In this document: positions 1-10,813 of the stretch, one piece after another
Layout of the letters: each line of letters starts with the position of its first letter
Position numbering within the stretch: the first letter of the stretch is position 1
From: a virus
UHGV virus genome: UHGV-0281911
Length of the DNA stretch: 10,813 bases
Reading direction: 5' to 3' (one strand)
Translations under genes and position numbers: made by a program
The notes under the pieces: generated by a model
Database searches by the model: none
The model's input: only the letters and a program-made list of their open reading frames with translations
Told to the model about the DNA's origin: nothing

Positions 1-79
1 CCTTTACAGCCTTCACAAGGCGATTCCACGCTTTTTCCTGTTCTGGCGTCAGGTCGATTAATTCCTGCAAAGTTGCCAT
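1..79 (-). CDS. Hypothetical phage protein, N-terminal fragment (gene runs off the window start)
   Basis: Minus-strand ATG at 79-77 opens MATLQELIDLTPEQEKAWNRLVKAVK... and continues past position 1. It starts 1 nt after the stop (83-81) of the upstream same-strand gene. Confidence 0.4.
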   Translation of the reverse strand, partial: MATLQELIDLTPEQEKAWNRLVKAVK

Positions 80-80
80 A

Positions 81-740
81 TCACTCTCCTTTGATGCGAA
101 TGCCAGCGGCGCGGATAGATTTCCATTGTTCCCACATGCGGTTGAAGTCTGTTCCTGATAAGGTCGCGTTACGGTATCCAGTTTCGGTGCGCAATCCTTC
201 AAGCGTCGATTTGGAAATACAAATTGAATGCATTACCCATGATTCAAACAAATCACGCTCCCGAGCTTCGCAACTTTGTTTACTCATCTCTTCAATGCAT
301 TGTTTAGCTTCTAAATCAGCAATTCTGTCAACTACGGCATCGACGGCATCTGAAAAGCCGAACCAGTTACTCCACTCAGGCCTATCCCCGGTTGCTGCAA
401 AGTACATATCAGCTAAAGCAGACTCAGCATGGTCACGCTCGTTGATGAGTTGCTCTTCGCTTTTCTCCAGTTCTGCTATGCGCTTTTTTGCTGCTTCCAG
501 CTCAACGCGCAGCTTCCCTACCGTTAGCGCAATATCCTCGTTCTCCTGGTCGCGGGATTTGATGTATTGCTGGTTCCTTTCCCGTTCATCCAACAATGCC
601 AGCGCGATATCTGGCGAAAAGTGCTTCATAAAATCGTTAAGCGCATTAATTCGCTGATCGAAAGGCATTACAGGTGCTTCACCAGCAATTTTTGTTTTTT
701 CAGCGATTTCACGAAGCTTTTGATAGTCAATCTTGCTCAC
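81..740 (-). CDS. Phage protein with coiled-coil character, possibly Ead/Ea22-like family
   Basis: 219-aa ORF starting MSKIDYQKLREIAEK, charged heptad-like middle section. The plus-strand ORF over the same span (73..657) is Ser-rich and low-complexity, typical of antisense. Start overlaps the stop of the 737..1174 gene by 4 nt. Family name is from memory only. Confidence 0.6.
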   Translation of the reverse strand: MSKIDYQKLREIAEKTKIAGEAPVMPFDQRINALNDFMKHFSPDIALALLDERERNQQYIKSRDQENEDIALTVGKLRVELEAAKKRIAELEKSEEQLINERDHAESALADMYFAATGDRPEWSNWFGFSDAVDAVVDRIADLEAKQCIEEMSKQSCEARERDLFESWVMHSICISKSTLEGLRTETGYRNATLSGTDFNRMWEQWKSIRAAGIRIKGE

Positions 741-1174
741 TGGCTGCCTCCTTTGCGAAGCTGGGCGGCTAACTCATCACATATGTGCGTCAAAGAACAA
801 AGTTTGATTGATGGATGTTCGCGCATCATCTCTACCCCCTGCGCCCGCACTTCAGACAGGAAAGCATCGGTGGCTGGCATATTTCCTGTTGCCTTCATTG
901 CCTCCAAAATAACCAGAACGCCATCTCGCCCAATCTCCTCGCAGATAACCTCGGTGCTGTCGCCAACAACATCGCAAAATGCCTGAACTGCTTTACGAGC
1001 CAGCGCATTCTCCGCAGCCAGCGCATTAGCACGCACCAGTTGCACTTCCAGTTGCGTTGCCAAATAGCTGATCAGCTTTGCCACACTGCGCATATCAACG
1101 GCACCACATTCTGCTTTCAGTTCCGAAGCCATCTCATGCCCGGCGGCAACTAACCCTTTGATATTACTTTCCAT
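737..1174 (-). CDS. Hypothetical phage protein
   Basis: 145-aa ORF, same strand and tightly packed with neighbours (4-nt overlap with the downstream gene). The antisense ORF 815..1153 looks like low-complexity junk. Confidence 0.65.
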   Translation of the reverse strand: MESNIKGLVAAGHEMASELKAECGAVDMRSVAKLISYLATQLEVQLVRANALAAENALARKAVQAFCDVVGDSTEVICEEIGRDGVLVILEAMKATGNMPATDAFLSEVRAQGVEMMREHPSIKLCSLTHICDELAAQLRKGGSQ

Positions 1175-1235
1175 CTTTACCCTCGCTTATCCACATAACT
1201 TATTGATTACATTGATAACTAAAAAGATCGTCGAT

Positions 1236-1580
1236 TCAGAACTCTTCGATGTTCCAGCCACCACCTGCTTTCTTTGGTTTAACCGTTACCCCGATGATTC
1301 GGAACGGATACTGATCTGCGGCGACTTTGGTTTTCACCCTGGCGTCGTCGGTCCAGAAACCTTTCACTTCGTGCAGTTCCATCTCGCCGGTGGCGAGCAT
1401 CACAGCAAAATCGGGCGTATAGAACGTGTTGTCAGCTAATCGCAGCTTGATACCCTCAAATCGATACCAGGCGATTTCCCCTGCACGTTTACGCAGCTCA
1501 AGGTGCTGGCAATACGCAGATTCTGTTTTGTTCATCTGGCCTGTTTTGAGTCGACCAAGAGCCTGTATCTGTTTTCTCAT
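1236..1580 (-). CDS. Small phage protein, possibly DUF1064-like (putative PD-(D/E)XK-fold)
   Basis: 114-aa ORF. Upstream reads AGGGGTAAATT-ATG (Shine-Dalgarno-like) and a promoter/operator module sits directly 5'. Family assignment is from memory and unverified. Confidence 0.6.
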   Translation of the reverse strand: MRKQIQALGRLKTGQMNKTESAYCQHLELRKRAGEIAWYRFEGIKLRLADNTFYTPDFAVMLATGEMELHEVKGFWTDDARVKTKVAADQYPFRIIGVTVKPKKAGGGWNIEEF

Positions 1581-1583
1581 AAT

Positions 1584-1660
1584 TTACCCCTGAGGTAATT
1601 AAAAACCACATAAGACACGAAATCAATAGAGTTTAGAATATTTTATTACCTCACAGGTAA
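1584..1660 (-). promoter_or_regulatory. Repressor-controlled promoter module: operator (1646-1660), -35 TTGATT (complement of 1621-1626), 17-bp spacer, -10 TTTAAT (complement of 1598-1603), operator (1584-1598)
   Basis: Two TTACC-N5-GGTAA palindromes (TTACCCCTGAGGTAA, TTACCTCACAGGTAA) 62 bp apart centre to centre. Operator to -35 gap is 19 bp and -35 to downstream operator gap is 22 bp, identical to the PL-like module at 4639-4715. Confidence 0.5.
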
Positions 1661-1667
1661 TTATCGA

Positions 1668-1692
1668 GACGTAAAAAAATGCGCTATCGCGC
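1668..1692 (-). terminator. Possible weak intrinsic terminator after the P-like gene
   Basis: On the minus-strand transcript, a short GCGC/GCGC stem with GAUA loop is followed by a run of seven U (plus strand aaaaaaatgcgctatcgcgc). The stem is only 4 bp, so this is tentative. Confidence 0.3.
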
Positions 1693-1697
1693 TGGTA

Positions 1698-2474
1698 TTA
1701 CTTGATAAATCCTGCCGCCTTTCCCCGCCTGTATTCCTCCATCAGCCACTGCGCCGGTGTTATTCCCCCAAGGGTGGCGGCGTTAGGCATGCACCCGAAA
1801 CTTCGCCCTGGTGGATGGTAAACGTCTCTCCCTGTGTCCGGAGGCGTACTCATGGGTTCTGGCTTTGCCTGTATGCTGATCACCGGATCGGGTATCTGCT
1901 GTCCTGAAGCCACCTTTTTCGCCCAATCATCGAGCAGCCTGCGCGCGTGTTTCTCAACCTCAATCTCGCTAAGCTGGCGCTGATACATTGCACGGCGGGT
2001 ATCACATACGACCCAGTACATAACCGGGTGCCGCCACGGGAATCTTTCGGGACCACCAGGATATAAACTTTTTTCCTTGCTGTACCGGTGAAACTCTGCC
2101 ATCACATCGTCAATGGTGACGCCAAGAACCATCTTGCTGTCTTTACACCACTTGATGAATTGCCCTGGCGACGGCCAGAACGGAGACTCACTGGCGCGGG
2201 CGTGGCGCATACCAGCGTTAACCTGTTCCATTGTAGTGATCCCATTCTCCAGAAACGCAAGCATCCATTGCTTACGGAATTCATTAAGTTTGTTCTGCTC
2301 CCTTATGGTCGAAACGCTTGCGGGAAATGCAGCCTGTAACTGGACAAATAGTTCATTGAAAATTCTAGCGACCTGCTCCTTTTTGCCATTGCTGTCACGC
2401 CGCTCTTCATGCACAGCAACACCATGCTCACGTAAGCGATCGTACTCATTGAGAAGTTCTGGAGTTGATTTCAT
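1698..2474 (-). CDS. Replication protein P-like (DnaB helicase loader)
   Basis: 258 aa. The segment QVARIFNELFVQLQAAFPAS...WMLAFLENGITTMEQVNAGMRHAR...PSPGQFIKWC closely parallels lambda P as I remember it (QVAQIINGVFSQLLATFPAS...WVLAFRENGITTMEQVNAGMRVAR...PSPGQFVAWC). Lies directly downstream of the O-like gene. Confidence 0.85.
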   Translation of the reverse strand: MKSTPELLNEYDRLREHGVAVHEERRDSNGKKEQVARIFNELFVQLQAAFPASVSTIREQNKLNEFRKQWMLAFLENGITTMEQVNAGMRHARASESPFWPSPGQFIKWCKDSKMVLGVTIDDVMAEFHRYSKEKSLYPGGPERFPWRHPVMYWVVCDTRRAMYQRQLSEIEVEKHARRLLDDWAKKVASGQQIPDPVISIQAKPEPMSTPPDTGRDVYHPPGRSFGCMPNAATLGGITPAQWLMEEYRRGKAAGFIK

Positions 2475-3270
2475 CCCACACCCCTTCTATCCAGTCAGTG
2501 TTATTCCAGTCAAGCTCATCGCTTTTCCCGGCGTTTTTTGATTTTCCCCTGATATGATTTACGTGCCTGGCGAATTTTTGTTCCCACTGAACCTGCGTGA
2601 ACACTTTGCCCTCAGCCATCCAGTAATCCCGGAATGCAGCAAGTTCAGCAGGTGTAAATTCCGGTTCCGGCAGGGCCGTTCCCCACAGCGCAGCACGCCG
2701 TCGAAAATCCGGCGACGGATGCCAGCCATCGGTCATCGGAAATTTCCCGATGGGTTCACTCAGGCCATCCAGAAATTCAGGTTCAGCCACCTGCAACGGC
2801 ATACCGTTCGCTTCACTGGTCGGAGCACCCTCGCGCACGTGCGCTATGTGTGGGGTTTTATATATATCTTCCTCTTCCTCTGGTAACTCCTTTTGTAACG
2901 CTGTTGGCGTTACTTTTTGCGTTACTCGTTTTCGATGCTCTGCCACTCTTCTATTCGTAAGTGCACGTTTTTTCGATGATTCTCCATTGTGTCGCTCAAA
3001 GTTTGGAAGAATTAGTTTGCCGTCATGATAAGCAAGCCATCCGACGCTAATGAGGGCGTCAGCAAATCCTGTAATAAAAGCGAGTCTATCAAGTACTCCT
3101 TTTGTAACGCTGCCAGCGTTACCGTCTATTGTTTGCTGGTCAGCCCATGCCCATATACGAACCAGCTTTCCAAGAACAGCATCTGGATCAATACCCAGAA
3201 TTTCTGCTATCTGAAAAATTTCAGGTTTATCAGGAGTGATAACTTCAACCTTAATCCAGCTGCTTGCCAT
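2446..3270 (-). CDS. Phage replication initiator/organizer (O-like position) with DnaT-like C-terminal domain
   Basis: C-terminal GKFPMTDGWHPSPDFRRRAALWGTALPEPEFTPAELAAFRDYWMAEGKVFTQVQWEQKFARHV resembles E. coli DnaT C-terminus ([26 protein letters not shown]...[20 protein letters not shown]). Start placed at ATG 3270 (MASSWIKV) because AAGAGGGGAAACCT precedes it; the ORF-track start at 3288 has no Shine-Dalgarno. Confidence 0.8.
   Translation of the reverse strand: MASSWIKVEVITPDKPEIFQIAEILGIDPDAVLGKLVRIWAWADQQTIDGNAGSVTKGVLDRLAFITGFADALISVGWLAYHDGKLILPNFERHNGESSKKRALTNRRVAEHRKRVTQKVTPTALQKELPEEEEDIYKTPHIAHVREGAPTSEANGMPLQVAEPEFLDGLSEPIGKFPMTDGWHPSPDFRRRAALWGTALPEPEFTPAELAAFRDYWMAEGKVFTQVQWEQKFARHVNHIRGKSKNAGKSDELDWNNTDWIEGVWDEINSRTSQ
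2887..2913. repeat. Iteron-like repeat copy 1 (CTCCTTTTGTAACGCTGTTGGCGTTAC) inside the O-like gene
   Basis: Near-identical 27-bp copy at 3096-3122. Contains inverted arms GTAACGC/GCGTTAC, with a further GCGTTAC half-site at 2919-2925. Lies in the acidic linker-coding part of the gene beside an AT-rich stretch (ttttatatatatc). Confidence 0.5.
3096..3122. repeat. Iteron-like repeat copy 2 (CTCCTTTTGTAACGCTGCCAGCGTTAC), containing a perfect 19-bp palindrome GTAACGCTGCCAGCGTTAC
   Basis: Direct repeat of 2887-2913, 209 bp away. The two copies are translated in different reading frames of the same gene (VTPTALQKE versus NAGSVTKG), so conservation is at the DNA level. Confidence 0.5.
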
Positions 3271-3463
3271 AGGTTTCCCCTCTTGCACTCTTTAGTGCAC
3301 AAGCAAATTCATTACGATGGCGGTTGGCGCTATTCATTGCACATTCAACACATGTTCCGTTCAGAACATACCTTTCAGAGAGATGGCCGTGACGGCACCG
3401 CTTTCCTGTGAAATAGCGATTTAACCCGGCTTTTGCGGCCTCCATTCTGGTTACTATCTTCAA
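3251..3463 (-). CDS. Small zinc-ribbon protein (CxxC...CxxC) at the cII-equivalent position
   Basis: 70-aa ORF with CRHGH...CVEC motifs. The candidate TTG start at 3463 is preceded by AAGAGG with an 8-nt spacer; an alternative ATG start lies at 3445. Sits between the tR1-like terminator and the O-like gene. Confidence 0.5.
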   Translation of the reverse strand: MKIVTRMEAAKAGLNRYFTGKRCRHGHLSERYVLNGTCVECAMNSANRHRNEFACALKSARGETYGKQLD

Positions 3464-3541
3464 TTTTTCCGCCTCTTTTTGTTATTGATATTGGATATTT
3501 TGCACAATTGGAAAATTTGATCAACCAGATTTGGTTTTTTA

Positions 3542-3556
3542 TTACCTTTGAGGTAC
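3542..3556. promoter_or_regulatory. Isolated operator-like palindrome TTACCTTTGAGGTAC (one half-site imperfect)
   Basis: Matches the TTACC-N5-GGTAA motif found at the immunity region. Lies immediately promoter-distal to the tR1-like hairpin. Confidence 0.3.
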
Positions 3557-3570
3557 GAATAGATATGAAA

Positions 3571-3590
3571 AGACCGCCGGGTGGCGGTCT
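3571..3590 (-). terminator. tR1-like intrinsic terminator downstream of the cro-like gene
   Basis: Inverted repeat AGACCGCC-GGGT-GGCGGTCT. On the minus-strand transcript the stem is followed by UUUUCAU. Lies 21 nt after the cro-like stop. Confidence 0.45.
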
Positions 3591-3611
3591 ACAGAGGGTT
3601 GTAGCTGGATA

Positions 3612-3842
3612 TCATGAGTAGAAGAAGTATGCCAGTTCTGCTTTTGAGCGCAGCCATTGTCTTGTTTTACAGGCTTTAAAAAGCCCATTCATCAATACTT
3701 TACCTGGCATTTTGCGCTTACCTGTTAAGTGAGTCTGGATATAGTGACTCGTCGTTCCGGCTTCCTGTGCGAAGGCTTCACGCTCATCCGGAGTAAGTGC
3801 AAGCCAGTGCTTTTTGAAATCGAAATGTCCGTTATCGCTCAT
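3612..3842 (-). CDS. Cro-like small HTH regulator
   Basis: 76-aa ORF with an HTH-like segment (LTPDEREAFAQEAGTTSHYIQTHLTGKR). Divergent from the repressor gene across an operator-rich intergenic region and followed by a terminator and replication genes, as cro is in lambda. Confidence 0.7.
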   Translation of the reverse strand: MSDNGHFDFKKHWLALTPDEREAFAQEAGTTSHYIQTHLTGKRKMPGKVLMNGLFKACKTRQWLRSKAELAYFFYS

Positions 3843-3867
3843 AGCTATTGCCTGATATTTATTTCAG

Positions 3868-3941
3868 ATAATAAATATTCACCCATAAGGTAACAAAAAT
3901 CAAGGATAGTTACCTATGAGGTGCATTTACCTGTTGGGTAA
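3868..3941. promoter_or_regulatory. OR-like region: three operator palindromes (3879-3893, 3910-3924, 3927-3941) with a PR-like promoter for cro on the minus strand; a weak PRM-like promoter for the repressor probably lies just downstream (about 3954-3982)
   Basis: Sites TCACCCATAAGGTAA, TTACCTATGAGGTGC, TTACCTGTTGGGTAA. The minus strand reads TTGTTA-17 bp-TATTAT (complement of 3891-3896 and 3868-3873), overlapping the first operator. Plus-strand candidate TTGAAT (3954-3959)-16 bp-TATGAG would give a near-leaderless repressor mRNA. Confidence 0.5.
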
Positions 3942-3996
3942 TATTGCTTTAAATTGAATCATCTACTGATTCATATATGAGGCGATTTTCCAGAAA

Positions 3997-4581
3997 ATGA
4001 AAAGTATCCAGGACGTCCGCAGGCAAAATCTCAACGACTTGATCGACCGTGAATTCAATGGTGTTCAGACGCGGATGGCAGAAAAACTTGGAACTCAGGC
4101 AAATCTGGTAAACCGCTGGGCTCTTGGCAAGAAGGTTATCGGCGACCAGGTTGCGCGAAAAATTGAAGCTGCCGCCAATAAACCCCGTAACTGGCTTGAT
4201 ATCGATCGCTCGCTTTCTCAGGAGGGGTTTCAGCCTGTCGGCCCAAGCGACATTGGTCAGCTGGCGGCTCACAACCTGGAACGCTGGATGAGCGAAAGCC
4301 GCGACCTTTCAACGCAGGGAAAACTACACCGCGCATCCGGCGTCGCCCAGGTGACAATCAGCCGCCTGTTAAACAATGAAGTCAGCGTTTCCATTTCCAC
4401 CCTGGAGAATGTTGCATCCGCATTCGGGCGTCACGGCTATGAATTACTGATTCACCCGCACGACCCTGCGACTATCAACTATGACCGCTCGCGCTACGCA
4501 TTGTTACCCGAAACAGAGAAGGCAAAGATCGAAAGTTACATTGAATTTGTCATCAGCCAGAACGAAAGAAGCAAACAATAA
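3997..4581 (+). CDS. CI-like prophage repressor with two HTH (XRE-like) domains and no recognisable S24 peptidase domain
   Basis: 194 aa. N-terminal HTH QTRMAEKLGTQANLVNRWALGKK and a second HTH-like segment ASGVAQVTISRLLNNEVSVSISTLENVASAFG. I see no Ala-Gly/Ser-Lys LexA-like cleavage module. Divergent from cro-like and followed by a strong terminator. Confidence 0.8.
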   Translation: MKSIQDVRRQNLNDLIDREFNGVQTRMAEKLGTQANLVNRWALGKKVIGDQVARKIEAAANKPRNWLDIDRSLSQEGFQPVGPSDIGQLAAHNLERWMSESRDLSTQGKLHRASGVAQVTISRLLNNEVSVSISTLENVASAFGRHGYELLIHPHDPATINYDRSRYALLPETEKAKIESYIEFVISQNERSKQ

Positions 4582-4601
4582 AACTATAGTTTTCAGTAAG
4601 T

Positions 4602-4628
4602 AAGCCGCCTCATGGCGGCTTTTTTATT
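4602..4628 (+). terminator. Rho-independent terminator after the repressor gene
   Basis: AAGCCGCC-TCAT-GGCGGCTT stem-loop followed by TTTTTATTG, 20 nt after the repressor stop codon. Confidence 0.75.
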
Positions 4629-4638
4629 GCCAACAAGA

Positions 4639-4715
4639 TTACCTTATGGGTAATTTTTTTAACTCATATCTATTGACATCAAACCAAATACGCATAATTA
4701 TTACCTCAACGGTAA
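4639..4715 (+). promoter_or_regulatory. PL-like early promoter module: operator (4639-4653), -35 TTGACA (4673-4678), -10 AATTAT (4696-4701), operator (4701-4715)
   Basis: Perfect -35 hexamer with 17-bp spacing to an A/T-rich -10, flanked by TTACCTTATGGGTAA and TTACCTCAACGGTAA, which are 62 bp apart. Drives the plus-strand recombination operon. Confidence 0.55.
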
Positions 4716-4734
4716 CAGACCGAGGTAACAAGTT

Positions 4735-4887
4735 ATGCAGTGGAAAATCATCAACGGTTGGTACTGCGTTACTGCATGCGGATTCATGAGCTGGAAGTTC
4801 CGCACCTTACAGGAAGGCATTAAGTGGGCTTTCGTCAGCAAAGAAGCTCGCGATGTGGCCAACGATAACGAGATATGGGAGGGCTGA
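4735..4887 (+). CDS. Small hypothetical protein (50 aa), first ORF of the PL-like operon; not in the supplied ORF track
   Basis: ATG at 4735 preceded by GAGGTAACAAGTT. Translates MQWKIINGWYCVTACGFMSWKFRTLQEGIKWAFVSKEARDVANDNEIWEG and ends 2 nt before the next gene. Confidence 0.4.
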   Translation: MQWKIINGWYCVTACGFMSWKFRTLQEGIKWAFVSKEARDVANDNEIWEG

Positions 4888-4889
4888 TA

Positions 4890-5189
4890 ATGAACGTTAA
4901 TCAGCAGAAAAATCTTCAAAAAATCATGCTGGCATTCGACAAGGACTACCGCCTGTCAGAACAGCTATATGACCGACAAGTTGAACTGATTGAGAGCATC
5001 CGACTTCATCAACTGTCCTCAACTTTCGACGTTGTAACAGGCAAAGGCGTTCGTCAGGAAGTGCTGGAGGCTGCTAAAGACAGCCCTGAGTTCGAAGAAC
5101 TGATGGATTCCTACCGGCGCGAGGCAATGGCAATTATAGCGCGCTGGGATCTGGCGGATCAGCTTGATGGGCAGAGGGAAGCGGCATGA
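4890..5189 (+). CDS. Hypothetical phage early protein (99 aa)
   Basis: ATG at 4890 preceded by GGGAGGG. The stop overlaps the start of the exonuclease gene (ATGA at 5186-5189), suggesting translational coupling. Confidence 0.6.
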   Translation: MNVNQQKNLQKIMLAFDKDYRLSEQLYDRQVELIESIRLHQLSSTFDVVTGKGVRQEVLEAAKDSPEFEELMDSYRREAMAIIARWDLADQLDGQREAA

Positions 5190-6007
5190 AACCGGGAATT
5201 TATTTCGACATCAGCAACGAAGACTACCACGCCGGTGACGGCGTGAGTAAGTCGCAACTGGACATGGTTGCCAAGAATCCGGCGCTTCTTAAATGGGTTC
5301 AGGCAGCACCAGAAGACGAAGAGAAAAAGTCTGCACTGGATATGGGAACCGCATTGCACTGTCTGCTTCTGGAGCCTGGAGAATTCGACAAACGCTTCAT
5401 TGTTTCACCGAAGTTCGATCGTCGGACGAAACAAGGTAAAGCTGACGAAGAAGCATTTCTTCGTGATGTAGCGGATATGGGGATTACGGTACTTGATGCC
5501 GAGCAGTGGCGGAAACTGGAGCTGATGCGTGATAGCGCAATGGCTCACCCGGCGGCACGCTGGATGCTGGAAGCACCTGGTTACTGCGAAGCATCAATGT
5601 ACTGGAACGATGAAGAGACGGGTGAGTTGTGCCGAATTCGTCCAGACAAATGGCTGAACGAGCACAACGTGATCGTCGACGTGAAAAAGGTTGCAGATAT
5701 GGACCGTTTTGCACGTCACATCGAGGAATTCCGCTACCACGTGCAGGACGCAATGTACCGCGAAGGCGCAATGAGGATTACTGGTCAGCCGCATGGTTTT
5801 TTCTTTCTTGCCGTGAGCGAAAGCATTGATTGTGGTCGGTATCCGGTACGCGTGTTCGGGCTGGATGCGCCGGATGTCGATGCCGGGCACGCTCTGTTCC
5901 GCCGGGATCTGAATACCTATCACGAATGCCGCATCAGCGATGAATGGGGCGGCGTGGAAATTATTAAACGCCCTGAGTGGGCACGCAAACAGGATATGTA
6001 CGTATGA
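5186..6007 (+). CDS. PD-(D/E)XK exonuclease, RecE (exonuclease VIII) C-terminal-domain-like
   Basis: 273 aa. Candidate catalytic motifs IRPDKW and IVDVKKV. Preceded by GAGGGAAG and translationally coupled to the downstream annealase gene (ATGA at 6004-6007). Family is from memory (DUF3799 / PDDEXK-like). Confidence 0.7.
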   Translation: MKPGIYFDISNEDYHAGDGVSKSQLDMVAKNPALLKWVQAAPEDEEKKSALDMGTALHCLLLEPGEFDKRFIVSPKFDRRTKQGKADEEAFLRDVADMGITVLDAEQWRKLELMRDSAMAHPAARWMLEAPGYCEASMYWNDEETGELCRIRPDKWLNEHNVIVDVKKVADMDRFARHIEEFRYHVQDAMYREGAMRITGQPHGFFFLAVSESIDCGRYPVRVFGLDAPDVDAGHALFRRDLNTYHECRISDEWGGVEIIKRPEWARKQDMYV

Positions 6008-6921
6008 GCAACGAAATTGCAATCACCAATGATGTGTTGGCTATTCGGGGAATCGATGAAGTTACATGGAGCGCTCTGAAAAACAGTATTTACCCTGGGG
6101 CAAAAGATGAATCGGTAATGATGGCAGTCGATTACTGCCGGGCGCGTCAACTCGATCCTCTTCTTAAGCCGGTACACCTGGTACCAATGAGTGTTAAAGA
6201 CTCGAAGAGTGGAAAGAATGAATGGCGCGACGTGGTCATGCCTGGCATTGGACTTTATCGCATTCAGGCCTACCGTTCCGGCGATTACGCAGGCGCTAAT
6301 GAACCTGAGTTCGGTCCAGATGTAACACAAACGCTTTCAGGCGTGGAGGTTACCTTCCCTCAGTGGTGTAAGTACACCGTCAGCAAGCGAATGGCAAGCG
6401 GGGAAATCGTAGAGTTTAGCGCCAAAGAATACTGGATTGAGAACTATGCAACTGGGGGGCGTGACACATCGGCACCAAATGCCATGTGGAAAAAGCGCCC
6501 TTATGCGCAGTTGGCAAAATGCGCAGAGGCACAGGCATTACGTAAAGCATGGCCGGAGATTGGTCAACAAGCCACAGCTGAGGAAATGGAAGGTAAATAT
6601 ATCGACTCACCTGACATTATTGAACGTGACGTAACTCCAAGAAGTCAGGCAAAGCACGGCACAGCATCCAGCATGAACAGTCTGATCAACGCTAAAACAG
6701 TGAAAAAGCCTGATGAGCAAACGCGTAAAGCGGATAGCCGTGATCCAGAAGAAATGCTGATGGCCTTTACCAGCGCAGCGATGAATTACAGCACTGTCTC
6801 CGAACTGGATAAGGCTTACAAATACATTGCACAAAAACTTTCAGATGATGACGAACTGCTGGCAAAAGCCACCGACGTTTACAGCGTTCGTCGGGAAGAA
6901 TTAAACGAAACATCTATGTAA
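6004..6921 (+). CDS. RecT/Red-beta (Bet) family single-strand annealing protein
   Basis: Start ATG 6004 (MSNEIAITND). Segments DYCRARQLDPLLKPVHLVPM, VMPGIGLYRIQ and AMWKKRPYAQLAKCAEAQALRKAWPE parallel lambda Bet as I remember it (QYGLNPWTKEIYAFP, VVGVDGWSRII, GPWQSHPKRMLRHKAMIQCARLAFG). Paired with an upstream exonuclease. Confidence 0.8.
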   Translation: MSNEIAITNDVLAIRGIDEVTWSALKNSIYPGAKDESVMMAVDYCRARQLDPLLKPVHLVPMSVKDSKSGKNEWRDVVMPGIGLYRIQAYRSGDYAGANEPEFGPDVTQTLSGVEVTFPQWCKYTVSKRMASGEIVEFSAKEYWIENYATGGRDTSAPNAMWKKRPYAQLAKCAEAQALRKAWPEIGQQATAEEMEGKYIDSPDIIERDVTPRSQAKHGTASSMNSLINAKTVKKPDEQTRKADSRDPEEMLMAFTSAAMNYSTVSELDKAYKYIAQKLSDDDELLAKATDVYSVRREELNETSM

Positions 6922-6970
6922 CCACCACCGCGGCGCCACGCGCGCCGCACTGCAACCAAGAGAGGTATTT

Positions 6971-7219
6971 ATGAAAGGTGCATTAGGTAAGAAGGAACTC
7001 CTGGCGGTGGTGCCACTGTCATGGAGCACTATCGACCGTATGGAGCGCGCAGGTGAATTTCCTAAACGCTGGTATATCACTGACAAACGCTGCGCATGGA
7101 ACCGTGACGAAGTTGAGCGTTGGCTTGATGAACGTCAGGCAGCAAGCCCGGCAGAGTTCCAGGGTAAAAAGCCTCCTGTTCAGCAACGTGTATATCGTCC
7201 TGTGAGCAACGCTGCATGA
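6971..7219 (+). CDS. AlpA/Xis-family DNA-binding protein (putative excisionase or regulator)
   Basis: 82 aa with SWSTIDRMERAGEFPKRWYITDKRCAWNRDEVERWLDER, typical of AlpA-type excisionase-like winged-helix proteins. Preceded by AGAGAGG. Confidence 0.7.
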   Translation: MKGALGKKELLAVVPLSWSTIDRMERAGEFPKRWYITDKRCAWNRDEVERWLDERQAASPAEFQGKKPPVQQRVYRPVSNAA

Positions 7220-7361
7220 GTGTGCTGCTAAGGCACTGGAGCAAATGGTCAGGATGGTACTTATTCCTGGCCTCTGTTTCAGCATGGCTTTATCTGCTGG
7301 CATTAATTTTCAGAGAGGGTTGGATTAAGTGAGAAAGTTAAGCCGACTTGAAAAATATCAC

Positions 7362-7628
7362 ATGAATAAGGTTTCAATGCGCAGTCCGTCAAAGATTGTC
7401 GCCGTTACTCCTGCGGCGATAGAGATCGAAAAACGCGCGATTGAAAGAGAGAAAAAAGGGCAATTCCGCATTGCCGCTCACCTTTGGCTTCAGTGTATGG
7501 ATGTTGCTTCTGGTGATGTTGAACGTGCAAGGATCGCGGTTCGCAGGGACCAATGTATCACAAAAGGTAACGGCCTTCGCCGTGGCGACTATAGCGGCAT
7601 AGGATGTTGCGGGGTGGTTTATGAATAA
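7362..7628 (+). CDS. Small protein, possibly PerC-family transcriptional regulator; start uncertain (ATG 7362 or 7377; the ORF-track start 7329 is a GTG right after an in-frame stop)
   Basis: The segment EKKGQFRIAAHLWLQCMD...ERARIAVRRDQC follows the G-x-W/F-R-x-A-A-x-x-W-L...RR..C pattern I recall for PerC/Pch proteins. No search was run. Confidence 0.45.
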   Translation: MNKVSMRSPSKIVAVTPAAIEIEKRAIEREKKGQFRIAAHLWLQCMDVASGDVERARIAVRRDQCITKGNGLRRGDYSGIGCCGVVYE

Positions 7629-7656
7629 TCAAAACAATAATGTAAAAGGTAATATC

Positions 7657-8724
7657 ATGAGCAAGGTAGGCGATTATTTCTTTGAATTTCCCGCATCACG
7701 AGGAACGCAGGGAAGCACTGTAATACTTATGATGACAGTACCAGCAAGAGCACTATCGAGAGTATTGGCAACCGACAATACGGGAAGTACCCTTGAACGT
7801 TCTCAACGTGAAATTAATCCAACCAGGGTAAAAAAGTTTTATCAATATTTAGTCAACGCTTACGAGAAAAAGGAACCATTTATTGTTCCACCATTGGTCG
7901 GAAATTGTAACTCAGAAATAGAGTTCCATGAGATTGGAAATACTAATGTCGGTTTAGCTAGATTTCCTATGGATGCAGAAATAAAATTATTTGATGGACA
8001 GCATCGTGCTGCAGGATTAGCTGAGTTCTGCCGTAATTATGGCGAAACAATTATGATTCCTCTTATGCTTACGCATAACCTTCCTTTGAAGGCGCGTCAG
8101 CAGTTCTTTTCTGACATTAATAATAATGTTTCAAAACCATCTGCAGCAATTAATATGGCGTATGACGGACGAAACGATGTTGCCCAAGAAATGGTGTCTT
8201 TCCTGTCGCAACATGACACTTTTGCAGAAGTCACTGACTTCGAGCACAACGTTGTTCCGTCAAAGTCAAACATGTGGGTGAGTTTCAAAGCATTAAGTGA
8301 TTCAACATCAAAATTTTGTATTCATAATGGGAAAAAACTAGAAATTGGTAACATCGAGTCAGTATGGGAATCATGGTTATGTCTTACACAACTAGAAGCA
8401 ATTCGCCATGGTACAAAGCAATCAGAATACAAAAGAGAATATATCCAGTTTCATGCAGTGATGATTAACGCTTTTGGCTATGCTGTTCAGCAAATGATGG
8501 TTAATCACTCAATAAAAGAAATAATTTCAATGATTGAAACATTATGTGCAAATACTGACTTCGCAGAAAGAGAGAATTTTTTCCTAATGGATAATTGGGT
8601 TGGGATCTGCACGAAAGCAAGCCAGGAAAAACTATCAGTTATTGCCAATGTAGCAGCACAGAAAGCGGCAGCAAACAGGCTGATACAAGCCTTTACCAAA
8701 GGAAGTCTGGGAGCAGAACAATGA
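7657..8724 (+). CDS. DGQHR-domain protein (DndB-like, ParB/Srx superfamily); alternative start at ATG 7621
   Basis: Exact DGQHR motif in KLFDGQHRAAGLAEF, N-terminal YFFEFPASRGTQG and a downstream FFSDINNN motif. ATG 7657 is preceded by AAAAGG with a 7-nt spacer. The stop overlaps the methyltransferase start (ATGA at 8721-8724). The gene is markedly AT-rich. Confidence 0.8.
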   Translation: MSKVGDYFFEFPASRGTQGSTVILMMTVPARALSRVLATDNTGSTLERSQREINPTRVKKFYQYLVNAYEKKEPFIVPPLVGNCNSEIEFHEIGNTNVGLARFPMDAEIKLFDGQHRAAGLAEFCRNYGETIMIPLMLTHNLPLKARQQFFSDINNNVSKPSAAINMAYDGRNDVAQEMVSFLSQHDTFAEVTDFEHNVVPSKSNMWVSFKALSDSTSKFCIHNGKKLEIGNIESVWESWLCLTQLEAIRHGTKQSEYKREYIQFHAVMINAFGYAVQQMMVNHSIKEIISMIETLCANTDFAERENFFLMDNWVGICTKASQEKLSVIANVAAQKAAANRLIQAFTKGSLGAEQ

Positions 8725-9368
8725 AAAAATACACGCTAATCTATGCAGATCCACCCTGGGTATACCGGGACAAAGCCGCAGATGGTAATCGCGGTGCCGG
8801 TTTTAAATATCCGGTTATGAGTGTGCTGGATATCTGCCGCCTTCCTGTGTGGGATTTGGCCGATGAAAACTGTCTGTTGGCCATGTGGTGGGTGCCAACA
8901 CAACCACTCGAAGCACTAAAAGTTGTTGAAGCCTGGGGATTTCGTCTGATGACCATGAAGGGCTTCACGTGGATAAAATGTGGTAGTCGACAACCAGATA
9001 AACTGGTTATGGGGATGGGACACATGACTCGCGCCAACAGTGAAGATTGCCTGTTTGCGGTAAAGGGAAAACTACCTCCGCGCATTAATGCAGGTATCGT
9101 TCAGTCATTTACCGCACCGCGGCTTGAGCATTCAAGAAAACCAGATGTCGTTCGTGAAAAACTTGTGCAATTGTTAGGCGATGTTTCTCGCATTGAACTG
9201 TTCGCCCGCCAAACGTCTCATGGCTTCGATGTTTGGGGTAATCAGTGCGAAGACCCAGCAGTGCAACTACACCCTGGATACGCGTTGTATATTGCCGGAT
9301 TAACAAATGCATTCAGCAATGCTCCGCTGTCACCAACAGACAACCAGGGGCGGGAGCGTGCAGCATGA
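8721..9368 (+). CDS. MT-A70 family N6-adenine DNA methyltransferase
   Basis: Catalytic DPPW motif near the N-terminus (MKKYTLIYADPPWVY). 215 aa. Translationally coupled to both the upstream DGQHR gene and a downstream small ORF. Confidence 0.85.
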   Translation: MKKYTLIYADPPWVYRDKAADGNRGAGFKYPVMSVLDICRLPVWDLADENCLLAMWWVPTQPLEALKVVEAWGFRLMTMKGFTWIKCGSRQPDKLVMGMGHMTRANSEDCLFAVKGKLPPRINAGIVQSFTAPRLEHSRKPDVVREKLVQLLGDVSRIELFARQTSHGFDVWGNQCEDPAVQLHPGYALYIAGLTNAFSNAPLSPTDNQGRERAA

Positions 9369-9559
9369 ACAGGGCATCACCAGCAGATTTAAGGAAATGC
9401 CTTGAAACTGCAAACATGCTTGCACACAGCGGGATCAGGTTTGTTCCAATTCCCGCTGTCACTGATGCTGAATTTGCAACACTGTCAGCAATATTCACAG
9501 ATAAAATTGAATCACTGGCAGCAGAAGCCGAGATGGAAGAAAATCAGCAGAATAATTAA
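9365..9559 (+). CDS. Small hypothetical protein (64 aa) with acidic C-terminus, last gene of the cargo operon
   Basis: ATG 9365 overlaps the methyltransferase stop (ATGA) and is preceded by GGGAG. Ends 3 nt before the convergent integrase stop codon. Confidence 0.5.
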   Translation: MNRASPADLRKCLETANMLAHSGIRFVPIPAVTDAEFATLSAIFTDKIESLAAEAEMEENQQNN

Positions 9560-9562
9560 ACG

Positions 9563-10813
9563 TTATTCCCCCGGCATCCACTTCTCAAACTTCGACGGGG
9601 AGAACGGAATCAGATCCGTATGCTCCCCGTCAATCCAGGAATCAATCATATCGGCCCACTGCTGCAACATGTAGGCGCGCTGTCTGGCGTATTCCGCTTT
9701 GTTATATACGGCGCGCACACCTTTCTGCTCATGTGCCAGAGCCTTTTCAATCCAGTCTGAAGGATAACCAGCCTCATGCAACAATGTACTGGCTGTACGG
9801 CGCATATCGTGTACGGTGAAGCCCTGAATATGCTCACCATCTTCATTTATTATTTTCACCGTTCTGTCGATCAGAGAGTTCAGCGCGGCATTAGATAATG
9901 GCTTCCGGAAATTGTAACGACCAGGAACCAGATATTCACTTCCACCAGCGCACATCTGCAATCCGACCAATATATCCTGAGCCTGTTTAGGCAGGTAAAT
10001 AACGTGCGCCCGGCTTCCCTTCATGCGGTCTGAAGGAATGGTCCATGTCCATTTTTTAAAATCTATTTCATCCCACGTTGCGTTGGTGAATTCGCCTTTA
10101 CGAACCATAGTGATAAGCACCAGCTTTAAAGCCATTTTCATAGTGCCCATAGCACCAATGGCATCCAGCGTGCGGAAGAACAGGCCAATTTCTTCTGGTG
10201 TCAGTGTTCGCTCTCTTGGTTTAAATATGGCGATAGACGAAGGTTTAATGTCAGCCGCAGGATTAAACAAACCATGACCACGGTCATTGGCGTGACGGTA
10301 TACGCTACTGATGATCTCCCTGGCCTGCACTGCTGTTGCCCGGCCACCGCGTTCGACAATCCGGTCACACAAATCACGAACCATCGATGTGGTAATTTCA
10401 GCCATCATTTTATTGCCAAGAACCGGAAGTATGTCACGGTCGATCACCGCCTGTTTCATTGCGCGGGTACTGTCAGCCAGGATGACGTGTTTCATATAAC
10501 TGTCGGTATGTACCGCAAACGTCTCGGCACCACGAATCTTTTTGATACCGTCACGTTTAGCCGCAGCCGGTGACTGGCCTGCTTTAAGCAGCTTCTTTGC
10601 AGCAATCAGTTCTTCTCGCGCTTCTGCCAGGCTGATACCGTCACGCCCATACTGCCCGATTACCAGCGTTTCGCGGCGACCGTTGATACGGTAGTCGTAG
10701 CGAAACGAGACCGTGCCTGACGTAAGCACAGCTACATACAGCCCGTCACGATCGGAGACCTTGTACAGTTTGTCCTGCGGCTTGAGGTTTTTTAATTTTG
10801 TATCGGTAAGCAC
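9563..10813 (-). CDS. int: Tyrosine site-specific integrase (P4/CP4-57-like, N-terminal arm-binding domain); 5' end at or just beyond the window edge
   Basis: N-terminus LTDTKLKNLKPQDKLYKVSDRDGLYVAVL is typical of this integrase class. C-terminal HDMRRT box and downstream Tyr (AVYNKAEY). The first in-window codon is GTG, so 1-3 codons may be missing. Confidence 0.9.
   Translation of the reverse strand: MLTDTKLKNLKPQDKLYKVSDRDGLYVAVLTSGTVSFRYDYRINGRRETLVIGQYGRDGISLAEAREELIAAKKLLKAGQSPAAAKRDGIKKIRGAETFAVHTDSYMKHVILADSTRAMKQAVIDRDILPVLGNKMMAEITTSMVRDLCDRIVERGGRATAVQAREIISSVYRHANDRGHGLFNPAADIKPSSIAIFKPRERTLTPEEIGLFFRTLDAIGAMGTMKMALKLVLITMVRKGEFTNATWDEIDFKKWTWTIPSDRMKGSRAHVIYLPKQAQDILVGLQMCAGGSEYLVPGRYNFRKPLSNAALNSLIDRTVKIINEDGEHIQGFTVHDMRRTASTLLHEAGYPSDWIEKALAHEQKGVRAVYNKAEYARQRAYMLQQWADMIDSWIDGEHTDLIPFSPSKFEKWMPGE

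Follow-up and report, generated by a model that had tools for sequence, protein, structure and literature searches.

The locus examined here is a 117-bp intergenic region, read on the minus strand of a 10,813-nt stretch of the virus genome UHGV-0281911; this whole stretch is called the window below. Upstream of the region ends a lambda-P-like replication gene, the last gene of its unit, and downstream a DUF1064 gene begins, which is followed by a second ORF and by an Ead/Ea22-like gene (Table 1). From the stop codon of the P-like gene onward, the minus strand carries a terminator-like hairpin, an A with a run of seven T, the distal operator TTACCTGTGAGGTAA, the stretch TAAAATATTCTAAACT, the segment CTATTGATT that holds the −35 hexamer TTGATT, the −10 hexamer TTTAAT, the proximal operator TTACCTCAGGGGTAA, the trinucleotide ATT and finally the ATG at 1580. 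The part from one operator to the other (1584-1660) is referred to as the module.

Table 1. Positions of the features discussed in the text, in window coordinates
Feature	Position	Strand	Remarks
Ead/Ea22-like gene	740-81	-	Pfam Ead_Ea22, E 1.4e-20
ORF, second in downstream block	1174-737	-	follows the DUF1064 gene
DUF1064 gene, first of downstream block	1236-1580	-	Pfam DUF1064, E 3.7e-07; start within 3 nt of the module
Proximal operator	1584-1598		palindrome; perfect match to the Rep operator consensus
Promoter candidate P-b (PL-like)	1598-1626	-	TTGATT (1626-1621), 17 bp, TTTAAT (1603-1598); offsets same as PL; expected start ~1591-1590, inside the proximal operator
Promoter candidate P-a (upstream alternative)	1640-1667	-	TCGATA (1667-1662), 16 bp (essentially the distal operator), TAAAAT (1645-1640)
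Distal operator	1646-1660		palindrome; perfect match to the Rep operator consensus
Terminator-like hairpin	1681-1692	-	GCGC-GATA-GCGC, 3' of the P-like stop (1700-1698); then A and T7 (1679-1673)
Lambda-P-like replication gene, last in upstream unit	1698-2474	-	Pfam Phage_lambda_P, E 1.7e-55
cro-like gene	3842-3612	-	divergent from the repressor gene
PR	3896-3868	-	TTGTTA-17-TATTAT; overlapped by operator 3879-3893
OR operators	3927-3941; 3910-3924; 3879-3893		perfect; 2 mismatches; 1 mismatch; between cro-like gene and repressor gene
Repressor gene rep	3997-4581	+	full-length match to SPC32H Rep (PDB 5d50), E 4.5e-42; HTH_3 domain; presumed operator binder
rep terminator	4602-4621		folds at -15.4 kcal/mol
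PL/OL module	4639-4715	+	operator 4639-4653, TTGACA 4673-4678, AATTAT 4696-4701, operator 4701-4715; best promoter match in the window by consensus scan; PWM rank 1

The hairpin has a 4-bp GC stem, which is below the 5-pair minimum of our scan; as RNA it folds at -7.4 kcal/mol (z -1.56) and is followed by U7. Its pattern, GCGC-N4-GCGC-A/G-T7-AC, is kept in all relatives with a variable loop, and the phiV10 record has a putative rho-independent terminator annotated at the homologous position. Because the stem comprises only 4 bp, read-through from PR past the hairpin may be substantial. Farther upstream, the DnaT-like gene contains two perfect 19-bp palindromes GTAACGC-N5-GCGTTAC (2895-2913 and 3104-3122), 209 bp apart and preceded by a common 5' flank, ACTCCTTTTGTAACGCTG; these could be origin iterons, comparable with the ori that lambda has within O, or else a repeat internal to the coding sequence.

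The sequence-only reading of this DNA had described the module as having the same geometry as the PL-like module at 4639-4715, and this description is borne out. In both modules an operator is followed by 19 bp, a −35 hexamer, 17 bp, and a −10 hexamer that has one base in common with the second operator; all element distances are identical, including the 62 bp from the start of one operator to the start of the other. The two modules are mutually inverted, ours being on the minus strand and PL/OL on the plus strand. Of the two short stretches reported as shared, ATTACCTCA was found again in the alignment of the modules, whereas the one in the −35 region reads TCTATTGA (8 nt) rather than CTCTATTGA. 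Besides the operators and CTATTGA, the alignment gave no similarity between the two modules.

Both operators of the module, as well as both operators of PL/OL, are perfect copies of the palindrome TTACC-N5-GGTAA, and the only other perfect copy in the window, the fifth, is the one at 3927-3941. When one mismatch is allowed, seven matches are present in the window where 0.19 are expected, and seven were reached in none of 200 shuffles; allowing two mismatches gives 14 matches against 2.9 expected. The cro-like gene and the repressor gene are divergent, so that OR is expected between them, and three of the matches lie there. Since the motif occupies this position, TTACC-N5-GGTAA is assigned as the operator of the element's own repressor, that is, of the adjacent Rep, a homologue of SPC32H Rep. 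This sequence-based assignment is in line with the presence of the cognate rep gene in the same element, of the motif at both OR and OL, and of the homologous site in relatives that encode Rep. The 3' half of the proximal operator supplies, at the same time, the Shine–Dalgarno sequence GGGGT of the DUF1064 gene. On the plus strand, TTTACC-18-TAAATT (3926-3955; rank 13 by promoter PWM) overlaps the perfect OR operator and points to rep, which makes it a candidate for the maintenance promoter of the repressor gene.

SPC32H Rep is a tetramer when it binds DNA, and the antirepressor Ant splits this tetramer (PMC9638917). At its C-terminus, SPC32H Rep has a tetramerisation domain similar to those found in DNA-looping regulators, and its two pairs of adjacent dimerisation domains (MDDs) are ~100 Å apart, according to a 2023 paper which also states that the structural mechanism of Rep repression 'has not been extensively characterized' (PMC9986798). 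Identity between Rep of the window and that of epsilon15/SPC32H is only ~42%, and the half-sites are nonetheless identical. Heteroimmune relatives, in which the operators of the module would co-vary with those at OR and OL, were looked for and not found, as the TTACC half-site accompanies every Rep homologue examined (phage records down to 42% identity, and at 54-61% the prophages of Serratia and Pseudescherichia). In the comparison of the window with epsilon15/SPC32H, the N-terminal ~70 residues of Rep are far better conserved than the remainder. Immunity specificity may be set by the pairing of Ant with Rep rather than by DNA recognition.

By blastn, bases 1-4800 of the window are ~97% identical over up to 90% of their length to phiV10, TL-2011b, vB_EcoP_ZX5 and HEMP4, and the annotated records opened among these relatives, e.g. 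phiV10, are classed as Uetakevirus, epsilon15-like podoviruses. Judged from this similarity, the element is a temperate epsilon15/phiV10-type Uetakevirus, a prophage of E. coli. It is not a lambdoid phage, and has only individual genes (P-like, Ead/Ea22-like) in common with that group. The earlier remark that a promoter at this place would be unusual for a lambdoid layout is thus inapplicable, and the module is present at the same junction in every Rep-encoding phage record examined. The GenBank record of epsilon15 lists seven 16-17-bp 'repressor' binding sites of the form TTACC-N5-GGTAA plus flanking base, and one of them, the protein_bind feature at 35906-35922, is the homologue of our distal operator. 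The proximal site is found there by scan as well, and the record marks only the distal one and no promoter; the annotation also omits three matches in the OR region (two perfect, one with 1 mismatch). Hence, a repressor site at this junction is already known at the level of annotation. In the records and papers searched, the primary epsilon15 and SPC32H papers aside, no description was found of a PL-like promoter with paired operators at the junction; the vB_EcoP_ZX5 paper mentions four predicted promoters, the positions of which are absent from its text. The module was detected in 530 of 5,426 complete E. coli genomes (about 10%), and poultry isolates of E. coli carry the sequence at 100% identity. 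Within its own genus it is ordinary: it is the rule there, is partly annotated and is very common.

Ten relatives retrieved by blastn (phiV10, O157 typing phage 9, epsilon15, SPC32H, PAT1, Tyrion, BUCT554, Kp4865-1 and two Klebsiella prophages) all have two perfect operators at the 62-bp spacing, immediately 5' of whichever gene comes first behind the replication genes, and in all of them an ATG stands 3-5 nt downstream of the proximal operator. Their alignment shows no variation in any of the 20 half-site columns and variation in each of the 10 N5 columns. A pattern scan of IMG/VR returned 186 operator pairs, 78 of them (68 unique) belonging to this module and 87 (79 unique) to OL; invariance of the half-sites in this set is partly by construction, as the search pattern required it. 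Among the copies with the 77-bp geometry (65 unique for the module, 55 unique for OL), CTATTGA is invariant and has the same offset in both, while most spacer bases vary. The rule by which pairs were oriented biases this result only weakly, T[AT]TTGA being present in exactly one orientation in 175 of the 186 pairs. The −35 hexamers are TTGATT, TTGAAA or TTGATA in the module and TTGACA or TTGACT in OL. At the 17-bp spacer, the −10 position reads TTTAAT, TTAAAT or ATAAAT in the module, with an A at position 2 in 0 of 65 relatives, and AATTAT, AATCAT or GATTAT in OL. This pattern of conservation, as read from the alignments, indicates that the operators and the −35 are under selection.

Presence of the module follows that of the repressor. 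The 36 module-bearing records of the phage collection are the same phages as the 36 that encode Rep; O157 typing phage 9 looked like a case of orphan operators, which was discarded because its record is merely permuted and carries Rep at 1306-1887. Four distant Rep prophages (54-61% identity) were retrieved through the protein, and the site is present in 4 of 4. The Pseudocitrobacter prophage has the 62-bp version. In the other three, from Pseudescherichia, Serratia and one metagenomic contig, the module is compact: a T-run is followed by TTGCAA or TTGACA and, after 17 bp, by AATTAT or AATGAT; one operator lies within this spacer, and a second, 18 bp from the first, is overlapped by the downstream hexamer, after which comes the start codon (2343-2375, 4285-4317 and 4642-4674 in the respective records). 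The compact version is a near-consensus promoter, so that promoters gated by Rep seem, at this junction, to be a trait of the family that comes in two architectures.

Two candidate promoters of the module were compared (P-a and P-b in Table 1). In P-b, the one with the layout of PL, TTGATT agrees with TTGACA at 4 of 6 positions and the spacer is 17 bp, and it is not called by the consensus scan because TTTAAT is without an A at position 2 (the −11 A). The only candidate within the module that the scan calls is P-a, which matches the consensus at 9 of 12 positions. Of a −10 hexamer one expects an A in position 2 and a T in position 6; TTTAAT has T in position 2, whereas TAAAAT of P-a conforms, paired with the weaker −35 TCGATA. 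By a rough promoter PWM, PL ranks 1, PR 2, P-a 6 and P-b 18 of 64,668 in the window. Consensus matches as such are not in excess, 6 being found in 1-5200 against 6.9 in shuffles. The −10 of P-b can also be read as TTAATT with an 18-bp spacer; at this spacing TAAATT is found in about half of the family, and TTAATT in the rest, which includes the window. Absence of the A at position 2 from the window and from 65 relatives means that either P-b is weak or another hexamer is in use. For P-a, the −10 (yAAAAT) is kept across relatives and the −35 varies (CAGTGA in epsilon15, AGCACA in BUCT554). Like the compact version in the distant prophages, P-a has a T-run, then the −35, an operator within the spacer and the −10, which raises its standing.

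Some further promoter-like or structured elements were seen around these sites. Upstream of PL and directly after the rep terminator, TTGCCA-18-TAATTT (4627-4656, plus strand; PWM rank 10) has the distal operator of OL in its spacer and so mirrors P-a; its conservation is confined to the phiV10/Tyrion/BUCT554 subgroup. An antisense match on the plus strand, AAGACA-16-TAGAAT (1612-1639), is probably due to chance, its hexamers being in non-conserved columns. As RNA, the minus strand of 1575-1665 would fold at -23.7 kcal/mol (z -3.5) with the two operators paired and the ribosome-binding site of the DUF1064 gene buried. We rejected a reading of the module at the RNA level, in that the helix is probably a by-product of the shared half-sites and the complementarity of the N5 stretches is, by eye, not kept in phiV10 and epsilon15; a search of Rfam families gave zero matches in the window.

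Taken together, the geometry of PL/OL, the consensus operators, the hairpin and the genus-wide conservation make a repressor-controlled promoter of its own the best reading of the module, and we consider it probable that a Rep-repressed promoter of the sigma-70 type serves the DUF1064/Ea22 block. To this extent the direct control by the repressor proposed earlier is supported, and a weak point of that proposal is the −10 it named, which has no A at position 2. Under the preferred reading, the hairpin with T7 would end, or at least attenuate, the PR-driven transcript of the replication genes, and the promoter between the operators would restart transcription into the block of DUF1064, Eae-like and Ead/Ea22-like genes. 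In a lysogen both operators would be occupied by Rep, the distal one upstream of the −35 with its centre ~62 bp from the expected start, and the proximal one over the −10 and the start site. The distance of 62 bp from centre to centre corresponds to ~6 helical turns and places the operators on the same face of the DNA, so one Rep tetramer could bridge them, with the −35 region looped out, as it might at PL; a loop of 62 bp needs strong bending of the DNA. Upon induction, Ant would break the Rep tetramers and the promoter would fire along with PL and PR, with no need of read-through. What the analysis establishes is the operators, their geometry and conservation, their co-occurrence with Rep and the promoter-like hexamers; we infer in this scheme the binding of Rep at both sites, the looping, the choice of −10/−35 pair and the efficiency of the terminator.

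Which of the two candidates would be active is a question within the preferred reading. Suppose that a promoter is present: it is then possible, though less likely than not, that P-a is the active one, with a start at ~1633 and the PL-like hexamers as a relic or a second, minor promoter; its spacer would contain the distal operator, with the proximal operator acting at ~+35 to +50. P-a scores higher than P-b in the window, its −10 stands right behind the distal operator in all relatives, it resembles the compact promoter of distant relatives, and its 53-nt leader would be normal and have the ribosome-binding site intact. By comparison, a start at ~1591 gives a leader of 11 nt with the Shine–Dalgarno sequence at its very 5' end. 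Set against P-a are its non-conserved −35 and the geometry shared with PL, which favours the downstream promoter, and it leaves the invariant CTATTGA unexplained. That same CTATTGA, fixed in offset in both the module and PL while the adjacent spacer varies, is also a difficulty for the main rival view, that the operators have no promoter at all. They would then be auxiliary sites that raise local Rep, loop to OR (2.3 kb) or OL (3.05 kb) or act as a roadblock, and the block would be expressed by read-through from PR only. This is what the poor PL-like −10 in window and family, the short hairpin, the tetrameric state of Rep with its fold related to loop-forming regulators, and the operator matches dispersed through the genomes of phiV10 and epsilon15, of which some stand alone, might lead one to expect. 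We think it unlikely, as in distant relatives this very junction holds a near-consensus promoter together with operators, the conserved hairpin and T7 directly upstream suit the boundary of a unit, and two promoter-like sites among the top 20 overlap the operators.

Two other explanations were weighed. The AT-rich segment between the operators might be part of a replication origin or some other Rep-regulated DNA site, given that GC is ~33% across 1550-1700 and that the DnaT-like and P-like genes adjoin. This is very improbable: near the module no repeats besides the operators, and no iterons, were found; the same geometry recurs at PL, far from the replication genes; and the module stays in place when the upstream replication gene is replaced by one of an unrelated type. 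Least probable, and to us hardly credible, is that the module is a functionless scar left by a recent duplication or recombination of PL, which the PL-identical geometry and the short common stretches would suggest at first sight. The module is seen at the same junction in relatives from all host genera sampled with this repressor family (Escherichia, Salmonella, Klebsiella, Enterobacter and Pseudocitrobacter), with Rep down to 42% identity; constraint is selective and falls on the operators and the −35; and the modules are dissimilar outside the functional elements, so that any duplication must be ancient.

Exchange of genes around the module is evident, and the module itself persists. The C-terminus of the upstream replication gene is of four types and the downstream gene of two (DUF1064 or RuvC), and all 8 of the 8 combinations occur; when epsilon15-type phages are compared with the window by blastn, hardly more than the module aligns (query 79-193 of 1500-1760). 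We regard the module, on these comparisons, as ancestral in the genus and as an old conserved linker between exchangeable cassettes, not a recent product of recombination. Since PL/OL and the module share just the operators and CTATTGA, any duplication linking them would predate the genus. Modular recombination, which had been suggested as the source of the module, is accordingly wrong as its origin; what remains of the suggestion is a conserved cassette junction with eight combinations of flanks.

The nearest known system is the Rep/Ant system of Uetakevirus (epsilon15, SPC32H/SPN1S, phiV10), of which the window has the Rep homologue, the operator core and the gene order. With PL/OL and PR/OR of lambda it shares an immunity repressor acting on palindromic operators that overlap early promoters, several of which are released together at induction. 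In lambda the operators lie side by side, whereas those of the module flank the promoter 62 bp apart. The lambda nin region is reached through N antitermination, and we know of no CI-controlled promoter downstream of P in that phage. The lac O1-O3 loop measures 92 bp and the gal OE-OI loop 113 bp; the likeness to these lies in a pair of in-phase operators, of which one covers the start site and the other is farther upstream, and in a repressor that, as a tetramer, can bridge both. The 62-bp loop of the module would be shorter, bridging would have to be supposed, and the protein family is unrelated. Phage repressors with many sites include gp71 of L5 with its stoperators, CI of coliphage 186 with the flanking sites FL and FR, and the N15 repressor with CB sites at several loci, and the resemblance is that one repressor has sites at many places of a genome. 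L5 stoperators are asymmetric, lie within transcribed regions and stop elongation, whereas the Rep sites are palindromic and stand at the heads of transcription units. The mode of release differs from that of lambda too: Rep is a tetramer inactivated by an antirepressor, according to the papers cited, and the lambda repressor is inactivated by RecA-stimulated self-cleavage.

Scanning the complete phiV10 and epsilon15 genomes gave operator matches at OL, at OR, at this module and after the cro terminator, and also before the terminase gene (two, 18 bp apart), before gp3/portal, in the gap between gp19 and the tailspike gene, and before the holin operon and the integrase gene. In the window, the minus strand after the cro-like gene has a strong terminator (3590-3571), a degenerate operator (3556-3542, 1 mismatch) and TTGATC-16-CAAAAT (3524-3497; PWM rank 20), and the same order of elements, GGTTGATC and GCAAAAT included, is kept in nine relatives; this may be one more Rep-linked promoter, placed in front of the replication genes. 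We put forward tentatively, at somewhat less than even weight, a general picture in which a single tetrameric repressor directly gates nearly every transcription unit of epsilon15-type phages. Instead of one antiterminated operon, the rightward early region would consist of terminator-operator-promoter cassettes in series, and the module, in this picture an ancient paralogue of PL, would have a fixed in-phase 62-bp pair suited to a micro-loop closed by one tetramer and would act as a conserved linker in swaps of replication and resolvase cassettes.

For the window alone the module matters little, being one more copy of what is present in every known phage with this repressor family. The picture at the level of the family is not surprising and merits a specialist look. 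It provides a testable geometry for Rep repression, with two promoters per genome each enclosed by a pair of in-phase operators at a distance of 62 bp, and it suggests that the early genes are run by serial repressor-gated promoters and not by an antitermination cascade as in lambda. Moreover, the module marks a conserved intergenic linker at which gene cassettes are exchanged.

Follow-up and report, generated by a model that had tools for sequence, protein, structure and literature searches.

The stretch of phage DNA analysed here (10.8 kb in full, referred to as the window) carries two near-identical 28-nt repeats inside the gene for a replication initiator, raising the question of what keeps the same DNA at two places in one coding sequence. 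A preliminary description of the locus had read them as a probable replication origin. Our analysis indicates that the repeats are real and strongly conserved and, judging from sequence comparisons, that they are protein-binding sites most likely forming the phage origin. Positions 2856–3122 probably serve a lambdoid, TL-2011b-like E. coli prophage as its vegetative replication origin, set within the initiator gene itself. Such a placement has been a textbook principle since lambda. As the same principle would be at work here, the result is useful but unsurprising, and the gain is one of annotation and detail rather than of concept.

The repeats lie in the first of two neighbouring replication genes:

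2446–3270, minus strand: replication initiator gene, 274 aa, defined by its open reading frame and translation
1698–2474, minus strand: helicase-loader gene, matching Pfam Phage_lambda_P (PF06992, 1.7e-55) and labelled 'replication protein P' in RefSeq

The loader gene is the next gene after that of the initiator and overlaps its stop by 29 nt. The initiator begins with MASSWIK, as do its homologues, and matches PHROG 2509 'replication initiation protein' at 2.6e-127. The preliminary description had called the gene 'O-like', which is apt for its role but not for its family: Pfam scans of the whole initiator, of its N-domain (E up to 10) and of 23 family members (E up to 1) returned no Phage_rep_O match. 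The N-domain of the protein spans aa 1 to ∼119 and is joined by an acidic linker (PEEEED) to a DnaT-like domain at the C-terminus (Pfam DnaT, PF17948, aa 177–247, 6.4e-19). The protein carries the RefSeq label 'DnaT-like ssDNA-binding domain-containing protein'. Identity with primosomal DnaT was rejected, as NF002770 scored 93.6 bits against a cut-off of 201 and covered only aa 169–250. The initiator thus shares the PF17948 DNA-binding domain with DnaT without being DnaT.

The N-domain, which has no Pfam, NCBIfam or PDB sequence match, is predicted to be winged-helix-like. Its structural model (pLDDT 71.7) has a helix-helix-hairpin core, with helices up to aa 119, and the low-rmsd PDB matches of this model are winged-helix domains. 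Matches to viral folds (BFVD) included 'replisome organizer' proteins (E 3e-4, and 0.05 for that of phage Abc2). By sequence, one of 23 family members matched PF09681 (Phage_rep_org_N), at a non-significant E of 0.11.

Within the initiator coding sequence, the following features were delimited:

2886–2913: first copy of the 28-nt repeat, ACTCCTTTTGTAACGCTGTTGGCGTTAC, noted in the preliminary description
3095–3122: second copy of the 28-nt repeat, ACTCCTTTTGTAACGCTGCCAGCGTTAC, a palindrome plus the flank CTCCTTTT, likewise noted
3104–3122: cluster A, GTAACGC-TGCCA-GCGTTAC, gene nt 149–167, coding for G-N-A-G-S-V-T; putative initiator dimer site
2883–2925: cluster B, a nested 43-bp dyad of four half-sites at 12-bp spacing, with its core palindrome at 2895–2913
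Half-sites of cluster B: 2883–2889 GTAACTC (one mismatch), 2895–2901 GTAACGC, 2907–2913 GCGTTAC and 2919–2925 GCGTTAC
2856–2882: AT-rich polypurine/polypyrimidine tract, CAGAGGAAGAGGAAGATATATATAAAA on the gene strand, coding for PEEEEDIYK; candidate DNA unwinding element

The repeat pair holds up as reported: 25 of 28 positions are identical, the starts are 209 bp apart and the three mismatches all fall within a 5-nt spacer. Each copy had also been described as an inverted repeat, and does contain a perfect 19-bp palindrome, GTAACGC-N5-GCGTTAC (2895–2913 and 3104–3122), which has no further match in the window even at three mismatches. The half-site GCGTTAC/GTAACGC occurs seven times in 10.8 kb against an expectation of 0.98, a count reached by none of 200 shuffles, and five of the seven fall within 2895–3122. 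The third half-site said to follow the first copy was located at 2919–2925, while the one-mismatch fourth at 2883–2889 goes beyond the earlier account. It is these third and fourth half-sites that make cluster B a nested 43-bp dyad and, with the conserved polypurine tract described below, make the element larger than first described.

The term 'iteron-like' fits in part only. The sites are indeed repeated, but they form palindromic dyads in two separated clusters rather than a tandem direct array. There is no tandem array of four or more contiguous iterons; instead, two full palindromes stand 209 bp apart, with cluster B amounting to two dyad-sized sites. Scanning the window for repeats revealed no other cluster of this kind, and the three matches to the DnaA box at up to one mismatch are at chance level, with none inside the initiator gene. 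The two copies are read in different frames, as had been claimed: 3122–3095 encodes G-N-A-G-S-V-T-K-G (aa 50–58) and 2913–2886 encodes V-T-P-T-A-L-Q-K-E (aa 120–128), and the spacing of 209 (3n+2) matches the frame difference.

Selection acting on the DNA itself, which the preliminary description had deduced from these differing translations, is borne out in close relatives. The sample comprised 47 distinct N-terminal coding sequences (80 IMG/VR loci at 88–100% amino acid identity; the scans yielded 531 and 581 IMG/VR relatives, and the best 80 per scan were taken). Outside the palindrome arms 104/123 third codon positions varied, compared with only 1/8 inside them (Fisher p=4e-5); across all arm sites 2/28 varied, compared with 156/365 elsewhere (p=9e-5). 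With ∼85% of third positions outside the arms varying, change has reached saturation elsewhere in the gene. The cluster A palindrome is invariant among the 47 relatives, synonymous positions included. In the core of cluster B the arms are invariant and the 5-nt spacer is free, the encoded VT-xx-AL occurring with 11 different xx pairs. Nor is the sequence tied to one reading frame: cluster B is read as VTxxAL in the window's lineage and as GNAxSVT, in the frame of cluster A, in Rac-442/2 and CBW1004C. Comparison with related prophages, as earlier proposed, found the palindrome arms conserved in 47 relatives and both clusters kept in the family. Arms frozen at synonymous positions are what an origin sitting in coding DNA would produce, and the locus offers an example of dual coding in which the same DNA is tolerated in two frames.

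The AT-rich stretch that had been reported nearby corresponds to 2856–2882 (TTTTATATATATCTTCCTCTTCCTCTG), where duplex stability is at its lowest in the initiator gene for segments of 20 and of 40 nt. Its 20-nt window has a dG of −20.4 kcal/mol (z 2.68 versus the whole window). Speaking against the origin reading, the tract is short, ranks 8th among the least stable 20-nt segments of the window and is only moderately extreme relative to intergenic DNA. TRF identified (TCTTCC)2.5 at 2867–2881. Together, cluster B and the tract encode aa 116–138, between the modelled N-domain and the DnaT-like domain.

The same layout recurs across the family. Fifteen homologues were sampled, from phages of Escherichia, Enterobacter, Klebsiella, Salmonella, Xanthomonas/Xylella, Ralstonia, Pseudomonas, Aeromonas and Vibrio. 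In each gene, the 7-mer with the highest copy number (tied for first in SPN1S and Vibrio 1.211.B) is grouped at two places: gene nt 55–100 or 140–200, within the N-domain coding part, and nt 335–410, immediately ahead of the linker. In all 15, moreover, the least stable 25-nt window of the gene directly follows cluster B and is a (GAGAA/GAAGA)n tract, and this conserved polypurine tract is translated to different amino acids among the homologues. All 81 SPN1S-lineage loci examined keep both clusters, in a > > < < arrangement like that of cluster B here and with a sequence different from that of the window; this lineage was scored by motif-position counts, since indels at cluster B upset the ungapped synonymous-site test.

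The sequence of the sites covaries with that of the N-domain. The half-site is GTAACGC where N-domain identity is at least 48%, and GTCCGC, GTCACGC, TGTCACA or GTAGACG in remoter lineages. Across phages of six host genera, these five motif classes follow N-domain similarity, and not the neighbouring genes or the C-terminal/loader module. SPN1S and BUCT711 have cro-like, cI-like, orf70 and DUF1064 genes in common with the window, yet carry GTCCGC sites; Rac-442/2, Xanthomonas and Ralstonia YL1 have only the N-domain in common with it and carry GTAACGC sites. A mosaic joint at ∼2866, at the same place as the junction of N-domain and C-domain, indicates that the N-domain and both site clusters are inherited as one module, apart from the C-domain and loader. 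Among plasmids, the N-module was found on only one, a 52-kb untyped 'plasmid' that carries Mu-like genes as well and is therefore uninformative.

Both the replication activity of the region and the binding of its sites by the initiator are inferred from sequence. Dimers of the N-domain would bind the GTAACGC-N5-GCGTTAC dyads, both in cluster A, 209 bp upstream, and in the four-half-site cluster B, as the covariation and the synonymous-site conservation suggest. By analogy, the two bound clusters might then meet, bending or looping the ∼190 bp between them into an O-some-like nucleoprotein complex. This step is speculative because the spacing varies by lineage (209, 207, 231, 279 and 289 bp) and does not in every case correspond to full helical turns; with a range of 207–289 bp, constant helical phasing between the clusters is not supported. 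The resulting stress may melt the adjoining polypurine/AT tract (2856–2882), for which stability and conservation were computed. Finally, the DnaT-like C-domain and the lambda-P-family protein encoded next door could, given their family membership, recruit the host DnaB helicase.

Covariation and conservation point to binding by the initiator but are silent on its purpose. The palindromes might instead serve control (autoregulation, a transcription roadblock or handcuffing-type copy control) with opening elsewhere, or cluster B and the tract might form the origin while cluster A is purely regulatory. Such a role would suit the 190 bp that separate cluster A from the AT tract, the shift of its gene position by lineage (nt 149 versus nt 55) and the extra sites found upstream of the gene in some lineages (a full palindrome at −32 in Rac-442/2; single half-sites at −59 or −118 in the Klebsiella-type). 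We nevertheless regard it as unlikely. Cluster B always adjoins the least stable, conserved polypurine tract, which is the classic origin layout, and the window has no other repeat cluster of such a kind. The sole other repeated palindrome family, TTACC-N5-GGTAA, has seven copies, all of them between genes, and corresponds to the site annotated for the repressor in epsilon15. These are the immunity operators of the phage, so the GTAACGC palindromes were rejected as repressor operators. This also weakens the broader suggestion, decidedly improbable in our view, that another protein binds the sites with the initiator uninvolved, be it a host factor or a phage regulator (a repressor, a Cro-like protein or the product of a small upstream ORF). 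Many dimeric regulators do typically have palindromic sites of such a length. However, the initiator N-domain is the only coding element within 1.5 kb common to the loci with GTAACGC sites, and loci with the window's cro-like, cI-like, orf70 and DUF1064 genes but a divergent N-domain have different sites. A host factor, for its part, fails to account for five motifs, two of them among enterobacterial phages.

There is a very slight chance that the palindromes function through hairpin formation, for instance in terminating antisense transcripts or structuring mRNA, and not as protein sites. A plus-strand scan flags both as terminator-like, with TTTTTGCGTT after the copy at 2895–2913, and the single strands fold better than shuffles (z −3.8 to −4.5). 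However, the arms hold their exact sequence with no compensatory changes, and a simple hairpin leaves the solitary half-sites at 12-bp spacing unexplained. The window has no Rfam match, and the gene contains no plus-strand promoter-like site, the only one (3588–3615) lying downstream for plus-strand transcription. An intrinsic terminator was rejected specifically: the scan flags the sites on the antisense strand, but the arms are conserved as sequence and the T-run after the hairpin is not kept in the GTCCGC lineage. Chance similarity, or the neutral remains of an old internal duplication, is effectively refuted. In some relatives both copies code for GNAxSVT, a hint that one cluster was duplicated from the other, but in 10.8 kb a 25/28 match far exceeds what chance would give, the half-site count exceeds that of every shuffle, and a neutral remnant is not expected to be invariant at synonymous sites while 85% of other third positions vary. 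Nor would it explain the parallel replacement of the motif at both clusters in other lineages.

An origin within the initiator gene is thus the best explanation, and it may be general. The paper library searched for ydaU, oriJ, DnaT-domain phage initiators and epsilon15 origins yielded no account of an origin in, or experiment on, this initiator family. We tentatively suggest, as a possibility somewhat short of even, that this large family, with its Pfam-unassigned N-domain, has an undescribed split origin in phages of Enterobacteria, Xanthomonas, Ralstonia, Pseudomonas, Aeromonas and Vibrio. Two lineage-specific dyad clusters inside the initiator coding sequence, 200–290 bp apart, would be brought together by the initiator, with a (GAGAA)n unwinding tract common to all lineages whatever their site specificity, C-domain or loader. 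If true, this would be a modular design in which specificity is exchangeable and a shared melting element doubles as the recombination joint. In practical terms, the analysis gives a sequence-level origin prediction for a module present in ∼2% of complete E. coli genomes (113/5426, counting those with 80% or more of the gene), and in numerous temperate phages that infect plant and animal pathogens. In all these genomes the gene has no annotation beyond 'DnaT-like' or 'hypothetical'. The analysis also provides a portable rule for this initiator family: where the commonest 7-mer of the gene forms two clusters and a polypurine tract comes after the second, a candidate origin is marked. The same rule predicts which phages are replication-compatible or cross-interfering.

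The closest parallel is the lambda origin, with iterons and an AT-rich tract in the middle of gene O and P downstream (PMC7466680). Like the candidate origin here, that of lambda falls within its initiator gene, where the DNA-binding N-domain meets the C-domain; its binding sites are ∼19 bp with dyad symmetry, and an AT-rich tract directly follows them in the gene direction, with a lambda P family gene next. The part of lambda O encoded by the origin is likewise a variable linker. However, the present initiator lacks a lambda O Pfam match and has a DnaT-like C-domain. Its sites form two clusters 209 bp apart (a dyad and a nested four-half-site dyad) rather than the 4–6 tandem iterons of lambda and Stx phages (six in Stx origins), and the upstream cluster lies inside the sequence coding for the DNA-binding domain itself. 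The unwinding candidate also differs, being a (GAAGAG)n polypurine tract conserved across lineages of differing site specificity.

The replisome organiser G38P of the Bacillus phage SPP1 binds repeats in oriL within its own gene and then recruits the loader and helicase. In fold, the N-domain model retrieves 'replisome organizer' proteins, as noted above; in sequence there is no significant match to PF09681, and the host range, site sequences and C-terminal partners differ. In the iteron plasmids P1 (incC/incA), F and R6K, the initiators are winged-helix proteins whose specific repeats are grouped in separate clusters around the rep gene and interact by looping or handcuffing. Those clusters are made up of direct repeats and lie on either side of the gene, whereas here both are dyads inside the coding sequence.

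Among Rac-like elements, that of E. coli 442/2 encodes a YdaU with an N-domain 66% identical to that of the window's initiator. Its ydaU has GTAACGC palindromes at the same two places and a third one upstream, and a homologue of this type in a RefSeq E. coli genome is named 'phage replication initiator YdaU family protein'. Rac has been reported to have an active origin, oriJ (PMC3945230). In K-12 Rac, from which oriJ plasmids derive, YdaU has an N-domain of the unrelated DUF1376 type, none of the GTAACGC sites and a partner that is DnaC-like, not P-like; K-12 oriJ was therefore ruled out as experimental support for the present origin. Finally, the DopC/DopE genes of Cellvibrionales and Oceanospirillales are domesticated O- and P-like genes and share the two-gene design seen here: the first encodes an O-like protein that ends in a DnaT motif, the second a member of the lambda P family (PMC5509034). 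The N-domain of DopC is of the HTH_36 type, and its authors found no iteron-like sequences in it, whereas the phage gene carries conserved site clusters. The phage module described here could thus be of the kind from which DopC/DopE-type genes derive, with the origin still in place.

The locus of the repeats shares 98–99% identity over 2400–3500 with Escherichia phage TL-2011b and its temperate relatives of podovirus type, and prophages on several E. coli chromosomes match 2446–3300 at 100% identity. Of 5,426 complete genomes, 113 contain 80% or more of the initiator gene. All local genes are on the minus strand except the cI-like HTH gene:

3997–4581, plus strand, cI-like HTH gene, divergent from the other local genes
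3612–3842, minus strand, cro-like gene
3571–3590, minus strand, terminator-like hairpin between the cro-like gene and orf70
3251–3463, minus strand, orf70, a 70-aa ORF matching PHROG 1081 (unknown function)
2446–3270, minus strand, replication initiator (PHROG 2509)
1698–2474, minus strand, true lambda P family member downstream of the initiator (1.7e-55)
1236–1580, minus strand, DUF1064 gene

The open reading frame orf70, directly upstream of the initiator and overlapping its start by 20 nt, is kept in BUCT554, Klebsiella phi3.2, SPN1S, epsilon15 and BUCT711 and missing from Rac-type and Xanthomonas loci. The strong hairpin (AGACCGCCACCCGGCGGTCT then TTTCATATCT) corresponds in position to lambda tR1, ahead of the replication genes. 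A single perfect DnaA box (TTATCCACA) is intergenic at 1187–1195, downstream of the DUF1064 gene; across the window, DnaA-box-like sites show no excess over the chance count.

The 274-aa initiator matches PHROG 2509 ‘replication initiation protein’ (2.6e-127), and its C-terminal part carries PF17948, the DnaT DNA-binding domain, at residues 177–247 (6.4e-19); over its full length, the protein scores far under the DnaT equivalog cut-off. The N-terminal 130 aa had no Pfam, NCBIfam or PDB sequence match. An AlphaFold2 model of the N-domain from 23 sequences (pLDDT 71.7) predicts four helices, a beta hairpin and a long basic helix. Searched against a viral structure library, it matched, behind true homologues, ‘replisome organizer’ proteins (E 3e-4, 0.05) and DnaD-like proteins, with weak hits to the DUF1376 family. 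Because the N-domain has no family match and the C-domain is DnaT-like, the term ‘O-like’ used in the preliminary description stands for role and layout, but not for membership of the lambda O family. A shared tail, ...(S/D)(A/E)IPPGFRG, ends the initiators of Rac-442/2 (the Rac-like element of E. coli 442/2), 673R7, Klebsiella phi3.2 and SPN1S, homologues whose C-domains differ; its Aeromonas counterpart is KPPGFN, and the window initiator is without it. This tail resembles a short motif by which a replication protein of the host could be docked.

The preliminary description had reported a repeat within this gene, and the two 28-nt copies (2886–2913 and 3095–3122, 209 bp apart) are indeed identical at 25 of 28 positions. 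Each contains the perfect palindrome GTAACGC-N5-GCGTTAC, as had been proposed, with all three differences in the palindrome spacer. The window holds seven half-sites (GTAACGC/GCGTTAC) against ~1 expected, a count reached in none of 200 shuffles, and five fall in 2895–3122. As the spacing is 3n+2, the copies of this minus-strand gene are read in different frames (GNAGSVTKG at aa 50–58, VTPTALQKE at aa 120–128), again as described. The third half-site lies at 2919–2925, and a fourth with one mismatch (2883–2889) completes a nested 43-bp dyad, termed cluster B, with half-sites 12 bp apart and A/T-run spacers; the palindrome at 3104–3122 is cluster A. The AT-rich stretch, at 2856–2882, has the lowest duplex stability in the gene, over 20 nt as well as over 40 nt. 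All statements previously made from the sequence were thus correct.

It had also been claimed that selection acts on the DNA itself. The best 80 IMG/VR loci listed (88–100% aa identity in the N-domain) and two phage records collapsed to 47 distinct 393-nt coding sequences, in which variable third-codon positions numbered 1 of 8 in the palindrome arms and 104 of 123 outside (Fisher p=4e-5), bearing out the claim. Over all codon positions, 2/28 were variable in the arms and 156/365 elsewhere (p=9e-5). In the cluster B palindrome, the 5-nt spacer is unconstrained, with eleven different xx pairs in the peptide VT-xx-AL. The extra half-site differs by lineage (window, gene nt 346; Klebsiella, nt 382), yet is always 12 bp from the core. 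In Rac-442/2 and CBW1004C, clusters A and B share one frame (GNAxSVT), whereas the window lineage reads cluster B in another frame than cluster A. What is conserved at the sites is the DNA, not its reading frame.

In a survey of 15 homologues, drawn from phages that infect nine host genera, the commonest strand-collapsed 7-mer of each gene forms two clusters, at gene nt 55–100 or 140–200 and at nt 335–410; in SPN1S and Vibrio 1.211.B it only shares first rank:

GTAACGC: window, BUCT554, Klebsiella phi3.2, Rac-442/2, Xanthomonas/Xylella phages, Ralstonia YL1, CBW1004C
GTCCGC: SPN1S, epsilon15, BUCT711, phiPSA1
GTCACGC: Aeromonas pAEv1818
TGTCACA: Vibrio 1.211.B
GTAGACG: Ralstonia Raharianne

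The only part that the GTAACGC loci have in common with the window is the N-domain, at 48% identity or higher. SPN1S and BUCT711 carry the window’s cro-like, cI-like, orf70 and DUF1064 genes; their N-domain is 33–35% identical to the window’s and their sites are GTCCGC. On this comparative evidence the motif follows the initiator N-domain, the natural swap separating the candidate binders. In the SPN1S lineage (relatives with GTCCGC sites), both clusters are kept in 81/81 loci among the matches listed, with half-sites at 55, 66, 79, 101 and 334, 345, 358, 369, each cluster arranged > > < < like window cluster B.

The C-domain and loader vary freely among homologues (DnaT-like with P, Rac-type with DnaC-like, or DnaB next) and megablast matches break at a mosaic joint, ~2866, inside the AT tract; therefore, the N-domain and both clusters travel as one module. 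The matches to BUCT554 and Klebsiella phi3.2 cover 2867–3270 only, the N-module including the two site clusters; that to an Actinobacillus phage covers 2547–2865 only, the DnaT-like C-module. From these matches, the linker/unwinding tract seems to double as a recombination joint between modules. The N-module also occurs at 84% identity in pE16EC1016-8 (CP088505.1), a 52-kb E. coli ‘plasmid’ with Mu-like transposase genes and no replicon type in PLSDB, which could be a phage-plasmid or circularised prophage with the N-module as replicon.

Directly after cluster B (gene nt 380–424), each of the 15 homologues has the least stable 25-nt segment of its entire gene, a polypurine tract (CAGAGAAGAGAAGAGAAGAGAAGAT-type, then A/T) that is the candidate unwinding element. 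Lineages whose sites differ share this tract at the DNA level, and its translation differs (PEEEEDIYK in the window, REEKRREDLKDK in SPN1S). Within the window lineage it has four to eleven Glu codons; the length-variable part is a (GAAGAG)n run (2867–2881 in the window) coding an acidic linker, a pattern that suggests slippage in the tract beside the putative origin.

Chance or neutral duplication is excluded as the source of the repeats. Binding by a protein other than the initiator is unlikely: the natural swap ties the sites to the initiator N-domain, and the probable immunity operators are a different, intergenic palindrome, TTACC-N5-GGTAA. That the palindromes act as a hairpin or terminator is likewise unlikely, since it is the sequence of the arms that is conserved, some half-sites stand alone, the T-run is not preserved and an Rfam search gave no match. 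To a control-only role of the sites, especially of cluster A, we give a low but real probability.

TTACC-N5-GGTAA occurs seven times in the window (0.19 expected, at most 1 mismatch), at 1584–1598, 1646–1660, 3542–3556, 3879–3893, 3927–3941, 4639–4653 and 4701–4715. All copies are intergenic, in the cI-like/cro-like, cro-like/orf70 and P-like/DUF1064 gaps and downstream of the cI-like gene. Since the palindrome matches the annotated ‘repressor’ protein_bind site of epsilon15 (ATTACCAAAAGGGTAAT), these are probably immunity operators.

The earlier interpretation of the repeats as a replication origin inside the initiator gene has strong comparative support. N-domain dimers would occupy the dyads and draw clusters A and B together, the adjoining polypurine/AT tract would open, and the DnaT-like domain and P-family protein would deliver host DnaB. 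Observation here covers site conservation, covariation and the stability profile only; we infer binding, looping, melting and loading from lambda (PMC7466680) and the family names. A literature search of incomplete coverage found no description of this initiator family’s origin. The principle is already known; the split-cluster layout is worth testing.

We rejected K-12 Rac oriJ as a direct precedent, since the N-domain of K-12 YdaU is unrelated to that of the window protein. The K-12 record NC_000913.3 has no annotated oriJ feature. K-12 ydaU (1421119–1421976) encodes a DUF1376 N-domain, but the same C-domain as Rac-442/2 YdaU; its top 7-mer, TGTTCAA, has 4 copies, at nt 149 and nt 393–452, and the gene may have a comparable two-cluster layout. 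Cellvibrionales DopC/DopE share the DnaT-C plus P design but are without iterons (PMC5509034). The closest known system is ori-lambda with O and P. The likeness to lambda proposed at the outset, an origin inside the gene, goes further: in both, the sites are dyads of ~19 bp at a domain junction, an AT-rich tract flanks them, and the partner protein is P. In contrast to ori-lambda, the domain families of the window initiator differ, the sites are split into two clusters, one inside the DNA-binding-domain coding sequence, and the window family has a conserved polypurine tract.

Follow-up and report, generated by a model that had tools for sequence, protein, structure and literature searches.

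The eight copies of the palindrome TTACC-N5-GGTAA found in the early region of an E. coli prophage that is epsilon15/phiV10-like (Uetakevirus) are, with a probability that we put at roughly 0.85, operators of the Rep-type immunity repressor that is encoded between them at 3997-4581. The assignment of these sites to the 194-aa repressor had been proposed in an earlier note on this DNA, and it draws support from the homology of the protein to Rep, from the annotation of epsilon15, from the conservation of the palindrome arms and their positions in relatives, and from the intergenic location of the motif throughout the prophage genome. The window, i.e. the whole stretch of 10,813 nucleotides that was analysed, is 97-98% identical to the Escherichia phages phiV10, TL-2011b, ZX5 and HEMP4 and 77% identical to Enterobacter phage Tyrion, and it has a 100% match in a 40-kb prophage that avian E. 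coli chromosomes carry between yfgI and guaA. The five phages named are members of Uetakevirus, the genus of epsilon15-like podoviruses. Transcription units diverge within the window: the minus strand carries the cro-like gene, a 70-aa gene, DnaT-like and lambda-P-like replication genes, a DUF1064 gene and ead-like genes, in this order, and the plus strand carries the repressor gene followed by small ORFs and by genes for an exonuclease, RecT, an AlpA-like protein, a PerC-like protein, a DGQHR protein and an MT-A70 methylase. The integrase gene occupies the right end of the window on the minus strand, and an Rfam scan of the window matched no known RNA family.

All eight palindromes listed in the earlier note are present, five of them as perfect copies of TTACCNNNNNGGTAA (at 1584, 1646, 3927, 4639 and 4701) and three in imperfect form, at 3542, 3879 and 3910 with one, one and two mismatches, respectively. 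The idea that they arose by chance or from the composition of A/T-rich intergenic DNA, and have no regulatory role, has the A/T richness of such DNA in its favour and nothing else, and we regard it as vanishingly improbable. In 200 dinucleotide shuffles the expectation for the exact pattern was 0.00 and the maximum 0, against the five copies seen, and with up to two mismatches the window holds 14 matches against 2.9 +/- 1.8 expected. Every one of the eight sites is intergenic, and together they are confined to four stretches summing to 572 bp; the remaining six two-mismatch matches are dispersed in coding DNA at a frequency close to chance. At the site starting at 4639 (OL-up), the arms are invariant in 38 distinct variants drawn from 82 phiV10-type IMG/VR loci, and variation is confined to the N5 spacer and to the flanking 10 bp upstream, which amounts to a clear footprint. 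Shuffles, footprint and the conservation of the positions across genera effectively refute an origin by chance. A further candidate at 3718 (two mismatches, within the cro-like gene) was set aside as probably fortuitous, its conservation being confined to the phiV10 group.

The robust half-site consensus is (A/T)TTACC-T with a central A/T, and the ACC core is kept in 32 of 32 half-sites in the parent prophage. The longer half-site TTACCTCA advanced in the earlier note turned out to be weak, as it occurs strictly in 3 of 16 half-sites and in 5 when imperfect arms are allowed. The layout that had been described, with three sites between the cro-like and repressor genes and one pair each flanking a PL-like and a third promoter, is supported, and the members of both pairs (1584/1646 and 4639/4701) are indeed exactly 62 bp apart, start to start. 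The count of three operator regions has to be raised to four, because the site at 3542 stands alone behind a terminator and forms a region of its own. In order of position, the features are as follows, with promoter positions read from sequence throughout.

1584-1598, no strand: O_A-down, predicted operator (TTACCCCTGAGGTAA, perfect), overlapping the predicted start site as well as the Shine-Dalgarno sequence of the minus-strand DUF1064 gene.
1598-1626, minus strand: P_A, putative promoter, with -35 TTGATT (1626-1621), a 17-nt spacer and -10 TTTAAT (1603-1598).
1646-1660, no strand: O_A-up, predicted operator (TTACCTCACAGGTAA, perfect), 62 bp from O_A-down and at about -62 from the predicted P_A start.
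1673-1692, minus strand: putative terminator downstream of the replication P gene, GCGC-GATA-GCGC and then T7; a terminator is annotated at the equivalent place in phiV10.
3496-3524, minus strand: P_B, putative promoter for the 70-aa and replication genes, TTGATC-N16/17-CAAAAT in six lineages aligned by eye.
3542-3556, no strand: O_B, predicted operator (TTACCTTTGAGGTAC, one mismatch), standing alone and immediately downstream, on the minus strand, of the terminator of the cro-like gene.
3571-3590, minus strand: terminator after the cro-like gene, from the terminator scan and the phiV10 annotation.
3612-3842, minus strand: gene for the cro-like 76-aa HTH protein (phrog_35, transcriptional repressor, E 5.6e-13).
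3868-3903, minus strand: PR, predicted promoter of the cro-like gene, in two readings that are both overlapped by OR1.
3879-3893, no strand: OR1, predicted operator (TCACCCATAAGGTAA, one mismatch), within the spacer of the PR core promoter.
3910-3924, no strand: OR2, predicted operator (TTACCTATGAGGTGC, two mismatches), 31 bp from OR1.
3927-3941, no strand: OR3, predicted operator (TTACCTGTTGGGTAA, perfect), 17 bp from OR2.
3997-4581, plus strand: repressor gene (194 aa), a homologue of SPC32H Rep with N-terminal HTH DNA-binding, middle HTH-like dimerisation and C-terminal tetramerisation/Ant-binding domains.
4602-4621, plus strand: terminator after the repressor gene, from the terminator scan and the phiV10 annotation.
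4639-4653, no strand: OL-up, predicted operator (TTACCTTATGGGTAA, perfect), at about -62 from the PL start and next to a T-rich UP-like tract.
4673-4701, plus strand: predicted PL-like promoter, TTGACA-17-AATTAT, matching 10 of 12 consensus positions.
4701-4715, no strand: OL-down, predicted operator (TTACCTCAACGGTAA, perfect), centred on the predicted PL start and 62 bp from OL-up.

The identity of the repressor is clear from a phmmer search of the PDB, in which its residues 1-190 align with residues 2-197 of SPC32H Rep (5D50_A, E 4.5e-42). Pfam returned HTH-type matches only, HTH_3 at 106-147 and a weak YdaS-like match at 21-61, and found no peptidase S24 autocleavage domain in the 194-aa protein; the second 'HTH' noted by the annotators of phiV10 corresponds to the dimerisation domain of Rep. 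Over five lineages that share 42-78% identity, 66 columns of the repressor are invariant, the C-terminal domain included, and both the NLVNRW stretch of the recognition-helix region and the C-terminal tetramerisation residues are fixed in all five. According to secondary descriptions in two papers, SPC32H Rep comprises an N-terminal DNA-binding, a middle dimerisation and a C-terminal tetramerisation/Ant-binding domain, it is a tetramer on palindromic DNA, each palindrome is bound by a pair of DNA-binding domains from different dimers, and the protein is not cleaved but disassembled by the antirepressor Ant (PMC9638917, PMC9986798). The second paper also equates the C-terminal fold with the looping tetramerisation domain of Rco and p53, and it calls the mechanism of repression by Rep poorly characterised (PMC9986798). 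By homology, the repressor encoded in the window would be a tetramer as well. An Ant homologue of 85 aa is encoded in the parent prophage outside the window (L100, positions 8946-9295), and upstream of its gene lie a perfect LexA box, TACTGTATAAATATACAGT, and one predicted Rep operator.

These components suggest the following regulatory logic. The paired N-terminal HTH domains of Rep would read the two ACC arms of a palindrome, whose centres are 10 bp or one helical turn apart, and four regions of the window would come under the control of Rep: a tripartite OR and three cassettes built on the plan of terminator, -62 operator, promoter and +1 operator. PL and P_A, the latter upstream of the DUF1064/nin-like genes, would represent complete cassettes, and P_B, which serves the replication genes, would have the upstream operator only. 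In the lysogen, occupancy by Rep would directly silence PR, PL, P_A and P_B as well as promoters outside the window. DNA damage would lead to the cleavage of LexA and the release of Ant, which would in turn pull Rep off the DNA.

The OR region separates the divergently transcribed cro-like and repressor genes, and OR1 would act in the PR core with OR2 and OR3 placed toward the repressor gene. PR can be read either as TTGATT (3903-3898)-17-GAATAT (3880-3875), which is kept in relatives, or as TTGTTA-17-TATTAT, which was returned by the promoter scan. OR1 is imperfect in every lineage compared. For the repressor gene itself the promoter scan gave no convincing sigma-70 match on the plus strand; the best candidate for its -10 element is a conserved TAATAT (3939-3944) that adjoins OR3. 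The overlap of this hexamer by OR3, the strongest of the OR sites, is awkward for sustained repressor synthesis.

As an alternative, the palindromes could chiefly be the targets of the 76-aa Cro-like protein or of some other regulator, e.g. the PerC-like activator. The Cro-like protein, for which Pfam gave no match, is an HTH protein in a PHROG family of transcriptional repressors, lambdoid Cro proteins have operators in common with the repressor, and the upstream sites of the cassettes lie at about -62, the classical position of class I activators. However, the same arms occur where the recognition helix of Rep, NLVNRW, is conserved, and the curators of epsilon15 assigned their sites to the repressor; moreover, sites placed over +1 or in a -35/-10 spacer suit repression rather than activation, and sixteen sites at nearly every transcription unit suit a master repressor. 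We consider it improbable that a regulator other than Rep is the principal reader. The Cro-like protein may share the OR sites with Rep, which would complement operator function for Rep rather than compete with it.

The case for Rep as the reader extends well beyond the early region. The scan of the whole prophage that the earlier note had proposed yielded 16 sites in the 40-kb parent (allowing one mismatch, or two if intergenic). Intergenic DNA, which makes up 8.4% of the prophage, holds 14 of them (binomial P = 9e-14), and the remaining two follow closely on a terminator and immediately precede what is probably the true start of terS. Outside the window, sites are located before terS, before the head genes, in the interval between the tailspike gene and ant, around the BRO-N gene, where the two members of an operator pair are 93 bp apart, and upstream of int. 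PhiV10 and SPC32H have equivalent sites and one more, between the O-antigen acetylase gene and the lysis genes, to which the scan of the present prophage found no counterpart. Since sites are predicted at nearly every transcription unit, Rep looks like a master repressor.

When nine lineages are stacked, PL and region A turn out to have a common cassette, which consists of a terminator, 10-25 bp of variable DNA, the upstream operator, 19 nt of A/T-rich UP-like sequence, a -35 element (TTGACA or TTGATT), a 17-nt spacer and a -10 element whose last T is the first base of the downstream operator, as is seen directly at PL. The centres of the two operators are near -62 and near +1. P_A was absent from the output of the consensus promoter scan, and it has the geometry of PL in all nine stacked lineages; the terminator at 1673-1692 was not listed by the terminator scan because its stem is short. 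In region A, the GAGG arm of the downstream operator appears to double as a ribosome-binding site. PL and P_A have sequence in common (CTATTGA...) and are probably paralogous cassettes, and their identical spacing does not therefore constitute independent evidence. At region B the single operator O_B lies ~61 bp upstream of the predicted P_B start and has no downstream partner. A PRE-like promoter on the plus strand of region B (TTGATC-17-TATTAC, antisense to the cro-like gene) was rejected as the conserved feature, because its -35 element reads AAGATC in 5 of 5 relatives and it is the minus-strand TTGATC-N16/17-CAAAAT that is conserved.

Equivalent sites are found at corresponding positions in Tyrion, BUCT554, Klebsiella phage BUCT711, SPC32H, epsilon15 and six bacterial genomes, the prophages concerned being those of Superficieibacter, Erwinia, Klebsiella, Citrobacter and Scandinavium. 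The conserved places are the pair before the DUF1064 or resolvase gene, the lone site after the terminator of the cro-like gene, the OR trio and the pair after the terminator of the repressor gene. Arms and positions are maintained although the identity of the repressors is 41-78%, and flanks and N5 spacers vary freely. Spacing in the OR of relatives is 30/31 + 17 bp, and the operator pairs at PL and at the second lytic promoter are 61-63 bp apart. Among the 88 collected loci in which the OL pair could be scored, the spacing is 62 bp in 83, 61 bp in 2 and 63 bp in 3; for the region-A pair, scored in 82 loci, it is 62 bp in 81, 61 bp in 1 and 63 bp in 0. A scan of IMG/VR for pairs at any spacing from 47 to 77 bp gave 96 distinct sequences at 62 bp, 14 at 63 bp and at most 8 at each other value, counts that do not represent independent events since the sequences are phylogenetically related. 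A diverged lineage has OL pairs of 74 bp in four loci, where the downstream operator has shifted by +12 bp and the upstream operator is still 19 nt away from the -35 element; in one locus a 2-bp upstream change has produced an OL pair of 64 bp. Distant loci of Hydrogenovibrio, Thiomicrospira and Paraburkholderia, which match only the N-terminal domain of the repressor, are devoid of TTACC-N5-GGTAA sites and so have no bearing on the motif.

A tetramer of Rep has two DNA-binding units, such that one tetramer could bind both operators of a pair. With 62 bp, or 5.9 turns, between them, the operators at -62 and +1 face roughly the same side of the helix, and their joint occupancy would place the core promoter inside a small loop. 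Same-face binding or looping, as suggested in the earlier note, is consistent with this spacing. That a single Rep tetramer does hold the two operators together, with the core promoter in a very small loop, is a tentative proposal to which we give slightly less than even odds. It seems rather unlikely that each lytic promoter is clamped by a Rep tetramer in a loop of ~62 bp, and that the repeated cassette thereby gates every transcription unit without an antitermination cascade in the style of lambda. Spacings of 31, 62 and 93 bp correspond to 2.95, 5.9 and 8.9 helical turns, and at 10.5 bp per turn the observed spacings of 53, 61-64 and 74 bp depart from whole turns by no more than ~0.2 turn; as a guide to helical phase, such natural variants are sparse, phylogenetically dependent and not decisive.

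The spacing can also be accounted for in the absence of cooperation through a loop. Here the 62 bp would be the sum of two constraints, each relative to the promoter and passed on together with a promoter cassette that was duplicated. At about -62 and next to a terminator, the upstream site would cover the UP-like A/T tract or stop read-through, and the downstream site at +1 would block RNA polymerase. The 74-bp OL pairs argue for this account, as they arose by displacement of the downstream site alone with the 19 nt to the -35 element kept, so that the 62-bp spacing may be a by-product of the two constraints. The 64-bp locus with its 2-bp upstream change, the occurrence of O_B at ~-61 without a downstream partner, the placement of every upstream operator 10-25 bp after a terminator and the probable paralogy of PL and P_A point in the same direction. 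Furthermore, indels are rare throughout the cassettes, which makes constant spacing weak evidence for phasing. On the other side, Rep homologues are tetramers with two DNA-binding units and a fold that is linked to looping in Rco of pLS20, all the spacings are near integral helical turns, and a lone site at -62 is a poor position for a repressor. Independent action of the two operators is plausible on this balance, about as likely as looping and still short of probable.

As operators of Rep, the palindromes are not without precedent in the databases. The epsilon15 record (AY150271.2) carries seven 'protein_bind - repressor - lysogeny' features with the sequence ATTACC-N5-GGTAAT, an annotation of repressor binding that is itself a prediction; they cover the OL pair (62 bp), the upstream member of the junction-resolvase pair, and sites that precede terS, the head genes and the tailspike gene. 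The phiV10-type records examined and the SPC32H record have no annotated repressor sites, and the paper on ZX5, a phage with 98% identity, defines no operators. A full-text search for written forms of the motif found none, in a corpus whose coverage does not extend to the original publications on epsilon15 and SPC32H. Within the genus Uetakevirus, the motif, the repressor family and the mechanism of induction are already known; what is added here is the phiV10-type immunity group, where the predicted sites are unannotated, and a comparative description of the conserved geometry.

These results do not overturn the current understanding and provide another example of a known switch. Pathogenic E. 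coli, namely O157, avian and K1 strains, often carry phiV10-like prophages. A defined set of operators has predictive value, both for the genes that are silent in the lysogen, including O-antigen modification and the methylase/DGQHR cargo, and for cross-immunity among related phages. The conserved geometry (17, 31 and 62 bp; about -62 and +1) offers templates for examining in what way a 'trans' tetramer holds two palindromes and whether tiny loops arise.

Compared with the SPC32H/epsilon15 type, the system has in common a repressor that is homologous over its full length, the TTACC/GGTAA arms and an Ant homologue behind a LexA box. The layout is likewise the same: OR has three sites, the OL pair and the pair that precedes the DUF1064/RusA-type gene are each spaced 62 bp, a lone site follows the terminator of the cro-like gene, and sites lie before terS, the head genes, ant/tailspike and int. 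As for the differences, the repressor is only 42% identical, the A/T content of N5 is 0.70 here versus 0.81-0.89, T is preferred at position 6 where the other type has A or T, OR1 and OR2 are 31 rather than 30 bp apart with a degenerate OR2, and the third OL site of epsilon15-type phages, 76 bp downstream of the pair, is absent.

The resemblance to lambda CI and Cro lies in the position of the repressor gene between OL and a tripartite OR with divergent transcription of the cro-like and repressor genes, in an OL that governs the leftward recombination/excision operon, and in palindromic operators with HTH readers. Unlike lambda, the repressor has no S24 autocleavage domain and induction would proceed via an antirepressor; OL has two sites 62 bp apart with the promoter between them instead of three adjacent ones; the OR spacing is 31 + 17 bp; and there appear to be additional Rep-controlled promoters behind terminators and ~16 sites genome-wide. 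In this last respect the prophage calls to mind P1 C1 and the 'stoperators' of mycobacteriophage L5 gp71, where one repressor acts through many dispersed sites and controls most transcription units, and the P1 system also employs antirepressors. The P1 and L5 sites are asymmetric, and those of L5 are orientation-dependent and located inside transcribed regions, whereas the sites of the present prophage are palindromic and are found at promoters or after terminators. With Rco of pLS20 ('TetDloop'), LacI at O1-O3 and GalR, Rep would have in common a tetrameric state and operator pairs that flank promoters at near-integral helical turns. The candidate loop of 62 bp would be shorter than the classical natural loops, which measure 92 bp in lac and 113 bp in gal.

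The arms of the predicted Rep operators, TTACC-N5-GGTAA, are the same in the window (3879-3941) and in L003 (4239-4300), a comparison locus with an epsilon15-type Rep, even though the two repressors are only 42% identical; the operator differences between these stretches are limited to the N5 spacer. Identical arms at this level of repressor divergence raise the question of cross-immunity between phiV10-type and epsilon15-type phages. The arms are also retained in a more diverged Rep lineage with the recognition region QPNLVSRW, represented by four IMG/VR contigs (L104, L106, L122 and L197), in which the operators of the OL pair, flanking the PL-like promoter, are spaced 74 bp apart. In L122 a further pair, spaced 53 bp, precedes the replication-distal genes, with a third operator 20 bp beyond it.

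A single operator, O_B (window 3542-3556), follows the terminator 3' of the cro-like gene and lies about 61 bp upstream of P_B, a conserved promoter-like element on the minus strand (window 3496-3524), where no downstream partner operator for O_B is present. Looping of O_B to OR1 (window 3879-3893), 337 bp away, might allow a lone upstream site to repress P_B; alternatively, O_B might do so by occluding an UP element.

Three features of L100, the complete parent prophage of about 40 kb, lie outside the window and are given in L100 coordinates:

5722-8841, tailspike, annotated as an endosialidase
8842-9295, Ant homologue with its upstream sites
31300-31440, region upstream of terS, with two operators, a terminator and an ATG

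An 85-aa protein of the parent prophage is a homologue of the SPC32H antirepressor Ant. A perfect LexA box, TACTGTATAAATATACAGT, lies upstream of its gene, as does a further Rep operator (at 8946), so the parent prophage appears to use the LexA-Ant-Rep route of induction. Upstream of terS, two operators spaced 18 bp apart are placed between the terminator and the probable true start codon of terS, an ATG; the start given by RefSeq (31413), upstream of the terminator, looks mis-called. No obvious sigma-70 promoter was found in this upstream region. The tailspike annotation, together with the presence of O2:K1:H5 avian strains among the closest genomes, suggests that the parent prophage is a K1-capsule-specific member of Uetakevirus.

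The DnaT-like replication gene contains a 28-nt direct repeat (window 2886-2913 and 3095-3122), whose copies are 89% identical, 209 bp apart and built around the palindromic core GTAACGC-N5-GCGTTAC. The repeats may serve as origin iterons, like those inside lambda O.

Two further gene arrangements bear comparison with related phages, the first of them at:

7621-9368 (window), DGQHR-domain (DndB-like) gene followed by an MT-A70 methyltransferase gene, adjoining the integrase

Unlike the window, phiV10 is without the DGQHR gene, while SPC32H carries a similar gene labelled 'DNA-sulfur modification'. The exonuclease and RecT are encoded in the window by two separate, overlapping genes (at 5977-6007), whereas the phiV10 record has one fused 'recET' ORF in their place.

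Follow-up and report, generated by a model that had tools for sequence, protein, structure and literature searches.

A probable antirepressor-controlled lysogeny repressor of the SPC32H Rep family in epsilon15-like Escherichia coli prophages

The window analyzed here is a stretch of 10,813 nucleotides from the virus genome UHGV-0281911. The gene under study, rep, encodes a protein of 194 residues; on one side it diverges from a cro-like gene, and on the other a recombination operon runs rightward. This is the CI position in a lambdoid immunity layout, as the preliminary description of the locus had assumed. The direct neighbors of rep are the cro-like gene and a small phrog_898 ORF. Past rep, the rightward operon comprises small genes, a PD-(D/E)XK exonuclease, a RecT/Bet recombinase, an AlpA-like regulator, and a PerC-like protein. 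Further along follow a DGQHR protein, a methyltransferase, and then an integrase gene that points leftward, while the replication genes (DnaT-like and P-like) are situated beyond the cro-like gene. The position of the cro-like gene matches that of SPC32H_042 in the Salmonella phage SPC32H and of phiV10 p41, and the gene order around rep is common to SPC32H, phiV10, and the window. In phiV10, a terminator is annotated at the place equivalent to the hairpin that follows rep. Overall, the window is a mosaic of the epsilon15-like phage group.

Positions 71-10813 of the window are 100% identical to several chromosomes of poultry/APEC E. coli, including CP160125, where the prophage is inserted between yfgI and guaA. 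The whole prophage was taken from CP160125 (locus L003); a window coordinate is the L003 coordinate minus 33714. The features of both regions are compiled in Table 1.

Table 1 Genes, protein segments, and predicted regulatory sites of the immunity region and of the ant locus. Positions refer to the window unless marked L003
Feature	Position	Strand	Basis and remarks
rep, ORF of the 194-aa probable lysogeny repressor	3997..4581	+	ATG start, stop codon included; SPC32H Rep family
N-terminal HTH domain, aa 1-70, predicted DNA-binding domain	3997..4206	+	HTH_3, YdaS-HTH; 54% identity to SPC32H Rep
Second HTH_3-like segment, aa 89-155, predicted dimerization domain (MDD)	4261..4461	+	Pfam; 5D4Z; 33% identity to SPC32H
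C-terminal tail, aa 156-194, predicted tetramerization/Ant-binding element (CAD/TetDloop)	4462..4578	+	No Pfam match; 51% identity to SPC32H
Intrinsic terminator-like hairpin and T-run, end of rep transcript	4602..4621	+	8-bp stem, 6 GC pairs
cro-like gene, 76 aa, divergent from rep	3612..3842	-	phrog_35 'transcriptional repressor', E = 5.6e-13
Terminator-like hairpin after cro-like gene	3590-3571	-	Scan
OR-like predicted operator cluster, three TTACC-N5-GGTAA palindromes between rep and cro-like gene	3879-3893, 3910-3924, 3927-3941	.	Enrichment
PR-like promoter TTGTTA-17-TATTAT for cro-like gene	3868..3896	-	Consensus match only, 9/12; palindrome 3879-3893 in spacer
PL-like promoter-operator cassette	4639..4715	+	Palindromes 4639-4653 and 4701-4715, 62 bp center to center
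PL-like promoter TTGACA-17-AATTAT, before rightward operon	4673-4701	+	Consensus 10/12; bracketed by palindromes 4639/4701
Second cassette copy, upstream of DUF1064 gene	1584..1660	-	Palindromes 1584-1598 and 1646-1660, 62 bp apart
Single one-mismatch palindrome TTACCTTTGAGGTAC	3542..3556	.	Downstream of the terminator of the cro-like gene
ant, 85-aa gene	L003 10038-10295		88% identity to SPC32H Ant; 5D50_E 'Anti-repressor protein', E = 4.1e-47
Predicted LexA box TACTGTATAAATATACAGTT	L003 9998-10017		Ends 22 bp upstream of ant ATG; 18/20 to consensus

Rep has close relatives among the phages. By tblastn, its identity is 98.5-99% to the repressors annotated in the Escherichia phages phiV10 (p40), TL-2011b, HEMP4, ZX5, and others, 75-78% to repressors of Enterobacter phages, and 45% to those of Klebsiella phages of the genus Uetakevirus. 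Save for one weak match in a Pseudomonas phage, all tblastn matches lie in epsilon15-like podophages of this genus. The GenBank note on phiV10 p40 reads 'two helix-turn-helix motifs (PF01381); similar to putative repressor epsilon15p38'.

One relative has been crystallized. In a search of PDB sequences, residues 1-190 of Rep aligned to residues 2-197 of 5D50_A, a 'Repressor' of 199 aa, with E = 4.5e-42, and 5D4Z, a C-terminal fragment of SPC32H Rep (Rep 92-198), was matched with E = 4.6e-20. The protein in 5D50/5D4Z was identified as SPC32H Rep through tblastn of the phage collection. Its crystal structures cover the repressor alone (5D4Z) and in complex with the antirepressor Ant (5D50). In BLASTP, Rep and the product of SPC32H rep (KC911856) share 42% identity (E = 2e-53) and align with no large gaps. 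A single-sequence AlphaFold2 model of Rep reached a mean pLDDT of 45.5 and a pTM of 0.23, too low to be usable, and our argument on the fold is based on the full-length homology to 5D50/5D4Z.

As described in PMC9986798, three parts make up SPC32H Rep: a DNA-binding domain (DBD) at the N-terminus, a dimerization domain in the middle (MDD), and, at the C-terminus, an element (CAD/TetDloop) that tetramerizes via Phe187 and Phe190 and carries the contact to Ant. According to PMC9638917, the Rep tetramer binds palindromic sites with paired DNA-binding domains from different dimers, and an Ant tetramer binds two Rep dimers.

The identity between Rep and SPC32H Rep is unevenly spread over these parts. 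The N-terminal domain (residues 1-70) is 54% identical, and the helix N36-L37-V38-N39-R40-W41 is invariant. The linker (residues 71-88) retains 22% and the middle HTH-like domain (residues 89-155) 33% identity. The C-terminal tail (residues 156-190) reaches 51%, with I160, Y162, D163, Y167, L170, P171, E174, K175, K177, I178, I182, F184, Q188, and N189 being invariant. In the alignment, the tetramer-interface residue F187 of SPC32H corresponds to Y181, and F190 corresponds to F184, which is invariant in four family members. The parts predicted to read the DNA and to bind Ant and form the tetramer are thus the best-conserved regions of Rep, in keeping with an Ant that is almost unchanged.

The DNA around rep carries a recurrent motif. 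The palindrome TTACC-N5-GGTAA, usually in the form ATTACC-N5-GGTAAT, is strongly over-represented and occurs eight times in the window. With up to two mismatches allowed, the window holds 14 such palindromes against 2.9 expected, a count reached by none of 200 shuffles. With at most one mismatch, we counted 16 in the whole prophage (0.8 expected) and 18 in SPC32H (0.7 expected), and again no shuffle reached these counts (100-200 shuffles per sequence). The arrangement is shared as well. SPC32H has three palindromes between rep and gene 042 (34390, 34407, and 34437), in the same place and with the same spacing as the cluster in the window, and two pairs with a distance of 62 bp (33604/33666 and 35972/36034). 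The PL-like cassette of the window aligns in register with the former pair, and the latter pair is the equivalent of the second cassette of the window. Because of their position, enrichment, and conservation, the palindromes are natural candidates for the operators of the phage and are likely the sites of the Rep tetramer.

Neither an antirepressor gene nor a LexA box had been noticed in the window in the preliminary description, which placed the trigger of induction elsewhere in the prophage. Our searches agree with this for the window: it contains no homologue of Ant, no exact CTGT-N8-ACAG, and nothing within three mismatches of the 20-bp LexA consensus. LexA-like sites with one mismatch to the short motif, among them 4501-4516 inside rep, number four against 3.4 expected and are attributed to chance. 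A search of the remaining prophage for a LexA-controlled antirepressor yielded a candidate. In CP160125, which is identical to the window over positions 71-10813, ant lies outside the window about 27.4 kb from rep, at the opposite end of the prophage, where it adjoins the tailspike gene. On the phage map, where attP lies between them, the distance from ant to rep is about 11 kb.

The ant gene is preceded by TACTGTATAAATATACAGTT, which is the sole site within three mismatches of the 20-bp LexA consensus in the 47-kb locus (0 expected). Two exact CTGT-N8-ACAG matches at L003 25171 and 29719 were rejected as additional SOS boxes; they have GC-rich centers and more than three mismatches to the 20-bp consensus. 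In a simple promoter scan of the region upstream of ant, a sigma-70 consensus on the + strand overlapping the LexA box was not found. The setting of ant is conserved. In SPC32H, ant (86 aa) has the virion/injection genes on one side and, on the other, the tailspike gene, from which it diverges. In phiV10, the position of ant is occupied by the 85-aa 'hypothetical protein' p24, which shares 88% identity with SPC32H Ant; upstream of it stands taCTGTgtatttatACAGtt, a perfect CTGT-N8-ACAG. The region between ant and the tailspike gene has a mean column identity of 86% over the CP160125 prophage, phiV10, and SPC32H. The LexA box is kept in this region, and in all three phages one palindrome is found about 40 bp upstream of it.

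A repressor inactivated by an antirepressor rather than by self-cleavage had been proposed for the window beforehand. The proposal gains support from a homologue crystallized together with its Ant and from an Ant with 88% identity to that protein in the identical prophage; likewise, the trigger probably lies with the distant ant, behind the only near-consensus LexA box. The lytic switch of SPC32H by Rep and Ant is reportedly the subject of Kim and Ryu (2013, J Virol) and Kim et al. (2016, PNAS). In the former work, SPC32H Rep is said to stay uncleaved in the SOS response, and LexA is said to repress ant via a box that overlaps the ant promoter.

Another candidate for the inducer is encoded near ant. 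The gene at L003 11446-12132, in the ant/tailspike region, encodes a protein with a Bro-N domain (E = 1.5e-19), and its phiV10 counterpart p23 is annotated as 'putative anti-immunity protein'. Such a protein could act like P22 Ant as the main or an additional antirepressor, which would leave the small Ant redundant or auxiliary. The gene is flanked by candidate Rep operators (L003 11067, 11160, and 12205). If Rep does bind there, however, the Bro-N protein would be expressed only once Rep had already been inactivated. There is no LexA-like box near the Bro-N gene, and SPC32H, which has no annotated Bro-N gene between its virion genes and ant, nevertheless induces via Ant. We regard a role of the Bro-N protein as main or additional inducer as improbable and favor the small Ant as the inducer.

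Two stretches of Rep are matched by the Pfam family HTH_3 when the whole protein is searched (E = 1.2e-9), in line with the two XRE-like HTH segments of the preliminary description. Scanned alone, residues 24-67 match HTH_3 with E = 0.013 and a YdaS HTH family with 4.5e-4 (residues 21-61), and residues 105-146 match HTH_3 with 4.7e-6, HTH_26 with 1.1e-5, and LacI-HTH with 5.5e-6. When the two segments were aligned to each other as a test for internal duplication, no similarity was detectable. Hence, 'tandem', the word used for them at first, describes an architecture and not a recent duplication.

As the middle segment is the stronger Pfam match for an HTH (HTH_3 and LacI-HTH), Rep might read DNA with both segments as a two-headed binder, which would set it apart from the SPC32H model. 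In the solved homologue, however, the equivalent region is described as a dimerization domain (PMC9986798). The middle segment is also the least conserved folded part of Rep, whereas the N-terminal recognition helix is invariant. Furthermore, the half-sites of the candidate operators are identical in SPC32H and the window phage, and one palindromic motif accounts for all sites. A second DNA reader is thus very improbable. 'Tandem HTH' holds as a description of the sequence, but the second segment is a dimerization module in the solved relative, and we assign it the same role in Rep on the ground of homology.

From the CI position of rep, one would in general expect a repressor of the LexA/CI type that has a cryptic module for self-cleavage and undergoes RecA-stimulated autoproteolysis. 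Profile searches of the 194-aa protein returned the two HTH segments and no S24 module: the Peptidase_S24 and LexA families gave no match in Pfam at E ≤ 1 and none in NCBIfam at E ≤ 0.1. The sequence has no Ala-Gly or Cys-Gly dipeptide that could serve as a cleavage site, and BLASTP against E. coli LexA gave only noise (E about 2). Rep hence carries neither of the two marks of an autocleaving repressor, the C-terminal Peptidase_S24 domain with its Ser/Lys dyad and the AG/CG site. Behind the second HTH, the protein goes on for only about 40 residues, and its last 44 residues have no match in Pfam. Judged by the full-length homology to SPC32H Rep, with its solved DNA-binding domain, dimerization domain, and tetramerization tail, the architecture leaves no space for an S24 fold. 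On the strength of these sequence comparisons, autocleavage of Rep is effectively excluded, and we give it next to no probability; the absence of a LexA/CI S24 module noted at the outset is confirmed on each of these counts.

The notion that the protein is an antitoxin or another XRE-type regulator, taken from the label 'plasmid maintenance system antidote protein VapI' in the record of phage BP9 and from weak sub-threshold NCBIfam matches to the HTHs of the HigA and HipB antitoxins, is equally negligible, as the score for TIGR02607 is 18.7 bits against a cut-off of 47.7, so that Rep shows neither an above-cut-off score nor the adjacent toxin gene of a HigA/VapI-type antitoxin, and as several things speak for a lysogeny repressor: where the gene lies in the immunity region, its divergence from the cro-like gene, the candidate operators on its flanks, and its homology to a repressor that has been defined experimentally.

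At the level of sequence, Rep shares with SPC32H Rep the full-length homology and the three-part architecture with aromatic residues at the interface positions, and it likewise comes without an S24 domain or autocleavage site and with a cognate Ant that has a LexA box at its gene. We consider it highly probable that the gene in the window encodes the lysogeny repressor of a common Uetakevirus prophage of E. coli of the phiV10/epsilon15/SPC32H type and that this repressor is controlled by an antirepressor.

From this, the following course of events can be proposed. The N-terminal HTH of Rep would read the DNA, the middle HTH-like domain would dimerize, and the short C-terminal element would build the tetramer and dock the antirepressor. 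The tetramer would sit on ATTACC-N5-GGTAAT palindromes. Some of these lie over the PR-like promoter from which the cro/replication operon would be read, and pairs 62 bp apart would enclose two early promoters, the PL-like one that serves the recombination operon and another one. Occupancy of these palindromes by Rep would keep the prophage silent. Rep itself would be incapable of self-cleavage, and the host LexA would keep ant off through the near-consensus SOS box. Upon DNA damage, RecA*-stimulated cleavage of LexA would allow Ant to be made. Ant would then bind the C-terminal region of Rep, the tetramer would leave the DNA, and the lytic promoters would fire. For this phage, we infer the binding of Rep to Ant, the tetramerization, the control by LexA, and the identity of the operators from sequence comparisons. 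We also assume that the interaction between Rep and Ant survives the divergence of Rep, which is 42% identical to its SPC32H counterpart, while Ant is 88% identical.

The same figures, 88% identity in Ant against 42% in Rep, together with the shared half-sites, cassettes, and recognition helix, suggest that epsilon15-like prophages may cross-talk. In addition, the 14-18 palindromes are dispersed across the genome, one of them just ahead of ant and several near the Bro-N gene, and with these sites Rep would act as a genome-wide silencer. Taken jointly, the epsilon15-like prophages would form one cross-talking regulatory group with Rep as a genome-wide silencer, a reading that we put forward tentatively and consider rather doubtful as a whole. 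If cross-talk did occur, the Ant of one phage would induce diverged relatives, and Rep would give at least partial cross-immunity. If Rep were a genome-wide silencer, it would also damp the ant locus, via site pairs with a spacing of 62 bp that is matched to the trans geometry of the tetramer.

Both genes are widespread. Of 5426 complete E. coli genomes, 537 carry rep (549 places) and 529 carry ant (546 places), nearly equal numbers that correspond to about 10% in either case. In RefSeq, Rep is labeled 'helix-turn-helix domain-containing protein' and Ant 'hypothetical protein', and the main practical value of our analysis is the annotation of the Rep/Ant pair. Where this pair is recognized, the prophages should be SOS-inducible via LexA and Ant, reversibly and with the repressor left intact. 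The prophages concerned include K1-specific ones that carry an endosialidase, in avian pathogenic strains, and the phiV10-type prophages of O157. The LexA box of ant is, moreover, a single site where a point mutation could give a constitutively lytic prophage; SPC32N reportedly differs from SPC32H by a point mutation in this box.

The mechanism is already known in the genus Uetakevirus, with crystal structures, and our analysis raises no new mechanistic question. To our knowledge, the E. coli variant of Rep and Ant itself has not been characterized previously. The induction had at first been called 'non-canonical', which is accurate, yet this mode has been described for SPC32H since 2013/2016.

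Compared with lambda CI, P22 C2, and LexA, Rep is alike in its position in the immunity region, in the cro-like gene that diverges from it, and in OR-like and OL-like clusters of candidate operators. It differs from them in that it has no S24 domain and no cleavage site, and in the predicted short C-terminal tetramer element and the predicted reversible inactivation by protein binding.

The repressors of the Gifsy phages, which the preliminary description had named as an example, are functional analogues, but the nearest relative of Rep is SPC32H Rep. The repressors of Gifsy-1/2/3, which lack S24, are reportedly inactivated by small SOS-controlled antirepressors encoded far from the immunity region (Lemire et al. 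2011). Membership of Rep in the Gifsy family was considered and rejected: identity to the 136-aa repressor of Gifsy-1 (STM2628) amounts to 10 of 40 residues (25%), within the HTH only, and Gifsy-1, although present in the phage collection searched, was not matched by tblastn with Rep at E ≤ 1e-5. Unlike Rep, the Gifsy-1 repressor has a single HTH and stems from a siphovirus background.

Rco/Rap of the Bacillus plasmid pLS20 (TetDloop) is a more distant parallel. Rco combines an N-terminal HTH DNA-binding domain with a C-terminal p53-like tetramerization element and is relieved by an antirepressor (PMC9986798). It differs from Rep in that it has no middle dimerization domain and no sequence homology in the tail, and it serves a switch of plasmid conjugation.

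The repressor of phiV10 (p40) and TL-2011b, annotated and uncharacterized, is in essence this very gene within another prophage mosaic. The characterized system that comes closest is SPC32H. Both phages belong to the genus Uetakevirus and share the gene order, the three-part Rep, the position of ant beside the tailspike gene with a LexA box, and TTACC-N5-GGTAA palindromes in equivalent promoter cassettes. In contrast to Ant, Rep has strongly diverged between the two (33% identity in the middle domain and 22% in the linker). The window phage further differs from SPC32H in its host, E. coli, in the endosialidase tailspike beside ant, and in the extra Bro-N gene nearby.

A palindrome of the candidate Rep operator type (ATTACC-N5-GGTAAT) lies about 40 bp upstream of the LexA box of the antirepressor gene ant, and it is kept in all three phages compared (the L003 prophage, phiV10, and SPC32H). 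This conservation suggests that the lysogeny repressor Rep acts also at the divergent ant/tailspike promoter region. A gene for a Bro-N domain protein in the same region is flanked on both sides by further candidate Rep operators (L003 11067, 11160, and 12205). Its counterpart in phiV10 is annotated as a "putative anti-immunity protein," and the position of the region resembles that of immI in P22. The Bro-N protein may be a second antirepressor.

Two exact CTGT-N8-ACAG matches elsewhere in the prophage were considered as further SOS boxes and rejected, as both match the full LexA consensus poorly; they are probably due to chance.

Features of the window and of L003, the prophage locus of E. 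coli CP160125
Feature	Location	Strand	Basis
Cys-rich 70-aa ORF, function unknown, CII position	window 3251-3463	-	phrog_1081, E=2.2e-27
Additional palindrome beyond the hairpin of the cro-like gene	window 3542-3556		
Terminator-like hairpin immediately 3' of the cro-like gene	window 3571-3590	-	
Exonuclease	window 5186-6007	+	ORF
RecT/Bet	window 5977-6921	+	ORF
DGQHR-domain (DndB-like) protein	window ~7657-8724 (RefSeq start approximate), within region 7621-9368	+	annotation
MT-A70 family methyltransferase	window ~8721-9368	+	annotation
Tailspike (endosialidase)	L003 6722-9841	-	annotation in chromosomes identical to the window
Palindrome upstream of the ant LexA box	L003 9946-9960		
Bro-N domain protein	L003 11446-12132	+	Pfam, E=1.5e-19
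CTGT-N8-ACAG	L003 25171-25186		exact match
CTGT-N8-ACAG, upstream (~70 bp) of a gene of the Gp49/Sf6-gp66 family	L003 29719-29734		exact match

Because its tailspike is an endosialidase, the epsilon15-like prophage in the window-identical chromosomes is specific for the K1 capsule. The hosts are APEC and poultry strains (O2:K1:H5). Genomes that are otherwise 100% identical leave the window unmatched from position 1 to about 70, their matches beginning at 71-77. This indicates either that the ead/Ea22-like gene contains a mosaic joint or that the source strain is a different one.

The exonuclease and RecT/Bet are encoded by two distinct, overlapping ORFs, whereas a single fused "recET" gene is annotated at this place in phiV10. 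The genes for the DGQHR-domain protein and the MT-A70 methyltransferase also overlap, and the pair adjoins the integrase. At the equivalent position, phiV10 carries a methylase alone, while a methyltransferase and a "DNA-sulfur modification protein" are annotated in SPC32H.

Follow-up and report, generated by a model that had tools for sequence, protein, structure and literature searches.

A DndB-like DGQHR gene lies directly upstream of an adenine methyltransferase gene, beside the integrase gene of a temperate Escherichia coli prophage. DNA methylase genes follow genes of this DGQHR family about nine times more often than expected from the local background. We tentatively interpret the locus, with a probability of about 0.4, as an early-operon self-modification or anti-restriction cassette, in which the DGQHR protein would help or modulate in the manner of DndB and DpdB. 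The noteworthy part is the DGQHR partner rather than the methylase, which is an ordinary enzyme. This partner is one of a large clade of DndB-like ParB-fold proteins that occur outside dnd and dpd clusters, in temperate phages and in more than 1000 plasmid records. No functional studies of this orphan clade were found in the literature.

The window, a stretch of 10,813 nucleotides from the virus genome UHGV-0281911, contains the DGQHR, methylase and DUF1382 genes consecutively between a PerC gene and the integrase gene. The features discussed below are as follows.

4602–4621, plus strand: terminator-like hairpin 3' of the repressor gene (3997–4581); pattern scan, with a terminator annotated at the same place in phiV10
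4673–4701, plus strand: putative sigma-70-like promoter, TTGACA-17-AATTAT; consensus match only
6971–7219, plus strand: AlpA/Xis-like regulator; Pfam Phage_AlpA 3e-5, PGAP annotation
7329–7628, plus strand: PerC/ANR-family regulator; Pfam PerC 6e-7, phrog_868 1.6e-61
7628–8723, plus strand: present/absent cassette of 1.1 kb bearing the DGQHR gene, with ATGA at both ends; blastn against phiV10
7657–8724 (alternative start 7621), plus strand: DGQHR/DndB-family protein, 355 aa, with an N-terminal ParB/Srx NTPase fold and a helical C-terminal domain
7798–7812, plus strand: RSQRE codons, the QR pair of DGQHR domains
7993–8007, plus strand: DGQHR codons, predicted NTP phosphate-binding motif equivalent to ParB GxxR
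8107–8121, plus strand: FSDIN codons, the FxxxN motif of DGQHR domains
8721–9368, plus strand: MT-A70 family (beta-class) N6-adenine methyltransferase, 215 aa, DPPW at 8748–8759; PF05063, PADLOC MTase_II, phrog_359
9365–9559, plus strand: DUF1382 small protein; PF07131 1.4e-30, 106 bits against a cut-off of 27
9563–10813, minus strand: P4-type tyrosine integrase, transcribed towards the operon, with attachment beside guaA; genome context, and Pfam Arm-DNA-bind_3, Phage_int_M and Phage_integrase

The host element is a phiV10/epsilon15-like temperate prophage located at guaA in E. coli, and the locus is identical in E. coli APEC E19035. The cargo position beside int, described in the initial annotation of this DNA, is confirmed, as is its statement that other dnd- or dpd-like genes are missing: none are annotated in the window or across 42 kb of the identical APEC E19035 locus. 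A pattern scan identified the promoter match at 4673–4701 as the sole sigma-70-like match upstream of the rightward operon that ends in the DGQHR, methylase and DUF1382 genes, and found no plus-strand terminator-like sites between this match and position 9559. Early-operon expression of the cassette is thus putative, based on this consensus scan.

In profile searches, the DGQHR protein scores 158.3 bits against the Pfam DndB family (PF14072, cut-off 29.1) and 192.4 bits against the DGQHR domain model (TIGR03187, cut-off 58.85). The closest curated model after this generic domain is the DndB equivalog TIGR03233, but the score of 110 bits (1.3e-31) is far under the cut-off of 328, and the protein is not assigned to DndB proper. 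No NCBIfam models other than the DGQHR and DndB models match. The QR pair and the FxxxN motif are invariant in both alignments, A1 and A2 (the latter of 47 homologue sequences). All five residues of the DGQHR motif are invariant in A1, while in A2 the D, G, Q and R are invariant and the H nearly so; the predicted role of this motif in NTP phosphate binding is taken from the literature (PMC10164549, PMC4619093). In a structure prediction, likewise with 47 homologues, the N-terminal domain adopts the ParB/Srx fold, and PadC is the top structural neighbour of both the DGQHR protein and DpdB. A nuclease domain (DUF1524, HNH or other) was not recognized in profile and structure searches, no helix-turn-helix was detected, and a PDB sequence search using the DGQHR profile gave no significant match. 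The enterobacterial DGQHR clade has a conserved R/K-x5-H stretch at residues 260–266, which could be HEPN-like.

The start of the DGQHR gene was initially placed at 7621. Position 7657 is more likely, since PGAP annotates this start, the PHROG profile begins at residue 13, homologues begin with MSKVG, and an AAAGG is found 7 nt ahead of it. In phiV10, the ATG corresponding to 7621 opens the methylase gene.

The methylase matches MT-A70 (PF05063) with 78.9 bits (5.7e-22, cut-off 23.9) and the PADLOC MTase_II model at 2e-76, with the DPPW catalytic motif at residues 10–13; phrog_359 also matches, and so do the sequences of solved MT-A70 and METTL3 structures. The earlier domain calls (DndB/DGQHR and MT-A70) are therefore right, with profile scores above their cut-offs, and the exact DGQHR and DPPW motifs are both present in the sequence. 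Over residues 2–191, the enzyme is 81% identical to its orthologue M.EcoPA8orf6770P of an Stx2a phage, from which the C-terminal tail departs after about residue 191. A more distant relative, phiBZS1_p32 (40% identical), methylates GATC in DNA when assayed directly (PMC7556043), and M.EcoGV is listed as a GATC enzyme (PMC6602927; PMC10810198). By homology, the window methylase is most likely a Dam-like orphan enzyme producing m6A at GATC. The non-specific methylases Hia5 and Hin1523 were ruled out as relatives; they are Dam-related, not MT-A70. About one in ten complete E. coli genomes encodes the methylase. GATC is mildly under-represented in the window and prophage (observed/expected 0.65–0.71), compared with 0.98 in the phiV10 segment, but these counts are uninformative.

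The DGQHR gene is a present/absent polymorphism within an otherwise conserved region. Blastn of the window against phiV10 aligns 6901–7628 and 8724–9600 at 98–99% identity, with nothing in between, and the cassette has a GC content of 39% versus 48–50% in its flanks. It was found in 21 of 542 matching E. coli records (21 of 5426 genomes overall). The PerC/ANR gene abuts the methylase gene directly in phiV10 and most E. coli relatives, about 500 genomes carrying the same prophage in this form. As ∼96% of the E. coli prophages in this family have no DGQHR gene, the methylase evidently works without it. The window methylase is 97–98% identical to the phiV10 enzyme, identity is the same with and without DGQHR, and no adaptation of the methylase sequence to the presence of DGQHR was seen. 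Conversely, a DGQHR gene 74% identical to that of the window, the commonest E. coli form, occurs in 284 genomes with no annotated methylase nearby. In lambdoid prophages, a DUF1317 gene precedes the DGQHR gene and overlaps its start. Between E. coli and the Salmonella phage SPN1S, the PerC, DGQHR and methylase genes show 78, 76 and 74% nucleotide identity, respectively, the three genes having diverged together as a block.

The ATGA overlaps at 8721–8724 and 9365–9368 are real, but the proposal of three translationally coupled genes is overstated as a description of a single unit. Such overlaps are frequent among neighboring genes at these loci irrespective of function, and are thus uninformative about coupling between DGQHR and methylase; the third slot is also variable, being occupied by a Ser/Thr phosphatase gene instead of DUF1382 in other prophages of the same family. 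DUF1382 occurs without DGQHR in phiV10 and PA8, and is a generic gene of the accessory region, independent of the pair. DGQHR and methylase are separate ORFs in different frames, rather than a ParB–methyltransferase fusion, and none of the 120 PF14072 homologues listed is fused to a methylase domain (each carries PF14072 alone).

A total of 198 DGQHR loci were surveyed and clustered at 90% identity. In 14–17 of the 48 resulting clusters (∼30% of lineages), one of the next two genes downstream on the same strand encodes a DNA methylase, and about two thirds of lineages have no methylase within two genes. These methylases belong to five unrelated Pfam families (PF05063, PF05869, PF02086, PF01555 and PF00145), and DGQHR genes that are nearly identical can be paired with methylases from different families. 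The density of methylase starts is 0.317 per kb just downstream of DGQHR versus 0.035 elsewhere in the same loci, corresponding to 14.6 observed versus 1.6 expected (∼9 times the local background; Poisson p about 2e-9), and methylases are far commoner in this position than upstream or in the remainder of these accessory regions. The link persists for DGQHR homologues of only 30–39% identity in Vibrio, Rheinheimera and related hosts. The pairing is thus beyond chance yet facultative. Since both types of gene share the int-proximal accessory slot, this shared location could account for some of the enrichment. The initial annotation had named an orphan Dam-like methylase and an absence of co-conservation among the results that would count against a joint module: by homology the methylase is probably such an enzyme, while co-conservation is partial, with the ∼9-fold downstream enrichment. 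No paper describing a DGQHR/MT-A70 pair was found in the literature, in line with the earlier view that the pairing is unnamed.

Homologues of ∼43% identity are present in 1056 plasmid records, of which 879 are conjugative; among the records are an IncL/M plasmid and plasmids of pOXA-48 size. Two plasmids were examined (IncL/M and MOBF), and in both the DGQHR homologue is located among antirestriction genes, with ssb nearby in the IncL/M plasmid. In loci of Buttiauxella and Dryocola (chromosomal or contig), more distant homologues lie just ahead of psiA. No recognized methylase adjoins the plasmid copies in the contexts examined. DUF4942, which adjoins the DGQHR gene of the IncL/M plasmid, was considered as a hidden methylase, but this was not supported by Pfam, NCBIfam and PDB sequence searches. 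Samuel and Burstein (in Nature, 2024) reportedly refer to such plasmid gene sets as 'leading-region anti-defence islands'.

Could the two genes simply have independent functions? The DGQHR protein would then be a stand-alone establishment or anti-defence factor, acting for example on incoming DNA or on host modification-based immunity, and would share a slot with orphan anti-restriction methylases without mechanistic coupling. The solo DGQHR gene of 284 E. coli genomes, the plasmid copies in antirestriction, ssb and psiA contexts lacking an adjacent recognized methylase, the free exchange of methylase families behind near-identical DGQHR genes, and the mostly solo occurrence of the methylase are consistent with this explanation, which we regard as possible but somewhat unlikely. 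It does not account readily for the excess of methylases immediately downstream, for a link that spans DGQHR lineages of 30–40% identity and non-homologous methylases, or for the existence of ParB-fold–methylase fusions (PMC12704722). It is decidedly less probable that the DGQHR protein is a DndB-like transcription factor, an NTP-modulated repressor setting the expression of the downstream methylase or other prophage genes. DndB is its closest curated model after the generic domain, DndB opens the dndBCDE operon, controls dndCDE and represses the operon (PMC4507180), and DGQHR before a modification gene mirrors dndB before dndC. However, its score is far below the DndB cut-off, it has no detectable helix-turn-helix, and its gene lies deep within a long operon and has no promoter region of its own, with 28 nt to the PerC stop codon and, in lambdoid prophages, the overlap with DUF1317.

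The compact restriction-like or modification-sensing system suggested initially, with the DGQHR protein as nuclease or effector and the methylase protecting self DNA, is improbable. SspE and GmrSD/BrxU of the same superfamily are NTPase-nucleases (PMC4619093, PMC10164549), the PADLOC models DndB and MTase_II both match, and the R/K-x5-H stretch could be a HEPN-like motif. Yet the searches revealed no nuclease domain. The methylase stands alone in ∼500 genomes and is equally conserved with or without DGQHR, and hundreds of genomes and plasmids tolerate DGQHR in the absence of a linked methylase. The pairing of near-identical DGQHR genes with different methylase families fits poorly with matched specificity. 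GATC is already methylated by the host, and genes at the end of an early lytic operon would be expected to be expressed once the prophage is induced rather than in the lysogen. Slightly more improbable still is a role for DGQHR as a specificity subunit of the MT-A70 enzyme that redirects it from DNA to RNA such as 16S rRNA. This idea derives from the orthologue M.EcoPA8orf6770P, which forms a 1:1 complex with PNB-2, the product of an upstream ATGA-coupled gene, and then prefers 16S rRNA (PMC10810198); the slot upstream of MT-A70 genes also hosts PNB-2-like, PerC/ANR and multi-HTH nucleic-acid-binding proteins. DGQHR is unrelated to PNB-2 by phmmer and Pfam, however, and the C-terminal tail proposed for PNB-2 binding differs in the window enzyme. 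Furthermore, DGQHR occurs equally often with non-MT-A70 methylases, C5 enzymes included, and the cited ParB-fold relatives act on DNA or nucleotides.

We return to the self-modification cassette as the preferred explanation; the phage self-protection or anti-restriction module of the initial annotation is, to this extent, still plausible. In its favour are the DndB and DpdB precedents, the downstream excess of methylases, the joint divergence of the PerC, DGQHR and methylase genes, the GATC specificity of methylase homologues, the operon position and the antirestriction setting of the plasmid homologues; the facultative link, the methylase working alone in most relatives and the shared accessory slot count against it. 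The locus would be the last part of the early operon (recombination, xis) of a phiV10/epsilon15-like phage, where an optional cassette serves self-modification. During lytic growth or establishment, the MT-A70 enzyme would place m6A at the GATC sites of phage DNA. The DGQHR protein, as a non-nuclease member of the DndB/DpdB branch of ParB/Srx NTPases, may bind NTP, dimerize on DNA, and help or tune whichever DNA-modifying enzyme adjoins it, as DpdB does for DpdA, or as DndB does in limiting phosphorothioation. Together, the two proteins could represent a split counterpart of the prophage ParB–methylase fusions, and the benefit would be escape from restriction.

The enrichment of five unrelated methylase families immediately downstream makes this a concrete, testable hypothesis for DGQHR function. 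It carries over to ordinary methylation the principle, known from DndB and DpdB, that a ParB-like NTPase works with a DNA-modifying enzyme. If correct, it is relevant to the way in which mobile elements evade restriction as they become established, and to the ParB–methylase fusions, which are unexplained; if not, proteins of the DGQHR family are still candidates for an establishment or anti-defence role in plasmids of clinical importance. A broader and unlikely extension is that orphan DndB-like proteins form a widespread class of early-expressed factors in temperate phages and conjugative plasmids, where they would serve as NTP-gated clamps or loaders on DNA. They would speed or direct protective methylation of the incoming or replicating element by an adjoining methylase or, where there is none, by host Dam. 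They would then be the split, exchangeable form of ParB–methylase fusions and a new anti-restriction accessory.

Among known systems, DndB is of the same PF14072 family, shares the QR, DGQHR and FxxxN motifs, and is likewise encoded immediately upstream of DNA-modifying genes. DndB is NTP-responsive and controls the extent of DNA modification (PMC4507180, PMC12704722), and a DndB-like protein binds ATP and GTP (PMC12704722). Unlike the dnd systems, the window locus lacks dndC, dndD, dndE and dndFGH, is phage-borne and has a methyltransferase partner, and its DGQHR gene follows the PerC stop after a 28-nt spacer with no operator region of its own. JSS1_004, an anti-Dnd protein considered as a phage DndB mimic, was ruled out as it is a kinase/shutoff protein. 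DpdB is also a ParB-like NTPase. [quoted passage not shown] Its partner is a transglycosylase rather than a SAM methyltransferase, and DpdA depends on DpdB, whereas the methylase is functional without DGQHR in most relatives. No DpdA/TGT-like gene is annotated in the window or the identical genome locus.

SspE, GmrSD and BrxU (DUF262 with DUF1524) have a C-terminal HNH-like DUF1524 nuclease that is missing from the window protein. The locus also differs from type II restriction-modification systems: no cognate endonuclease was found in the window, and each gene is found without the other. The M.EcoPA8orf6770P–PNB-2 locus of the Stx2a phage (compare M.EcoGV) shares the int-proximal position, the upstream ATGA coupling and the downstream DUF1382 gene, but PNB-2 is a 143-aa winged-helix protein. 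A PNB-2 homologue is absent upstream of the window methylase (no phmmer hit in the loci, different Pfam profile). The idea that PNB-2 might be a divergent relative of the DGQHR protein, or of the products of the small HTH genes lying between DGQHR and methylase genes, was rejected, as phmmer gave no hit. A further comparison is with the antirestriction or leading-region genes that conjugative plasmids carry (ardA/klcA, ssb, psiB/psiA, orphan methylases): in the IncL/M and MOBF plasmids, the ∼43% identical DGQHR homologues lie among antirestriction genes. The window element, by contrast, is a phage. ParB-fold–methylase fusions are enriched in prophages and are suspected of an anti-defence role; their methylase domains are N6_N4, Methyltransf_23 and, in archaea, MT-A70 (PMC12704722, PMC4738411). 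Compared with these fusions, the window has two genes in an optional combination, with a protein of the DndB subfamily in place of ParBc.

The E. coli APEC E19035 prophage adjoining guaA is 100% identical to the window, and the closest phages by gene order and identity are phiV10, epsilon15 and SPN1S (genus Uetakevirus). Downstream of the repressor gene and a hairpin, a single rightward operon (~4875 to 9559) carries, in order, two small ORFs, a PD-(D/E)XK exonuclease, Bet/RecT, and AlpA/Xis-like, PerC, DGQHR, MT-A70 and DUF1382 genes. The landmarks are:

3997-4581, repressor gene
4602-4621, terminator-like hairpin after the repressor gene
4673-4701, promoter-like site, the only one found in a consensus scan
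6971-7219, AlpA/Xis-like gene
7329-7628, + strand, PerC
7657-8724, + strand, DGQHR gene
8721-9368, + strand, MT-A70 methylase
9365-9559, + strand, DUF1382 gene
9563-10813, opposite strand, integrase, convergent with the operon

Because the scan gave one promoter-like site and no + strand terminator before 9559, the DGQHR, MT-A70 and DUF1382 genes look like the distal end of an early recombination/excision operon. The exonuclease and RecT/Bet are two overlapping ORFs in the window (5186-6921), a single fused RecE-RecT ORF as annotated in phiV10 (L002 1833-3593), and have an HNH endonuclease gene inserted between them in SPN1S (L003 1040-3146). GATC is mildly under-represented in the window (1-10813) and the prophage (L001 1-23193), with an observed/expected ratio of 0.65-0.71, and is not under-represented in the matching phiV10 segment (0.98).

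The initial annotation had described a DGQHR protein, an MT-A70 methylase and a small ORF as translationally coupled. Both ATGA overlaps (8721-8724 and 9365-9368), the DGQHR codons (7993-8007) and the DPPW codons of the methylase (8748-8759) are present in the sequence, and the three domain calls were upheld in profile searches: Pfam DndB (3.5e-46), TIGR03187 (1.2e-56), PADLOC DndB (2.3e-37) and phrog_7901 (1.9e-226) for the first protein; MT-A70 (5.7e-22), PADLOC MTase_II (2e-76) and phrog_359 for the second; and DUF1382 (1.4e-30) for the third. The first gene, placed at 7621, probably starts at 7657 instead, which is the start in the PGAP annotation, in the PHROG profile and in the homologues.

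The DGQHR gene behaves as a cassette that is present or absent. In phiV10, the PerC stop overlaps the methylase start (TTTATGACTAAG); in the window, the two points are the exact borders of a 1096-bp stretch (7628-8723), which has a GC content of 39% versus 48-50% in the flanks and ends with an ATGA of its own. Coverage of at least 80% of the 1.9-kb region, DGQHR part included, is seen in only 21 of the 542 E. coli records, chromosomal or plasmid, with a match to it. Most of the others have PerC, MT-A70, DUF1382 or a Ser/Thr phosphatase, and int in this order at the same guaA site. The methylases of DGQHR-bearing and DGQHR-less prophages are 97-98% identical, C-terminus included. Salmonella phage SPN1S retains the PerC-(DUF1317)-DGQHR-MTase block (78, 76 and 74% nucleotide identity); the DGQHR-methylase pair is thus old within the phage group, and the phiV10 form, which lacks DGQHR, may be a deletion.

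To what extent the pairing is conserved was assessed by walking the downstream genes of 198 loci encoding DGQHR homologues (GTDB species genomes and IMG/VR), with representative downstream genes checked against Pfam. In 14-17 of 48 DGQHR clusters (90% identity), one of the first two same-strand genes downstream encodes a DNA methylase, and these enzymes belong to five unrelated families: MT-A70, phage Dam (PF05869), D12 Dam (PF02086), N6_N4 (PF01555) and C5 (PF00145). Where the methylase gene is second, the intervening small protein has 154 aa (no Pfam match) or is a 179-aa multi-HTH protein. With each cluster given equal weight, the density of methylase starts is 0.317/kb in the 950 nt past the DGQHR stop versus 0.035/kb elsewhere in the same 10-kb loci (14.6 observed versus 1.6 expected; Poisson p ~2e-9). 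The pairing recurs in DGQHR lineages that are only 30-39% identical (Vibrio, Rheinheimera and Shewanella-like hosts).

The link is not obligatory, because about two thirds of the DGQHR lineages lack a methylase as first or second downstream gene, DGQHR genes of one 95% cluster occur with methylases of three different families, and the DGQHR form most frequent in E. coli (74% identical, 284 of 5426 genomes) has no annotated methylase within 41 kb. The latter resides in a lambdoid prophage, in the order exo-DUF1317-DGQHR-TraR-DUF4222-int. Other downstream neighbours include dATP/dGTP pyrophosphohydrolase, RdgC, an HNH protein and PsiA.

Several individual arrangements were observed. The largest enterobacterial DGQHR clade always has a small gene between DGQHR and the methylase (PF05869, MT-A70 or N6_N4); genes for the 154-aa or 179-aa proteins are found at 6065-6529 of L080 and 6046-6585 of L118 (IMG/VR loci), and the 179-aa protein has weak GcrA and sigma-70 region 4 matches. 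In Buttiauxella and Dryocola (L023-L026), psiA (Pfam PsiA, 3.7e-38) overlaps the end of a 435-aa homologue (stop near 6308). Tandem pairs of different DGQHR-family genes occur in Rheinheimera (L033 3852-6326) and Dehalococcoidia (L045 3822-6122) loci. A DndB-like gene of Pseudoalteromonas phage KB12-38 (L006 935-5553) is clustered with a PAPS-reductase-like gene and a C5 methylase, and may belong to a different phage DNA-modification module.

The methylase is of a known kind, and its orphan status was also already known. Over residues 2-191 it shares 81% identity with the Stx2a phage PA8 enzyme M.EcoPA8orf6770P, to which M.EcoGV is described as highly similar (PMC10810198); M.EcoGV is GATC-specific according to REBASE-based tables (PMC6602927). 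GATC methylation has been demonstrated for the MT-A70 enzyme of Serratia phage BZS1 (PMC7556043), which is 40% identical to that of the window. The gene upstream of other MT-A70 genes encodes a PerC/ANR regulator or a PNB-2-like protein. A PerC/ANR gene directly precedes and overlaps MT-A70 in phiV10-like E. coli prophages (L002 4034-4943) and lies 3 nt from it in the distant phage BZS1 (L209 2310-3157), so PerC/ANR and MT-A70 may be a conserved pair in their own right. DUF1382, annotated as part of a three-gene unit, is not a fixed member: it is swapped in relatives and also lies 3' of the methylase in PA8. The methylase-int slot holds either DUF1382 (window 9365-9559) or a 219-aa Ser/Thr protein phosphatase (L211 4139-4798), a swap seen among otherwise near-identical prophages at guaA.

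Plasmids also carry DGQHR homologues, mostly ~43% identical: tblastn located them in 1056 plasmid records, of which 879 are conjugative. An IncL/M plasmid (L205) carries an intact copy, preceded by RadC-JAB and HTH genes and followed by DUF4942, Hha, an antirestriction gene and ssb; in a MOBF plasmid the homologue is near an antirestriction gene. This company of antirestriction genes in the plasmids examined, with ssb alongside in one, suggests a role during establishment. In several or many ~63.6-kb plasmids (hits H164-H173), which have the size of pOXA-48, the homologue is split by IS1B, a natural knockout usable for testing function.

The reading that we favour, with a probability of roughly 0.4, is a self-protection cassette for the phage's own DNA, in which DGQHR would be a DndB/DpdB-like NTPase that acts on DNA and assists or tunes modification by the enzyme encoded alongside. 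It is the best fit because the methylase enrichment is position-specific, because DpdB, an ATPase, is needed for dsDNA modification by DpdA without forming a stable complex (PMC10164549), and because prophages are enriched in ParB-fold-methylase fusions (PMC12704722). The main rival, only somewhat less likely, is that DGQHR acts independently in establishment or anti-defence and has nothing but the accessory slot in common with methylases.

The restriction-like system initially proposed is poorly supported, and the comparisons give no support to a system-like reading: no nuclease domain was recognised, the two genes often occur apart, near-identical DGQHR genes are followed by methylases of different families, and the cassette forms the last part of an early lytic operon. 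A repressor role like that of DndB is weakened, because no separate promoter region precedes the DGQHR gene.

Literature searches turned up no publication that deals with the DGQHR-methylase association, and none that deals with the orphan DndB-like proteins that form a large clade in phages and plasmids. In phage PA8, the methylase and PNB-2, which is encoded by an ATGA-coupled upstream gene, associate 1:1 into a complex that prefers 16S rRNA (PMC10810198). PNB-2, a winged-helix protein of 143 aa, is unrelated to DGQHR, and a model of that type does not hold, given this lack of homology and the diversity of methylases found with DGQHR. The known theme that the self-protection cassette would extend is that of ParB-fold NTPases acting together with enzymes that modify DNA.

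Follow-up and report, generated by a model that had tools for sequence, protein, structure and literature searches.

An AT-rich DGQHR-domain gene inserted upstream of an MT-A70 methylase in a phiV10-like prophage, and the recurrent pairing of its family with phage adenine methylases

Introduction

In the early operon of an Escherichia coli prophage, a gene for a DGQHR-domain protein stands out from its neighbours by its base composition, and its stop codon overlaps the start codon of the following DNA methylase gene. This arrangement raises the question of whether a recently acquired gene has been functionally linked to the gene that it precedes, as was proposed in a preliminary description of the locus. 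The window analysed here is the whole 10,813-nt stretch of the virus genome UHGV-0281911, in which we examined the origin of the DGQHR gene, the anatomy of its insertion and the distribution of its homologues relative to methylase genes.

Results

A phiV10-like prophage with an additional gene in the early-left operon

E. coli APEC E19035 (NZ_CP126926) carries, next to guaA, an integrated prophage that matches the window at 100% identity. The window is a phiV10-like (Uetakevirus, epsilon15-like) prophage, collinear with Escherichia phage phiV10 and near-identical to it in the early-left operon and the integrase (97.8–99.4% nucleotide identity on both sides of the insert). The + strand operon comprises, in order, two small ORFs and genes encoding a PD-(D/E)XK nuclease, RecT, an AlpA-like excisionase, PerC, the DGQHR protein, the MT-A70 methylase and DUF1382 (Table 1). 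The PerC gene starts at 7377 according to PGAP, with the longest ORF extending from 7329, and terminates with a TAA at 7626–7628; it shares 99.4% nucleotide identity with phiV10 and 96.6–99.7% with the DGQHR-positive loci L040–L045. The methylase belongs to the MT-A70 family, with a Pfam score of 78.9 bits (threshold 23.9), a PADLOC MTase_II match (2e-76) and a DPPW motif near the N-terminus (MKKYTLIYADPPW), and its gene is 97.8% identical in nucleotide sequence to that of phiV10. The phrog_359 profile was seen to carry a 118-position N-terminal extension.

Table 1. Coordinates of the DGQHR insertion and of its surroundings in the window.
Feature	Position	Strand	Basis or remarks
perC-family activator gene, backbone	7377..7628	+	Pfam PerC 6e-07; annotated in the identical E. 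coli record
Left junction ATGA	7621..7624	+	Alignment to phiV10; ORF 7621–8724
AT-rich leader of the inserted segment, 32 nt	7625..7656	+	AAAGG Shine-Dalgarno-like motif 8 nt before ATG 7657
DGQHR-domain protein gene, 355 aa, phage family phrog_7901	7657..8724	+	ParB/Srx-like N-terminal and helical C-terminal domain
F-D-G-Q-H-R codons (residues 112–117), NTP-pocket motif	7990..8007	+	Invariant in 20/20 aligned homologues
Mosaic 3' part of the DGQHR gene	8440..8720	+	Sliding identity, protein alignment, GC change point 8597
Right junction ATGA	8721..8724	+	Methylase ATG 8721–8723, DGQHR TGA 8722–8724: ...GAACAATGAAAAAA...
MT-A70-family DNA N6-adenine methyltransferase gene, backbone, 215 aa	8721..9368	+	Pfam MT-A70 5.7e-22
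DUF1382 gene, last of the operon	9365..9559	+	Pfam DUF1382 1.4e-30; 4-nt overlap with methylase stop
P4-type tyrosine integrase gene	9563..10813	-	Pfam Phage_integrase plus Arm-DNA-bind_3

The DGQHR gene deviates in composition and codon usage

The AT-richness of the DGQHR gene had been proposed from hand counts of three 60-nt lines, which proved exact (GC of 0.350 at 7861–7920 and 0.317 at 8101–8160 within the gene, 0.483 at 8761–8820 in the methylase gene). Over its whole length the GC content is 39.0%, as compared to 48.7% for the remaining window, a difference far beyond chance, and the 1068-nt window of lowest GC in the entire 10.8 kb begins at position 7618; the dip anticipated in the preliminary description is confirmed. 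Third codon positions deviate more strongly, with a GC3 of 0.319 versus 0.499 for the remaining window. When 354 codons were resampled from the other 17 genes (0.499 ± 0.025), the observed value corresponded to z = -7.2 and the minimum reached in 20,000 draws was 0.401; the GC3 expected from the gene's own amino acids and the codon preferences of its neighbours is 0.505. Synonymous codon usage also differs from that of the pooled neighbours (chi2/df 2.26, p = 7e-6), and the same comparison gave p > 0.05 for 15 of the 17 control genes. The DGQHR family is not intrinsically AT-rich: GC3 is 0.58–0.65 in copies from Salmonella, Klebsiella and Cronobacter and 0.39 in a lambdoid E. coli copy. Change points in GC content were located at 7618, coinciding with the breakpoint of phiV10 homology at 7625, and at about 8597, the final ~125 nt of the gene having a normal, backbone-like GC content. 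A compositional dip of this kind is ordinary for mosaic phage cargo and the gene is already annotated in databases. With 39% GC over 1.1 kb, the segment may be a candidate for xenogeneic silencing, here by H-NS, as had been suggested in the preliminary description for AT-rich cargo.

The insertion displaces and restores a translational overlap

Alignment to phiV10 allowed the borders of the insertion to be mapped precisely. Homology ends after GGTTTATGA (7624) and resumes at AAATACAC, directly past the second ATGA. The foreign 1.1-kb segment (7625–8724) contains only the DGQHR ORF and its 32-nt leader, and its position is exactly that at which, in phiV10-like phages, the start of the methylase gene is normally overlapped by perC. 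The ATG at 7621 is the start codon of the methylase in phiV10, with an 8-nt overlap between it and the end of perC (GGTTTATGACTAAGAAATACAC). In the window it shares the reading frame of the DGQHR ORF, to which its use would add 12 residues (MNNQNNNVKGNI), whereas the family-conserved start is at 7657, where the phrog_7901 profile begins and homologues begin with MSKVG. The old methylase ATG now heads the DGQHR frame, and the new ATGA would re-couple the methylase. A GGGAG Shine-Dalgarno-like motif lies within the 3' end of the DGQHR gene, about 9 nt before the methylase ATG; together with the stop/start overlap, which had been correctly recognized in the preliminary description, it gives the two genes the sequence features of a translationally coupled pair. 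The leader resembles weakly the 3' end of a DUF1317 gene, of which it may be a remnant; in the SPN1S, Klebsiella and lambdoid loci, a DUF1317 gene fills this position. A model in which phiV10 is a simple ATGA-to-ATGA deletion derivative of the window was rejected, as it predicts a methylase beginning with MKKY whereas that of phiV10 begins with MTKKY. A 25-nt imperfect direct repeat with a spacing of 1095 was also observed and was judged to be due to chance.

A crude scan with simple consensus sequences detected no sigma-70-like promoter site (5.3 expected) and no + strand terminator-like site between 6900 and 9700. No promoter or terminator of its own was found; the DGQHR gene does not qualify as an autonomous moron but rides on its operon, and the segment is predicted to be transcribed with the early-left (recombination/excision) operon.

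Recent acquisition by a polymorphic backbone

The perC-methylase backbone was found in 539 of 5426 complete E. coli genomes, and only 21 of these 539 carry the DGQHR gene between the two. The comparison with prophages lacking the gene, which had been put forward as a check, shows that the methylase occurs without it in ~96% of related E. coli prophages. All phage records having the perC-methylase backbone lack the DGQHR gene, and about 320 of the 5426 complete genomes encode a protein of the DGQHR family. When DGQHR-positive viral contigs were compared to the window, the DGQHR gene differed by 0.4–0.8%, the methylase by 1.9–2.5% and the integrase by 1.4–2.3%. Pooled over six loci, this amounts to 38 mismatches in 6576 nt for the DGQHR gene versus 86 in 3864 nt for the adjacent backbone (p = 3e-13), the DGQHR segment being ~4x less diverged than its flanks, and the backbone of the DGQHR-less phiV10 is as close to the window as those of DGQHR-positive loci. 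This difference in divergence indicates that the cassette is younger than the diversity of the backbone and polymorphic in a recombining phage population.

The deviant GC, GC3 and codon usage, together with the patchy presence of the gene in its backbones, identify it as horizontally acquired, and its low divergence and its occurrence in 21 of 539 backbones support the recent acquisition that had been suggested from composition. No donor was found, the nearest DGQHR relatives elsewhere sharing only 77–78% protein identity. The DGQHR allele of the window is itself mosaic: its 3' part (last ~250 nt) is 79–92% identical to the E. coli lambdoid prophage allele versus ~51–59%, over the last three windows, to Uetakevirus alleles. 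In the same genus, Salmonella phage SPN1S and Klebsiella and Citrobacter prophages carry the order perC-DUF1317-DGQHR-methylase, and their PerC, DGQHR and methylase proteins are 78, 76 and 78% identical to those of the window. Another possible history for these sequences is an old association at genus level that the E. coli lineage lost and later acquired again.

A DndB-related protein of the ParB/Srx superfamily

The product of the inserted gene is a member of the DGQHR-domain family (TIGR03187, 192.4 bits versus a cut-off of 58.85). It matches Pfam DndB (PF14072) with 158.3 bits versus 29.1 over model positions 1–312 of 338, the sole Pfam match at E ≤ 0.01 with no ParBc (PF02195), nuclease or HEPN match, and PADLOC DndB at 2.3e-37. 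DndB proper was not reached (TIGR03233 equivalog, 110 bits versus a cut-off of 328), and neither the window nor the matching genome region of 26 kb was found to contain dndCDE-type genes (PAPS-reductase-like, ABC ATPase, DndE). PADLOC reported only the generic DndB and MTase_II matches and no named defence system.

The F-D-G-Q-H-R motif and several other motifs are invariant across the family alignment, which suggests that the NTP pocket is probably functional. In the AlphaFold model (pLDDT 78), an N-terminal alpha/beta domain is followed by a helical C-terminal half. Fold matches to the ParB-like PadC, sulfiredoxin, KorB and a serine kinase assign the protein to the ParB/Srx superfamily, and viral structure matches included DndB-like, GmrSD-N, AIPR and ParB-like proteins. 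Foldseek gave no significant match for the model in the PDB, and sequence searches of all PDB chains with the protein and with a 20-member profile found nothing. In K259-[R/K]260-x5-H266, a candidate for the R-x4-6-H motif of HEPN domains, K259 and H266 are invariant and position 260 is R or, in several members, K. The phage anti-Dnd protein JSS1_004 was set aside as a kinase/shutoff protein that is not related to DndB. The family is listed in PHROGs as being of 'unknown function', and we found no paper on phrog_7901 or the DGQHR phage family.

Members of the DGQHR family precede interchangeable adenine methylases

Functional linkage had been argued from the stop/start overlap. Taken alone this is weak evidence, since the same -4 overlap is present at four of the eight junctions in the operon of the window and the phiV10 methylase overlaps perC in the absence of any DGQHR gene. 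Linkage itself is supported by a different observation, namely the conserved order of a DGQHR gene followed by a methylase gene of any of four unrelated families. The comparison covered 118 loci, of which 28 came from species-representative genomes and 80 were IMG/VR contigs, the others being phage and genome records; in each, the gene downstream of the DGQHR homologue was located and assigned by Pfam. Directly downstream we found MT-A70 (PF05063) in the window type, SPN1S, L008 (Klebsiella), L010/L054 (L010 from Cronobacter), L018, L021, L108 and L118; Dam (PF05869) in L006/L007/L050, Rheinheimera L031 and, weakly, L033; D12 class methylases (PF02086) in Klebsiella phages L114–L117 and Rheinheimera L037/L038; and N6_N4 (PF01555) in L078. 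A directly following methylase starts with a -4 overlap in every locus except the distant L037/L038 (+10) and L033 (+9). In two further groups, one small gene lies between the two, its product being either an HTH protein of 179 aa or a protein of 154 aa that matches no Pfam family, and the methylase again starts with a -4 overlap after it. The identical slot is occupied by MT-A70, Dam or N6_N4 in the otherwise similar small-gene loci L053, L056 and L058. A Vibrio phage homologue with 33% identity displays the order DGQHR-methylase-small gene-integrase.

A methylase occupies position +1 or +2 in 21 of 39 representative loci, in each case downstream of the DGQHR gene and in the same orientation. 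By tblastn, with seeds drawn from the downstream set, only two methylases were found elsewhere in the ±3.5-kb flanks. Compared to 2 of 146 other flanking ORFs, the enrichment has a Fisher p of 9e-11, although the loci are related by descent, so that p-values overstate their independence, and we estimate about 10–12 independent pairings. No methylase family was present among the families matched by at least two of the 146 other flanking ORFs (Pfam, ORFs of at least 150 aa). The DGQHR family is thus preferentially located immediately upstream of orphan DNA adenine methylases belonging to four Pfam families. In the literature we found no description of synteny between DGQHR or DndB-like genes and phage methylases, nor of the conserved order in which a DGQHR gene is followed, with or without a small gene in between, by a methylase of one of four interchangeable families.

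The relation is asymmetric: the methylases mostly occur without a DGQHR gene, whereas the DGQHR gene lies in front of a methylase in 21 of 39 loci. In about half of the lineages sampled no methylase is nearby, as in some 300 E. coli lambdoid prophages with the order exo-DUF1317-DGQHR-gap-TraR.

Discussion

The occurrence of the DGQHR family just upstream of interchangeable methylases in many phages suggests that the two probably work together. By analogy with DpdB or DndB, we infer that the DGQHR protein is a ParB/Srx-fold NTPase assisting or tuning phage DNA methylation. Our preferred reading, which we hold tentatively, is that the protein acts like DpdB and, by way of the DNA, helps the phage genome to be methylated during lytic growth. 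The protein, with its invariant DGQHR pocket, would bind DNA and help the co-expressed methylase to mark phage DNA, possibly by loading onto DNA or sliding along it in an NTP-dependent manner, or by opening the DNA locally, and protective methylation against host restriction would become more complete or faster. Like DpdB with DpdA, it would act through DNA and need no fixed contact with its partner protein; such an action would account for the free exchange of methylase partners and for methylases that also work alone. There is precedent in the DGQQR ATPase DpdB, which DpdA needs for the insertion of preQ0 into DNA while the two form no stable complex (PMC10164549), and in prophage proteins, which often join a ParB-CTPase fold to a DNA methylase (PMC12704722). 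PMC5512222 also cites a fusion of ParB and a methylase that has nicking activity. Three observations count against a helper: the methylase lacks a DGQHR gene in most related E. coli prophages, the best 120 MT-A70 homologues are all stand-alone, and the lambdoid prophages, with about half of the lineages, carry the DGQHR gene with no methylase nearby. Furthermore, near-identical DGQHR proteins pair with different methylase families and hence show no sign of co-evolution.

These same observations lend weight to the possibility, which we consider rather unlikely, that the DGQHR gene is independent cargo with its own role in phage-host or phage-phage conflict, in defence or anti-defence, for instance NTP-regulated nicking of rival DNA; that its adjacency to methylases merely reflects a tolerated insertion hot spot upstream of them, in the exo/bet-to-int region, seems to us just as unlikely. 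The DGQHR gene and the methylase each occur alone in hundreds of genomes, the partner methylase family varies even among DGQHR proteins linked at ≥90% identity, and the neighbours of distant homologues are genes for PsiA, SSB and antirestriction proteins and include no methylase. Phage mosaic joints are typically found at gene boundaries. ParB-like domains of mobile elements have moreover been proposed to be NTP-regulated DNases (PMC5512222). A hot spot, however, predicts neither a strict order, whereas the methylase is always downstream and never upstream, nor a recurrence across different backbones and in homologues of 31–39% identity from Rheinheimera, Vibrio and Arsukibacterium. The 21 methylases at +1/+2 versus 2 elsewhere likewise speak against independent cargo, and the apparent lack of a promoter of its own, as judged by the crude scan, argues against a defence gene expressed in the lysogen.

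The protein could conversely restrain the activity or expression of the downstream methylase, as an NTP-modulated DNA-binding repressor that would avoid toxic or untimely over-methylation, which we regard as improbable. DndB is its best sequence relative (Pfam DndB 158 bits; PADLOC 2.3e-37) and the regulator comes first in the gene order, as in dndB-dndCDE. DndB represses its own operon, thereby limiting phosphorothioation, and its loss raises the level of modification (PMC4507180); ATP-modulated autoregulation of DndB is described in a later study cited in PMC10164549. The DGQHR protein nevertheless failed the DndB equivalog model. The promoter on which DndB acts directly precedes its gene, whereas in the window the 700 nt before the DGQHR gene contain no promoter-like site and the beginning of the operon is ~3 kb away. 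That the methylase is tolerated alone in the great majority of related prophages also weighs against a governor.

Least probable in our view, and for both of its parts very much so, is a restriction-modification-like or methylation-sensing pair in which the methylase protects self DNA from a DGQHR effector directed against unmethylated DNA or RNA, this effector being a ParB-like nuclease/NTPase with a possible HEPN-like C-terminal domain: the effector-then-methylase order with overlapping genes is that of many R-M operons, DndB was described as combining a ParB-like domain with HEPN and as a relative of the R-M-linked AbiU1/AIPR/COG1479 families (PMC3632139), structure matches include GmrSD-N, AIPR and BrxU proteins and the candidate K259-H266 motif is conserved, but its R position is K in several members, Pfam detects no nuclease domain, near-identical DGQHR proteins pair with methylase families of presumably different specificities, and ~300 E. 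coli genomes stably maintain the gene with no methylase linked to it.

It is conceivable, though on balance doubtful, that phage DGQHR/DndB-like proteins are enzyme-agnostic NTP-driven helpers or governors and that DGQHR-(HTH)-methylase is an unrecognised epigenetic module. Such a module, located in early operons of temperate phages, would consist of two genes, or of three when a small HTH protein is included; it would be combinable with any adenine methylase (MT-A70, Dam, D12, N6_N4) and would extend the principle of DndB-DndCDE and DpdB-DpdA to ordinary methylation. If they act with orphan methylases, these proteins, which are common in Enterobacterales prophages, would provide, after DndB and DpdB, a third example of a DNA-modifying enzyme with a ParB-like NTPase as its partner, which would point to a general means for mobile elements to control or boost protective DNA marking. 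This matters for the host range of phages, for their evasion of restriction and for the interpretation of prophage methylomes, and the near-identical prophages with and without the DGQHR gene constitute a clean natural experiment.

Classical morons carry their own promoter and terminator. The segment resembles morons and other mosaic cargo in being a patchy, AT-rich extra gene between two backbone genes of a temperate phage, and it differs in having neither element (simple consensus scan) and in preserving both translational overlaps. With DndB, the protein shares the DGQHR motif, the Pfam and PADLOC DndB models over ~300 residues, a ParB/Srx-like fold and the position of its gene, first before the DNA-modification enzyme gene or genes. 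It scores far below the equivalog cut-off, however, has no dndC/D/E genes beside it and is partnered by an N6-adenine methylase within a phage early operon that provides it with no promoter of its own. From DpdB the protein differs in that the motif is DGQHR instead of DGQQR, the partner is a methyltransferase instead of a transglycosylase, and the methylase of the window also exists, and presumably works, alone. Fusions of ParB domains to DNA methyltransferases (for example B. cereus Bce_0392; ParB-CTPase-N6N4 MTase) differ in that the window has separate genes and a protein of the DndB/DGQHR branch with no PF02195 match, and no Rosetta-stone fusion of a ParB-like domain to the MT-A70 family was present among the best 120 MT-A70 homologues. 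They share with the window the association of a ParB-superfamily domain with an orphan DNA adenine methylase, and they too are found in phages, prophages and plasmids, that is, in mobile elements.

A recombinant DGQHR allele

Judged by its alignments, the DGQHR allele of the window is a recombinant. Its 3' quarter (8440-8720) shares 79-92% identity with the allele of E. coli lambdoid prophages (L004), whereas its 5' part is nearer to the Uetakevirus alleles. The low-GC tract ends at about position 8597, short of the DGQHR stop codon.

Two features were observed at the junctions of the DGQHR insert, which both carry the motif ATGA. At the left junction, the ATG at 7621 corresponds to the start codon of the methylase gene of phage phiV10, in which the end of perC and the start of the methylase gene share 8 nt. 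In the window this ATG shares its frame with the DGQHR ORF and no stop codon intervenes between 7621 and 7656. Translation coupled to perC could, from the reading frame, add a 12-residue N-terminal extension, MNNQNNNVKGNI, to the DGQHR protein; this extension is absent from other members of the family. An imperfect direct repeat of 25 nt (72% identity) was also detected: each ATGA junction is preceded by one copy at a distance of about 70-75 nt, and the spacing of 1095 nt between the copies is almost the length of the insert. The repeat is probably due to chance, although microhomology could have left such a trace.

Other features of the window and its relatives

Two further GC dips (0.38-0.42) flank the HTH repressor-like gene (3997-4581) and fall in the divergent immunity/regulatory region. 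The DUF1382 gene has a low GC3 (0.338) and a deviant codon usage (p = 0.003); because a Ser/Thr phosphatase gene takes its place in some related prophages (matches H21-H29), variability extends to the slot that follows the methylase. The recombination module is a further mosaic point: phiV10 is annotated with a single fused RecE/RecT gene of 1761 nt, whereas the window encodes a DUF3799 PD-(D/E)XK nuclease and RecT as separate genes overlapping by 4 nt. Finally, a single database protein (P0124, 297 aa) combines PerC and MT-A70 Pfam domains and has 97% identity to the methylase of the window. It probably comes from a DGQHR-less prophage, as a frameshift or gene-calling fusion across the 8 nt that perC and the methylase gene share.

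Coordinates of repeats, GC dips, genes and variant gene orders
Feature	Record	Coordinates
25-nt direct repeat	window	7550-7574; 8645-8669
GC dips	window	3301-4050; 4501-4800
DUF1382 gene	window	9365-9559
Nuclease and RecT genes	window	5186-6921
RecE/RecT gene	phiV10 (L001)	1862-3622
DGQHR, small protein, methylase	L053, L056, L058	3501-6156
DGQHR, small protein, methylase	L059	3501-5633
DGQHR, PsiA	L023-L025, L027	about 3501-5600
DGQHR (540 aa, longer), DNA methyltransferase (500 aa), small gene, integrase	Vibrio phage Va_PF430-3_p42 (L119)	2992-6187
C5-methylase/PAPS-reductase pair and second reductase-like gene, DndB-like gene in between	Pseudoalteromonas phage KB12-38 (L120)	

Variant operons and distant homologues

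In three-gene variants (L053, L056, L058 and L059) a small protein is encoded between DGQHR and the methylase. This middle protein is either 154 aa long without a Pfam match or a 179-aa HTH protein, and one and the same methylase position is occupied by MT-A70, Dam (PF05869) or N6_N4. The HTH protein gives a weak, sub-threshold match to GcrA (E = 6e-4) and, since GcrA is a methylation-dependent transcription factor, we speculate by analogy that the small protein might read the methylation mark.

DGQHR homologues of about 38% identity from Buttiauxella and Pseudescherichia are followed by PsiA; the gene orders of a Vibrio and a Pseudoalteromonas phage are listed in the table. Flanking ORFs, pooled over 39 representative loci and not assigned locus by locus, included SSB (3 members), antirestriction (PF03230; 3 members) and HTH_ParB (5 members) proteins. 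If these genes belong to the PsiA-associated group, its surroundings would be similar to the leading region of conjugative plasmids, which is an anti-defence region.
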